Source: Eledone cirrhosa
Lineage: Eukaryota
Length of the DNA: 64,000 nt
Reading direction: 5' to 3'
Assembly: GCA_964016885.1 (NCBI GenBank)
Contig: OZ024744.1
Span: forward strand, 135,284,001 to 135,348,000
The notes below the pieces were generated by a model. It did no database searches and was not told the origin of the DNA. It was given only the letters and a program-made list of their open reading frames with translations. Shown piece by piece: positions 1 through 64,000 of this stretch (its first letter is position 1; the number at the start of each line of letters is the position of its first letter). The position numbers and the translations under genes are program-made.

Positions 1-3000
1 TTAAGTTGGGGTTAAGTTAAGTTGGCGTTAATTTAAGTTGGGGTTAAGTTAAGTTGGGGTTAAGTTAAGTTGCGGTTAAATTAAGTTGGGGTTAAGTTAA
101 GTTGGGGTTTATTTAAGTTGGGGTTAATTAAGTTGGGGTTAAGTTAAGTTGGGGTTAAGTTAAGTTGGGGTTAACTTAAGTTGGGGTTGAGTTAAGTTGG
201 GGTTATGTTAAGTTGGGGTTATATTAAGTTGGAGTTAATTAAGTTGGGGTTAAGTTAAGTTTGGGTTCAGTTAAGTTGCGGTTAAGTTAAGTTGGGGTTA
301 AGTTAAGTTGGGGTTTAGTTAACTTGGGGTTAAGTTAAGTTGGGGTTAAGTTAGGTTGGGGTTTAGTTAAGTTGGTGTTAAGTTAAGTTGGGGCTAAGTT
401 AAGTTGGGGCTGAGTTAAGTTGGGGCTGAGTTAAGTTGGGGTTAAGTTAAGTTGGGGTTGAGTTAAGTTGGGGTTAAGTTAAGTTGGGGTTCAGTTAAGT
501 TGGGGTTAAGTTAAGTTGGGGTTAAGTTAAGTTGGGGTTTAGTTAAGTTGGGGTTCAGTTAAGTTGGGGTTAAGTTAAGTTTGGGTTAAGTTGGGGTTAA
601 ATTAAGTTGGGGTTAAGTTAAGTTGGGGTTTAGTTAAGTTGGGGTTAAGTTAAGTCGGGGTTAATTTAAGTTGGGGTTAAGTTAAGTTGCGGGTAATTTA
701 AGTTGGAGTTAAGTTAAGTTGGGGTTAAGTTAAGTTGGGGTTAAGTTAAGTTGGGGTTAAGTTAAGTTGCGGTTAAGTTAAGTTGGGGTTAAGTTAAGTT
801 GGGGTTAAGTTAGATTGTGGTTAAGTTAAGTTGGGGTTAAGTTAAGTTGGGGTTAAGTTAAGTTGGGGTTAAGTTAAGGCGGGGTTAAGTTGAGTTGGGG
901 TTAAGTTAAGTTGGGGTTAAGTTAAGTTGGGGTTGAGTTAATTTGGGGTTAACTTAAGTTGGGGGTACTTAAGTTGGGTTTAAGTTAAGTGGGGTTAAGT
1001 TAAGTTGGGGTTAAGTTAAGTTGGGGTTAAGTTAGGTTGTGGTTAAGTTAAGTTGGGGGTAAGTTAAGTTGGGGTTAATTTAAGTTGGGTCTAATTAAGT
1101 TGGGGTTAAGTTAAGTTGGGGTTAAGTTAAGTTGGGGTTGAGTTAATTTGGGGTTAACTTAAGTTGGGGGTACTTAAGTTGGGTTTAAGTTAAGTGGGGT
1201 TAAGTGAAGTTGGGGTTAAGTTAAGTTGGGGGTAAGTTAAGTTGGGGGTAAGTTAAGTTGGGGTTAATTTAAGTTGGGTCAAATTAAGTTGGGGTTAAGT
1301 TAAGTTGGGGTTGAGTTAAGTTGGGGTTAAATTAAGTTGGGGTTAAGTTAAGTTGGGGTTAAGTTAAGTTGGGGTTAAGTTAAGTTGGGGGTAAGTTAGT
1401 TGGTGGTAAGTTAAGTTGGGGGTAAGTTAAGATGGGGTTAAGTTAAGTTGGGGTTAAGTTAATTTGGGGTTAAGTTAGGGTTAAGTTAAGTTGGGGTTGA
1501 GTTAAGTTGGGGTTAAGTTAAGTTGGGGTTATGTTAAGTTGGGGTTAAGTTAAGTTGGGGTTAAGATGAGTTGGGGTTCAGTTAAGTTGCGGTTAAGTTA
1601 AGTTGGGGTTAAGTTAAGTTGGGGTTAAGTTAAGTTGGCGTTAATTTAAGTTGGGGTTAAGTTAAGTTGGGGTTAAGTTAAGTTGGGGTTAAATTAAGTT
1701 GGGGTTAAGTTAAGTTGGGGTTAATTTAAGTTGGGGTTAAGATAAGTTGGGGTTAATTTAAGTTGGGGTTGAGTTAAGTTGGGGTTGAGTTAATTTGGGG
1801 TTAACTTAAGTTGGGGGTACTTAATTTGGGTTTAAGTTAAGTGGGGTTAAGTTAAGTTGGGGTTAAGTTAAGTTGGGGTTAAGTTAAGTTGGGGTTAAGT
1901 TAGGTTGTGGTTAAGTTAAGTTGGGGGTAAGTTAAGTTGGGGGTAAGTTAAGTTGGGGTTAATTTAAGTTGGGTCTAATTAAGTTGGGGTTAAGTTAAGT
2001 TGGGGTTAAGTTAAGTTGGGGTTAAATTAAGTTGGGGTTAAGTTAAGTTGGGGTTAAATTAATTTGGGGTTAAGTTAAGTTGGGGTTAAGTTAAATTGGG
2101 GTTAAGTTAAGTTGGGGTTAAGTTAAGTTGGGGGTAAGTTAAGTTGGTGGTAAGTTAAGTTGGGGGTAAGTTAAGATGGGGTTAAGTTAAGTTGGGGTTA
2201 AGTTAATTTGGGGTTAAGTTAGGGTTAAGTTAAGTTGGGGTTGAGTTAAGTTGCGGTTAAGTTAAGTTGGGGTTAAGTTAAGTTGGGCTTAAGTTAACTT
2301 GGGGTTAAGTTAAGTTGGGGTTAAGTTAAGTTGGGGTTAAGTTAAGTTGGGGTTAAGTTAGATTGTGGTTAAGTTAAGTTGGGGTTAAGTTAAGTTGGGG
2401 TTAAGTTAAGTTGGGGTTAAGTTAAGGCGGGGTTAAGTTGAGTTGGGGTTAAGTTAAGTTGGGGTTAAGTTAAGTTGGGGTTGAGTTAATTTGGGGTTAA
2501 CTTAAGTTGGGGGTACTTAAGTTGTGTTTAAGTCAAGTGGGGTTAATTTAAGTTGGGGTTAAGTTAAGTTGGGGTTAAGTTAAGTTGGGGGTAAATTAAG
2601 TTGGGGTTAATTTAAGTTGGGTCTAATTAAGTTGGGGTTAAGTTAAGTTGGGGTTAAGTTAAGTTGGGGTTGAGTTAATTTGGGGTTAACTTAAGTTGGG
2701 GGTACTTAAGTTGGGTTTAAGTTAAGTGAGGTTAAGTTAAGTTGGGGTTAAGTTAAGTTGGGGTTAAGTTAAGTTGGGGGTAAGTTAAGTTGGGGGTAAG
2801 TTAAGTTGGGGTTAATTTAAGTTGGGTCAAATTAAGTTGGGGTTAAGTTAAGTTGGAGTTAAGTTAAGTTGGGGTTAAATTAAGTTGGGGTTAAGTTAAG
2901 TTGGGGTTAAGTTAAGTTGGGGTTAAGTTAAGTTGGGGTTAAGTTAAGTTGGGGTTAAGTTAAGTTGGGGTTAAGTTAAGTTGGGGTTGAGTTAAGTTGG

Positions 3001-6000
3001 GGTTGAGTTAATTTGGGGTTAATTTAAGTTGGGGGTACTTAAGTTGTGTTTAAGTTAAGTGGGGTTAACTTAAGTTGGGGTTAAGTTAAGTTGGGGTTAA
3101 GTTAAGTTGGGGTTAAGTTAAGTTGGGGTTAAGTTAAGTTGGGGTTAAATTAAGTTGGGGTTAAATTAAGTTGGGGTTAAGTTAAGTTGGGGGTAAGTTA
3201 AGTTGGGGGCAAGTTAAGTTGGGGTTTAGTTAAGTTGGGGTTGAATTAAGTTGGGGTTAAGTTAAGTTGGTGTTAAGTTAAGTTGGGGTTTATTTAAGTT
3301 GGGGTTAATTAAGTTGGGGTTAAGTTAAGTTGGGGTTAAGTTAAGTTGGGGTTAATTTAAGTTGGGGTTGAGTTAAGTTGGGGTTAAGTTAAGTTGGGGT
3401 TAAGTTAAGTTGGTGTTAAGTTAAGTTGGGGCTAAGTTAAGTTGGGGCTGAGTTAAGTTGGGGCTGAGTTAAGTTGGGGTTAAGTTAAGTTGGGGTTGAG
3501 TTAAGTTGGGGTTAAGTTAAGTTGGGGTTAAGTTCAGTTGGGGTTAAGTTAAGTTGGGGTTAAGTTAAGTTGGGGTTTAGTTAAGTTGGGGTTCAGTTAA
3601 GTTGGGGTTAAGTTAAGTTTGGGTTAAGTTGGGGTTAAATTAAGTTGGGGTTAAGTTAAGGCGGGGTTAAGTTGAGTTGGGGTTAAGTTAAGTTGGGGTT
3701 AAGTTAAGTTGGGGTTGAGTTAATTTGGGGTTAACTTAAGTTGGGGGTACTTAAGTTGGGTTTAAGTTAAGTGGGGTTCAGTTAAGTTGGGGTTAAGTTA
3801 AGTTGGGGTTAAGTTAAGTTGGGGTTAAGTTAGGTTGTGGTTAAGTTAAGTTGGGGGTAAGTTAAGTTGGGGGTAAGTTAAGTTGGGGTTAATTTAAGTT
3901 GGGTCTAATTAAGTTGGGGTTAAGTTAAGTTGGGGTTAAGTTAAGTTGGGGTTGAGTTAATTTGGGGTTAACTTAAGTTGGGGGTACTTAAGTTGGGTTT
4001 AAGTTAAGTGGGGTTAAGTTAAGTTGGGGTTAAGTTCAGTTGGGGGTAAGTTAAGTTGAGGGTAAGTTAAGTTGGGGTTAATATAAGTTGGGTCAAATTA
4101 AGTTGGGGTTAAGTTAAGTTGGAGTTAAGTTAAGTTGGGGTTAAATTAAGTTGGGGTTAAGTTAAGTTGGGGTTTAGTTAAGTTGGGGTTAAGTTAAGTC
4201 GGGGTTAATTTAAGTTGGGGTTAAGTTAAGTTGCGGGTAATTTAAGTTGGAGTTAAGTTAAGTTGGGGTTAAGTTAAGTTGGGGTTAAGTTAAGTTGGGG
4301 TTAAGTTAAGTTGGGGTTAAGTTAAGTTAGGGGTAAGTTAAGTTGGGGGTAAGTTAAGTTGGGGGTAAGTTAAGTTGGGGTTAAGTTAAGTTGGGGTTAA
4401 GATAAGTTAGGGTTAAGGTAAGTTGGGGTTGAGTTAAGTTGGGGTTAAGTTAAGTTGGGGTTATGTTAAGTTGGGGTTAAGTTAAGTTGCGGTTAAGTTA
4501 AGTTGGGGTTAAGTGAAGTTGGGGTTAAGTTAACTTGGGGTTAAGTTAAGTTGGGGTTAAGTTAAGTTGGGGTTAAGTTAAGTTGGGGTTCAGTTAGATT
4601 GTGGTTAAGTTAAGTTGGGGTTAAGTTAAGTTGGGGTTAAGTTAAGTTGGGGTTAAGTCAAGGCGGGGTTAAGTTGAGTTGGGGTTAAGTTAAGTTGGGG
4701 TTAAGTTAAGTTGGGGTTGAGTTAATTTGGGGTTAACTTAAGTTGGGGGTACTTAAGTTGGGTTTAAGTTAAGTGGGGTTAAGTTAAGTTGGGGTTAAGT
4801 TAAGTTGGGGTTAAGTTAAGTTGGGGTTAAGTTAGGTTGTGGTTAAGTTAAGTTGGGGGTAAGTTAAGTTGGGGGTAAGTTAAGTTGGGGTTAATTTAAG
4901 TTGGGTCTAATTAAGTTGGGGTTAAGTTAAGTTGGGGTTAAGTTAAGTTGGGGTTGAGTTAATTTGGGGTTAACTTAAGTTGGGGGTACTTAAGTTGGGT
5001 TTAAGTTAAGTGGGGTTAAGTTAAGTTGGGGTTAAGTTAAATTGGGGGTAAGTTAAGTTGGGGGTAAGTTAAGTTGGAGTTAATTTAAGTTGGGTCAAAA
5101 TAAGTTGGGGTTAAGTTAAGTTGGGGTTAAGTTAAGTTGGGGTTAAATTAAGTTGGGGTTAAGTTAAGTTGGGGTTAAGTTAAGTTGGGGTTAAGTTCAG
5201 TTGGGAGTCAGTTAAGTTGGTGGTAAGTTAAGTTGGGGGTAAGTTAAGATGGGGTTGAGTTAAGTTGGGGTTAAGTTAAGTTGGGGGTAAGTTAAGTTGG
5301 GGGTAAGTTAAGTTGGGGTTAATTTAAGTTGGGTCAAATTAAGTTGGGGTTAAGTTAAGTTGGGGTTAAGTTAAGTTGGGGTTAAATTAAGTTGGAGTTA
5401 AGTTAAGTTGGGGTTAAATTAAGTTGGGGTTAAGTTAAGTTGGGGTTTAGTTAAGTTGGGGTTAAGTTAAGTTGGGGGTAAGTTAAGTTGGTGGTAAGTT
5501 AAGTTGGGGGTAAGTTAAGATGGGGTTAAGTTAAGTTGGGGTTAAGTTAATTTGGGGTTAAGTTAGGGTTAAGTTAAGTTGGGGTTGAGTTAAGTTGGGG
5601 TTAAGTTAAGTTAGGGTTATGTTAAGTTGGGGTTAAGGTAAGTTGGGGTTAAGATGAGTTGGGGTTCAGTTAAGTTGCGGTTAAGTTAAGTTGGGGTTAA
5701 GTTAAGTTGGGGTTAAGTTAAGTTGGGGTTAAGTTAAGTTGGCGTTAATTTAAGTTGGGGTTAAGTTAAGTTGGGGTTAAGTTAAGTTGGGGTTAAATTA
5801 AGTTGGGGTTAAGTTAAGTTGTGGTTAATTTAAGTTGGGGTTAAGATAAGTTGGGGTTAAGTTAAGTTGGGTTTGAGTTAAGTTGGGGTTGAGTTAATTT
5901 GGGGTTAACTTAAGTTGGGGGTACTTAATTTGGGTTTAAGTTAAGTGGGGTTAAGTTAAGTTGGGGTTAAGTTAAGTTGGGGTTAAGTTAAGTTGGGGTT

Positions 6001-9000
6001 AAGTTAGGTTGTGGTTAAGTTAAGTTGGGGGTAAGTTAAGTTGGGGGTAAGTTAAGTTGGGGTTAATTTAAGTTGGGTCTAATTAAGTTGGGGTTAAGTT
6101 AAGTTGGCGTTAAGTTAAGTTGGAGTTAAATTAAGTTGGGGTTAAGTTAAGTTGGGGTTAAATTAATTTGGGGTTAAGTTAAGTTGGGGTTAAGTTAAAT
6201 TGGGGTTAAGTTAAGTTGGGGTTAAGTTAAGTTGGGGGTAAGTTAAGTTGGTGGTAAGTTAAGTTGGGGTAAGTTAAGATGGGGTTAAGTTAAGTTGGGG
6301 TTAAGTTAATTTGGGGTTAAGTTAGGGTTAAGTTAAGTTGGGGTTGAGTTAAGTTGGGGTTAAGTTAAGTTGGGGTTATGTTAAGTTGGTGTTAAGTTGA
6401 GTTGGGGTTAAGTTAAGTTGGGGTTAAATTAAGTTGGGGTTAAGTTAAGTTGGGGTTAATTTAAGTTGGGGTTCAGTTAAGTTGCGGTTATGTTAAGTTG
6501 GGGTTAAGTTAAGTTGGGGTTAAGTTAAGTTGGGGTTAAGTTAAGTTGGGGTTAATTTAAGTTGGGGTTAAGTTAAGTTGGGGTTAAGTTAATTTGTGGT
6601 TAAGTTAAGTTGGGGTTAAGTTCAGTTGGGGTTAAGTTCAGTCGGGGTTAAATTAAGTTGGGGTTGAGTTAAGTTGGGGTTAAGTTAAGTTGGGGTTAAG
6701 TTAAGTTGGGGTTAATTTAAGTTGGGGTTCAGTTAAGTTGCGGTTATGTTAAGTTGGGGTTAAGTTAAGTTGGGGTTAAGTTAAGTTGGGGTTAAGTTAA
6801 GTTGGGGTTAATTTAAGTTGGGATTAAGTTAAGTTGGGGTTAAGTTAATTTGTGGTTAAGTTAAGTTGGGGTTAAGTTCAGTTGGGGTTAAGTTCAGTCG
6901 GGGTTAAGTTAAGTTGGGGTTGAGTTAAGTTGGGGTTAAGTTAAGTTGGGGTTGAGTTAAGTTGGGGTTAAGTTAAGTTGGTGTTAAGATAAGTTGGGGT
7001 TAAGTTAAGTTGGGGTTGAGTTATGTTGGGGTTGATTTAATTTGGGGTTAAGTTAAGTTGGGGTAAACTTAAGTTGGGTTTAAGTTAAGTTGGGGTTAAG
7101 TTAAGTTGGGGTTAAATTAAGTTGGGGTTAAGTTAAGTTGGGGGTAAGTTATGTTGGGGTTAGTTAAGTTGCGGTTAAGTTAAGTTGGGGTTAAGTTAAG
7201 TTGGGGTTAAGTTAAGTTGGGGTTAAGTTAAGTTGGGGTTAATTTAAGTTGGGGTTAAGTTAAGTTGGGGTTAATTTAAGTTGGGGTTAATTTAAGTTGG
7301 GGTTAAGTTAAGTTGGGGTTAAGTTAAGTTGGGGTTAAGTTAAGTTGTGGGTAAGTTAAGTTGGGGGTGAGTTAAGTTGGGGTTAATTTAAGTTGGGGTT
7401 AAGTTGGGGTTAAGTTAAGTTAGGGTTAAGTTAAGTTGGGTTGAGTTAAGTTGGGGTTAAGTTAAGTGGTGGTTATGTTAAGTTGGGGTTTAGTTAAGTT
7501 GGGGTTAAGTTAAAATGGGGTTAAGTTAAGTTGGGGTTAAGTTAAGTTGGGGTTAAGTTAAGTTGGGGTTAAGTTAAGTTGGGGTTAAGTTAAGTTGGGG
7601 TTAAGTTAAGTCGGGGTTAAGATAAGTTGGGGTTAAGTTGGGGTTAAGTTAAGTTGGGATTAAGTTAATTTGGGGTTAAGTTAAGTTGGGGTTAAGTTAA
7701 GTTGGGGTTAAGTTAAGTTGAGGTTAAGTTAAGTTGGGGTTAAATTAAGTTGGGGTTAAGTTAAGCTGGGGTTAAGTTAAGTTGGGGTTAATTAAATTGG
7801 GTTTCAGTTAAGTTGGGGTTAATTTAAGTTGGGGTTAAGTTAAGTTGGGGTTAAGTTAAGTTGGTTAGTTAAGTTGAGTTTAAGTTAAGTTGGGGTTAAG
7901 TTAAGTTGCGGTTAAATTAAGTTGGGGTTAAGTTAAGTTGGGGTTAAGTTAAGTTGGGGTTAAGTTAAGTTGGGGTTAAGTTAAGTTGGGGTTAAGTTAA
8001 GTTGGTGTTAAGTTAAGTTGGGGCTAAGTTAAGTTGGGGCTGAGTTAAGTTGGGGCTGAGTTAAGTTGGGGTTAAGTTAAGTTGGGGTTGAGTTAAGTTG
8101 GGGTTAAGTTAAGTTGGGGTTAAGTTAAGTTGGGGTTAAGTTAAGTTGGGGTTAAGTTAAGTTGGGGTTTAGTTAAGTTGGGGTTCAGTTAAGTTGGGGT
8201 TAAGTTAAGTTTGGGTTAAGTTGGGGTTAAATTAAGTTGGGGTTAAGTTAAGTTGGGGTTTAGTTAAGTTGGGGTTAAGTTAAGTCGGGGTTAATTTAAG
8301 TTGGGGTTAAGTTAAGTTGCGGGTAATTTAAGTTGGAGTTAAGTTAAGTTGGGGTTAAGTTAAGTTGGGTTTAAGTTAAGTTGGGGTTAAGTTAAGTTGG
8401 GGTTAAGTTAAGTTAGGGGTAAGTTAAGTTGGGGGTAAGTTAAGTTGGGGGTAAGTTAAGTTGGGGTTATGTTAAGTTGGGGTTAAGTTATGTTGGGGTT
8501 AAGATGAGTTGGGGTTCAGTTAAGTTGCGGTTAAGTTAAGTTGGGGTTAAGTTAAGTTGGGGTTAAGTTAAGTTGGGGTTAAGTTAAGTTGGCGTTAATT
8601 TAAGTTGGGGTTAAGTTAAGTTGGGGTTAAGTTAAGTTGGGGTTAAATTAAGTTGGGGTTAAGTTAAGTTGGGGTTAATTTAAGTTGGGGTTAAGATAAG
8701 TTGGGGTTAAGTTAAGTTGGGGTTGAGTTAAGTTGGGGTTGAGTTAATTTGGGGTTAAGTTAAGTTGGGGTTAAGTTAAGTTGGGGTTAAGTTAGGTTGT
8801 GGTTAAGTTAAGTTGGGGGTAAGTTAAGTTGGGGTTAAGTTAAGTTGGGGTTAAATTAAGTTGGGGTTAAGTTAAGTTGGGGTTAAATTAATTTGGGGTT
8901 AAGTTAAGTTGGGGTTAAGTTAAATTGGGGTTAAGTTGAGTTGGGGTTAAGTTAAGTTGGGGTTAAGTTAAGTTGGGGTTAATTTAAGTTGGGGTTAAGT

Positions 9001-9072
9001 TAAGTTGGGGTTAATTTAAGTTGGGGTTAAGTTAAGTTGGGGTTAAGTTAAGTTGGGGTTAAATTAAGTTGG

Positions 9073-12000
9073 GGTTAAGTTCAGTTGGGGTTAATTTAAG
9101 TTGGGGTTCAATTAAGTTGCGGTTATATTAAGTTGGGGTTAAGTTAAGTTGGGGTTAAGTTAAGTTGGGGTTAAGTTAAGTTGGGGTTAATTTAAGTTGG
9201 GGTTAAGTTAAGTTGGGGTTAAGTTCAGTTGGGGTTGAGTTAAGTTGGGGTTGAGTTAAGTTGGGGTTAAGTTAAGTTGGGGGTAAGTTAAGTTGGGGGT
9301 GAGTTAAGTTGGGGTTAATTTAAGTTGGGGTTCAATTAAGTTGCGGTTATATTAAGTTGGGGTTAAGTTCAGTTGGGGTTGAGTTAAGTTGGGGTTGAGT
9401 TAAGTTGGGGTTAAGTTAAGTTGGGGTTGAGTTAAGTTGGGGTTAAGTTAAGTTGGTGTTAAGATAAGTTGGGGTTAAGTTAAGTTGGGGTTGAGTTAAG
9501 TTGGGGTTGAGTTAAGTTGGGGTTAAGTTAAGTTGGGGTTAAGTTAAGTTGGGGTTAAGTTAAGTTGGGGGTAAGTTAAGTTGGGGTTAAGTTAAGTCGG
9601 GGTTAAGTTGGGGTTAAGTTAAGTTAGGGTTAAGTTAAGTTTGGGTTGAGTTAAGTTGGGGTTAAGTTAAGTGGTGGTTATGTTAAGTTGGGGTTAAGTT
9701 AAGTTGGGGTTAAGTTAAATTGGGGTCAAGTTAAGTTGCGGTTAAGTTAAGTTGGGGTTAAGTTAAGTTGGGGTTAAGTTAAGTTGGGGTTAAGTTAAGT
9801 TGGGGTTAAGTTAAGTCGGGGTTAAGATAAGTTGGGGTTAAGTTGGGGTTAAGTTAAGTTGGGATTAAGTTAATTTGGGGTTAAGTTAAGTTGGGGTTAA
9901 GTTAAGTTGGGGTTAAGTTAAGTTGAGGTTAAGTTAAGTTGGGGTTAAATTAAGTTGGGGTTAAGTTAAGCTGGGGTTAAGTTAAGTTGGGGTTAATTAA
10001 ATTGGGTTTCAGTTAAGTTGGGGTTAATTTAAGTTGGGGTTAAGTTAAGTTGGGGTTAAGTTAAGTTGGTTAGTTAAGTTGAGTTTAAGTTAAGTTGGGG
10101 TTAAGTTAAGTTGCGGTTAAGTTAAGTTGGGGTTAAGTTAAGTTGGGGTTAAGTTAAGTTGGGGTTAAGTTAAGTTGGGGTTAAGTTAAGTTGGTGTTAA
10201 GTTAAGTTGGGGCTAAGTTAAGTTGGGGCTGAGTTAAGTTGGGGCTGAGTTAAGTTGGGGTTAAGTTAAGTTGGGGTTGAGTTAAGTTGGCGTTAAGTTA
10301 AGTTGGGGTTAAGTTGGGGTTAAGTTAAGTTCGGGTTAAGTTAAGTTTGGGTTAAGTTGGGGTTAAATTAAGTTGGGGTTAAGTTAAGTTGGGGTTTAGT
10401 TAAGTTGGGGTTAAGTTAAGTCGGGGTTAATTTAAGTTGGGGTTAAGTTAAGTTGCGGGTAATTTAAGTTGGAGTTAAGTTAAGTTGGGGTTAAGTTAAG
10501 TTGGGGTTAAGTTAAGTTGGGGTTAAGTTAATTTAGGGGTAAGTTAAGTTGGGGGTAAGTTAAGTTGGGGGTAAGTTAAGTTGGGGTTAAGTTAAGTTGG
10601 GGTTAAGTTAAGTTAGGGTTAAGGTAAGTTGGGGTTGAGTTAAGTTGGGGTTAAGTTAAGTTGGGGTTATGTTAAGTTGGGGTTAAGTTAAGTTGCGGTT
10701 AAGTTAAGTTGGGGTTAAGTGAAGTTGGGGTTAAGTTAACTTGGGGTTAAGTTAAGTTGGGGTTAAGTTAAGTTGGGGTTAAGTTAAGTTGGGGTTCAGT
10801 TAGATTGTGGTTAAGTTAAGTTGGGGTTAAGTTAAGTTGGGGTTAAGTTAAGTTCGGGTTAAGTTAAGTTGGGGTTGAGTTAATTTGGGGTTAACTTAAG
10901 TTGGGGGTACTTAAGTTGGGTTTAAGTTAAGTGGGGTTAAGTTAAGTTGGGGTTAAGTTAAGTTGGGGTTAAGTTAAGTTGGGGTTAAGTTAGGTTGTGG
11001 TTAAGTTAAGTTGGGGGTAAGTTAAGTTGGGGTTAATTTAAGTTGGGTCTAATTAAGTTGGGGTTAAGTTAAGTTGGGGTTAAGTTAAGTTGGGGTTGAG
11101 TTAATTTGGGGTTAAATTAAGTTGGGGGTACTTAAGTTTGGTTTAAGTTAAGTGGGGTTAAGTTAAGTTGGGGTTAAGTTAAATTGGGGGTAAGTTAAGT
11201 TGGGGGTAAGTTAAGTTGGAGTTAATTTAAGTTGGGTCAAATTAAGTTGGGGTTAAGTTAAGTTGGGGTTAAGTTAAGTTGGGGTTAAATTAAGTTGGAG
11301 TTAAGTTAAGTTGGGGTTAAATTAAGTTGGGGTTAAGTTAAGTTGGGGTTAAGTTAAGTTGGGGTTAAGTTAAGTTGGGGGTCAGTTAAGTTGGTGGTAA
11401 GTTAAGTTGGGGGTAAGTTAAGATGGGGTTGAGTTAAGTTGGGGTTAAGTTAATTTGGGGTTAAGTTAGGGTTAAGTTAAGTTGGGGTTGAGTTAAGTTG
11501 GGGTTAAGTTAAGTTGGGGTTATGTTAAGTTGGGGTTAAGTTAAGTTGGGGTTAAGATGAGTTGGGGTTCAGTTAAGTTGCGGTTAAGTTAAGTTGGGGT
11601 TAAGTTAAGTTGGGGTTAAGTTAAGTTGGCGTTAATTTAAGTTGGGGTTAAGTTAAGTTGGGGTTAAGTTAAGTTGGGGTTAAATTAAGTTGGGGTTAAG
11701 TTAAGTTGGGGTTAATTTAAGTTGGGGATAAGATAAGTTGGGGTTAAGTTAAGTTGGGGTTGAGTTAAGTTGGGGTTGAGTTAATTTGGGGTTAACTTAA
11801 GTTGGGGTTAAGTTAAGTTGGGGTTAAGTTAAATTGGGGTTAAGTTAAGTTGGGGTTAAGTTAAGTTGGGGCTAAGTTAAGTTGGTGGTAAGTTAAGTTG
11901 GGGGTAAGTTAAGATGGGGTTAAGTTAAGTTGGGGTTAAGTTAATTTGGGGTTAAGTTAGGGTTAAGTTCAGTTGGGGTTAATTTAAGTTGGGGTTCAAT

Positions 12001-14857
12001 TAAGTTGCGGTTATATTAAGTTGGGGTTAAGTTAAGTTGGGGTTAAGTTAAGTTGGGGTTAAGTTAAGTTGGGGTTAATTTAAGTTGGGGTTAAGTTAAG
12101 TTGGGGTTAAGTTCAGTTGGGGTTGAGTTAAGTTGGGGTTGAGTTAAGTTGGGGTTAAGTTAAGTTGGGGGTAAGTTAAGTTGGGGGTGAGTTAAGTTGG
12201 GGTTAATTTAAGTTGGGGTTCAATTAAGTTGCGGTTATATTAAGTTGGGGTTAAGTTCAGTTGGGGTTGAGTTAAGTTGGGGTTGAGTTAAGTTGGGGTT
12301 AAGTTAAGTTGGGGTTGAGTTAAGTTGGGGTTAAGTTAAGTTGGTGTTAAGATAAGTTGGGGTTAAGTTAAGTTGGGGTTGAGTTAAGTTGGGGTTGAGT
12401 TAAGTTGGGGTTAAGTTAAGTTGGGGTTAAGTTAAGTTGGGGTTAAGTTAAGTTGGGGGTAAGTTAAGTTGGGGTTAAGTTAAGTCGGGGTTAAGTTGGG
12501 GTTAAGTTAAGTTAGGGTTAAGTTAAGTTTGGGTTGAGTTAAGTTGGGGTTAAGTTAAGTGGTGGTTATGTTAAGTTGGGGTTAAGTTAAGTTGGGGTTA
12601 AGTTAAATTGGGGTTAAGTTAAGTTGCGGTTAAGTTAAGTTGGGGTTAAGTTAAGTTGGGGTTAAGTTAAGTTGGGGTTAAGTTAAGTTGGGGTTAAGTT
12701 AAGTCGGGGTTAAGATAAGTTGGGGTTAAGTTGGGGTTAAGTTAAGTTGGGATTAAGTTAATTTGGGGTTAAGTTAAGTTGGGGTTAAGTTAAGTTGGGG
12801 TTAAGTTAAGTTGAGGTTAAGTTAAGTTGGGGTTAAATTAAGTTGGGGTTAAGTTAAGCTGGGGTTAAGTTAAGTTGGGGTTAATTAAATTGGGTTTCAG
12901 TTAAGTTGGGGTTAATTTAAGTTGGGGTTAAGTTAAGTTGGGGTTAAGTTAAGTTGGTTAGTTAAGTTGAGTTTAAGTTAAGTTGGGGTTAAGTTAAGTT
13001 GCGGTTAAGTTAAGTTGGGGTTAAGTTAAGTTGGGGTTAAGTTAAGTTGGGGTTAAGTTAAGTTGGGGTTAAGTTAAGTTGGTGTTAAGTTAAGTTGGGG
13101 CTAAGTTAAGTTGGGGCTGAGTTAAGTTGGGGCTGAGTTAAGTTGGGGTTAAGTTAAGTTGGGGTTGAGTTAAGTTGGCGTTAAGTTAAGTTGGGGTTAA
13201 GTTGGGGTTAAGTTAAGTTCGGGTTAAGTTAAGTTTGGGTTAAGTTGGGGTTAAATTAAGTTGGGGTTAAGTTAAGTTGGGGTTTAGTTAAGTTGGGGTT
13301 AAGTTAAGTCGGGGTTAATTTAAGTTGGGGTTAAGTTAAGTTGCGGGTAATTTAAGTTGGAGTTAAGTTAAGTTGGGGTTAAGTTAAGTTGGGGTTAAGT
13401 TAAGTTGGGGTTAAGTTAATTTAGGGGTAAGTTAAGTTGGGGGTAAGTTAAGTTGGGGGTAAGTTAAGTTGGGGTTAAGTTAAGTTGGGGTTAAGTTAAG
13501 TTAGGGTTAAGGTAAGTTGGGGTTGAGTTAAGTTGGGGTTAAGTTAAGTTGGGGTTATGTTAAGTTGGGGTTAAGTTAAGTTGCGGTTAAGTTAAGTTGG
13601 TGTTAAGTGAAGTTGGGGTTAAGTTAACTTGGGGTTAAGTTAAGTTGGGGTTAAGTTAAGTTGGGGTTAAGTTAAGTTGGGGTTCAGTTAGATTGTGGTT
13701 AAGTTAAGTTGGGGTTAAGTTAAGTTGGGGTTAAGTTAAGTTGGGGTTAAGTTAAGTTGGGGTTGAGTTAATTTGGGGTTAACTTAAGTTGGGGGTACTT
13801 AAGTTGGGTTTAAGTTAAGTGGGGTTAAGTTAAGTTGGGGTTAAGTTAAGTTGGGGTTAAGTTAAGTTGGGGTTAAGTTAGGTTGTGGTTAAGTTAAGTT
13901 GGGGGTAAGTTAAGTTGGGGTTAATTTAAGTTGGGTCTAATTAAGTTGGGGTTAAGTTAAGTTGGGGTTAAGTTAAGTTGGGGTTGAGTTAATTTGGGGT
14001 TAAATTAAGTTGGGGGTACTTAAGTTTGGTTTAAGTTAAGTGGGGTTAAGTTAAGTTGGGGTTAAGTTAAATTGGGGGTAAGTTAAGTTGGGGGTAAGTT
14101 AAGTTGGAGTTAATTTAAGTTGGGTCAAATTAAGTTGGGGTTAAGTTAAGTTGGGGTTAAGTTAAGTTGGGGTTAAATTAAGTTGGAGTTAAGTTAAGTT
14201 GGGGTTAAATTAAGTTGGGGTTAAGTTAAGTTGGGGTTAAGTTAAGTTGGGGTTAAGTTAAGTTGGGGGTCAGTTAAGTTGGTGGTAAGTTAAGTTGGTG
14301 GTAAGTTAAGATGGGGTTGAGTTAAGTTGGGGTTAAGTTAATTTGGGGTTAAGTTAGGGTTAAGTTAAGTTGGGGTTGAGTTAAGTTGGGGTTAAGTTAA
14401 GTTGGGGTTATGTTAAGTTGGGGTTAAGTTAAGTTGGGGTTAAGATGAGTTGGGGTTCAGTTAAGTTGCGGTTAAGTTAAGTTGGGGTTAAGTTAAGTTG
14501 GGGTTAAGTTAAGTTGGCGTTAATTTAAGTTGGGGTTAAGTTAAGTTGGGGTTAAGTTAAGTTGGGGTTAAATTAAGTTGGGGTTAAGTTAAGTTGGGGT
14601 TAATTTAAGTTGGGGATAAGATAAGTTGGGGTTAAGTTAAGTTGGGGTTGAGTTAAGTTGGGGTTGAGTTAATTTGGGGTTAACTTAAGTTGGGGTTAAG
14701 TTAAGTTGGGGTTAAGTTAAATTGGGGTTAAGTTAAGTTGGGGTTAAGTTAAGTTGGGGCTAAGTTAAGTTGGTGGTAAGTTAAGTTGGGGGTAAGTTAA
14801 GATGGGGTTAAGTTAAGTTGGGGTTAAGTTAATTTGGGGTTAAGTTAGGGTTAAGTT
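9073..14857 (+). repeat. Tandem higher-order duplication, 2888-bp unit x2
   Basis: Marker variants recur at +2888: TTCAG C9082/C11970, TTCGGG C10332/C13220, GGGGATAAGAT A11728/A14616. A few mismatches were seen (about 9727, 10855, 13601, 14299). Confidence 0.9.
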
Positions 14858-17800
14858 AAGTTGGGGTTGAGTTAAGTTGGGGTTAAGTTAAGTTGGGGTT
14901 ATGTTAAGTTGGGGTTAAGTTGAGTTGGGGTTAAGTTAAGTTGGGGTTAAGTTACGTTGGGGTTAATTTAAGTTGGGGTTAAGTTAAGTTGGGGTTAATT
15001 TAAGTTGGGGTTAAGTTAAGTTGGGGTTAAGTTAAGTTGGGGTTAAATTAAGTTGGGGTTAAGTTAAGTTGGGGTTAATTTAAGTTGGGGTTCAGTTAAG
15101 TTGCGGTTATATTAAGTTGGGGTTAAGTTAAGTTGGGGTTAAGTTAAGTTGGGGTTAAGTTAATTTGGGGTTAATTTAAGTTGGGGTTAAGTTAAGTTGG
15201 GGTTAAGTTAATTTGTGGTTAAGTTAAGTTGGGGTTAAGTTCAGTTGGGGTTAAGTTCAGTCGGGGTTAAGTTAAGTTGGGGTTGAGTTAAGTTGGGGTT
15301 GAGTTAAGTTGGGGTTGAGTTAAGTTGGGGTTAAGTTAAGTTGGTGTTAAGATAAGTTGGGGTTAAGTTAAGTTGGGGTTGAGTTATGTTGGGGTTGATT
15401 TAATTTGGGGTTAAGTTAAGTTGGGGTTAACTTAAGTTGGGTTTAAGTTAAGTTGGGTTTAAGTTAAGTTGGGGTTAAATTAAGTTGGGGTTAAGTTAAG
15501 TTGGGGGTAAGTTAAGTTGGGGTTAGTTAAGTTGCGGTTAAGTTAAGTTGGGGTTAAGTTAAGTTGGGGTTAAGTTAAGTTGGGGTTAAGTTAAGTTGGG
15601 GTTAATTTAAGTTGGGGTTAAGTTAAGTTGGGGTTAATTTAAGTTGGGGTTAATTTAAGTTGGGGTTAAGTTAAGTTGGGGTTAAGTTAAGTTGGGGTTA
15701 AGTTAAGTTGGGGGTAACTTAAGTTGGGGGTGAGTTAAGTTGGGGTTAATTTAAGTTGGGGTTAAGTTGGGGTTAAGTTAAGTTAGGGTTGAGTTAAGTT
15801 GGGGTTGAGTTAATTTGGGGTTAACTTAAGTTGGGGTTAAGTTAAGTTGGGGTTAAGTTAAATTGGGGTTAAGTTAAGTTGGGGTTAAGTTAAGTTGGGG
15901 CTAAGTTAAGTTGGTGGTAAGTTAAGTTGGGGGTAAGTTAAGATGGGGTTAAGTTAAGTTGGGGTTAAGATAAGTTGGGGTTAAGTTAAATTGGGGTTAA
16001 GTTAAGTTGCGGTTATGTTAAGTTGGGGTTAAGTTAAGTTGGGGTTAAGTTAAGTTGGGGTTAAGTTAAGTTGGGGTTAAGTTAAGTCGGGGTTAAGATA
16101 AGTTGGGGTTAAGTTAAGTTGGGATTAAGTTAATTTGGGGTTAAGTTAAGTTGGGTTTAAGTTAAGTTGGGGTTAAGTTAAGTTGGGGTTAAGTTAAGTT
16201 GGGGTTAAGTTAAGTTGGGGTTAAATTAAGTTGGGGTTAAGTTAAGTTGGGGTTAATTTAAGTTGGGGATAAGATAAGTTGGGGTTAAGTTAAGTTGGGG
16301 TTGAGTTAAGTTGGGGTTGAGTTAATTTGGGGTTAACTTAAGTTGGGGTTAAGTTAAGTTGGGGTTAAGTTAAATTGGGGTTAAGTTAAGTTGGGGTTAA
16401 GTTAAGTTGGGGCTAAGTTAAGTTGGTGGTAAGTTAAGTTGGGGATAAGTTAAGATGGGGTTAAGTTAAGTTGGGGTTAAGTTAATTTTGGGTTAAGTTA
16501 GTGTTAAGTTAAGTTGGGGTTGAGTTAAGTTGGGGTTAAGTTAAGTTGGGGTTATGTTAAGTTGGGGTTAAGTTGAGTTGGGGTTAAGTTAAGTTGGGGT
16601 TAAGTTAAGTTGGGGTTAATTTAAGTTGGGGTTAAGTTAAGTTGGGGTTAATTTAAGTTGGGGTTAAGTTAAGTTGGGGTTAAGTTAAGTTGGGGTTAAA
16701 TTAAGTTGGGGTTAAGTTAAGTTGGGGTTAATTTAAGTTGGGGTTCAGTTAATTTGGGGTTAATTTAAGTTGGGGTTAAGTTAAGTTGGGGTTAAGTTAA
16801 TTTGTGGTTAAGTTAAGTTGGGGTTAAGTTCAGTTGGGGTTAAGTTCAGTCGGGGTTCAGTTAAGTTGGGGTTAAGTTAAGTTGGGGTTAAATTAAGTTG
16901 GGGTTAAGTTAAGTTGGGGTTAAGTTAAGTTGGGGTTAAGTTAATTTGGGGTTAATTTAAGTTGGGGTTAAGTTAAGTTGGGGTTAAGTTAATTTGTGGT
17001 TAAGTTAAGTTGGGGTTAAGTTCAGTTGGGGTTAAGTTCAGTCGGGGTTCAGTTAAGTTGGGGTTGAGTTAAGTTGGGGTTAAGTTAAGTTGGGGTTGAG
17101 TTAAGTTGGGGTTAAGTTAAGTTGGTGTTAAGATAAGTTGGGGTTAAGTTAAGTTGGGGTTGAGTTATGTTGGGGTTGATTTAATTTGGGGTTAAGTTAA
17201 GTTGGGGTTAACTTAAGTTGGGTTTAAGTTAAGTGGGGTTTAAGTTAAGTTGGGGTTAAATTAAGTTGGGGTTAAGTTAAGTTGGGGGTAAGTTAAGTTG
17301 GGGTTAGTTAAGTTGCGGTTAAGTTAAGTTGGGGTTAAGTTAAGTTGGGGTTAAGTTAAGTTGGGGTTAAGTTAAGTTGGGGTTAATTTAAGTTGGGGTT
17401 AAGTTAAGTTGGGGTTAATTTAAGTTGGGGTTAATTTAAGTTGGGGTTAAGTTAAGTTGGGGTTAAGTTAAGTTGGGGTTAAGTTAAGTTGGGGGTAACT
17501 TAAGTTGGGGGTGAGTTAAGTTGGGGTTAATTTAAGTTGGGGTTAAGTTGGGGTTAAGTTAAGTTAGGGTTAAGTTAAGTTGGGGTTGAGTTAAGTTGGG
17601 GTTAAGTTAAGTGGTGGTTATGTTAAGTTGGGGTTAAGTTAAGTTGGGGGTAAGTTAAATTGGGGTTAAGTTAAGTTGCGGTTATGTTAAGTTGGGGTTA
17701 ATTTAAGTTGGGGTTAAGTTAAGTTGGGGTTAAGTTAAGTTGGGGTTAAGTTAAGTCGGGGTTAAGATAAGTTGGGGTTAAGTTAAGTTGGGATTAAGTT

Positions 17801-20800
17801 AATTTGGGGTTAAGTTAAGTTGGGGTTAAGTTAAGTTGGGGTTAAGTTAAGTTGAGGTTAAGTTAAGTTGGGGTTAAATTAAGTTGGGGTTAAGTTAAGC
17901 TGGGGTTAAGTTAAGTTAGGGTTAATTAAATTGGGTTTCAGTTAAGTTGGGGTTAATTTAAGTTGGGGTTAAGTTAAGTTGGGGTTAAGTTAAGTTGGTT
18001 AGTTAAGTTGAGTTTAAGTTAAGTTGGGGTTAAGTTAAGTTGCGCTTAAGTTAAGTTTGGGTTAAGTTAAGTTGGGGTTAAGTTAAGTTGGGGTTAAGTT
18101 AAGTTGGGGTTAAGTTAAGTTGGTGTTAAGTTAAGTTGGGGCTAATTTAAGTTGGGGCTGAGTTAAGTTGGGGCTGAGTTAAGTTGGGGTTAAGTTAAGT
18201 TGGGGTTGAGTTAAGTTGGGGTTACGTTAAGTTGGGGTTAAGTTAAGTTGGGGTTAAGTTAAGTTGGGGTTTAGTTAAGTTGGGGTTCAGTTAAGTTGGG
18301 GTTAAGTTAAGTTTGGGTTAAGTTGGGGTTAAATTAAGTTGGGGTTAAGTTAAGTTGGGGTTTAGTTAAGTTGGGGTTAAGTTAAGTCGGGGTTAATTTA
18401 AGTTGGTGTTAAGTTAAGTTGCGGGTAATTTAAGTTGGAGTTAAGTTAAGTTGGGGTTAAGTTAAGTTGGGGTTAAGTTAAGTTGGGGTTAAGTTAAGTT
18501 GGGGTTAAGTTAAGTTAGGGGTAAGTTAAGTTGGGGGTAAGTTAAGTTGGGGGTAAGTTAAGTTGGGGTTAAGTTAAGTTGGGGTTAAGTTAAGTTAGGG
18601 TTAAGGTAAGTTGGGGTTGAGTTAAGTTGGGGTTAAGTTAAGTTGGGGTTATGTTAAGTTGGGGTTAAGTTAAGTTGCGGTTAAGTTAAGTTGGGGTTAA
18701 GTGAAGTTGGGGTTAAGTTAACTTGGGGTTAAGTTAAGTTGGGGTTAAGTTAAGTTGGGGTTAAGTTAAGTTGGGGTTAACTTAGATTGTGGTTAAGTTA
18801 AGTTGGGGTTAAGTTAAGTTGGGGTTAAGTTAAGTTGGGGTTAAGTTAAGTTGGCGTTAATTTAAGTTGGGGTTAAGTTAAGATGGGGTTAAGTTAAGTT
18901 GGGGTTAAGTTAATTTGGCGTTAAGTTAAGTTGGGGTTGAGTTAATTTGGGGTTAACTTAAGTTGGGGGTACTTAAGATGGGTTTAAGTTAAGTGGGGTT
19001 AAGTTAAGTTGGGGTTAAGTTAAGTTGGGGTTAAGTTAAGTTGGGGTTAAGTTAGGTTGTGGTTAAGTTAAGTTGGGGGTAAGTTAAGATGGGGTTAAGT
19101 TAAGTTGGGGTTAAGTTAATTTGGGGTTAAGTTAGGGTTAAGTTAAGTTGGGGTTGAGTTAAGTTGGGGTTAAGTTAAGTTGGGGTTATGTTAAGTTGGG
19201 GTTAAGTTAAGTTGGGGTTAAGATGAGTTGGGGTTCAGTTAAGTTGCGGTTAAGTTAAGTTGGGGTTAAGTTAAGTTGGGGTTAAGTTAAGTTGGGGTTA
19301 AGTTAAGTTGGCGTTAATTTAAGTTGGGGTTAAGTTAAGTTGCGGTTAAATTAAGTTGGGGTTAAGTTAAGTTGGGGTTGAGTTAAGTTGGGGTTAAGTT
19401 AAGTTGGGGTTATATTAAGTTGGAGTTAAGTTAAGTTGGGGTTAAGTTAAGTTGGGGTTCAGTTATGTTGGGGTTAAGATGAGTTGGGGTTCAGTTAAGT
19501 TGCGGTTAAGTTAAGTTGGGGTTAAGTTAAGTTGGGGTTAAGTTAAGTTGGGGTTAAGTTAAGTTGGCGTTAATTTAAGTTGGGGTTAAGTTAAGTTGGG
19601 GTTAAGTTAAGTTGGGGTGAAATTAATTTGGGGTTAAGTTAAGTTGGGGTTAATTTAAGTTGGGGTTAAGATAAGTTGGGGTTAAGTTAAGTTGGGGTTG
19701 AGTTAAGTTGGGGTTGAGTTAATTTGGGGTTAAGTTAAGTTGGGGTTAAGTTAAGTTGGGGTTAAGTTAGGTTGTGGTTAAGTTAAGTTGGGGTAAGTTA
19801 AGTTGGGGTTAAGTTAAGTTGGGGTTAAATTAAGTTGGGGTTAAGTTAAGTTGGGGTTAAATTAATTTGGGGTTAAGTTAAGTTGGGGTTAAGTTAAATT
19901 GGGGTTAAGTTGAGTTGGGGTTAAGTTAAGTTGGGGTTAAGTTAAGTTGGGGTTAATTTAAGTTGGGGTTAAGTTAAGTTGGGGTTAAATTAATTTGGGG
20001 TTAAGTTAAGTTGGGGTTAAGTTAAATTGGGGTTAAGTTGAGTTGGGGTTAAGTTAAGTTGGGGTTAAGTTAAGTTGGGGTTAATTTAAGTTGGGGTTCA
20101 ATTAAGTTGCGGTTATATTAAGTTGGGGTTAAGTTAAGTTGGGGTTAAGTTAAGTTGGGGTTAAGTTAATTTGTGGTTAAGTTAAGTTGGGGTTAAGTTC
20201 AGTTGGGGTTGAGTTAAGTTGGGGTTGAGTTAAGTTGGGGTTAAGTTAAGTTGGGGGTAAGTTAAGTTGGGGGTGAGTTAAGTTGGGGTTAATTTAAGTT
20301 GGGGTTCAATTAAGTTGCGGTTATATTAAGTTGGGGTTAAGTTCAGTTGGGGTTGAGTTAAGTTGGGGTTGAGTTAAGTTGGGGTTAAGTTAAGTTGGGG
20401 TTGAGTTAAGTTGGGGTTAAGTTAAGTTGGTGTTAAGATAAGTTGGGGTTAAGTTAAGTTGGGGTCGAGTTAAGTTGGGGTTAAGTTAAGTTGGGGTTAA
20501 GTTAAGTTGGGGTTAAGTTAAGTTGGGGGTAAGTTAAGTTGGGGTTAAGTTAAGTCGGGGTTAAGTTAAGTTGGGGTTAAGTTAAATTGGGGCTAAGTTA
20601 AGTTTGGGTTGAGTTAAGTTGGGGTTAAGTTAAGTGGTGGTTATGTTAAGTTGGGGTTAAGTTAAGTTGGGGTTAAGTTAAATTGGGGTTAAGTTAAGTT
20701 GCGGTTAAGTTAAGTTGGGGTTAAGTTAAGTTGGGGTTAAGTTAAGTTGGGGTTAAGTTAAGTTGGGGTTAAGTTAAGTCGGGGTTAAGATAAGTTGGGG

Positions 20801-22822
20801 TTAAGTTGGGGTTAAGTTAAGTTGGGATTAAGTTAATTTGGGGTTAAGTTAAGTTGGGGTTAAGTTAAGTTGGGGTTAAGTTAAGTTGAGGTTAAGTTAA
20901 GTTGGGGTTAAATTAAGTTGGGGTTAAGTTAAGCTGGGGTTAAGTTAAGTTGGGGTTAATTAAATTGGGTTTCAGTTAAGTTGGGGTTAATTTAAGTTGG
21001 GGTTAAGTTAAGTTGGGGTTAAGTTAAGTTGGTTAGTTAAGTTGAGTTTAAGTTAAGTTGGGGTTAAGTTAAGTTGCGGTTAAGTTAAGTTGGGGTTAAG
21101 TTAAGTTGGGGTTAAGTTAAGTTGGGGTTAAGTTAAGTTGGGGTTAAGTTAAGTTGGGGTTAAGTTAAGTTGGTGTTAAGTTAAGTTGGGGCTAAGTTAA
21201 GTTGGGGCTGAGTTAAGTTGGGGCTGAGTTAAGTTGGGGTTAAGTTAAGTTGGGGTTGAGTTAAGTTGGCGTTAAGTTAAGTTGGGGTTAAGTTAAGTTG
21301 GGGTTAAGTTAAGTTGGGGTTAAGTTAAGTTGGGGTTTAGTTAAGTTGGGGTTCAGTTAAATTGGGGTTAAGTTAAGTTTGGGTTAAGTTGGGGTTAAAT
21401 TAAGTTGGGGTTAAGTTAAGTTGGGGTTTAGTTAAGTTGGGGTTAAGTTAAGTCGGGGTTAATTTAAGTTGGGGTTAAGTTAAGTTGCGGGTAATTTAAG
21501 TTGGAGTTAAGTTAAGTTGGGGTTAAGTTAAGTTGGGGTTAAGTTAAGTTGGGGTTAAGTTAAGTTAGGGGTAAGTTAAGTTGGGGGTAAGTTAAGTTGG
21601 GGGTAAGTTAAGTTGGGGTTAAGTTAAGTTAGGGTTAAGGTAAGTTGGGGTTGAGTTAAGTTGGGGTTAAGTTAAGTTGGGGTTATGTTAAGTTGGGGTT
21701 AAGTTAAGTTGCGGTTAAGTTAAGTTGGGGTTAAGTGAAGTTGGGGTTAAGTTAACTTGGGGTTAAGTTAAGTTGGGGTTAAGTTAAGTTGGGGTTAAGT
21801 TAAGTTGGGGTTCAGTTAGATTGTGGTTAAGTTAAGTTGGGGTTAAGTTAAGTTGGGGTTAAGTTAAGTTGGGGTTAAGTTAAGTTGGGGTTGAGTTAAT
21901 TTGGGGTTAACTTAAGTTGGGGGTACTTAAGTTGGGTTTAAGTTAAGTGGGGTTAAGTTAAGTTGGGGTTAAGTTAAGTTGGGGTTAAGTTAAGTTGGGG
22001 TTAAGTTAGGTTGTGGTTAAGTTAAGTTGGGGGTAAGTTAAGTTGGGGTTAATTTAAGTTGGGTCTAATTAAGTTGGGGTTAAGTTAAGTTGGGGTTAAG
22101 TTAAGTTGGGGTTGAGTTAATTTGGGGTTAACTTAAGTTGGGGGTACTTAAGTTGGGTTTAAGTTAAGTGGGGTTAAGTTAAGTTGGGGTTAAGTTAAAT
22201 TGGGGGTAAGTTAAGTTGGGGGTAAGTTAAGTTGGAGTTAATTTAAGTTGGGTCAAATTAAGTTGGGGTTAAGTTAAGTTGGGGTTAAGTTAAGTTGGGG
22301 TTAAATTAAGTTGGAGTTAAGTTAAGTTGGGGTTAAATTAAGTTGGGGTTAAGTTAAGTTTGGGTTAAGTTAAGTTGGGGGTCAGTTAAGTTGGTGGTAA
22401 GTTAAGTTGGGGGTAAGTTAAGATGGGGTTGAGTTAAGTTGGGGTTAAGTTAATTTGGGGTTAAGTTAGGGTTAAGTTAAGTTGGGGTTGAGTTAAGTTG
22501 GGGTTAAGTTAAGTTGGGGTTATGTTAAGTTGGGGTTAAGTTAAGTTGGGGTTAAGATGAGTTGGGGTTCAGTTAAGTTGCGGTTAAGTTAAGTTGGGGT
22601 TAAGTTAAGTTGGGGTTAAGTTAAGTTGGGGTTAAGTTAAGTTGGCGTTAATTTAAGTTGGGGTTAAGTTAAGTTGGGGTTAAGTTAAGTTGGGGTTAAA
22701 TTAAGTTGGGGTTAAGTTAAGTTGGGGTTAATTTAAGTTGGGGATAAGATAAGTTGGGGTTAAGTTAAGTTGGGGTTGATTTAAGTTGGGGTTGAGTTAA
22801 TTTGGGGTTAACTTAAGTTGGG

Positions 22823-25800
22823 GTTAAGTTAAGATGGGGTTAAGTTAAATTGGGGTTAAGTTAAGTTGGGGTTAAGTTAAGTTGGGGCTAAGTTAAGTTG
22901 GTGGTAAGTTAAGTTGGGGGTAAGTTAAGATGGGGTTAAGTTAAGTTGGGGTTAAGTTAATTTGGGGTTAAGTTAGGGTTAAGTTAAGTTGGGGTTGAGT
23001 TAAGTTGGGGTTAAGTTAAGTTGGGGTTATGTTAAGTTGGGGTTAAGTTGAGTTGGGGTTAAGTTAAGTTGGGGTTAAGTTAAGTTGGGGTTAATTTAAG
23101 TTGGGGTTAAGTTAAGTTGGGGTTAATTTAAGTTGGGGTTAAGTTAAGTTGGGGTTAAGTTAAGTTGGGGTTAAATTAAGTTGGGGTTAAGTTAAGTTGG
23201 GGTTAATTTAAGTTGGGGTTCAGTTAAGTTGCGGTTATATTAAGTTGGGGTTAAGTTAAGTTGGGGTTAAGTTAAGTTGGGGTTAAGTTAATTTGGGGTT
23301 AATTTAAGTTGGGGTTAAGTTAAGTTGGGGTTAAGTTAATTTGTGGTTAAGTTGGGGTTAAGTTCAGTTGGGGTTAAGTTCAGTCGGGGTTAAGTTAAGT
23401 TGGGGTTGAGTTAAGTTGGGGTTAAGTTAAGTTGGGGTTGAGTTAAGTTGGGGTTAAGTTAAGTTGGTGTTAAGATAAGTTGGGGTTAAGTTAAGTTGGG
23501 GTTGAGTTATGTTGGGGTTGATTTAATTTGGGGTTAAGTTAAGTTGGGGTTAACTTAAGTTGGGTTTAAGTTAAGTTGGGTTTAAGTTAAGTTGGGGTTA
23601 AATTAAGTTGGGGTTAAGTTAAGTTGGGGGTAAGTTAAGTTGGGGTTAGTTAAGTTGCGGTTAAGTTAAGTTGGGGTTAAGTTAAGTTGGGGTTAAGTTA
23701 AGTTGGGGTTAAGTTAAGTTGGGGTTAATTTAAGTTGGGGTTAAGTTAAGTTGGGGTTAATTTAAGTTGGGGTTAATTTAAGTTGGGGTTAAGTTAAGTT
23801 GGGGTTAAGTTAAGTTGGGGTTAAGTTAAGTTGGGGGTAACTTAAGTTGGGGGTGAGTTAAGTTGGGGTTAATTTAAGTTGGGGTTAAGTTGGGGTTAAG
23901 TTAAGTTAGGGTTAAGTTAAGTTGGGGTTGAGTTAAGTTGGGGTTAAGTTAAGTGGTGGTTATGTTAAGTTGGGGTTAAGTTAAGTTGGGGTTAAGTTAA
24001 ATTGGGGTTAAGTTAAGTTGCGGTTATGTTAAGTTGGGGTTAAGTTAAGTTGGGGTTAAGTTAAGTTGGGGTTAAGTTAAGTTGGGGTTAAGTTAAGTCG
24101 GGGTTAAGATAAGTTGGGGTTAAGTTAAGTTGGGATTAAGTTAATTTGGGGTTAAGTTAAGTTGGGGTTAAGTTAAGTTGGGGTTAAGTTAAGTTGAGGT
24201 TAAGTTAAGTTGGGGTTAAATTAAGTTGGGGTTAAGTTAAGCTGGGGTTAAGTTAAGTTAGGGTTAATTAAATTGGGTTTCAGTTAAGTTGGGGTTAATT
24301 TAAGTTGGGGTTAAGTTAAGTTGGGGTTAAGTTAAGTTGGTTAGTTAAGTTGAGTTTAAATTAAGTTGGGGTTAAGTTAAGTTGCGGTTAAGTTAAGTTT
24401 GGGTTAAGTTAAGTTGGGGTTAAGTTAAGTTGGGGTTAAGTTAAGTTGGGGTTAAGTTAAGTTGGGGTTAAGTTAAGTTGGTGTTAAGTTAAGTTGGGGC
24501 TAATTTAAGTTGGGGCTGAGTTAAGTTGGGGCTGAGTTAAGTTGGGGTTAAGTTAAGTTGGGGTTGAGTTAAGTTGGGGTTACGTTAAGTTGGGGTTAAG
24601 TTAAGTTGGGGTTAAGTTAAGTTGGGGTTTAGTTAAGTTGGGGTTCAGTTAAGTTGGGGTTAAGTTAAGTTTGGGTTAAGTTGGGGTTAAATTAAGTTGG
24701 GGTTAAGTTAAGTTGGGATTTAGTTAAGTTGGGGTTAAGTTAAGTCGGGGTTAATTTAAGTTGGTGTTAAGTTAAGTTGCGGGTAATTTAAGTTGGAGTT
24801 AAGTTAAGTTGGGGTTAAGTTAACTTGGGGTTAAGTTAAGTTGGGGTTAAGTTAAGTTGGGGTTAAGTTAAGTTAGGGGTAAGTTAAGTTGGGCGTAAGT
24901 TAAGTTGGGGGTAAGTTAAGTTGGGGTTAAGTTAAGTTGGGGTTAAGTTAAGTTAGGGTTAAGGTAAGTTGGGGTTGAGTTAAGTTGGGGTTAAGTTAAG
25001 TTGGGGTTATGTTAAGTTGGGGTTAAGTTAAGTTGCGGTTAAGTTAAGTTGGGGTTAAGTGAAGTTGGGGTTAAGTTAACTTGGGGTTAAGTTAAGTTGG
25101 GGTTAAGTTAAGTTGGGGTTAAGTTAAGTTGGGGAAGTTGGGGTTAAGTTAAGTTGGGGTTAAGTTAAGTTGGGGTTAAGTTAAGTTGGCGTTAATTTAA
25201 GTTGGGGTTAAGTTAAGATGGGGTTAAGTTAAGTTGGGGTTAAGTTAATTTGGGGTTAAGTTAAGTTGGGGTTGAGTTAATTTGGGGTTAACTTAAGTTG
25301 GGGGTACTTAAGTTGGGTTTAAGTTAAGTGGGGTTAAGTTAAGTTGGGGTTAAGTTAAGTTGGGGTTAAGTTAAGTTGGGGTTAAGTTAGGTTGTGGTTA
25401 AGTTAAGCTGGGGGTAAGTTAAGATGGGGTTAAGTTAAGTTGGGGTTAAGTTAATTTGGGGTTAAGTTAGGGTTAAGTTAAGTTGGGGTTGAGTTAAGTT
25501 GGGGTTAAGTTAAGTTGGGGTTATGTTAAGTTGGGGTTAAGTTAAGTTGGGGTTAAGATGAGTTGGGGTTCAGTTAAGTTGCGGTTAAGTTAAGTTGGGG
25601 TTAAGTTAAGTTGGGGTTAAGTTAAGTTGGGGTTAAGTTAAGTTGGCGTTAATTTAAGTTGGGGTTAAGTTAAGTTGGGGTTAAGTTAAGTTGCGGTTAA
25701 ATTAAGTTGGGGTTAAGTTAAGTTGGGGTTTATTTAAGTTGGGGTTAATTAAGTTGGGGTTAAGTTAAGTTGGGGTTAAGTTAAGTTGGGGTTAACTTAA

Positions 25801-28800
25801 GTTGGGGTTGAGTTAAGTTGGGGTTAAGTTAAGTTGGGGTTATATTAAGTTGGAGTTAAGTTAAGATGGGGTTAAGTTAAATTGGGGTTAAGTTAAGTTG
25901 GGGTTAAGTTAAGTTGGGGCTAAGTTAAGTTGGTGGTAAGTTAAGTTGGGGGTAAGTTAAGATGGGGTTAAGTTAAGTTGGGGTTAAGTTAATTTGGGGT
26001 TAAGTTAGGGTTAAGTTAAGTTGGGGTTGAGTTAAGTTGGGGTTAAGTTAAGTTGGGGTTATGTTAAGTTGGGGTTAAGTTGAGTTGGGGTTAAGTTAAG
26101 TTGGGGTTAAGTTAAGTTGGGGTTAATTTAAGTTGGGGTTAAGTTAAGTTGGGGTTAATTTAAGTTGGGGTTAAGTTAAGTTGGGGTTAAGTTAAGTTGG
26201 GGTTAAATTAAGTTGGGGTTAAGTTAAGTTGGGGTTAATTTAAGTTGGGGTTCAGTTAAGTTGCGGTTATATTAAGTTGGGGTTAAGTTAAGTTGGGGTT
26301 AAGTTAAGTTGGGGTTAAGTTAATTTGGGGTTAATTTAAGTTGGGGTTAAGTTAAGTTGGGGTTAAGTTAATTTGTGGTTAAGTTGGGGTTAAGTTCAGT
26401 TGGGGTTAAGTTCAGTCGGGGTTAAGTTAAGTTGGGGTTGAGTTAAGTTGGGGTTAAGTTAAGTTGGGGTTGAGTTAAGTTGGGGTTAAGTTAAGTTGGT
26501 GTTAAGATAAGTTGGGGTTAAGTTAAGTTGGGGTTGAGTTATGTTGGGGTTGATTTAATTTGGGGTTAAGTTAAGTTGGGGTTAACTTAAGTTGGGTTTA
26601 AGTTAAGTTGGGTTTAAGTTAAGTTGGGGTTAAATTAAGTTGGGGTTAAGTTAAGTTGGGGGTAAGTTAAGTTGGGGTTAGTTAAGTTGCGGTTAAGTTA
26701 AGTTGGGGTTAAGTTAAGTTGGGGTTAAGTTAAGTTGGGGTTAAGTTAAGTTGGGGTTAATTTAAGTTGGGGTTAAGTTAAGTTGGGGTTAATTTAAGTT
26801 GGGGTTAATTTAAGTTGGGGTTAAGTTAAGTTGGGGTTAAGTTAAGTTGGGGTTAAGTTAAGTTGGGGGTAACTTAAGTTGGGGGTGAGTTAAGTTGGGG
26901 TTAATTTAAGTTGGGGTTAAGTTGGGGTTAAGTTAAGTTAGGGTTAAGTTAAGTTGGGGTTGAGTTAAGTTGGGGTTAAGTTAAGTGGTGGTTATGTTAA
27001 GTTGGGGTTAAGTTAAGTTGGGGTTAAGTTAAATTGGGGTTAAGTTAAGTTGCGGTTATGTTAAGTTGGGGTTAAGTTAAGTTGGGGTTAAGTTAAGTTG
27101 GGGTTAAGTTAAGTTGGGGTTAAGTTAAGTCGGGGTTAAGATAAGTTGGGGTTAAGTTAAGTTGGGATTAAGTTAATTTGGGGTTAAGTTAAGTTGGGGT
27201 TAAGTTAAGTTGGGGTTAAGTTAAGTTGAGGTTAAGTTAAGTTGGGGTTAAATTAAGTTGGGGTTAAGTTAAGCTGGGGTTAAGTTAAGTTAGGGTTAAT
27301 TAAATTGGGTTTCAGTTAAGTTGGGGTTAATTTAAGTTGGGGTTAAGTTAAGTTGGGGTTAAGTTAAGTTGGTTAGTTAAGTTGAGTTTAAATTAAGTTG
27401 GGGTTAAGTTAAGTTGCGGTTAAGTTAAGTTTGGGTTAAGTTAAGTTGGGGTTAAGTTAAGTTGGGGTTAAGTTAAGTTGGGGTTAAGTTAAGTTGGGGT
27501 TAAGTTAAGTTGGTGTTAAGTTAAGTTGGGGCTAATTTAAGTTGGGGCTGAGTTAAGTTGGGGCTGAGTTAAGTTGGGGTTAAGTTAAGTTGGGGTTGAG
27601 TTAAGTTGGGGTTACGTTAAGTTGGGGTTAAGTTAAGTTGGGGTTAAGTTAAGTTGGGGTTTAGTTAAGTTGGGGTTCAGTTAAGTTGGGGTTAAGTTAA
27701 GTTTGGGTTAAGTTGGGGTTAAATTAAGTTGGGGTTAAGTTAAGTTGGGATTTAGTTAAGTTGGGGTTAAGTTAAGTCGGGGTTAATTTAAGTTGGTGTT
27801 AAGTTAAGTTGCGGGTAATTTAAGTTGGAGTTAAGTTAAGTTGGGGTTAAGTTAACTTGGGGTTAAGTTAAGTTGGGGTTAAGTTAAGTTGGGGTTAAGT
27901 TAAGTTAGGGGTAAGTTAAGTTGGGCGTAAGTTAAGTTGGGGGTAAGTTAAGTTGGGGTTAAGTTAAGTTGGGGTTAAGTTAAGTTAGGGTTAAGGTAAG
28001 TTGGGGTTGAGTTAAGTTGGGGTTAAGTTAAGTTGGGGTTATGTTAAGTTGGGGTTAAGTTAAGTTGCGGTTAAGTTAAGTTGGGGTTAAGTGAAGTTGG
28101 GGTTAAGTTAACTTGGGGTTAAGTTAAGTTGGGGTTAAGTTAAGTTGGGGTTAAGTTAAGTTGGGGAAGTTGGGGTTAAGTTAAGTTGGGGTTAAGTTAA
28201 GTTGGGGTTAAGTTAAGTTGGCGTTAATTTAAGTTGGGGTTAAGTTAAGATGGGGTTAAGTTAAGTTGGGGTTAAGTTAATTTGGGGTTAAGTTAAGTTG
28301 GGGTTGAGTTAATTTGGGGTTAACTTAAGTTGGGGGTACTTAAGTTGGGTTTAAGTTAAGTGGGGTTAAGTTAAGTTGGGGTTAAGTTAAGTTGGGGTTA
28401 AGTTAAGTTGGGGTTAAGTTAGGTTGTGGTTAAGTTAAGCTGGGGGTAAGTTAAGATGGGGTTAAGTTAAGTTGGGGTTAAGTTAATTTGGGGTTAAGTT
28501 AGGGTTAAGTTAAGTTGGGGTTGAGTTAAGTTGGGGTTAAGTTAAGTTGGGGTTATGTTAAGTTGGGGTTAAGTTAAGTTGGGGTTAAGATGAGTTGGGG
28601 TTCAGTTAAGTTGCGGTTAAGTTAAGTTGGGGTTAAGTTAAGTTGGGGTTAAGTTAAGTTGGGGTTAAGTTAAGTTGGCGTTAATTTAAGTTGGGGTTAA
28701 GTTAAGTTGGGGTTAAGTTAAGTTGCGGTTAAATTAAGTTGGGGTTAAGTTAAGTTGGGGTTTATTTAAGTTGGGGTTAATTAAGTTGGGGTTAAGTTAA

Positions 28801-28897
28801 GTTGGGGTTAAGTTAAGTTGGGGTTAACTTAAGTTGGGGTTGAGTTAAGTTGGGGTTAAGTTAAGTTGGGGTTATATTAAGTTGGAGTTAAGTTAAG
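22823..28897 (+). repeat. Tandem higher-order duplication, 3032-bp unit x2
   Basis: Markers recur at +3032: AAGATGG A22834/A25866, GGGCGT C24894/C27926, GGGGAAG A25135/A28167, AAGCTGGGGG C25408/C28440. Confidence 0.92.
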
Positions 28898-31800
28898 TTG
28901 GGGTTAAGTTAAGTTGGGGTTCAGTTAAGTTGCGGTTAAGTTAAGTTGGGGTTAAGTTAAGTTGGGGTTAAGTTAAGTTGGGGTTAAGTTAAGTTGGGGT
29001 TAATTTAGGTTGGGGTTAAGTTAAGTTGGTGTTAATTTAAGTTGGGGCTAAGTTAAGTTGGGGCTGAGTTAAGTTGGGGCTGAGTTAAGTTGGGGTTAAG
29101 TTAAGTTGGGGTTGAGTTAAGTTGGGGTTAAGTTAAGTTGGGGTTCAGTTAAGTTGGGGTTAAGTTAAGTTGGGGTTAAGTTAAGTTGGGGTTCAGTTAA
29201 GTTGGGGTTCAGTTAAGTTGGGGTTAAGTTTAGTTTGGGTTAAGTTGGGGTTAAATTAAGTTGGGGTTAAGTTAAGTTGGGGTTTAGTTAAGTTGGGGTT
29301 AAGTTAAGTCGGGGTTAATTTAAGTTGGGGTTAAGTTAAGTTGCGGGTAATTTAAGTTGGAGTTAAGTTAAGTTGGGGTTAAGTTAAGTTGGGGTTAAGT
29401 TAAGTTGGGGTTAAGTTAAGTTGCGGTTAAGTTAAGTTGGGGTTAAGTTAAGTTGGGGTTAAGTTAGATTGTGGTTAAGTTAAGTTGGGGTTAAGTTAAG
29501 TTGGGGTTAAGTTAAGTTGGGGTTAAGTTAAGGCGGGGTTAAGTTGAGTTGGGGTTAAGTTAAGTTGGGGTTAACTTAAGTTGGGGTTGAGTTAATTTGG
29601 GGTTAACTTAAGTTGGGGGTACTTAAGTTGGGTTTAAGTTAAGTGGGGTTAAGTTAAGTTGGGGTTAAGTTAAGTTGGGGTTCAATTAAGTTGCGGTTAT
29701 ATTAAGTTGGGGTTAAGTTCAGTTGGGGTTGAGTTAAGTTGGGGTTGAGTTAAGTTGGGGGTAAGTTAAGTTGGGGGTAAGTTAAGTTGGGGTTAATTTA
29801 AGTTGGGTCTAATTAAGTTGGGGTGAAGTTAAGTTGGGGTTAAGTTAGGGTTAAGTTAAGTTGGGGTTAAGTTAAGTTGGGGGTAAGTTAAGTTGGTGGT
29901 AAGTTAAGTTGGGGGTAAGTTAAGATGGGGTTAAGTTAAGTTGGGGTTAAGTTAATTTGGGGTTAAGTTAGGGTTAAGTTAAGTTGCGGTTGAGTTAAGT
30001 TGGGGTTAAGTTAAGTTGGGGTTATGTTAAGTTGGGGTTAAGTTAAGTTGGGGTTAAGATGAGTTGGGGTTCAGTTAAGTTGCGGTTAAGTTAAGTTGGG
30101 GTTAAGTTAAGTTGGGGTTAAGTTAAGTTGGGGTTAAGTTAAGTTGGCGTTAATTTAAGTTGGGGTTAAGTTAAGTTGGGGTTAAGTTAAGTTGCGGTTA
30201 AATTAAGTTGGGGTTAAGTTAAGTTGGGGTTTATTTAAGTTGGGGTTAATTAAGTTGGGGTTAAGTTAAGTTGGGGTTAAGTTAAGTTGGGGTTAACTTA
30301 AGTTGGGGTTGAGTTAAGTTGGGGTTAAGTTAAGTTGGGGTTATATTAAGTTAGAGTTAAGTTAAGTTGGGGTTAAGTTAAGTTTGGGTTCAGTTAAGTT
30401 GCGGTTAAGTTAAGTTGGGGTTAAGTTAAGTTGGGGTTTAGTTAACTTGGGGTTAAGTTAAGTTGGGGTTAAGTTAGGTTGGGGTTTAGTTAAGTTGGTG
30501 TTAAGTTAAGTTGGGGCTAAGTTAAGTTGGGGCTGAGTTAAGTTGGGGCTGAGTTAAGTTGGGGTTAAGTTAAGTTGGGGTTGAGTTAAGTTGGGGTTAA
30601 GTTAAGTTGGGGTTCAGTTAAGTTGGGGTTAAGTTAAGTTGGGGTTAAGTTAAGTTGGGGTTTAGTTAAGTTGGGGTTCAGTTAAGTTGGGGTTAAGTTA
30701 AGTTTGGGTTAAGTTGGGGTTAAATTAAGTTGGGGTTAAGTTAAGTTGGGGTTTAGTTAAGTTGGGGTTAAGTTAAGTCGGGGTTAATTTAAGTTGGGGT
30801 TAAGTTAAGTTGCGGGTAATTTAAGTTGGAGTTAAGTTAAGTTGGGGTTAAGTTAAGTTGGGGTTAAGTTAAGTTGGGGTTAAGTTAAGTTGCGGTTAAG
30901 TTAAGTTGGGGTTAAGTTAAGTTGGGGTTAAGTTAGATTGTGGTTAAGTTAAGTTGGGGTTAAGTTAAGTTGGGGTTAAGTTAAGTTGGGGTTAAGTTAA
31001 GGCGGGGTTAAGTTGAGTTGGGGTTAAGTTAAGTTGGGGTTAAGTTAAGTTGGGGTTGAGTTAATTTGGGGTTAACTTAAGTTGGGGGTACTTAAGTTGG
31101 GTTTAAGTTAAGTGGGGTTAAGTTAAGTTGGGGTTAAGTTAAGTTGGGGTTAAGTTAAGTTGGGGTTAAGTTAGGTTGTGGTTAAGTTAAGTTGGGGGTA
31201 AGTTAAGTTGGGGGTAAGTTAAGTTGGGGTTAATTTAAGTTGGGTCTAATTAAGTTGGGGTTAAGTTAAGTTGGGGTTAAGTTAAGTTGGGTTGAGTTAA
31301 TTTGGGGTTAACTTAAGTTGGGGGTACTTAAGTTGGGTTTAAGTTAAGTGGGGTTAAGTGAAGTTGGGGTTAAGTTAAGTTGGGGGTAAGTTAAGTTGGG
31401 GGTAAGTTAAGTTGGGGTTAATTTAAGTTGGGTCAAATTAAGTTGGGGTTAAGTTAAGTTGGGGTTGAGTTAAGTTGGGGTTAAATTAAGTTGGGGTTAA
31501 GTTAAGTTGGGGTTAAGTTAAGTTGGGGTTAAGTTAAGTTGGGGGTAAGTTAGTTGGTGGTAAGTTAAGTTGGGGGTAAGTTAAGATGGGGTTAAGTTAA
31601 GTTGGGGTTAAGTTAATTTGGGGTTAAGTTAGGGTTAAGTTAAGTTGGGGTTGAGTTAAGTTGGGGGTAATTTAAGTTGGAGTTAAGTTAAGTTGGGGTT
31701 AAGTTAAGTTGGGGTTAAGTTAAGTTGGGGTTAAGTTAAGTTAGGGGTAAGTTAAGTTGGGGGTAAGTTAAGTTGGGGGTAAGTTAAGTTGGGGTTAAGT

Positions 31801-34800
31801 TAAGTTAGGGTTAAGGTAAGTTGGGGTTGAGTTAAGTTGGGGTTAAGTTAAGTTGGGGTTATGTTAAGTTGGGGTTAAGTTAAGTTGCGGTTAAGTTAAG
31901 TTGGGGTTAAGTGAAGTTGGGGCTAAGTTAACTTGGGGTTAAGTTAAGTTGGGGTTAAGTTAAGTTGGGGTTAAGTTAAGTTGGGGTTCAGTTAGATTGT
32001 GGTTAAGTTAAGTTGGGGTTCAGTTAAGTTGGGGTTAAGTTAAGTTGGGGTTAAGTTAAGTTGGGGTTGAGTTAATTTGGGGTTAACTTAAGTTGGGGGT
32101 ACTTAAGTTGGGTTTAAGTTAAGTGGGGTTAAGTTAAGTTGGGGTTAAGTTAAGTTGGGGTTAAGATAGGTTGTGGTTAAGTTAAGTTGGGGGTAAGTTA
32201 AGTTGGGGTTAATTTAAGTTGGGTCTAATTAAGTTGGGGTTAAGTTAAGTTGGGGTTAAGTTAAGTTGGGGTTGAGTTAATTTGGGGTTAACTTAAGTTG
32301 GGGGTACTTAAGTTGGGTTTAAGTTAAGTGGGGTTAAGTTAAGTTGGGGTTAAGTTAAATTGGGGGTAAGTTAAGTTGGGGGTAAGTTAAGTTGGAGTTA
32401 ATTTAAGTTGGGTCAAATTAAGTTGGGGTTAAGTTAAGTTGGGGTTAAGTTAAGTTGGGGTTAAATTAAGTTGGAGTTAAGTTAAGTTGGGGTTAAATTA
32501 AGTTTGGGTTAAGTTAAGTTTGGGTTAAGTTAAGTTGGGGTTAAGTTAAGTTGGGGGTCAGTTAAGTTGGTGGTAAGTTAAGTTGGGGGTAAGTTAAGAT
32601 GGGGTTGAGTTAAGTTGGGGTTAAGTTAATTTGGGGTTAAGTTAGGGTTAAGTTAAGTTGGGGTTGAGTTAAGTTGGGGTTAAGTTAAGTTGGGGTTATG
32701 TTAAGTTGGGGTTAAGTTAAGTTGGGGTTAAGATGAGTTGGGGTTCAGTTAAGTTGCGGTTAAGTCAAGTTGGGGTTAAGTTAAGTTGGGGTTAAGTTAA
32801 GTTGGGGTTAAGTTAAGTTGGCGTTAATTTAAGTTGGGGTTAAGTTAAGTTGGGGTTAAGTTAAGTTGGGGTTAAATTAAGTTGGGGTTAAGTTAAGTTG
32901 GGGTTAATTTAAGTTGGGGATAAGATAAGTTGGGGTTAAGTTAAGTTGGGGTTGAGTTAAGTTGGGGTTGAGTTAATTTGGGGTTAACTTAAGTTGGGGT
33001 TAAGTTAAGTTGGGGTTAAGTTAAATTGGGGTTAAGTTAAGTTGGGGTTAAGTTAAGTTGGGGGTAAGTTAAGTTTGGGTTAGTTAAGTTGCGGTTAAGT
33101 TAAGTTGGGGTTAAGTTAAGTTGGGGTTAAGTTAAGTTGGGGTTAAGTTAAGTTGGGGTTAATTTAAGTTGGGGTTAAGTTAAGTTGGGGTTAATTTAAG
33201 TTGGGGTTAATTTAAGTTGGGGTTAAGTTAAGTTGGGGTTAAGTTAAGTTGGGGTTAAGTTAAGTTGGGGGTAACTTAAGTTGGGGGTGAGTTAAGTTGG
33301 GGTTAATTTAAGTTGGGGTTAAGTTGGGGTTAAGTTAAGTTAGGGTTAAGTTAAGTTGGGGTTGAGTTAAGTTGGGGTTAAGTTAAGTGGTGATTATGTT
33401 AAGTTGGGGTTAAGTTAAGTTGGGGTTAAGTTAAATTGGGGTTAAGTTAAGTTGCGGTTATGTTAAGTTGGGGTTAAGTTAAGTTGGGGTTAAGTTAAGT
33501 TGGGGTTAAGTTAAGTTGGGGTTAAGTTAAGTCGGGGTTAAGATAAGTTGGGGTTAAGTTAAGTTGGGATTAAGTTAATTTGGGGTTAAGTTAAGTTGGG
33601 GTTAAGTTAAGTTGGGGTTAAGTTAAGTTGAGGTTAAGTTAAGTTGGGGTTAAATTAAGTTGGGGTTAAGTTAAGCTGGGGTTAAGTTAAGTTAGGGTTA
33701 ATTAAATTGGGTTTCAGTTAAGTTGGGGTTAATTTAAGTTGGGGTTAAGTTAAGTTGGGGTTAAGTTAAGTTGGTTAGTTAAGTTGAGTTTAAATTAAGT
33801 TGGGGTTAAGTTAAGTTGCGGTTAAGTTAAGTTTGGGTTAAGTTAAGTTGGGGTTAAGTTAAGTTGGGGTTAAGTTAAGTTGGGGTTAAGTTAAGTTGGG
33901 GTTAAGTTAAGTTGGTGTTAAGTTAAGTTGGGGCTAATTTAAGTTGGGGCTGAGTTAAGTTGGGGCTGAGTTAAGTTGGGGTTAAGTTAAGTTGGGGTTG
34001 AGTTAAGTTGGGGTTACGTTAAGTTGGGGTTAAGTTAAGTTGGGGTTAAGTTAAGTTGGGGTTTAGTTAAGTTGGGGTTCAGTTAAGTTGGGGTTAAGTT
34101 AAGTTTGGGTTAAGTTGGGGTTAAATTAAGTTGGGGTTAAGTTAAGTTGGGATTTAGTTAAGTTGGGGTTAAGTTAAGTCGGGGTTAATTTAAGTTGGTG
34201 TTAAGTTAAGTTGCGGGTAATTTAAGTTGGAGTTAAGTTAAGTTGGGGTTAAGTTAACTTGGGGTTAAGTTAAGTTGGGGTTAAGTTAAGTTGGGGTTAA
34301 GTTAAGTTAGGGGTAAGTTAAGTTGGGGGTAAGTTAAGTTGGGGGTAAGTTAAGTTGGGGTTAAGTTAAGTTGGGGTTAAGTTAAGTTAGGGTTAAGGTA
34401 AGTTGGGGTTGAGTTAAGTTGGGGTTAAGTTAAGTTGAGGTTATGTTAAGTTGGGGTTAAGTTAAGTTGCGGTTAAGTTAAGTTGGGGTTAAGTGAAGTT
34501 GGGGTTAAGTTAACTTGGGGTTAAGTTAAGTTGGGGTTAAGTTAAGTTGGGGTTAAGTTAAGTTGGGGAAGTTGGGGTTAAGTTAAGTTGGGGTTAAGTT
34601 AAGTTGGGGTTAAGTTAAGTTGGCGTTAATTTAAGTTGGGGTTAAGTTAAGATGGGGTTAAGTTAAGTTGGGGTTAAGTTAATTTGGGGTTAAGTTAAGT
34701 TGGGGTTGAGTTAATTTGGGGTTAACTTAAGTTGGGGGTACTTAAGTTGGGTTTAAGTTAAGTGGGGTTAAGTTAAGTTGGGGTTAAGTTAAGTTGGGGT

Positions 34801-37800
34801 TAAGTTAAGTTGGGGTTAAGTTAGGTTGTGGTTAAGTTAAGTTGGGGGTAAGTTAAGATGGGGTTAAGTTAAGTTGGGGTTAAGTTAATTTGGGGTTAAG
34901 TTAGGGTTAAGTTAAGTTGGGGTTGAGTTAAGTTGGGGTTAAGTTAAGTTGGGGTTATGTTAAGTTGGGGTTAAGTTAAGTTGGGGTTAAGATGAGTTGG
35001 GGTTCAGTTAAGTTGCGGTTAAGTTAAGTTGGGGTTAAGTTAAGTTGGGGTTAAGTTAAGTTGGGGTTAAGTTAAGTTGGCGTTAATTTAAGTTGGGGTT
35101 AAGTTAAGTTGGGGTTAAGTTAAGTTGCGGTTAAATTAAGTTGGGGTTAAGTTAAGTTGGGGTTTATTTAAGTTGGGGTTAATTAAGTTGGGGTTAAGTT
35201 AAGTTGGGGTTAAGTTAAGTTGGGGTTAACTTAAGTTGGGGTTGAGTTAAGTTGGGGTTAAGTTAAGTTGGGGTTATATTAAGTTGGAGTTAAGTTAAGT
35301 TGGGGTTAAGTTAAGTTGGGGTTCAGTTAAGTTGCGGTTAAGTTAAGTTGGGGTTAAGTTAAGTTGGGGTTAAGTTAAGTTGGGGTTAAGTTAAGTTGGG
35401 GTTAATTTAGGTTGGGGTTAAGTTAAGTTGGTGTTAATTTAAGTTGGGGCTAAGTTAAGTTGGGGCTGAGTTAAGTTGGGGCTGAGTTAAGTTGGGGTTA
35501 AGTTAAGTTGGGGTTGAGTTAAGTTGGGGTTAAGTTAAGTTGGGGTTTAGTTAAGTTGGGGTTAAGTTAAGTTGGGGTTAAGTTAAGTTGGGGTTTAGTT
35601 AAGTTGGGGTTCAGTTAAGTTGGGGTTAAGTTTAGTTTGGGTTAAGTTGGGGTTAAATTAAGTTGGGGTTAAGTTAAGTTGGGGTTTAGTTAAGTTGGGG
35701 TTAAGTTAAGTCGGGGTTAATTTAAGTTGGGGTTAAGTTAAGTTGCGGGTAATTTAAGTTGGAGTTAAGTTAAGTTGGGGTTAAGTTAAGTTGGGGTTAA
35801 GTTAAGTTGGGGTTAAGTTAAGTTGCGGTTAAGTTAAGTTGGGGTTAAGTTAAGTTGGGGTTAAGTTAGATTGTGGTTAAGTTAAGTTGGGGTTAAGTTA
35901 AGTTGGGGTTAAGTTAAGTTGGGGTTAAGTTAAGGCGGGGTTAAGTTGAGTTGGGGTTAAGTTAAGTTGGGGTTAAGTTAAGTTGGGGTTGAGTTAATTT
36001 GGGGTTAACTTAAGTTGGGGGTACTTAAGTTGGGTTTAAGTTAAGTGGGGTTAAGTTAAGTTGGGGTTAAGTTAAGTTGGGGTTCAATTAAGTTGCGGTT
36101 ATATTAAGTTGGGGTTAAGTTCAGTTGGGGTTGAGTTAAGTTGGGGTTGAGTTAAGTTGGGGGTAAGTTAAGTTGGGGGTAAGTTAAGTTGGGGTTAATT
36201 TAAGTTGGGTCTAATTAAGTTGGGGTGAAGTTAAGTTGGGGTTAAGTTAAGTTGGGGTTGAGTTAATTTGGGGTTAACTTAAGTTGGGGTTAAATTAAGT
36301 TGGGGTTAAGTTGCGGTTAAGTTAAGTTGGGGTTAAGTTAAGTTGGGGGTAAGTTAAGTTGGTGGTAAGTTAAGTTGGGGGTAAGTTAAGATGGGGTTAA
36401 GTTAAGTTGGGGTTAAGTTAATTTGGGGTTAAGTTAGGGTTAAGTTAAGTTGGGGTTGAGTTAAGTTGGGGTTAAGTTAAGTTGGGGTTATGTTAAGTTG
36501 GGGTTAAGTTAAGTTGGTGTTAAGATGAGTTGGGGTTCAGTTAAGTTGCGGTTAAGTTAAGTTGGGGTTAAGTTAAGTTGGGGTTAAGTTAAGTTGGGGT
36601 TAAGTTAAGTTGGCGTTAATTTAAGTTGGGGTTAAGTTAAGTTGGGGTTAAGTTAAGTTGCGGTTAAATTAAGTTGGGGTTAAGTTAAGTTGGGGTTTAT
36701 TTAAGTTGGGGTTAATTAAGTTGGGGTTAAGTTAAGTTGGGGTTAAGTTAAGTTGGGGTTAACTTAAGTTGGGGTTGAGTTAAGTTGGGGTTAAGTTAAG
36801 TTGGGGTTATATTAAGTTAGAGTTAAGTTAAGTTGGGGTTAAGTTAAGTTTGGGTTCAGTTAAGTTGCGGTTAAGTTAAGTTGGGGTTAAGTTAAGTTGG
36901 GGTTTAGTTAACTTGGGGTTAAGTTAAGTTGGGGTTAAGTTAGGTTGGGGTTTAGTTAAGTTGGTGTTAAGTTAAGTTGGGGCTAAGTTAAGTTGGGGCT
37001 GAGTTAAGTTGGGGCTGAGTTAAGTTGGGGTTAAGTTAAGTTGGGGTTGAGTTAAGTTGGGGTTAAGTTAAGTTGGGGTTCAGTTAAGTTGGGGTTAAGT
37101 TAAGTTGGGGTTAAGTTAAGTTGGGGTTTAGTTAAGTTGGGGTTCAGTTAAGTTGGGGTTAAGTTAAGTTTGGGTTAAGTTGGGGTTAAATTAAGTTGGG
37201 GTTAAGTTAAGTTGGGGTTTAGTTAAGTTGGGGTTAAGTTAAGTCGGGGTTAATTTAAGTTGGGGTTAAGTTAAGTTGCGGGTAATTTAAGTTGGAGTTA
37301 AGTTAAGTTGGGGTTAAGTTAAGTTGGGGTTAAGTTAAGTTGGGGTTAAGTTAAGTTGCGGTTAAGTTAAGTTGGGGTTAAGTTAAGTTGGGGTTAAGTT
37401 AGATTGTGGTTAAGTTAAGTTGGGGTTAAGTTAAGTTGGGGTTAAGTTAAGTTGGGGTTAAGTTAAGGCGGGGTTAAGTTGAGTTGGGGTTAAGTTAAGT
37501 TGGGGTTAAGTTAAGTTGGGGTTGAGTTAATTTGGGGTTAACTTAAGTTGGGGGTACTTAAGTTGGGTTTAAGTTAAGTGGGGTTAAGTTAAGTTGGGGT
37601 TAAGTTAAGTTGGGGTTAAGTTAAGTTGGGGTTAAGTTAGGTTGTGGTTAAGTTAAGTTGGGGGTAAGTTAAGTTGGGGGTAAGTTAAGTTGGGGTTAAT
37701 TTAAGTTGGGTCTAATTAAGTTGGGGTTAAGTTAAGTTGGGGTTAAGTTAAGTTGGGTTGAGTTAATTTGGGGTTAACTTAAGTTGGGGGTACTTAAGTT

Positions 37801-40800
37801 GGGTTTAAGTTAAGTGGGGTTAAGTGAAGTTGGGGTTAAGTTAAGTTGGGGGTAAGTTAAGTTGGGGGTAAGTTAAGTTGGGGTTAATTTAAGTTGGGTC
37901 AAATTAAGTTGGGGTTAAGTTAAGTTGGGGTTGAGTTAAGTTGGGGTTAAATTAAGTTGGGGTTAAGTTAAGTTGGGGTTAAGTTAAGTTGGGGTTAAGT
38001 TAAGTTGGGGGTAAGTTAGTTGGTGGTAAGTTAAGTTGGGGGTAAGTTAAGATGGGGTTAAGTTAAGTTGGGGTTAAGTTAATTTGGGGTTAAGTTAGGG
38101 TTAAGTTAAGTTGGGGTTGAGTTAAGTTGGGGGTAATTTAAGTTGGAGTTAAGTTAAGTTGGGGTTAAGTTAAGTTGGGGTTAATTTAAGTTGGGGTTAA
38201 GTTAAGTTAGGGGTAAGTTAAGTTGGGGGTAAGTTAAGTTGGGGGTAAGTTAAGTTGGGGTTAAGTTAAGTTAGGGTTAAGGTAAGTTGGGGTTGAGTTA
38301 AGTTGGGGTTAAGTTAAGTTGGGGTTATGTTAAGTTGGGGTTAAGTTAAGTTGCGGTTAAGTTAAGTTGGGGTTAAGTGAAGTTGGGGTTAAGTTAACTT
38401 GGGGTTAAGTTAAGTTGGGGTTAAGTTAAGTTGGGGTTAAGTTAAGTTGGGGTTCAGTTAGATTGTGGTTAAGTTAAGTTGGGGTTAAGTTAAGTTGGGG
38501 TTAAGTTAAGTTGGGGTTAAGTTAAGTTGGGGTTGAGTTAATTTGGGGTTAACTTAAGTTGGGGGTACTTAAGTTGGGTTTAAGTTAAGTGGGGTTAAGT
38601 TAAGTTGGGGTTAAGTTAAGTTGGGGTTAAGTTAAGTTGGGGTTAAGATAGGTTGTGGTTAAGTTAAGTTGGGGGTAAGTTAAGTTGGGGTTAATTTAAG
38701 TTGGGTCTAATTAAGTTGGGGTTAAGTTAAGTTGGGGTTAAGTTAAGTTGGGGTTGAGTTAATTTGGGGTTAACTTAAGTTGGGGGTACTTAAGTTGGGT
38801 TTAAGTTAAGTGGGGTTAAGTTAAGTTGGGGTTAAGTTAAATTGGGGGTAAGTTAAGTTGGGGGTAAGTTAAGTTGGAGTTAATTTAAGTTGGGTCAAAT
38901 TAAGTTGGGGTTAAGTTAAGTTGGGGTTAAGTTAAGTTGGGGTTAAATTAAGTTGGAGTTAAGTTAAGTTGGGGTTAAATTAAGTTTGGGTTAAGTTAAG
39001 TTTGGGTTAAGTTAAGTTGGGGTTAAGTTAAGTTGGGGGTCAGTTAAGTTGGTGGTAAGTTAAGTTGGGGGTAAGTTAAGATGGGGTTGAGTTAAGTTGG
39101 GGTTAAGTTAATTTGGGGTTAAGTTAGGGTTAAGTTAAGTTGGGGTTGAGTTAAGTTGGGGTTAAGTTAAGTTGGGGTTATGTTAAGTTGGGGTTAAGTT
39201 AAGTTGGGGTTAAGATGAGTTGGGGTTCAGTTAAGTTGCGGTTAAGTCAAGTTGGGGTTAAGTTAAGTTGGGGTTAAGTTAAGTTGGGGTTAAGTTAAGT
39301 TGGCGTTAATTCAAGTTGGGGTTAAGTTAAGTTGGGGTTAAGTTAAGTTGGGGTTAAATTAAGTTGGGGTTAAGTTAAGTTGGGGTTAATTTAAGTTGGG
39401 GATAAGATAAGTTGGGGTTAAGTTAAGTTGGGGTTGAGTTAAGTTGGGGTTGAGTTAATTTGGGGTTAACTTAAGTTGGGGTTAAGTTAAGTTGGGGTTA
39501 AGTTAAATTGGGGTTAAGTTAAGTTGGGGTTAAGTTAAGTTGGGGGTAAGTTAAGTTTGGGTTAGTTAAGTTGCGGTTAAGTTAAGTTGGGGTTAAGTTA
39601 AGTTGGGGTTAAGTTAAGTTGGGGTTAAGTTAAGTTGGGGTTAATTTAAGTTGGGGTTAAGTTAAGTTGGGGTTAATTTAAGTTGGGGTTAATTTAAGTT
39701 GGGGTTAAGTTAAGTTGGGGTTAAGTTAAGTTGGGGTTAAGTTAAGTTGGGGGTAACTTAAGTTGGGGGTGAGTTAAGTTGGGGTTAATTTAAGTTGGGG
39801 TTAAGTTGGGGTTAAGTTAAGTTAGGGTTAAGTTAAGTTGGGGTTGAGTTAAGTTGGGGTTAAGTTAAGTGGTGATTATGTTAAGTTGGGGTTAAGTTAA
39901 GTTGGGGTTAAGTTAAATTGGGGTTAAGTTAAGTTGCGGTTATGTTAAGTTGGGGTTAAGTTAAGTTGGGGTTAAGTTAAGTTGGGGTTAAGTTAAGTTG
40001 GGGTTAAGTTAAGTCGGGGTTAAGATAAGTTGGGGTTAAGTTAAGTTGGGATTAAGTTAATTTGGGGTTAAGTTAAGTTGGGGTTAAGTTAAGTTGGGGT
40101 TAAGTTAAGTTGAGGTTAATTTAAGTTGGGGTTAAGTTAAGTTGGGGTTAAGTTAAGTTGGTTAGTTAAGTTGAGTTTAAATTAAGTTGGGGTTAAGTTA
40201 AGTTGCGGTTAAGTTAAGTTTGGGTTAAGTTAAGTTGGGGTTAAGTTAAGTTGGGGTTAAGTTAAGTTGGGGTTAAGTTAAGTTGGGGTTAAGTTAAGTT
40301 GGTGTTAAGTTAAGTTGGGGCTAATTTAAGTTGGGGCTGAGTTAAGTTGGGGCTGAGTTAAGTTGGGGTTAAGTTAAGTTGGGGTTGAGTTAAGTTGGGG
40401 TTACGTTAAGTTGGGGTTAAGTTAAGTTGGGGTTAAGTTAAGTTGGGGTTTAGTTAAGTTGGGGTTCAGTTAAGTTGGGGTTAAGTTAAGTTTGGGTTAA
40501 GTTGGGGTTAAATTAAGTTGGGGTTAAGTTAAGTTGGGATTTAGTTAAGTTGGGGTTAAGTTAAGTCGGGGTTAATTTAAGTTGGTGTTAAGTTAAGTTG
40601 CGGGTAATTTAAGTTGGAGTTAAGTTAAGTTGGGGTTAAGTTAAGTTGGGGTTAAGTTAAGTTGGGGTTAAGTTAAGTTGGGGTTAAGTTAAGTTAGGGG
40701 TAAGTTAAGTTGGGGGTAAGTTAAGTTGGGGGTAAGTTAAGTTGGGGTTAAGTTAAGTTGGGGTTAAGTTAAGTTAGGGTTAAGGTAAGTTGGGGTTGAG

Positions 40801-41700
40801 TTAAGTTGGGGTTAATTTAAGTTGGGGTTATGTTAAGTTGGGGTTAAGTTAAGTTGCGGTTAAGTTAAGTTGGGTTTAAGTGAAGTTGGGGTTAAGTTAA
40901 CTTGGGGTTAAGTTAAGTTGGGGTTAAGTTAAGTTGGGGTTAAGTTAAGTTGGGGAAGTTGGGGTTAAGTTAAGTTGGGGTTAAGTTAAGTTGGGGTTAA
41001 GTTAAGTTGGCGTTAATTTAAGTTGGGGTTAAGTTAAGATGGGGTTAAGTTAAGTTGGGGTTAAGTTAAGTTGGGGTTAATTTAAGTTGGGGTTAAGTTA
41101 AGTTGGGGTTGAGTTAAGTTGGGGTTAAGTTAAGTTGGGGTTATGTTAAGTTGGGGTTAAGTTAAGTTGGGGTTAAGATGAGTTGGGGTTCAGTTAAGTT
41201 GCGGTTAAGTTAAGTTGGGGTTAAGTTAAGTTGGGGTTAAGTTAAGTTGGGGTTAAGTTAAGTTGGCGTTAATTTAAGTTGGGGTTAAGTTAAGTTGGGG
41301 TTAAGTTAAGTTGCGGTTAAATTAAGTTGGGGTTAAGTTAAGTTGGGGTTTATTTAAGTTGGGGTTAATTAAGTTGGGGTTAAGTTAAGTTGGGGTTAAG
41401 TTAAGTTGGGGTTAACTTAAGTTGGGGTTGAGTTAAGTTGGGGTTAAGTTAAGTTGGGGTTATATTAAGTTGGAGTTAAGTTAAGTTGGGGTTAAGTTAA
41501 GTTGGGGTTCAGTTAAGTTGCGGTTAAGTTAAGTTGGGGTTAAGTTAAGTTGGGGTTAAGTTAAGTTGGGGTTAAGTTAAGTTGGGGTTAATTTAGGTTG
41601 GGGTTAAGTTAAGTTGGTGTTAAGTTAAGTTGGGGCTAAGTTAAGTTGGGGCTGAGTTAAGTTGGGGCTGAGTTAAGCTGGGGTTAAGTTAAGTTGGGGT
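26700..41700 (+). repeat. Tandem higher-order duplication, about 6.4-kb unit, about 2.3 copies (boundaries approximate)
   Basis: GGGGAAG at 28167/34569/40956 (+6402, +6387); GGCGGGG at 29534/35936 and 31003/37469; GCGGTTAAGTCAAG at 32766/39248; GGTGATTATG at 33393/39875 (+6482); TTAGAG at about 30353/36820. Confidence 0.85.
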
Positions 41701-43080
41701 TGAGTTAAGTTGGGGTTTAGTTAAGTTGGGGTTCAGTTAAGTTGGGGTTAAGTTAAGTTTGGGTTAAGTTGGGGTTAAATTAAGTTGGGGTTAAGTTAAG
41801 TTGGGGTTCAGTTAAGTTGGGGTTAAGTTAAGTTGGGGTTAAGTTAAGTTGGGGATTAGTTAAGTTGGGGTTCAGTTAAGTTGGGGTTAAGTTAAGTTTG
41901 GGTTAAGTTGGGGTTAAATTAAGTTGGGGTTAAGTTAAGTTGGGGTTTAGTTAAGTTGGGGTTAAGTTAAGTCGGGGTTAATTTAAGTTGGGGTTAAGTT
42001 AAGTTGCGGGTAATTTAAGTTGGAGTTAAGTTAAGTTGGGGTTAAGTTAAGTTGGGGTTAAGTTAAGTTGGGGTTAAGTTAAGTTGCGGTTAAGTTAAGT
42101 TGGGGTTAAGTTAAGTTGGGGTTAAGTTAGATTGTGGTTAAGTTAAGTTGGGGTTAAGTTAAGTTGGGGTTAAGTTAAGTTGGGGTTAAGTTAAGGCGGG
42201 GTTAAGTTGAGTTGGGGGTACTTAAGTTGGGTTTAAGTTAAGTGGGGTTAAGTGAAGTTGGGGTTAAGTTAAGTTGGGGGTAACTTAAGTTGGGGGTAAG
42301 TTAAGTTGGGGTTAATTTAAGTTGGGTCAAATTAAGTTGGGGTTAAGTTAAGTTGGGGTTAAGTTAAGTTGGGGTTAAATTAAGTTGGGGTTAAGTTAAG
42401 TTGGGGTTAAATTAAGTTGGGGTTAAGTTGCGGTTAAGTTAAGTTGGGGTTAAGTTAAGTTGGGGGGTAAGTTAAGTTGGTGGTAAGTTAAGTTGGGGGT
42501 AAGTTAAGATGGGGTTAAGTTAAGTTGGGGTTAAGTTAATTTGGGGTTAAGTTAGGGTTAAGTTAAGTTGGGGTTGAGTTAAGTTGGGGTTAAGTTAAGT
42601 TGGGGTTATGTTAAGTTGGGGTTAAGTTAAGTTGGGGTTAAGATGAGTTGGGGTTCAGTTAAGTTGCGGTTAAGTTAAGTTGGGGTTAAGTTAAGTTGGG
42701 GTTAAGTTAAGTTGGGGTTAAGTTAAGTTGGCGTTAATTTAAGTTGGGGTTAAGTTAAGTTGGGGTTAAGTTAAGTTGCGGTTAAATTAAGTTGGGGTTA
42801 AGTTAAGTTGGGGTTTATTTAAGTTGGGGTTAATTAAGTTGGGGTTAAGTTAAGTTGGGGTTAAGTTAAGTTGGGGTTAACTTAAGTTGGGGTTGAGTTA
42901 AGTTGGGGTTAAGTTAAGTTGGGGTTATATTAAGTTGGAGTTAAGTTAAGTTGGGGTTAAGTTAAGTTGGGGTTCAGTTAAGTTGCGGTTAAGTTAAGTT
43001 GGGGTTAAGTTAAGTTGGGGTTAAGTTAAGTTGGGGTTAAGTTAAGTTGGGGTTAATTTAGGTTGGGGTTAAGTTAAGTT

Positions 43081-46000
43081 GGTGTTAAGTTAAGTTGGGG
43101 CTAAGTTAAGTTGGGGCTGAGTTAAGTTGGGGCTGAGTTAAGTTGGGGTTAAGTTAAGTTGGGGTTGAGTTAAGTTGGGGTTAAGTTAAGTTGGGGTTCA
43201 GTTAAGTTGGGGTTAAGTTAAGTTGGGGTTAAGTTAAGTTGGGGTTTAGTTAAGTTGGGGTTCAGTTAAGTTGGGGTTAAGTTAAGTTTGGGTTAAGTTG
43301 GGGTTAAATTAAGTTGGGGTTAAGTTAAGTTGGGGTTTAGTTAAGTTGGGGTTAAGTTAAGTCGGGGTTAATTTAAGTTGGGGTTAAGTTAAGTTGCGGG
43401 TAATTTAAGTTGGAGTTAAGTTAAGTTGGGGTTAAGTTAAGTTGGGGTTAAGTTAAGTTGGGGTTAAGTTAAGTTGCGGTTAAGTTAAGTTGGGGTTAAG
43501 TTAAGTTGGGGTTAAGTTAGATTGTGGTTAAGTTAAGTTGGGGTTAAGTTAAGTTGGGGTTAAGTTAAGTTGGGGTTAAGTTAAGGCGGGGTTAAGTTGA
43601 GTTGGGGTTAAGTTAAGTTGGGGTTAAGTTAAGTTGGGGTTGAGTTAATTTGGGGTTAACTTAAGTTGGGGGTACTTAAGTTGGGTTTAAGTTAAGTTGG
43701 GGTTAAGTTAAGTTGGGGTTAAGTTAAGTTGGGGTTAAGTTAAGTTGGGGTTAAGTTAGGTTGTGGTTAAGTTAAGTTGGGGGTAAGTTAAGTTGGGGGT
43801 AAGTTAAGTTGGGGTTAATTTAAGTTGGGTCTAATTAAGTTGGGGTTAAGTTAAGTTGGGGTTAAGTTAAGTTGGGGTTGAGTTAATTTGGGGTTAACTT
43901 AAGTTGGGGGTACTTAAGTTGGGTTTAAGTTAAGTGGGGTTAAGTGAAGTTGGGGTTAAGTTAAGTTGGGGGTAAGTTAAGTTGGGGGTAAGTTAAGTTG
44001 GGGTTAATTTAAGTTGGGTCAAATTAAGTTGGGGTTAAGTTAAGTTGGGGTTAAGTTAAGTTGGGGTTAAATTAAGTTGGGGTTAAGTTAAGTTGGGGTT
44101 AAATTAAGTTGGGGTTAAGTTGCGGTTAAGTTAAGTTGGGGTTAAGTTAAGTTGGGGGTAAGTTAAGTTGGTGGTAAGTTAAGTTGGGGGTAAGTTAAGA
44201 TGGGGTTAAGTTAAGTTGGGGTTAAGTTAATTTGGGGTTAAGTTAGGGTTAAGTTAAGTTGGGGTTGAGTTAAGTTGGGGTTAAGTTAAGTTGGGGTTAT
44301 GTTAAGTTGGGGTTAAGTTAAGTTGGGGTTAAGATGAGTTGGGGTTCAGTTAAGTTGCGGTTAAGTTAAGTTGGGGTTAAGTTAAGTTGGCGTTAATTTA
44401 AGTTGGGGTTAAGTTAAGTTGGGGTTAAGTTAAGTTGCGGTTAAATTAAGTTGGGGTTAAGTTAAGTTGGGGTTTATTTAAGTTGGGGTTAATTAAGTTG
44501 GGGTTAAGTTAAGTTGGGGTTAAGTTAAGTTGGGGTTAACTTAAGTTGGGGTTGAGTTAAGTTGGGGTTAAGTTAAGTTGGGGTTATATTAAGTTGGAGT
44601 TAAGTTAAGTTGGGGTTAAGTTAAGTTTGGGTTCAGTTAAGTTGCGGTTAAGTTAAGTTGGGGTTAAGTTAAGTTGGGGTTTAGTTAACTTGGGGTTAAG
44701 TTAAGTTGGGGTTAAGTTAGGTTGGGGTTTAGTTAAGTTGGTGTTAAGTTAAGTTGGGGCTAAGTTAAGTTGGGGCTGAGTTAAGTTGGGGCTGAGTTAA
44801 GTTGGGGTTAAGTTAAGTTGGGGTTGAGTTAAGTTGGGGTTAAGTTAAGTTGGGGTTCAGTTAAGTTGGGGTTAAGTTAAGTTGGGGTTAAGTTAAGTTG
44901 GGGTTTAGTTAAGTTGGGGTTCAGTTAAGTTGGGGTTAAGTTAAGTTTGGGTTAAGTTGGGGTTAAATTAAGTTGGGGTTAAGTTAAGTTGGGGTTTAGT
45001 TAAGTTGGGGTTAAGTTAAGTCGGGGTTAATTTAAGTTGGGGTTAAGTTAAGTTGCGGGTAATTTAAGTTGGAGTTAAGTTAAGTTGGGGTTAAGTTAAG
45101 TTGGGGTTAAGTTAAGTTGGGGTTAAGTTAAGTTGCGGTTAAGTTAAGTTGGGGTTAAGTTAAGTTGGGGTTAAGTTAGATTGTGGTTAAGTTAAGTTGG
45201 GGTTAAGTTAAGTTGGGGTTAAGTTAAGTTGGGGTTAAGTTAAGGCGGGGTTAAGTTGAGTTGGGGTTAAGTTAAGTTGGGGTTAAGTTAAGTTGGGGTT
45301 GAGTTAATTTGGGGTTAACTTAAGTTGGGGGTACTTAAGTTGGGTTTAAGTTAAGTTGGGGTTAAGTTAAGTTGGGGTTAAGTTAAGTTGGGGTTAAGTT
45401 AAGTTGGGGTTAAGTTAGGTTGTGGTTAAGTTAAGTTGGGGGTAAGTTAAGTTGGGGGTAAGTTAAGTTGGGGTTAATTTAAGTTGGGTCTAATTAAGTT
45501 GGGGTTAAGTTAAGTTGGGGTTAAGTTAAGTTGGGGTTGAGTTAATTTGGGGTTAACTTAAGTTGGGGGTACTTAAGTTGGGTTTAAGTTAAGTGGGGTT
45601 AAGTGAAGTTGGGGTTAAGTTAAGTTGGGGGTAAGTTAAGTTGGGGGTAAGTTAAGTTGGGGTTAATTTAAGTTGGGTCAAATTAAGTTGGGGTTAAGTT
45701 AAGTTGGGGTTAAGTTAAGTTGGGGTTAAATTAAGTTGGGGTTAAGTTAAGTTGGGGTTAAATTAAGTTGGGGTTAAGTTGCGGTTAAGTTAAGTTGGGG
45801 TTAAGTTAAGTTGGGGGTAAGTTAAGTTGGTGGTAAGTTAAGTTGGGGGTAAGTTAAGATGGGGTTAAGTTAAGTTGGGGTTAAGTTAATTTGGGGTTAA
45901 GTTAGGGTTAAGTTAAGTTGGGGTTGAGTTAAGTTGGGGTTAAGTTAAGTTGGGGTTATGTTAAGTTGGGGTTAAGTTAAGTTGGGGTTAAGATGAGTTG

Positions 46001-47010
46001 GGGTTCAGTTAAGTTGCGGTTAAGTTAAGTTGGGGTTAAGTTAAGTTGGCGTTAATTTAAGTTGGGGTTAAGTTAAGTTGGGGTTAAGTTAAGTTGCGGT
46101 TAAATTAAGTTGGGGTTAAGTTAAGTTGGGGTTTATTTAAGTTGGGGTTAATTAAGTTGGGGTTAAGTTAAGTTGGGGTTAAGTTAAGTTGGGGTTAACT
46201 TAAGTTGGGGTTGAGTTAAGTTGGGGTTAAGTTAAGTTGGGGTTATATTAAGTTGGAGTTAAGTTAAGTTGGGGTTAAGTTAAGTTTGGGTTCAGTTAAG
46301 TTGCGGTTAAGTTAAGTTGGGGTTAAGTTAAGTTGGGGTTTAGTTAACTTGGGGTTAAGTTAAGTTGGGGTTAAGTTAGGTTGGGGTTTAGTTAAGTTGG
46401 TGTTAAGTTAAGTTGGGGCTAAGTTAAGTTGGGGCTGAGTTAAGTTGGGGCTGAGTTAAGTTGGGGTTAAGTTAAGTTGGGGTTGAGTTAAGTTGGGGTT
46501 AAGTTAAGTTGGGGTTCAGTTAAGTTGGGGTTAAGTTAAGTTGGGGTTAAGTTAAGTTGGGGTTTAGTTAAGTTGGGGTTCAGTTAAGTTGGGGTTAAGT
46601 TAAGTTTGGGTTAAGTTGGGGTTAAATTAAGTTGGGGTTAAGTTAAGTTGGGGTTTAGTTAAGTTGGGGTTAAGTTAAGTCGGGGTTAATTTAAGTTGGG
46701 GTTAAGTTAAGTTGCGGGTAATTTAAGTTGGAGTTAAGTTAAGTTGGGGTTAAGTTAAGTTGGGGTTAAGTTAAGTTGGGGTTAAGTTAAGTTGCGGTTA
46801 AGTTAAGTTGGGGTTAAGTTAAGTTGGGGTTAAGTTAGATTGTGGTTAAGTTAAGTTGGGGTTAAGTTAAGTTGGGGTTAAGTTAAGTTGGGGTTAAGTT
46901 AAGGCGGGGTTAAGTTGAGTTGGGGTTAAGTTAAGTTGGGGTTAAGTTAAGTTGGGGTTGAGTTAATTTGGGGTTAACTTAAGTTGGGGGTACTTAAGTT
47001 GGGTTTAAGT
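43081..47010 (+). repeat. Tandem higher-order repeat, 1659-bp unit, about 2.4 copies
   Basis: GGCGGGG at C43587/C45246/C46905 and the 11-mer TTAAGTTGCGG at C44123/C45782, all exactly +1659. Confidence 0.9.
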
Positions 47011-50000
47011 TAAGTGGGGTTAAGTTAAGTTGGGGTTAAGTTAAGTTGGGGTTAAGTTAAGTTGGGGTTAAGTTAGGTTGTGGTTAAGTTAAGTTGGGGG
47101 TAAGTTAAGTTGGGGTTAATTTAAGTTGGGTCTAATTAAGTTGGGGTTAAGTTAAGTTGGGGTTAAGTTAAGTTGGGGTTGAGTTAATTTGGGGTTAACT
47201 TAAGTTGGGGGTACTTAAGTTGGGTTTAAGTTAAGTGGGGTTAAGTGAAGTTGGGGTTAAGTTAAGTTGGGGGTAAGTTAAGTTGGGGGTAAGTTAAGTT
47301 GGGGTTAATTTAAGTTGGGTCAAATTAAGTTGGGGTTAAGTTAAGTTGGGGTTGAGTTAAGTTGGGGTTAAATTAAGTTGGGGTTAAGTTAAGTTGGGGT
47401 TAAGTTAAGTTGGGGTTAAGTTAAGTTGGGGGTAAGTTAGTTGGTGGTAAGTTAAGTTGGGGGTAAGTTAAGATGGGGTTAAGTTAAGTTGGGGTTAAGT
47501 TAATTTGGGGTTAAGTTAGGGTTAAGTTAAGTTGGGGTTGAGTTAAGTTGGGGTTAAGTTAAGTTGGGGTTATGTTAAGTTGGGGTTAAGTTAAGTTGGG
47601 GTTAAGATGAGTTGGGGTTCAGTTAAGTTGCGGTTAAGTTAAGTTGGGGTTAAGTTAAGTTGGGGTTAAGTTAAGTTGGCGTTAATTTAAGTTGGGGTTA
47701 AGTTAAGTTGGGGTTAAGTTAAGTTGGGGTTAAATTAAGTTGGGGTTAAGTTAAGTTGGGGTTAATTTAAGTTGGGGTTAAGATAAGTTGGGGTTAATTT
47801 AAGTTGGGGTTGAGTTAAGTTGGGGTTGAGTTAATTTGGGGTTAACTTAAGTTGGGGGTACTTAATTTGGGTTTAAGTTAAGTGGGGTTAAGTTAAGTTG
47901 GGGTTAAGTTAAGTTGGGGTTAAGTTAAGTTGGGGTTAAGTTAGGTTGTGGTTAAGTTAAGTTGGGGGTAAGTTAAGTTGGGGGTAAGTTAAGTTGGGGT
48001 TAATTTAAGTTGGGTCTAATTAAGTTGGGGTTAAGTTAAGTTGGGGTTAAGTTAAGTTGGGGTTAAATTAAGTTGGGGTTAAGTTAAGTTGGGGTTAAAT
48101 TAATTTGGGGTTAAGTTAAGTTGGGGTTAAGTTAAATTGGGGTTAAGTTAAGTTGGGGTTAAGTTAAGTTGGGGGTAAGTTAAGTTGGTGGTAAGTTAAG
48201 TTGGGGGTAAGTTAAGATGGGGTTAAGTTAAGTTGAGGTTAAGTTAATTTGGGGTTAAGTTAGGGTTAAGTTAAGTTGGGGTTGAGTTAAGTTGGGGTTA
48301 AGTTAAGTTGGGGTTATGTTAAGTTGGGGTTAAGTTGAGTTGGGGTTAAGTTAAGTTGGGGTTAAGTTAAGTTGGGGTTAATTTAAGTTGGGGTTAAGTT
48401 GGGGTTAAGTTAAGTTGGGGTTAAATTAAGTTGGGGTTAAGTTAAGTTGGGGTTAATTTAAGTTGGGGTTCAGTTAAGTTGCGGTTATGTTAAGTTGGGG
48501 TTAAGTTAAGTTGGGGTTAAGTTAAGTTGGGGTTAATTTAAGTTGGGGTTAAGTTAAGTTGGGGTTAAGTTGATTTGTGGCTAATTTAAGTTGGGGTTAA
48601 GTTCAGTTGGGGTTAAGTTCAGTCGGGGTTAAGTTAAGTTGGGGTTGAGTTAAGTTGGGGTTAATTTAAGTTGGGGTTGAGTTAAGTTGGGGTTAAGTTA
48701 AGTTGGTGTTAAGATAAGTTGGGGTTAAGTTAAGTTGGGGTTGAGTTATGTTGGGGTTGATTTAATTTGGGGTTAAGTTAAGTTGGGGTTAACTTAAGTT
48801 GGGTTTAAGTTAAGTTGGGTTTAAGTTAAGTTGGGGTTAAATTAAGTTGGGGTTAAGTTAATATGGGGGTAAGTTAAGTTGGGGTTAGTTAAGTTGCGGT
48901 TAAGTTAAGTTGGGGTTAAGTTAAGTTGGGGTTAAGTTAAGTTGGGGTTAAGTTAAGTTGGGGTTAATTTAAGTTGGGGTTAAGTTAAGTTGGGGTTAAT
49001 TTAAGTTGGGGTTAATTTAAGTTGGGGTTAAGTTAAGTTGGGGTTAAGTTAAGTTGGGGTTAAGTTAAGTTGGGGGTAAGTTAAGTTGGGGGTGAGTTAA
49101 GTTGGGGTTAATTTAAGTTGGGGTTAAGTTGGGGTTAAGTTAAGTTAGGGTTAAGTTAAGTTGGGGTTGAGTTAAGTTGGGGTTAAGTTAAGTGGTGGTT
49201 ATGTTAAGTTGGGGTTAAGTTAAGTTGGGGTTAAGTTAAATTGGGGTTAACTTAAGTTGCGGTTAAGTTAAGTTGGGGTTAAGTTAAGTTGGGGTTAAGT
49301 TAAGTCGGGGTTAAGATAAGTTGGGGTTAAGTTGGGGTTAAGTAAAGTTGGGATTAAGTTAATTTGGGGTTAAGTTAAGTTGGGGTTAAGTTAAGTTGGG
49401 GTTGAGTTAAGTTGAGGTTAAGTTAAGTTGGGGTTAAATTAAGTTGGGGTTAAGTTAAGCTGGGGTTAAGTTAAGTTGGGGTTAATTAAATTGGGTTTCA
49501 GTTAAGTTGGGGTTAATTTAAGTTGGGGTTAAGTTAAGTTGGGGTTAAGTTAAGTTGGTTAGTTAAGTTGAGTTTAAGTTAAGTTGGGGTTAAGTTAAGT
49601 TGCGGTTAAGTTAAGTTGGGGTTAAGTTAAGTTGGGGTTAAGTTAAGTTGGGGTTAAGTTAAGTTGGGGTTAAGTTAAGTTGGGGTTAAGTTAAGTTGGT
49701 GTTAAGTTAAGTTGGGGCTAAGTTAAGTTGGGGCTGAGTTAAGTTGGGGCTGAGTTAAGTTGGGGTTAAATTAAGTTGGGGTTGAGTTAAGTTGGGGTTA
49801 ATTTAAGTTGGGGTTAAGTTAAGTTGGGGTTAAGTTAAGTTGGGGTTTACTTAAGTTGGGGTTCAGTTAAGTTGGGGTTAAGTTAAGTTTGGGTTAAGTT
49901 GGGGTTAAATTAAGTTGGGGTTAAGTTAAGTTGGGGTTTAGTTAAGTTGGGGTTAAGTTAAGTCGGGGTTAATTTAAGTTGGGGTTAAGTTAAGTTGCGG

Positions 50001-53000
50001 GTAATTTAAGTTGGAGTTAAGTTAAGTTGGGGTTAAGTTAAGTTGGGGTTAAGTTAAGTTGGGGTTAAGTTAAGTTGGGGTTAAGTTAAGTTAGGGGTAA
50101 GTTAAGTTGGGGGTAAGTTAAGTTGGGGGTAAGTTAAGTTGGGTTTAAGTTAAGTTGGGGTTAAGTTAAGTTAGGGTTAAGGTAAGTTGGGGTTGAGTTA
50201 AGTTGGGGTTAAGTTAAGTTGGGGTTAAGTTAAGTTGGGGTTAAGTTAAGGCGGGGTTAAGTTGAGTTGGGGTTAAGTTAAGTTGGGGTTAAGTTAAGTT
50301 GGGGTTGAGTTAATTTGGGGTTAACTTAAGTTGGGGGTACTTAAGTTGGGTTTAAGTTAAGTGGGGTTAAGTTAAGTTGGGGTTCAGTTAAGTTGGGGTT
50401 AAGTTAAGTTGGGGTTAAGTTAGGTTGTGGTTAAGTTAAGTTGGGGGTAAGTTAAGTTGGGGGTAAGTTAAGTTGGGGTTAATTTAAGTTGGGTCTAATT
50501 AAGTTGGGGTTAAGTTAAGTTGGGGTTAAGTTAAGTTGGGGTTGAGTTAATTTGGGGTTAACTTAAGTTGGGGGTACTTAAGTTGGGTTTAAGTTAAGTG
50601 GGGTTAAGTTGAGTTGGGGGTAAGTTAAATTGGGGGTAAGTTAAGTTGGGGTTAATTTAAGTTGGGTCAAATTAAGTTGGGGTTAAGTTAAGTTGGGGTT
50701 AAGTTAAGTTGGGGTTAAATTAAGTTGGGGTTAAGTTGGGGTTAAATTAAGTTGGGGTTAAGTTAAGGTGGGGTTAAGTTAAGTTGGGGTTAAGTTAAGT
50801 TGGGGGTAAGTTAAGTTGGTGGTAAGTTAAGTTGGGGGTAAGTTAAGATGGGGTTAAGTTAAGTTGGGGTTAAGTTAATTTGGGGTTAAGTTAGGGTTAA
50901 GTTAAGTTGGGGTTGAGTTAAGTTGGGGTTAAGTTAAGTTCGGGTTATGTTAAGTTGGGGTTAAGTTAAGTTGGGGTTAAGATGAGTTGGGGTTCAGTTA
51001 AGTTGCGGTTAAGTTAAGTTGGGGTTAAGTTAAGTTGGGGTTAAGTTAAGTTGGGGTTAAGTTAAGTTGGCGTTAATTTAAGTTGGGGTTAAGTTAAGTT
51101 GGGGTTAAGTTAAGTTGGGGTTGAGTTAATTTGGGGTTAACTTAAGTTGGGGGTACTTAATTTGGGTTTAAGTTAAGTGGGGTTAAGTTAAGTTGGGGTT
51201 AAGTTAAGTTGGGGTTAAGTTAAGTTGGGGTTAAGTTAAGTTGAGGTTAAGTTAAGTTGGGGTTAAATTAAGTTGGGGTTAAGTTAAGCTGGGGTTAAGT
51301 TAAGTTGGGGTTAATTAAATTGGGTTTCAGTTAAGTTGGGGTTAATTTAAGTTGGGGTTAAGTTAAGTTGGGGTTAAGTTAAGTTGGTTAGTTAAGTTGA
51401 GTTTAAGTTAAGTTGGGGTTAAGTTAAGTTGCGGTTAAGTTAAGTTGGGGTTAAGTTAAGTTGGGGTTAAGTTAAGTTGGGGTTAAGTTAAGTTGGGGTT
51501 AACTTAAGTTGGGGTTAAGTTAAGTTGGTGTTAAGTTAAGTTGGGGCTAAGTTAAGTTGCGGCTGAGTTAAGTTGGGGCTGAGTTAAGTTGGGGTTAAGT
51601 TAAGTTGGGGTTGAGTTAAGTTGGGGTTAAGTTAAGTTGGGGTTAAATTAAGTTGGGGTTAAGTTAAGTTGGGGTTTAGTTAAGTTGGGGTTCAGTTAAG
51701 TTGGGGTTAAGTTAAGTTTGGGTTAAGTTGGGGCTAAATTAAGTTGGGGTTAAGTTAAGTTGGGGTTTAGTTAAGTTGGGGTTAAGTTAAGTCGGGGTTA
51801 ATTTAAGTTGGGGTTAAGTTAAGTTGCGGGTAATTTAAGTTGGAGTTAAGTTAAGTTGGGGTTAAGTTAAGTTGGGGTTAAGTTAAGTTGGGGTTAAGTT
51901 AAGTTGCGGTTAAGTTAAGTTGGGGTTAAGTTAAGTTGGGGTTAAGTTAGATTGTGGTTAAGTTAAGTTGGGGTTAAGTTAAGTTGGGGTTAAGTTAAGT
52001 TGGGGTTAAGTTAAGGCGGGGTTAAGTTGAGTTGGGGTTAAGTTAAGTTGGGGTTAAGTTAAGTTGGGGTTGAGTTAATTTGGGGTTAACTTAAGTTGGG
52101 GGTACTTAAGTTGGGTTTAAGTTAAGTGGGGTTAAGTTAAGTTGGGGTTAAGTTAAGTTGGGGTTAAGTTAAGTTGGGGTTAAGTTAGGTTGTGGTTAAG
52201 TTAAGTTGGGGGTAAGTTAAGTTGGGGGTAAGTTAAGTTGGGGTTAATTTAAGTTGGGTCTAATTAAGTTGGGGTTAAGTTAAGTTGGGGTTAAGTTAAG
52301 TTGGGGTTGAGTTAATTTGGGGTTAACTTAAGTTGGGGGTACTTAAGTTTGGTTTAAGTTAAGTGGGGTTAAGTGAAATTGGGGTTAAGTTAAGTTGGGG
52401 GTAAGTTAAGTTGGGGGTAAGTTAAGTTGGGGTTAATTTAAGTTGGGTCAAATTAAGTTGGGGTTAAGTTAAGTTGGGGTTAAGTTAAGTTGGGGTTAAA
52501 TTAAGTTGGGGTTAAGTTAAGTTGGGGTTAAATTAAGTTGGGGTTAAGTTGCGGTTAAGTTAAGTTGGGGTTAAGTTAAGTTGGGGGTAAGTTAAGTTGG
52601 TGGTAAGTTAAGTTGGGGGTAAGTTAAGATGGGGTTAAGTTAAGTTGGGGTTAAGTTAATTTGGGGTTAAGTTAGGGTTAAGTTAAGTTGGGGTTGAGTT
52701 AAGTTGGGGTTAAGTTAAGTTGGGGTTATGTTAAGTTGGGGTTAAGTTAAGTTGGGGTTAAGATGAGTTGGGGTTCAGTTAAGTTGCGGTTAAGTTAAGT
52801 TGGGGTTAAGTTAAGTTGGGGTTAAGTTAAGTTGGGGTTAAGTTAAGTTGGCGTTAATTTAAGTTGGGGTTAAGTTAAGTTGGGGTTAAGTTAAGTTGCG
52901 GTTAAATTAAGTTGGGGTTAAGTTAAGTTGGGGTTTATTTAAGTTGGGGTTAATTAAGTTGGGGTTAAGTTAAGTTGGGGTTAAGTTAAGTTGGGGTTAA

Positions 53001-56000
53001 CTTAAGTTGGGGTTGAGTTAAGTTGGGGTTAAGTTAAGTTGGGGTTATATTAAGTTGGAGTTAAGTTAAGTTGGGGTTAAGTTAAGTTGGGGTTCAGTTA
53101 AGTTGCGGTTAAGTTAAGTTGGGGTTAAGTTAAGTTGGGGTTTAGTTAAGTTGGGGTTAAGTTAAGTTGGGGTTAAGTTAGGTTGGGGTTTAGTTAAGTT
53201 GGTGTTAAGTTAAGTTGGGGCTAAGTTAAGTTGGGGCTGAGTTAAGTTGGGGCTGAGTTAAGTTGGGGTTAAGTTAAGTTGGGGTTGAGTTAAGTTGGGG
53301 TTAAGTTAAGTTGGGGTTCAGTTAAGTTGGGGTTAAGTTAAGTTGGGGTTAAGTTAAGTTGGGGTTTAGTTAAGTTGGGGTTCAGTTAAGTTGGGGTTAA
53401 GTTAAGTTTGGGTTAAGTTGGGGTTAAATTAAGTTGGGGTTAAGTTAAGTTGGGGTTTAGTTAAGTTGGGGTTAAGTTAAGTCGGGGTTAATTTAAGTTG
53501 GGGTTAAGTTAAGTTGCGGGTAATTTAAGTTGGAGTTAAGTTAAGTTGGGGTTAAGTTAAGTTGGGGTTAAGTTAAGTTGGGGTTAAGTTAAGTTGCGGT
53601 TAAGTTAAGTTGGGGTTAAGTTAAGTTGGGGTTAAGTTAGATTGTGGTTAAGTTAAGTTGGGGTTAAGTTAAGTTGGGGTTAAGTTAAGGCGGGGTTAAG
53701 TTGAGTTGGGGTTAAGTTAAGTTGGGGTTAAGTTAAGTTGGGGTTGAGTTAATTTGGGGTTAACTTAAGTTGGGGGTACTTAAGTTGGGTTTAAGTTAAG
53801 TGGGGTTAAGTTAAGTTGGGGTTAAGTTAAGTTGGGGTTAAGTTAAGTTGGGGTTAAGTTAGGTTGTGGTTAAGTTAAGTTGGGGGTAAGTTAAGTTGGG
53901 GGTAAGTTAAGTTGGGGTTAATTTAAGTTGGGTCTAATTAAGTTGGGGTTAAGTTAAGTTGGGGTTAAGTTAAGTTGGGGTTGAGTTAATTTGGGGTTAA
54001 CTTAAGTTGGGGGTACTTAAGTTGGGTTTAAGTTAAGTGGGGTTAAGTGAAGTTGGGGTTAAGTTAAGTTGGGGGTAAGTTAAGTTGGGGGTAAGTTAAG
54101 TTGGGGTTAATTTAAGTTGGGTCAAATTAAGTTGGGGTTAAGTTATGTTGGGGTTGAGTTAAGTTGGGGTTAAATTAAGTTGGGGTTAAGTTAAGTTGGG
54201 GTTAAGTTAAGTTGGGGTTAAGTTAAGTTGGGGGTAAGTTAGTTGGTGGTAAGTTACGTTGGGGGTAAGTTAAGATGGGGTTAAGTTAAGTTGGGGTTAA
54301 GTTAATTTGGGGTTAAGTTAGGGTTAAGTTAAGTTGGGGTTGAGTTAAGTTGGGGTTAAGTTAAGTTGGGGTTATGTTAAGTTGGGGTTAAGTTAAGTTG
54401 GGGTTAAGATGAGTTGGGGTTCAGTTAAGTTGCGGTTAAGTTAAGTTGGGGTTAAGTTAAGTTGGGGTTAAGTTAAGTTGGCGTTAATTTAAGTTGGGGT
54501 TAAGTTAAGTTGGGGTTAAATTAAGTTGGGGTTAAATTAAGTTGGGGTTAAGTTAAGTTGGGGTTAATTTAAGTTGGGGTTAAGATAAGTTGGGGTTAAT
54601 TTAAGTTGGGGTTGAGTTAAGTTGGGGTTGAGTTAATTTGGGGTTAACTTAAGTTGGGGGTACTTAATTTGGGTTTAAGTTAAGTGGGGTTAAGTTAAGT
54701 TGGGGTTAAGTTAAGTTGGGGTTAAGTTAAGTTGGGGTTAAGTTAGGTTGTGGTTAAGTTAAGTTGGGGGTAAGTTAAGTTGGGGGTAAGTTAAGTTGGG
54801 GTTAATTTAAGTTGGGTCTAATTAAGTTGGGGTTAAGTTAAGTTGGGGTTAAGTTAAGTTGGGGTTAAATTAATTTGGGGTTAAGTTAAGTTGGGGTTAA
54901 GTTAAATTGGGGTTAAGTTAAGTTGGGGTTAAGTTAAGTTGGGGGTAAGTTAAGTTGGTGGTAAGTTAAGTTGGGGGTAAGTTAAGATGGGGTTAAGTTA
55001 AGTTGGGGTTAAGTTAATTTGGGGTTAAGTTAGGGTTAAGTTAAGTTGGGGTTGAGTTAAGTTGGGGTTAAGTTAAGTTGGGGTTATGTTAAGTTGGGGT
55101 TAAGTTGAGTTGGGGTTAAGTTAAGTTGGGGTTAAGTTAAGTTGGGGTTAATTTAAGTTGGGGTTAAGTTAAGTTGGGGTTAATTTAAGTTGGGGTTAAG
55201 TTGGGGTTAAGTTAAGTTGGGGTTAAATTAAGTTGGGGTTAAGTTAAGTTGGGGTTAATTTAAGTTGGGGTTCAGTTAAGTTGCGGTTATGTTAAGTTGG
55301 GGTTAAGTTAAGTTGGGGTTAAGTTAAGTTGGGGTTAATTTAAGTTGGGGTTAAGTTAAGTTGGGGTTAAGTTGATTTGTGGCTAATTTAAGTTGGGGTT
55401 AAGTTCAGTTGGGGTTAAGTTCAGTCGGGGTTAAGTTAAGTTGGGGTTGAGTTAAGTTGGGGTTAAGTTAAGTTGGGGTTGAGTTAAGTTGGGGTTAAGT
55501 TAAGTTGGTGTTAAGATAAGTTGGGGTTAAGTTAAGTTGGGGTTGAGTTATGTTGGGGTTGATTTAATTTGGGGTTAAGTTAAGTTGGGGTTAACTTAAG
55601 TTGGGTTTAAGTTAAGTTGGGTTTAAGTTAAGTTGGGGTTAAATTAAGTTGGGGTTAAGTTAATATGGGGGTAAGTTAAGTTGGGGTTAGTTAAGTTGCG
55701 GTTAAGTTAAGTTGGGGTTAAGTTAAGTTGGGGTTAAGTTAAGTTGGGGTTAAGTTAAGTTTGGGTTAATTTAAGTTGGGGTTAAGTTAAGTTGGGGTTA
55801 ATTTAAGTTGGGGTTAATTTAAGTTGGGGTTAAGTTAAGTTGGGGTTAAGTTAAGTTGGGGTTAAGTTAAGTTGGGGGTAAGTTAAGTTGGGGGTGAGTT
55901 AAGTTGGGGTTAATTTAAGTTGGGGTTAAGTTGGGGTTAAGTTAAGTTAGGGTTAAGTTAAGTTGGGGTTGAGTTAAGTTGGGGTTAAGTTAAGTGGTGG

Positions 56001-59000
56001 TTATGTTAAGTTGGGGTTAAGTTAAGTTGGGGTTAAGTTAAATTGGGGTTAACTTAAGTTGCGGTTAAGTTAAGTTGGGGTTAAGTTAAGTTGGGGTTAA
56101 GTTAAGTTGGGGTTAAGTTAAGTTGGGGTTAAGTTAAGTTGGGGTTAAGTTAAGTCGGGGTTAATTTAAGTTGGGGTTAAGTTGGGGTTAAGTTAAGTTG
56201 GGGTTAAATTAAGTTGGGGTTAAGTTAAGTTGGGGTTAATTTAAGTTGGGGTTCAGTTAAGTTGCGGTTATGTTAAGTTGGGGTTAAGTTAAGTTGGGGT
56301 TAAGTTAAGTTGGGGTTTATTTAAGTTGGGGTTAAGTTAATTTGGGGTTAAGTTAGGGTTAAGTTAAGTTGGGGTTGAGTTAAGTTGGGGTTAACTTAAG
56401 TTGCGGTTAAGTTAAGTTGGGGTTAAGTTAAGTTGGGGTTAAGTTAAGTTGGGGTTAAGTTAAGTTGGGGTTAAGTTAAGTTGGGGTTAAGTTAAGTCGG
56501 GGTTAATTTAAGTTGGGGTTAAGTTGGGGTTAAGTTAAGTTGGGGTTAAATTAAGTTGGGGTTAAGTTAAGTTGGGGTTAATTTAAGTTGGGGTTCAGTT
56601 AAGTTGCGGTTATGTTAAGTTGGGGTTAAGTTAAGTTGGGGTTAAGTTAAGTTGGGGTTAATTTAAGTTGGGGTTAAGTTAAGTTGGGGTTAAGTTGATT
56701 TGTGGCTAATTTAAGTTGGGGTTAAGTTCAGTTGGGGTTAAGTTCAGTCGGGGTTAAGTTAAGTTGGGGTTGAGTTAAGTTGGGGTTAAGTTAAGTTGGG
56801 GTTGAGTTAAGTTGGGGTTAAGTTAAGTTGGTGTTAAGATAAGTTGGGGTTAAGTTAAGTTGGGGTTGAGTTATGTTGGGGTTGATTTAATTTGGGGTTA
56901 AGTTAAGTTGGGGTTAACTTAAGTTGGGTTTAAGTTAAGTTGGGTTTAAGTTAAGTTGGGGTTAAATTAAGTTGGGGTTAAGTTAATATGGGGGTAAGTT
57001 AAGTTGGGGTTAGTTAAGTTGCGGTTAAGTTAAGTTGGGGTTAAGTTAAGTTGGGGTTAAGTTAAGTTGGGGTTAAGTTAAGTTGGGGTTAATTTAAGTT
57101 GGGGTTAAATTAAGTTGGGGTTAATTTAAGTTGGGGTTAATTTAAGTTGGGGTTAAGTTAAGTTGGGGTTAAGTTAAGTTGGGGTTAAGTTAAGTTGGGG
57201 GTAAGTTAAGTTGGGGGTGAGTTAAGTTGGGGTTAATTTAAGTTGGGGTTAAGTTGGGGTTAAGTTAAGTTAGGGTTAAGTTAAGTTGGGGTTGAGTTAA
57301 GTTGGGGTTAAGTTAAGTGGTGGTTATGTTAAGTTGGGGTTAAGTTAAGTTGGGGTTAAGTTAAATTGGGGTTAACTTAAGTTGCGGTTAAGTTAAGTTG
57401 GGGTTAAGTTAAGTTGGGGTTAAGTTAAGTTGGGGTTAAGTTAAGTTGGGGTTAAGTTAAGTTGGGGTTAAGTTAAGTCGGGGTTAAGATAAGTTGGGGT
57501 TAAGTTGGGGTTAAGTAAAGTTGGGATTAAGTTAATTTGGGGTTAAGTTAAGTTGGGGTTAAGTTAAGTTGGGGTTAAGTTAAGTTGAGGTTAAGTTAAG
57601 TTGGGGTTAAATTAAGTTGGGGTTAAGTTAAGCTGGGGTTAAGTTAAGTTGGGGTTAATTAAATTGGGTTTCAGTTAAGTTGGGGTTAATTTAAGTTGGG
57701 GTTAAGTTAAGTTGGGGTTAAGTTAAGTTGGTTAGTTAAGTTGAGTTTAAGTTAAGTTGGGGTTAAGTTAAGTTGCGGTTAAGTTAAGTTGGGGTTAAGT
57801 TAAGTTGGGGTTAAGTTAAGTTGGGGTTAAGTTAAGTTGGGGTTAAGTTAAGTTGGGGTTAAGTTAAGTTGGTGTTAAGTTAAGTTGGGGCTAAGTTAAG
57901 TTGGGGCTGAGTTAAGTTGGGGCTGAGTTAAGTTGGGGTTAAATTAAGTTGGGGTTGAGTTAAGTTGGGGTTAATTTAAGTTGGGGTTAAGTTAAGTTGG
58001 GGTTAAGTTAAGTTGGGGTTTACTTAAGTTGGGGTTCAGTTAAGTTGGGGTTAAGTTAAGTTTGGGTTAAGTTGGGGTTAAATTAAGTTGGGGTTAAGTT
58101 AAGTTGGGGTTTAGTTAAGTTGGGGTTAAGTTAAGTCGGGGTTAATTTAAGTTGGGGTTAAGTTAAGTTGCGGGTAATTTAAGTTGGAGTTAAGTTAAGT
58201 TGGGGTTAAGTTAAGTTGGGGTTAAGTTAAGTTGGGGTTAAGTTAAGTTGGGGTTAAGTTAAGTTAGGGGTAAGTTAAGTTGGGGGTAAGTTAAGTTGGG
58301 GGTAAGTTAAGTTGGGGTTAAGTTAAGTTGGGGTTAAGTTAAGTTAGGGTTAAGGTAAGTTGGGGTTGAGTTAAGTTGGGGTTAGGGGTAAGTTAACTTG
58401 GGGTTAAGTTAGATTGTGGTTAAGTTAAGTTGGGGTTAAGTTAAGTTGGGGTTAAGTTAGATTGTGGTTAAGTTAAGTTGGGGTTAAGTTAAGTTGGGGT
58501 TAAGTTAAGTTGGGGTTAAATTAAGGCGGGGTTAAGTTGAGTTGGGGTTAAGTTAAGTTGGGGTTAAGTTAAGTTGGGGTTGAGTTAATTTGGGGTTAAC
58601 TTAAGTTGGGGGTACTTAAGTTGGGTTTAAGTTAAGTGGGGTTAAGTTAAGTTGGGGTTCAGTTAAGTTGGGGTTAAGTTAAGTTGGGGTTAAGTTAGGT
58701 TGTGGTTAAGTTAAGTTGGGGGTAAGTTAAGTTGGGGGTAAGTTAAGTTGGGGTTAATTTAAGTTGGGTCTAATTAAGTTGGGGTTAAGTTAAGTTGGGG
58801 TTAAGTTAAGTTGGGGTTGAGTTAATTTGGGGTTAACTTAAGTTGGGGGTACTTAAGTTGGGTTTAAGTTAAGTGGGGTTAAGTTAAGTTGGGGGTAAGT
58901 TAAATTGGGGGTAAGTTAAGTTGGGGTTAATTTAAGTTGGGTCAAATTAAGTTGGGGTTAAGTTAAGTTGGGGTTAAGTTAAGTTGGGGTTAAATTAAGT

Positions 59001-60250
59001 TGGGGTTAAGTTGGGGTTAAATTAAGTTGGGGTTAAGTTAAGTTGGGGTTAAGTTAAGTTGGGGTTAAGTTAAGTTGGGGGTAAGTTAAGTTGGTGGTAA
59101 GTTAAGTTGGGGGTAAGTTAAGATGGGGTTAAGTTAAGTTGGGGTTAAGTTAATTTGGGGTTAAGTTAGGGTTAAGTTAAGTTGGGGTTGAGTTAAGTTG
59201 GGGTTAAGTTAAGTTCGGGTTATGTTAAGTTGGGGTTAAGTTAAGTTAGGGTTAAGATGAGTTGGGGTTCAGTTAAGTTGCGGTTAAGTTAAGTTGGGGT
59301 TAAGTTAAGTTGGGGTTAAGTTAAGTTGGGGTTAAGTTAAGTTGGCGTTAATTTAAGTTGGGGTTAAGTTAAGTTGGGGTTAAGTTAAGTTGGGGTTAAA
59401 TTAAGTTGGGGTTAAGTTAAGTTGGGGTTAATTTAAGTTGGGGTTAAGATAAGTTGGGGTTAAGTTAAGTTGGGGTTGAGTTAAGTTGGGGTTGAGTTAA
59501 TTTGGGGTTAACTTAAGTTGGGGGTACTTAATTTGGGTTTAAGTTAAGTGGGGTTAAGTTAAGTTGGGGTTAAGTTAAGTTGGGGTTAAGTTAAGTTGGG
59601 GTTAAGTTAAGTTGAGGTTAAGTTAAGTTGGGGTTAAATTAAGTTGGGGTTAAGTTAAGCTGGGGTTAAGTTAAGTTGGGGTTAATTAAATTGGGTTTCA
59701 GTTAAGTTGGGGTTAATTTAAGTTGGGGTTAAGTTAAGTTGGGGTTAAGTTAAGTTGGTTAGTTAAGTTGAGTTTAAGTTAAGTTGGGGTTAAGTTAAGT
59801 TGCGGTTAAGTTAAGTTGGGGTTAAGTTAAGTTGGGGTTAAGTTAAGTTGGGGTTAAGTTAAGTTGGGGTTAACTTAAGTTGGGGTTAAGTTAAGTTGGT
59901 GTTAAGTTAAGTTGGGGCTAAGTTAAGTTGCGGCTGAGTTAAGTTGGGGCTGAGTTAAGTTGGGGTTAAGTTAAGTTGGGGTTGAGTTAAGTTGGGGTTA
60001 AGTTAAGTTGGGGTTAAGTTAAGTTGGGGTTAAGTTAAGTTGGGGTTTAGTTAAGTTGGGGTTCAGTTAAGTTGGGGTTAAGTTAAGTTTGGGTTAAGTT
60101 GGGGTTAAATTAAGTTGGGGTTAAGTTAAGTTGGGGTTTAGTTAAGTTGGGGTTAAGTTAAGTCGGGGTTAATTTAAGTTGGGGTTAAGTTAAGTTGCGG
60201 GTAATTTAAGTTGGAGTTAAGTTAAGTTGGGGTTAAGTTAAGTTGGGGTT
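46025..60250 (+). repeat. Nested segmental duplications: about 46.0-49.3 kb copied at about 52.85-56.1 kb (+~6.8 kb); about 48.4-51.9 kb copied at about 56.5-60.25 kb (+8.1-8.4 kb); internal 1323-bp offset
   Basis: TTGATTTGTGGCTAAT at C48581/C55383/C56706; TTAATATGGGGG at about 48861/55663/56986; AGTAAAG at about 49344/57517; GCGGCTGAG at C51560/C59931; GGCGGGG at C46905/C53691. Confidence 0.8.
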
Positions 60251-63200
60251 AAGTTAAGTTGGGGTTAAGTTAAGTTGGGGTTAAGTTAAGTTAGGGGTAA
60301 GTTAAGTTGGGGGTAAGTTAAGTTGGGGGTAAGTTAAGTTGGGGTTAAGTTAAGTTGGGGTTAAGTTAAGTTAGGGTTAAGGTAAGTTGGGGTTGAGTTA
60401 AGTTGGGGTTAAGTTAAGTTGGGGTTATGTTAAGTTGGGGTTAAGTTAAGTTGCGGTTAAGTTAAGTTGGGGTTAAGTGAAGTTTGGATTAAGTTAACTT
60501 GGGGTTAATTTAAGTTGGGGTTAAGTTAAGTTGGTGTTAAGTTAAGTTGGGGTTAAGTTAGATTGTGGTTAAGTTAAGTTGGGGTTAAGTTAAGTTGGGG
60601 TTAAGTTAAGTTGGGGTTAAGTTAAGGCGGGGTTAAGTTGAGTTGGGGTTAAGTTAAGTTGGGGTTAAGTTAAGTTGGGGTTGAGTTAATTTGGGGTTAA
60701 CTTAAGTTGGGGGTACTTAAGTTGGGTTTAAGTTAAGTGGGGTTAAGTTAAGTTGGGGTTAAGTTAAGTTGGGGTTAAGTTAAGTTGGGGTTAAGTTAGG
60801 TTGTGGTTAAGTTAAGTTGGGAGTAAGTTAAGTTGGGGGTAAGTTAAGTTGGGGTTAATTTAAGTTGGGTCTAATTAAGTTGGGGTTAAGTTAAGTTGGG
60901 GTTAAGTTAAGTTGGGGTTGAGTTAATTTGGGGTTAACTTAAGTTGGGGGTACTTAAGTTGGGTTTAAGTTAAGTGGGGTTAAGTTAAGTTGGGGTTAAG
61001 TTAAGTTGGGGGTAAGTTAAGTTGGGGGTAAGTTAAGTTGGGGTTAATTTAAGTTGGGTCAAATTAAGTTGGGGTTAAGTTAAGTTGGGGTTAAGTTAAG
61101 TTGGGGTTAAATTAAGTTGGGGTTAAGTTAAGTTGGGGTTAAATTAAGTTGGGGTTAAGTTAAGTTGGGGTTAAGTTAAGTTGGGGTTAAGTTAAGTTGG
61201 GGGTAAGTTAAGTTGGTGGTAAGTTAAGTTGGGGGTAAGTTAAGATGGGGTTAAGTTAAGTTGGGGTTAAGTTAATTTGGGGTTAAGTTAGGGTTAAGTT
61301 AAGTTGGGGTTGAGTTAAGTTGGGGTTAAGTTAAGTTCGGGTTATGTTAAGTTGGGGTTAAGTTAAGTTGGGGTTAAGATGAGTTGGGGTTCAGTTAAGT
61401 TGCGGTTAAGTTAAGTTGGGGTTAAGTTAAGTTGGGGTTAAGTTAAGTTGGGGTTAGGTTAAGTTGGCGTTAATTTAAGTTGGGGTTAAGTTAAGTTGGG
61501 GTTAAGTTAAGTTGGGGTTAAATTAAGTTGGGGTTAAGTTAAGTTGGGGTTAATTTAAGTTGGGGTTAAGATAAGTTGGGGTTAAGTTAAGTTGGGGTTG
61601 ATTTAAGTTGGGGTTGAGTTAATTTGGGGTTAACTTAAGTTGGGTGTACTTAATTTGGGTTTAAGTTAAGTGGGGTTAAGTTAAGTTGGGGTTAAGTTAA
61701 GTTGGGGTTAAGTTAAGTTGGGGTTAAGTTAGGTTGTGGTTAAGTTAAGTTGGGGGTAAGTTAAGTTGGGGGTAAGTTAAGTTGGGGTTAATTTAAGTTG
61801 GGTCTAATTAAGTTGGGGTTAAGTTAAGTTGGGGTTAAGTTAAGTTGGGGTTAAATTAATTTGGGGTTAAGTTAAGTTGGGGTTAAGTTAAATTGGGGTT
61901 AAGTTAAGTTGGGGTTAAGTTAAGTTGGGGGTAAGTTAAGTTGGTGGTAAGTTAAGATGGGGTTAAGTTAAGATGGGGTTAAGTTAAATTGGGGTTAAGT
62001 TAAGTTGGGGTTAAGTTAAGTTGGGGTTAAGTTGAGTTGGGGTTAAGTTAAGTTGGGGTTAAGTTAAGTTGGGGTTAATTTAAGTTGGGGTCAAGTTAAG
62101 TTGGGGTTAATTTAAGTTGGGGTTAAGTTAAGTTGGGGTTAAGTTAAGTTGGGGTTAAATTAAGTTGGGGTTAAAATAAGTTGGGGTTAATTTAAGTTGG
62201 GGTTCAGTTAAGTTGCGGTTATGTTAAGTTGGGGTTAAGTTAAGTTGGGGTTAAGTTAAGTTGGGGTTAAGTTAAGTTGGGGTTAATTTAAGTTGGGGTT
62301 AAGTTAAGTTGGGGTTAAGTTAATTTGTGGTTAAGTTAAGTTGGGGTTAAGTTCAGTTGGGGTTAAGTTCAGTCGGGGTTAAGTTAAGTTGGGGTTGAGT
62401 TAAGTTGGGGTTAAGTTAATTTGGGGTTGAGTTAAGTTGGGGTTAAGTTAAGTTGGTGTTAAGATAAGTTGGGGTTAAGTTAAGTTGGGGTTGAGTTATG
62501 TTGGGGTTGATTTAATTTGGGGTTAAGTTAAGTTGGGGTTAACTTAAGTTGGGTTTAAGTTAAGTTGGGTTTAAGTTAAGTTGGGGTTAAATTAAGTTGG
62601 GGTTAAGTTAAGTTGGGGGTAAGTTAAGTTGGGGTTAGTTAAGTTGCGGTTAATTTAAGTTGGGTTTAAGTTAAGTTGGGGTTAATTTAAGTTGGGGTTA
62701 ATTTAAGTTGGGGTTAAGTTAAGTTGGGGTTAAGTTAAGTTGGGGTTAAGTTAAGTTGGGGGTAAGTTAAGTTGGGGGTGAGTTAAGTTGGGTTTAATTT
62801 AAGTTGGGGTTAAGTTGGGCTTAAGTTAAGTTAGGGTTAAGTTAAGTTGGGGTTGAGTTAAGTTGGGGTTAAGTTAAGTGGTGGTTATGTTAAGTTGGGG
62901 TTAAGTTAATTTGTGGTTAAGTTAAGTTGGGGTTAAGTTCAGTTGGGGTTAAGTTAAGTTGGGGTTAAGTTAAGTTGGGGTTAAGTTAAGTTGGGGTTAA
63001 GTTAAGTTGGGGTTAAGTTAAGTTGGGGTTAAGATAAGTTGGGGTTAAGTTAAGTTGGTGTTAAGATAAGTTGGGATTAAGTTAATTTGGGGTTAAGTTA
63101 AGTTGGGGTTAAGTTAAGTTGGGGTTAAGTTAAGTTGAGGTTAAGTTAAGTTGGGGTTAAATTAAGTTGGGGTTAAGTTAAGTTGGGGTTAAGTTAAGTT

Positions 63201-63778
63201 GTTGGTTAATTAAATTGGGTTTCAGTTAAGTTGGGGTTAAGTTAAGTTGGGGTTAAGTTAAGTTGGTTAGTTAAGTTGAGTTTAAGTTAAGTTGGGGTTA
63301 AGTTAAGTTGGGGTTAATTTAAGTTGGGGTTAAGTTAAGTTGGGGTTAAGTTAAGTTGGGGTTCAGTTAAGTTGGGGTTAAGTTAAGTTGGGGTTAAGTT
63401 GGGGTTAAATTAAGTTGGGGTTAAGTTAAGTTGGGGTTAAGTTAAGTTGGGGTTAAGTTAAGTTGGGGTTAAGTTAAGTTGGTTAGTTAAGTTGAGTTTA
63501 ATTTAAGTTGGGGTTAATTTAAGTTGGGGTTAAGTTAAGTTGGGGTTAAGTTAAGTTGGGGTTAAATTAAGTTGGGGTCAAGTTAAGTTGGGGTTAAGTT
63601 AAGTTGGGGTTCAGTTAAGTTGGGGTTAAGTTAAGTTGGGGTTAAGTTGGGGTTAAATTAAGTTGGGGTTAAGTTAAGTTGGGGTTAATTTAAGTTGGGG
63701 TTAAGTTAAGTTGGGGTTAAGGTAAGTTGGGGTTAAGTTAAGTTGGGATTAAGTTAAGTTGGGGTTAAGTTAATTTGT

Positions 63779-63818
63779 GGTTAAGTTAAGTTGGGGTTAA
63801 CCCCAACTTAACTTAACC
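63779..63818. other. Head-to-head inversion junction; perfect 40-bp palindrome centred on TTAA (63797-63800)
   Basis: ggttaagttaagttggggtt|aaccccaacttaacttaacc. The first mismatch is T63778 versus C63819; imperfect inverted symmetry extends to the window end. Confidence 0.97.
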
Positions 63819-64000
63819 CCAACTTCACTCAACCCCAACTTAACTCAACCCCAACTTAACTTAACCCCAACTTCACTCAATCCCAACTTAACTCAACCCC
63901 AACTTAACTTAACCCCGACTTAACTTAACCCCAACTTAACTTAACCCCAACTTAACTTAACCCCAACTTAACTTAACCCCAACTTAACTCACACCCAACT
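63799..64000 (-). repeat. Same 16-bp array in inverted orientation (CCCCAACTTAACTTAA on +)
   Basis: From 63799 the + strand reads aaccccaacttaacttaacccc..., the reverse complement of the monomer, and continues to the window end. Confidence 0.99.

Follow-up and report, generated by a model that had tools for sequence, protein, structure and literature searches.

Does a G-rich satellite that turns abruptly into its C-rich complement mark the place where two chromosome ends were joined, or an inversion within the satellite itself? This question is raised by a 64,000-nucleotide stretch of the 3.0-Gb Eledone cirrhosa assembly (C28:135,284,001-135,348,000, hereafter the window). It belongs to a scaffold of 136.5 Mb, and the strand switch in it lies 1.15 Mb from the scaffold end. 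Our results indicate, with a probability of about 0.85, that an old inversion breakpoint within a 16-bp satellite was likely formed once at a TTAA and likely multiplied by block duplications, and that the window holds the copy at the array edge. This explanation needs no function.

Structure of the junction

The main satellite array, with its G-rich strand on top, occupied positions 1 to 63800 (TRF period 16, 4,034 copies, 89% matches), and a tandem-repeat scan of the window assigned positions 63797-64000 to its reverse complement. At their meeting point, G4 (63793-63796), TTAA (63797-63800) and C4 (63801-63804) followed each other with zero inserted bases. The first-pass annotation had described a clean inversion, a TTAA common to both arms (4-bp microhomology) and a 5'-G-rich then C-rich polarity; the base positions and the reverse-complement arm bore out all of these, and the strand switch in the assembly sequence is real. 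The shared tetranucleotide, which is the first TTAA of the unit, formed the middle of a perfect 40-bp palindrome (63779-63818, 20 bp per side, centre at 63798/63799), outside of which 32 of 200 positions were mismatched in an ungapped comparison. The dinucleotide CC was absent upstream of position 63790 in a scan of the window. Fold prediction for the single strand 63700-63900 gave one long hairpin (-75.3 kcal/mol, z -15), as is expected of any such inversion.

Unit tokenising of the left flank (plus strand) identified one shortened and two variant units at 63479-63505, a marker common to internal junction copies, and two variant units directly before the junction (63770-63790), common to copies at 131.2 and 131.8 Mb of C28. 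On the other side, the inverted arm (63799-64000, minus strand) displayed a fixed series of variant units and was homologous to the inverted cassette found inside the array (see below). The arm measured 275 bp from the centre and stopped 73 bp beyond the window, where a diverged sister satellite with a 32-bp unit followed directly.

Genomic setting of the satellite

On C28, the 16-mer domain was sampled from 126.967 to 135.348 Mb, its extent being drawn from these sampled stretches, and it included gaps, AT-rich inserts and inverted blocks; the samples revealed a chromosome-internal tandem array of at least hundreds of kilobases. A second array was present on C18 at 9.9-10.4 Mb and absent at 9.5 and 10.8 Mb, and the 16-mer was also encountered in a composite repeat of C2 (209.2-209.6 Mb). 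This composite satellite of about 500 bp (C2:209.196-209.61 Mb) alternates a spacer of about 240 bp with 16-mer runs over at least 400 kb and sits at the midpoint of a 416-Mb chromosome; it may represent a centromere or the region of an old fusion. A spacer-like repeat with a period of 196 was also recorded at C28:126.4 Mb. Not far from there, at C28:126.507 Mb, about 1.4 kb of interstitial degenerate telomere hexamers included variants resembling the G-run part of the 16-mer, and the satellite may descend from such hexamers. An isolated 16-mer tract of 230 bp was observed inside non-satellite sequence at C28:124.693 Mb.

Junction copies and inverted cassettes

The exact 22-nt junction occurred in 774 copies in the genome, against 0 for a reversed-pattern control, so that it is not a product of chance, and the initial view of a unique breakpoint was contradicted. 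In the genome search, the exact junction was absent from C1-C27, the matches starting at C28. Within the array, the junction opened a short inverted cassette, after which orientation switched back through one common return junction represented by 481 exact genome copies.

Eighty of the 774 junctions, those with exact cores and full flanks in the fetched stretches, were examined. The arm marker was present in every one of them (80/80) and the return pattern was found within 600 bp in 77, with arms of 169-447 bp (median 215); of the others, one displayed a variant return, read by eye, and two were edge copies. It had been suggested at the outset that a switch back shortly downstream, together with absence of the repeat from chromosome ends, would speak for a local inversion. 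This is what was encountered, as 78 of the 80 copies returned within 450 bp and 0 of 42 contig ends carried the 16-mer. In 59 copies the left-flank marker stood no more than 350 bp away from the junction; the other 21 lacked it in this range. Variants of cassettes and flanks formed subfamilies clustered by position (unit tokenising). A candidate second return type turned out to be the same return junction on the opposite strand with one substitution.

The copy in the window carried the long-arm variant series together with the left marker, and its arm ended within about 5 bp of the return point of long cassettes. The distance of its left flank to one copy at 131.2 Mb was 15.1, as compared with 17.3 or more for each of 150 stretches taken at random from the window, a modest margin; the overall flank-distance test was weak (best 30.0, median 38.3). 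The diagnostic unit of its arm (63989-63999) was not encountered in a scan of cassette-free forward array totalling 283.7 kb. Strand switches were patchy, with none for at least 83 kb leading to the window junction.

The arm marker common to all 80 copies suggests that the junctions descend from one ancestral event multiplied with its flanks along the array, and the left flanks common to 59 of them suggest that copies likely moved with their surroundings. Under this reading, independent switch lineages would number about four, not hundreds.

Two further features of the cassettes were recorded. On the right flank of every cassette, two to three units past the return, one unit looks as if six bases around a TTAA had been flipped where they stand; the event may have included this as a third switch of very short length. 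At C28:132.2-132.79 Mb, AT-rich repeat blocks (period of about 37) repeatedly stand in for the junction and the first half of the cassette; recurrence of the same AT-rich/cassette joins indicates that this hybrid block was amplified too.

TTAA as a join site

A search for other head-to-head joins with intact flanks yielded three kinds, located at C18:10.13-10.19 Mb (3 copies), C28:131.9645 Mb and C28:132.859 Mb, along with two deletion variants of the common junction. All three kinds were centred on the second TTAA of the unit, in mirror register. The earlier statement that the monomer offers such a join site twice is therefore upheld, with the window junction using the first TTAA and the joins at C18:10.13, C28:131.96 and C28:132.86 Mb using the second. 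No head-to-head joins were found at gaps of 0-3 bases; the search demanded exact flanks and its range excluded gaps of 4-6 bases lacking TTAA and gaps of 19-20 bases. TTAA joins are possible from 20 of 256 break pairs, and the chance of two to three independent TTAA joins, the window finding being left out, ranges from about 0.006 to 0.0005, the two C28 joins being possibly related. Mixed-register joins were not found in this search, though they pair best by base-pair count (8 of 9), and their lack is thus not predicted by a simple annealing model.

Some of these joins have kept a mirror image of their own surroundings. The C18 cassette (144 bp, 3 copies), which enters and leaves at TTAA, mirrors its own left flank: at offsets of 32-48 bp, the two have 24-32 low-copy 40-mers in common. 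Likewise, the join at 132.859 Mb mirrors about 2 kb (472 and 374 shared low-copy 40-mers at offsets of 95 and 63 bp, respectively). The same 40-mer test was ambiguous for the join at 131.96 Mb and revealed no mirror of the own flank at the window junction, where a single 40-mer was shared, perhaps because this junction is too old to have kept it. The return side behaved differently: the main return junction, with about 1 bp of microhomology, falls outside TTAA, as do two rare tail-to-tail joins at 130.42 Mb.

In fold-back inverted duplications, the mirrored copies are described as separated by a spacer, with inverted microhomology of 2-8 bp (PMC3907307). The switches on C18 and at 132.86 Mb resemble them in their 4 bp and their offsets of 32-95 bp, and short inverted microhomology, the 4-bp TTAA, was also found at the window junction. 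Yet, the cases in the accessible text of that source are large, non-recurrent and terminal with spacers of at least 766 bp, whereas the satellite events are small and internal and were amplified after a second switch had closed them; at the window junction, the mirror is no longer visible. This missing flank mirror and the absence of the diagnostic unit from the sampled forward array count against fold-back at the window event itself, for which it is a candidate mechanism.

Larger changes of orientation were observed as well. Two of them coincided, in contiguous sequence, with the second-TTAA joins at 131.9645 and 132.859 Mb, two further ones lay inside cassette remnants without entry junction (132.857 and 133.355 Mb), and the remaining ones were at or beside gaps (124.69, 131.99 and 132.79 Mb). 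Exchange between a cassette and an oppositely oriented array would yield the remnant pattern. Directly after one gap, at C28:132.794 Mb, low-complexity and seemingly poor sequence grades into inverted array and is likely a poor read end.

The array edge and its mirrored counterpart

Beyond the arm, the diverged 32-bp satellite extended over about 23.6 kb in the same orientation; its unit visibly resembles the 16-mer. Outside of it lay a non-LTR retrotransposon with endonuclease, reverse transcriptase and zinc-binding domains, which is presumably L1/Tx1-like. Its second frame is split in two, and it is 99.5% identical over 2.2 kb to a mirrored copy. A protein search with this retrotransposon gave 74 hits, almost all of them to entries without a name.

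At 124.599 Mb, in inverted orientation, the same junction recurred with a shorter arm and the 32-bp satellite. The start of this satellite block corresponds to position 5,007 of the window-side block, and 1,684 of 1,722 aligned bases agree there (97.8%). The two blocks were collinear by rare-word and alignment tests; a stricter comparison gave no long match. The second edge copy differs by substitutions and a 5-kb deletion. Resemblance continued outwards, the outer flanks of both edges sharing 96.7-99.5% identity and sequences at 135.70 and 136.00 Mb matching those at 123.75 and 123.55 Mb (96-98%), and no mirrored match was found past 136.0/123.5 Mb among 12 by 11 sampled stretches. Altogether, the inverted copy of the distal flank spans 123.5-124.69 Mb against 135.35-136.0 Mb, with 96-99.5% identity, and ends at the gap at 124.69 Mb.

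The edge at 124.6 Mb is either an unpurged second haplotype or part of a real megabase inverted duplication, and the 774 copies and the array length may accordingly sum two haplotypes. Under either reading, two diverged edge copies imply that the junction predates their split, which counts against a chimeric read.

Alternative explanations

An end-to-end fusion of two chromosomes capped by the 16-mer would account for the G-rich-then-C-rich polarity, which is that of fusion-type interstitial telomeric sites (PMC6410037), for the telomere-like appearance of the monomer and for a site only 1.15 Mb from the scaffold end. Yet, the 16-mer capped none of the 42 contig ends examined (both ends of C1-C15, C17-C20 and C28 and the starts of C16 and C29; C21-C27 were left out), where no 12-mer of the satellite was found either, whereas the canonical animal telomere hexamer was present at 10 of them. 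C28 itself ends in other satellites, so that the assembly may not reach its actual tip. At the ends of C7 and C19, satellites of 33 and 25 bp, respectively, were seen in terminal position, the opposite end of each chromosome bearing a telomere; their short units resemble the 32-bp and 16-bp satellite units. A fusion should moreover leave one site instead of 774, the inverted arm runs for only 275 bp before giving way to a related satellite, and the flank past it is mirrored across the same domain and does not come from a second chromosome end. The human 2q13-14 site shares the head-to-head polarity of a G-rich repeat (PMC6410037), but the satellite junction, unlike the human site as described there, is not made of the host's telomere repeat, is not unique and does not lie between two chromosome ends. 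The fusion reading was already largely refuted by these observations and is extremely improbable: of the two possibilities put forward by the first-pass annotation, inversion within a satellite through TTAA microhomology was retained, and the end-to-end fusion was abandoned on account of the 0 of 42 ends and the 774 copies. Mobility of a non-autonomous piggyBac-type unit, in which arm, return and some forward units would be cut and pasted into TTAA sites, is very unlikely, despite the TTAA at the join, the high copy number and the long inverted repeats formed by the cassette and the forward units that follow. TTAA followed by a C-run presumably resembles a piggyBac end. A degraded piggyBac transposase region is also mentioned for inverted centromeric elements of cichlids (PMC13652916). 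However, 59 of the 80 copies have common left flanks, so these are not unrelated target sites; insertion into the second TTAA would give mixed-register joins, of which none was found; the return junction lacks a TTAA duplication; and no exact junction occurred on C1-C27.

Hundreds of independent inversions at a TTAA hotspot would likewise agree with the recurrence of independent switches at this tetranucleotide, but they would hardly have produced the same register, the same arm marker in 80 of 80 copies and the same return in 78 of 80, and we regard this possibility as highly improbable. Equally improbable is an artefact of sequencing or assembly, be it a fold-back chimeric read or a mis-join in the repeat. 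The domain does contain gaps (124.69, 131.99 and 132.79 Mb), with one visibly poor stretch after the last, as well as an inverted edge copy of 96-99.5% identity that is possibly an unpurged haplotype, and the junction is known from the assembly sequence. Yet, in a chimeric fold-back the flank would be mirrored almost perfectly, and here this holds for 20 bp only; the arm's own variant series recurs at hundreds of places in both orientations; and a second edge copy with substitutions and a 5-kb deletion does not stem from the same read. A search of sequencing runs with 64 bases across the junction recovered 2 of 4 sampled words in 3 of the 6 runs listed, a result that carries no evidential weight; the matching runs belong to one sample and study, possibly the source of the assembly.

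Proposed origin and spread

An old inversion breakpoint, formed once and copied with its surroundings, may have arisen as follows. A strand ending in the self-complementary TTAA would pair with another TTAA and be extended in reverse, by fold-back or template switch, leaving a head-to-head junction; this step rests on the younger switches on C18 (10.13 Mb) and C28 (132.86 Mb), which mirror their flanks. Next, the arm would be closed at its far end by another switch, giving an inverted cassette of 170-450 bp. In the case of transposon tandems, a lone inverted junction is stated to be unable to spread by unequal exchange (PMC5932611). A cassette closed by a second switch would escape this limit, keeping the direction of the array and becoming copyable by unequal exchange or conversion, and the ordinary block duplications that grow the array would multiply the junction. 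The cassettes would in turn supply inverted homology for larger secondary inversions, as suggested by the switches at 132.857 and 133.355 Mb lying in cassette remnants. As to the edge form, in which the arm runs into the 32-bp satellite, we slightly favour (about 55:45) that it is the parent of the cassettes rather than derived from them.

A broader reading would be that this telomere-like satellite folds onto itself at TTAA, that one closed cassette, now in at least 774 copies, seeds larger inversions and that megabase arms, each starting at this junction, frame as mirror images a domain that is possibly centromeric. Every head-to-head switch found was on TTAA in mirror register; we consider this reading tentative and rather unlikely.

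Comparison with other satellite arrays

Human beta-satellite and chromosome 9 HSat3 arrays contain more than 200 inversion breakpoints (10.1101/2021.07.12.452052), and switch numbers that scale with array length have been read as by-products of array expansion (10.64898/2026.07.22.740206). The locus described here works like these switch arrays; of the defining features tested, it lacks two for a telomere fusion and another two for a piggyBac-type element. In common with beta-satellite and HSat3B5 on chromosome 9, it is a large satellite array in which one family contains hundreds of inversion breakpoints (774 entries and 481 returns, all exact matches). In contrast to the human arrays, whose switches are of unstated origin in the available text, the examined copies represent one junction pair carried in higher-order blocks with a patchy distribution, and new switches fall on the palindromic tetranucleotide of the monomer. 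Cichlid centromeres likewise display satellite blocks of alternating orientation and an inverted flanking pair, the latter consisting, on most chromosomes, of transposon-like elements of 15 kb with about 200 kb between them (PMC13652916). Here, unlike in the cichlids, inverted arms of 0.65-1 Mb lie about 10.7 Mb apart on one scaffold and possibly represent two haplotypes. A literature search that covered few subscription papers and no supplements found no published description of the 16-mer monomer or of such a cassette.

This analysis removes a false lead to a chromosome fusion. It also draws attention to the end of C28, where a second haplotype may have escaped purging or, alternatively, a true inverted duplication of megabase size may lie. 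The number of switches in this satellite would reflect the copying of one old event and not a high inversion rate. A short monomer with legible variants allows the history of the array to be followed: mirror copies at TTAA document the birth of switches, cassette subfamilies their spread and larger inversions ending in cassettes their likely reuse, all within one array. The test of shared history applied here could transfer to human beta-satellite and HSat3.
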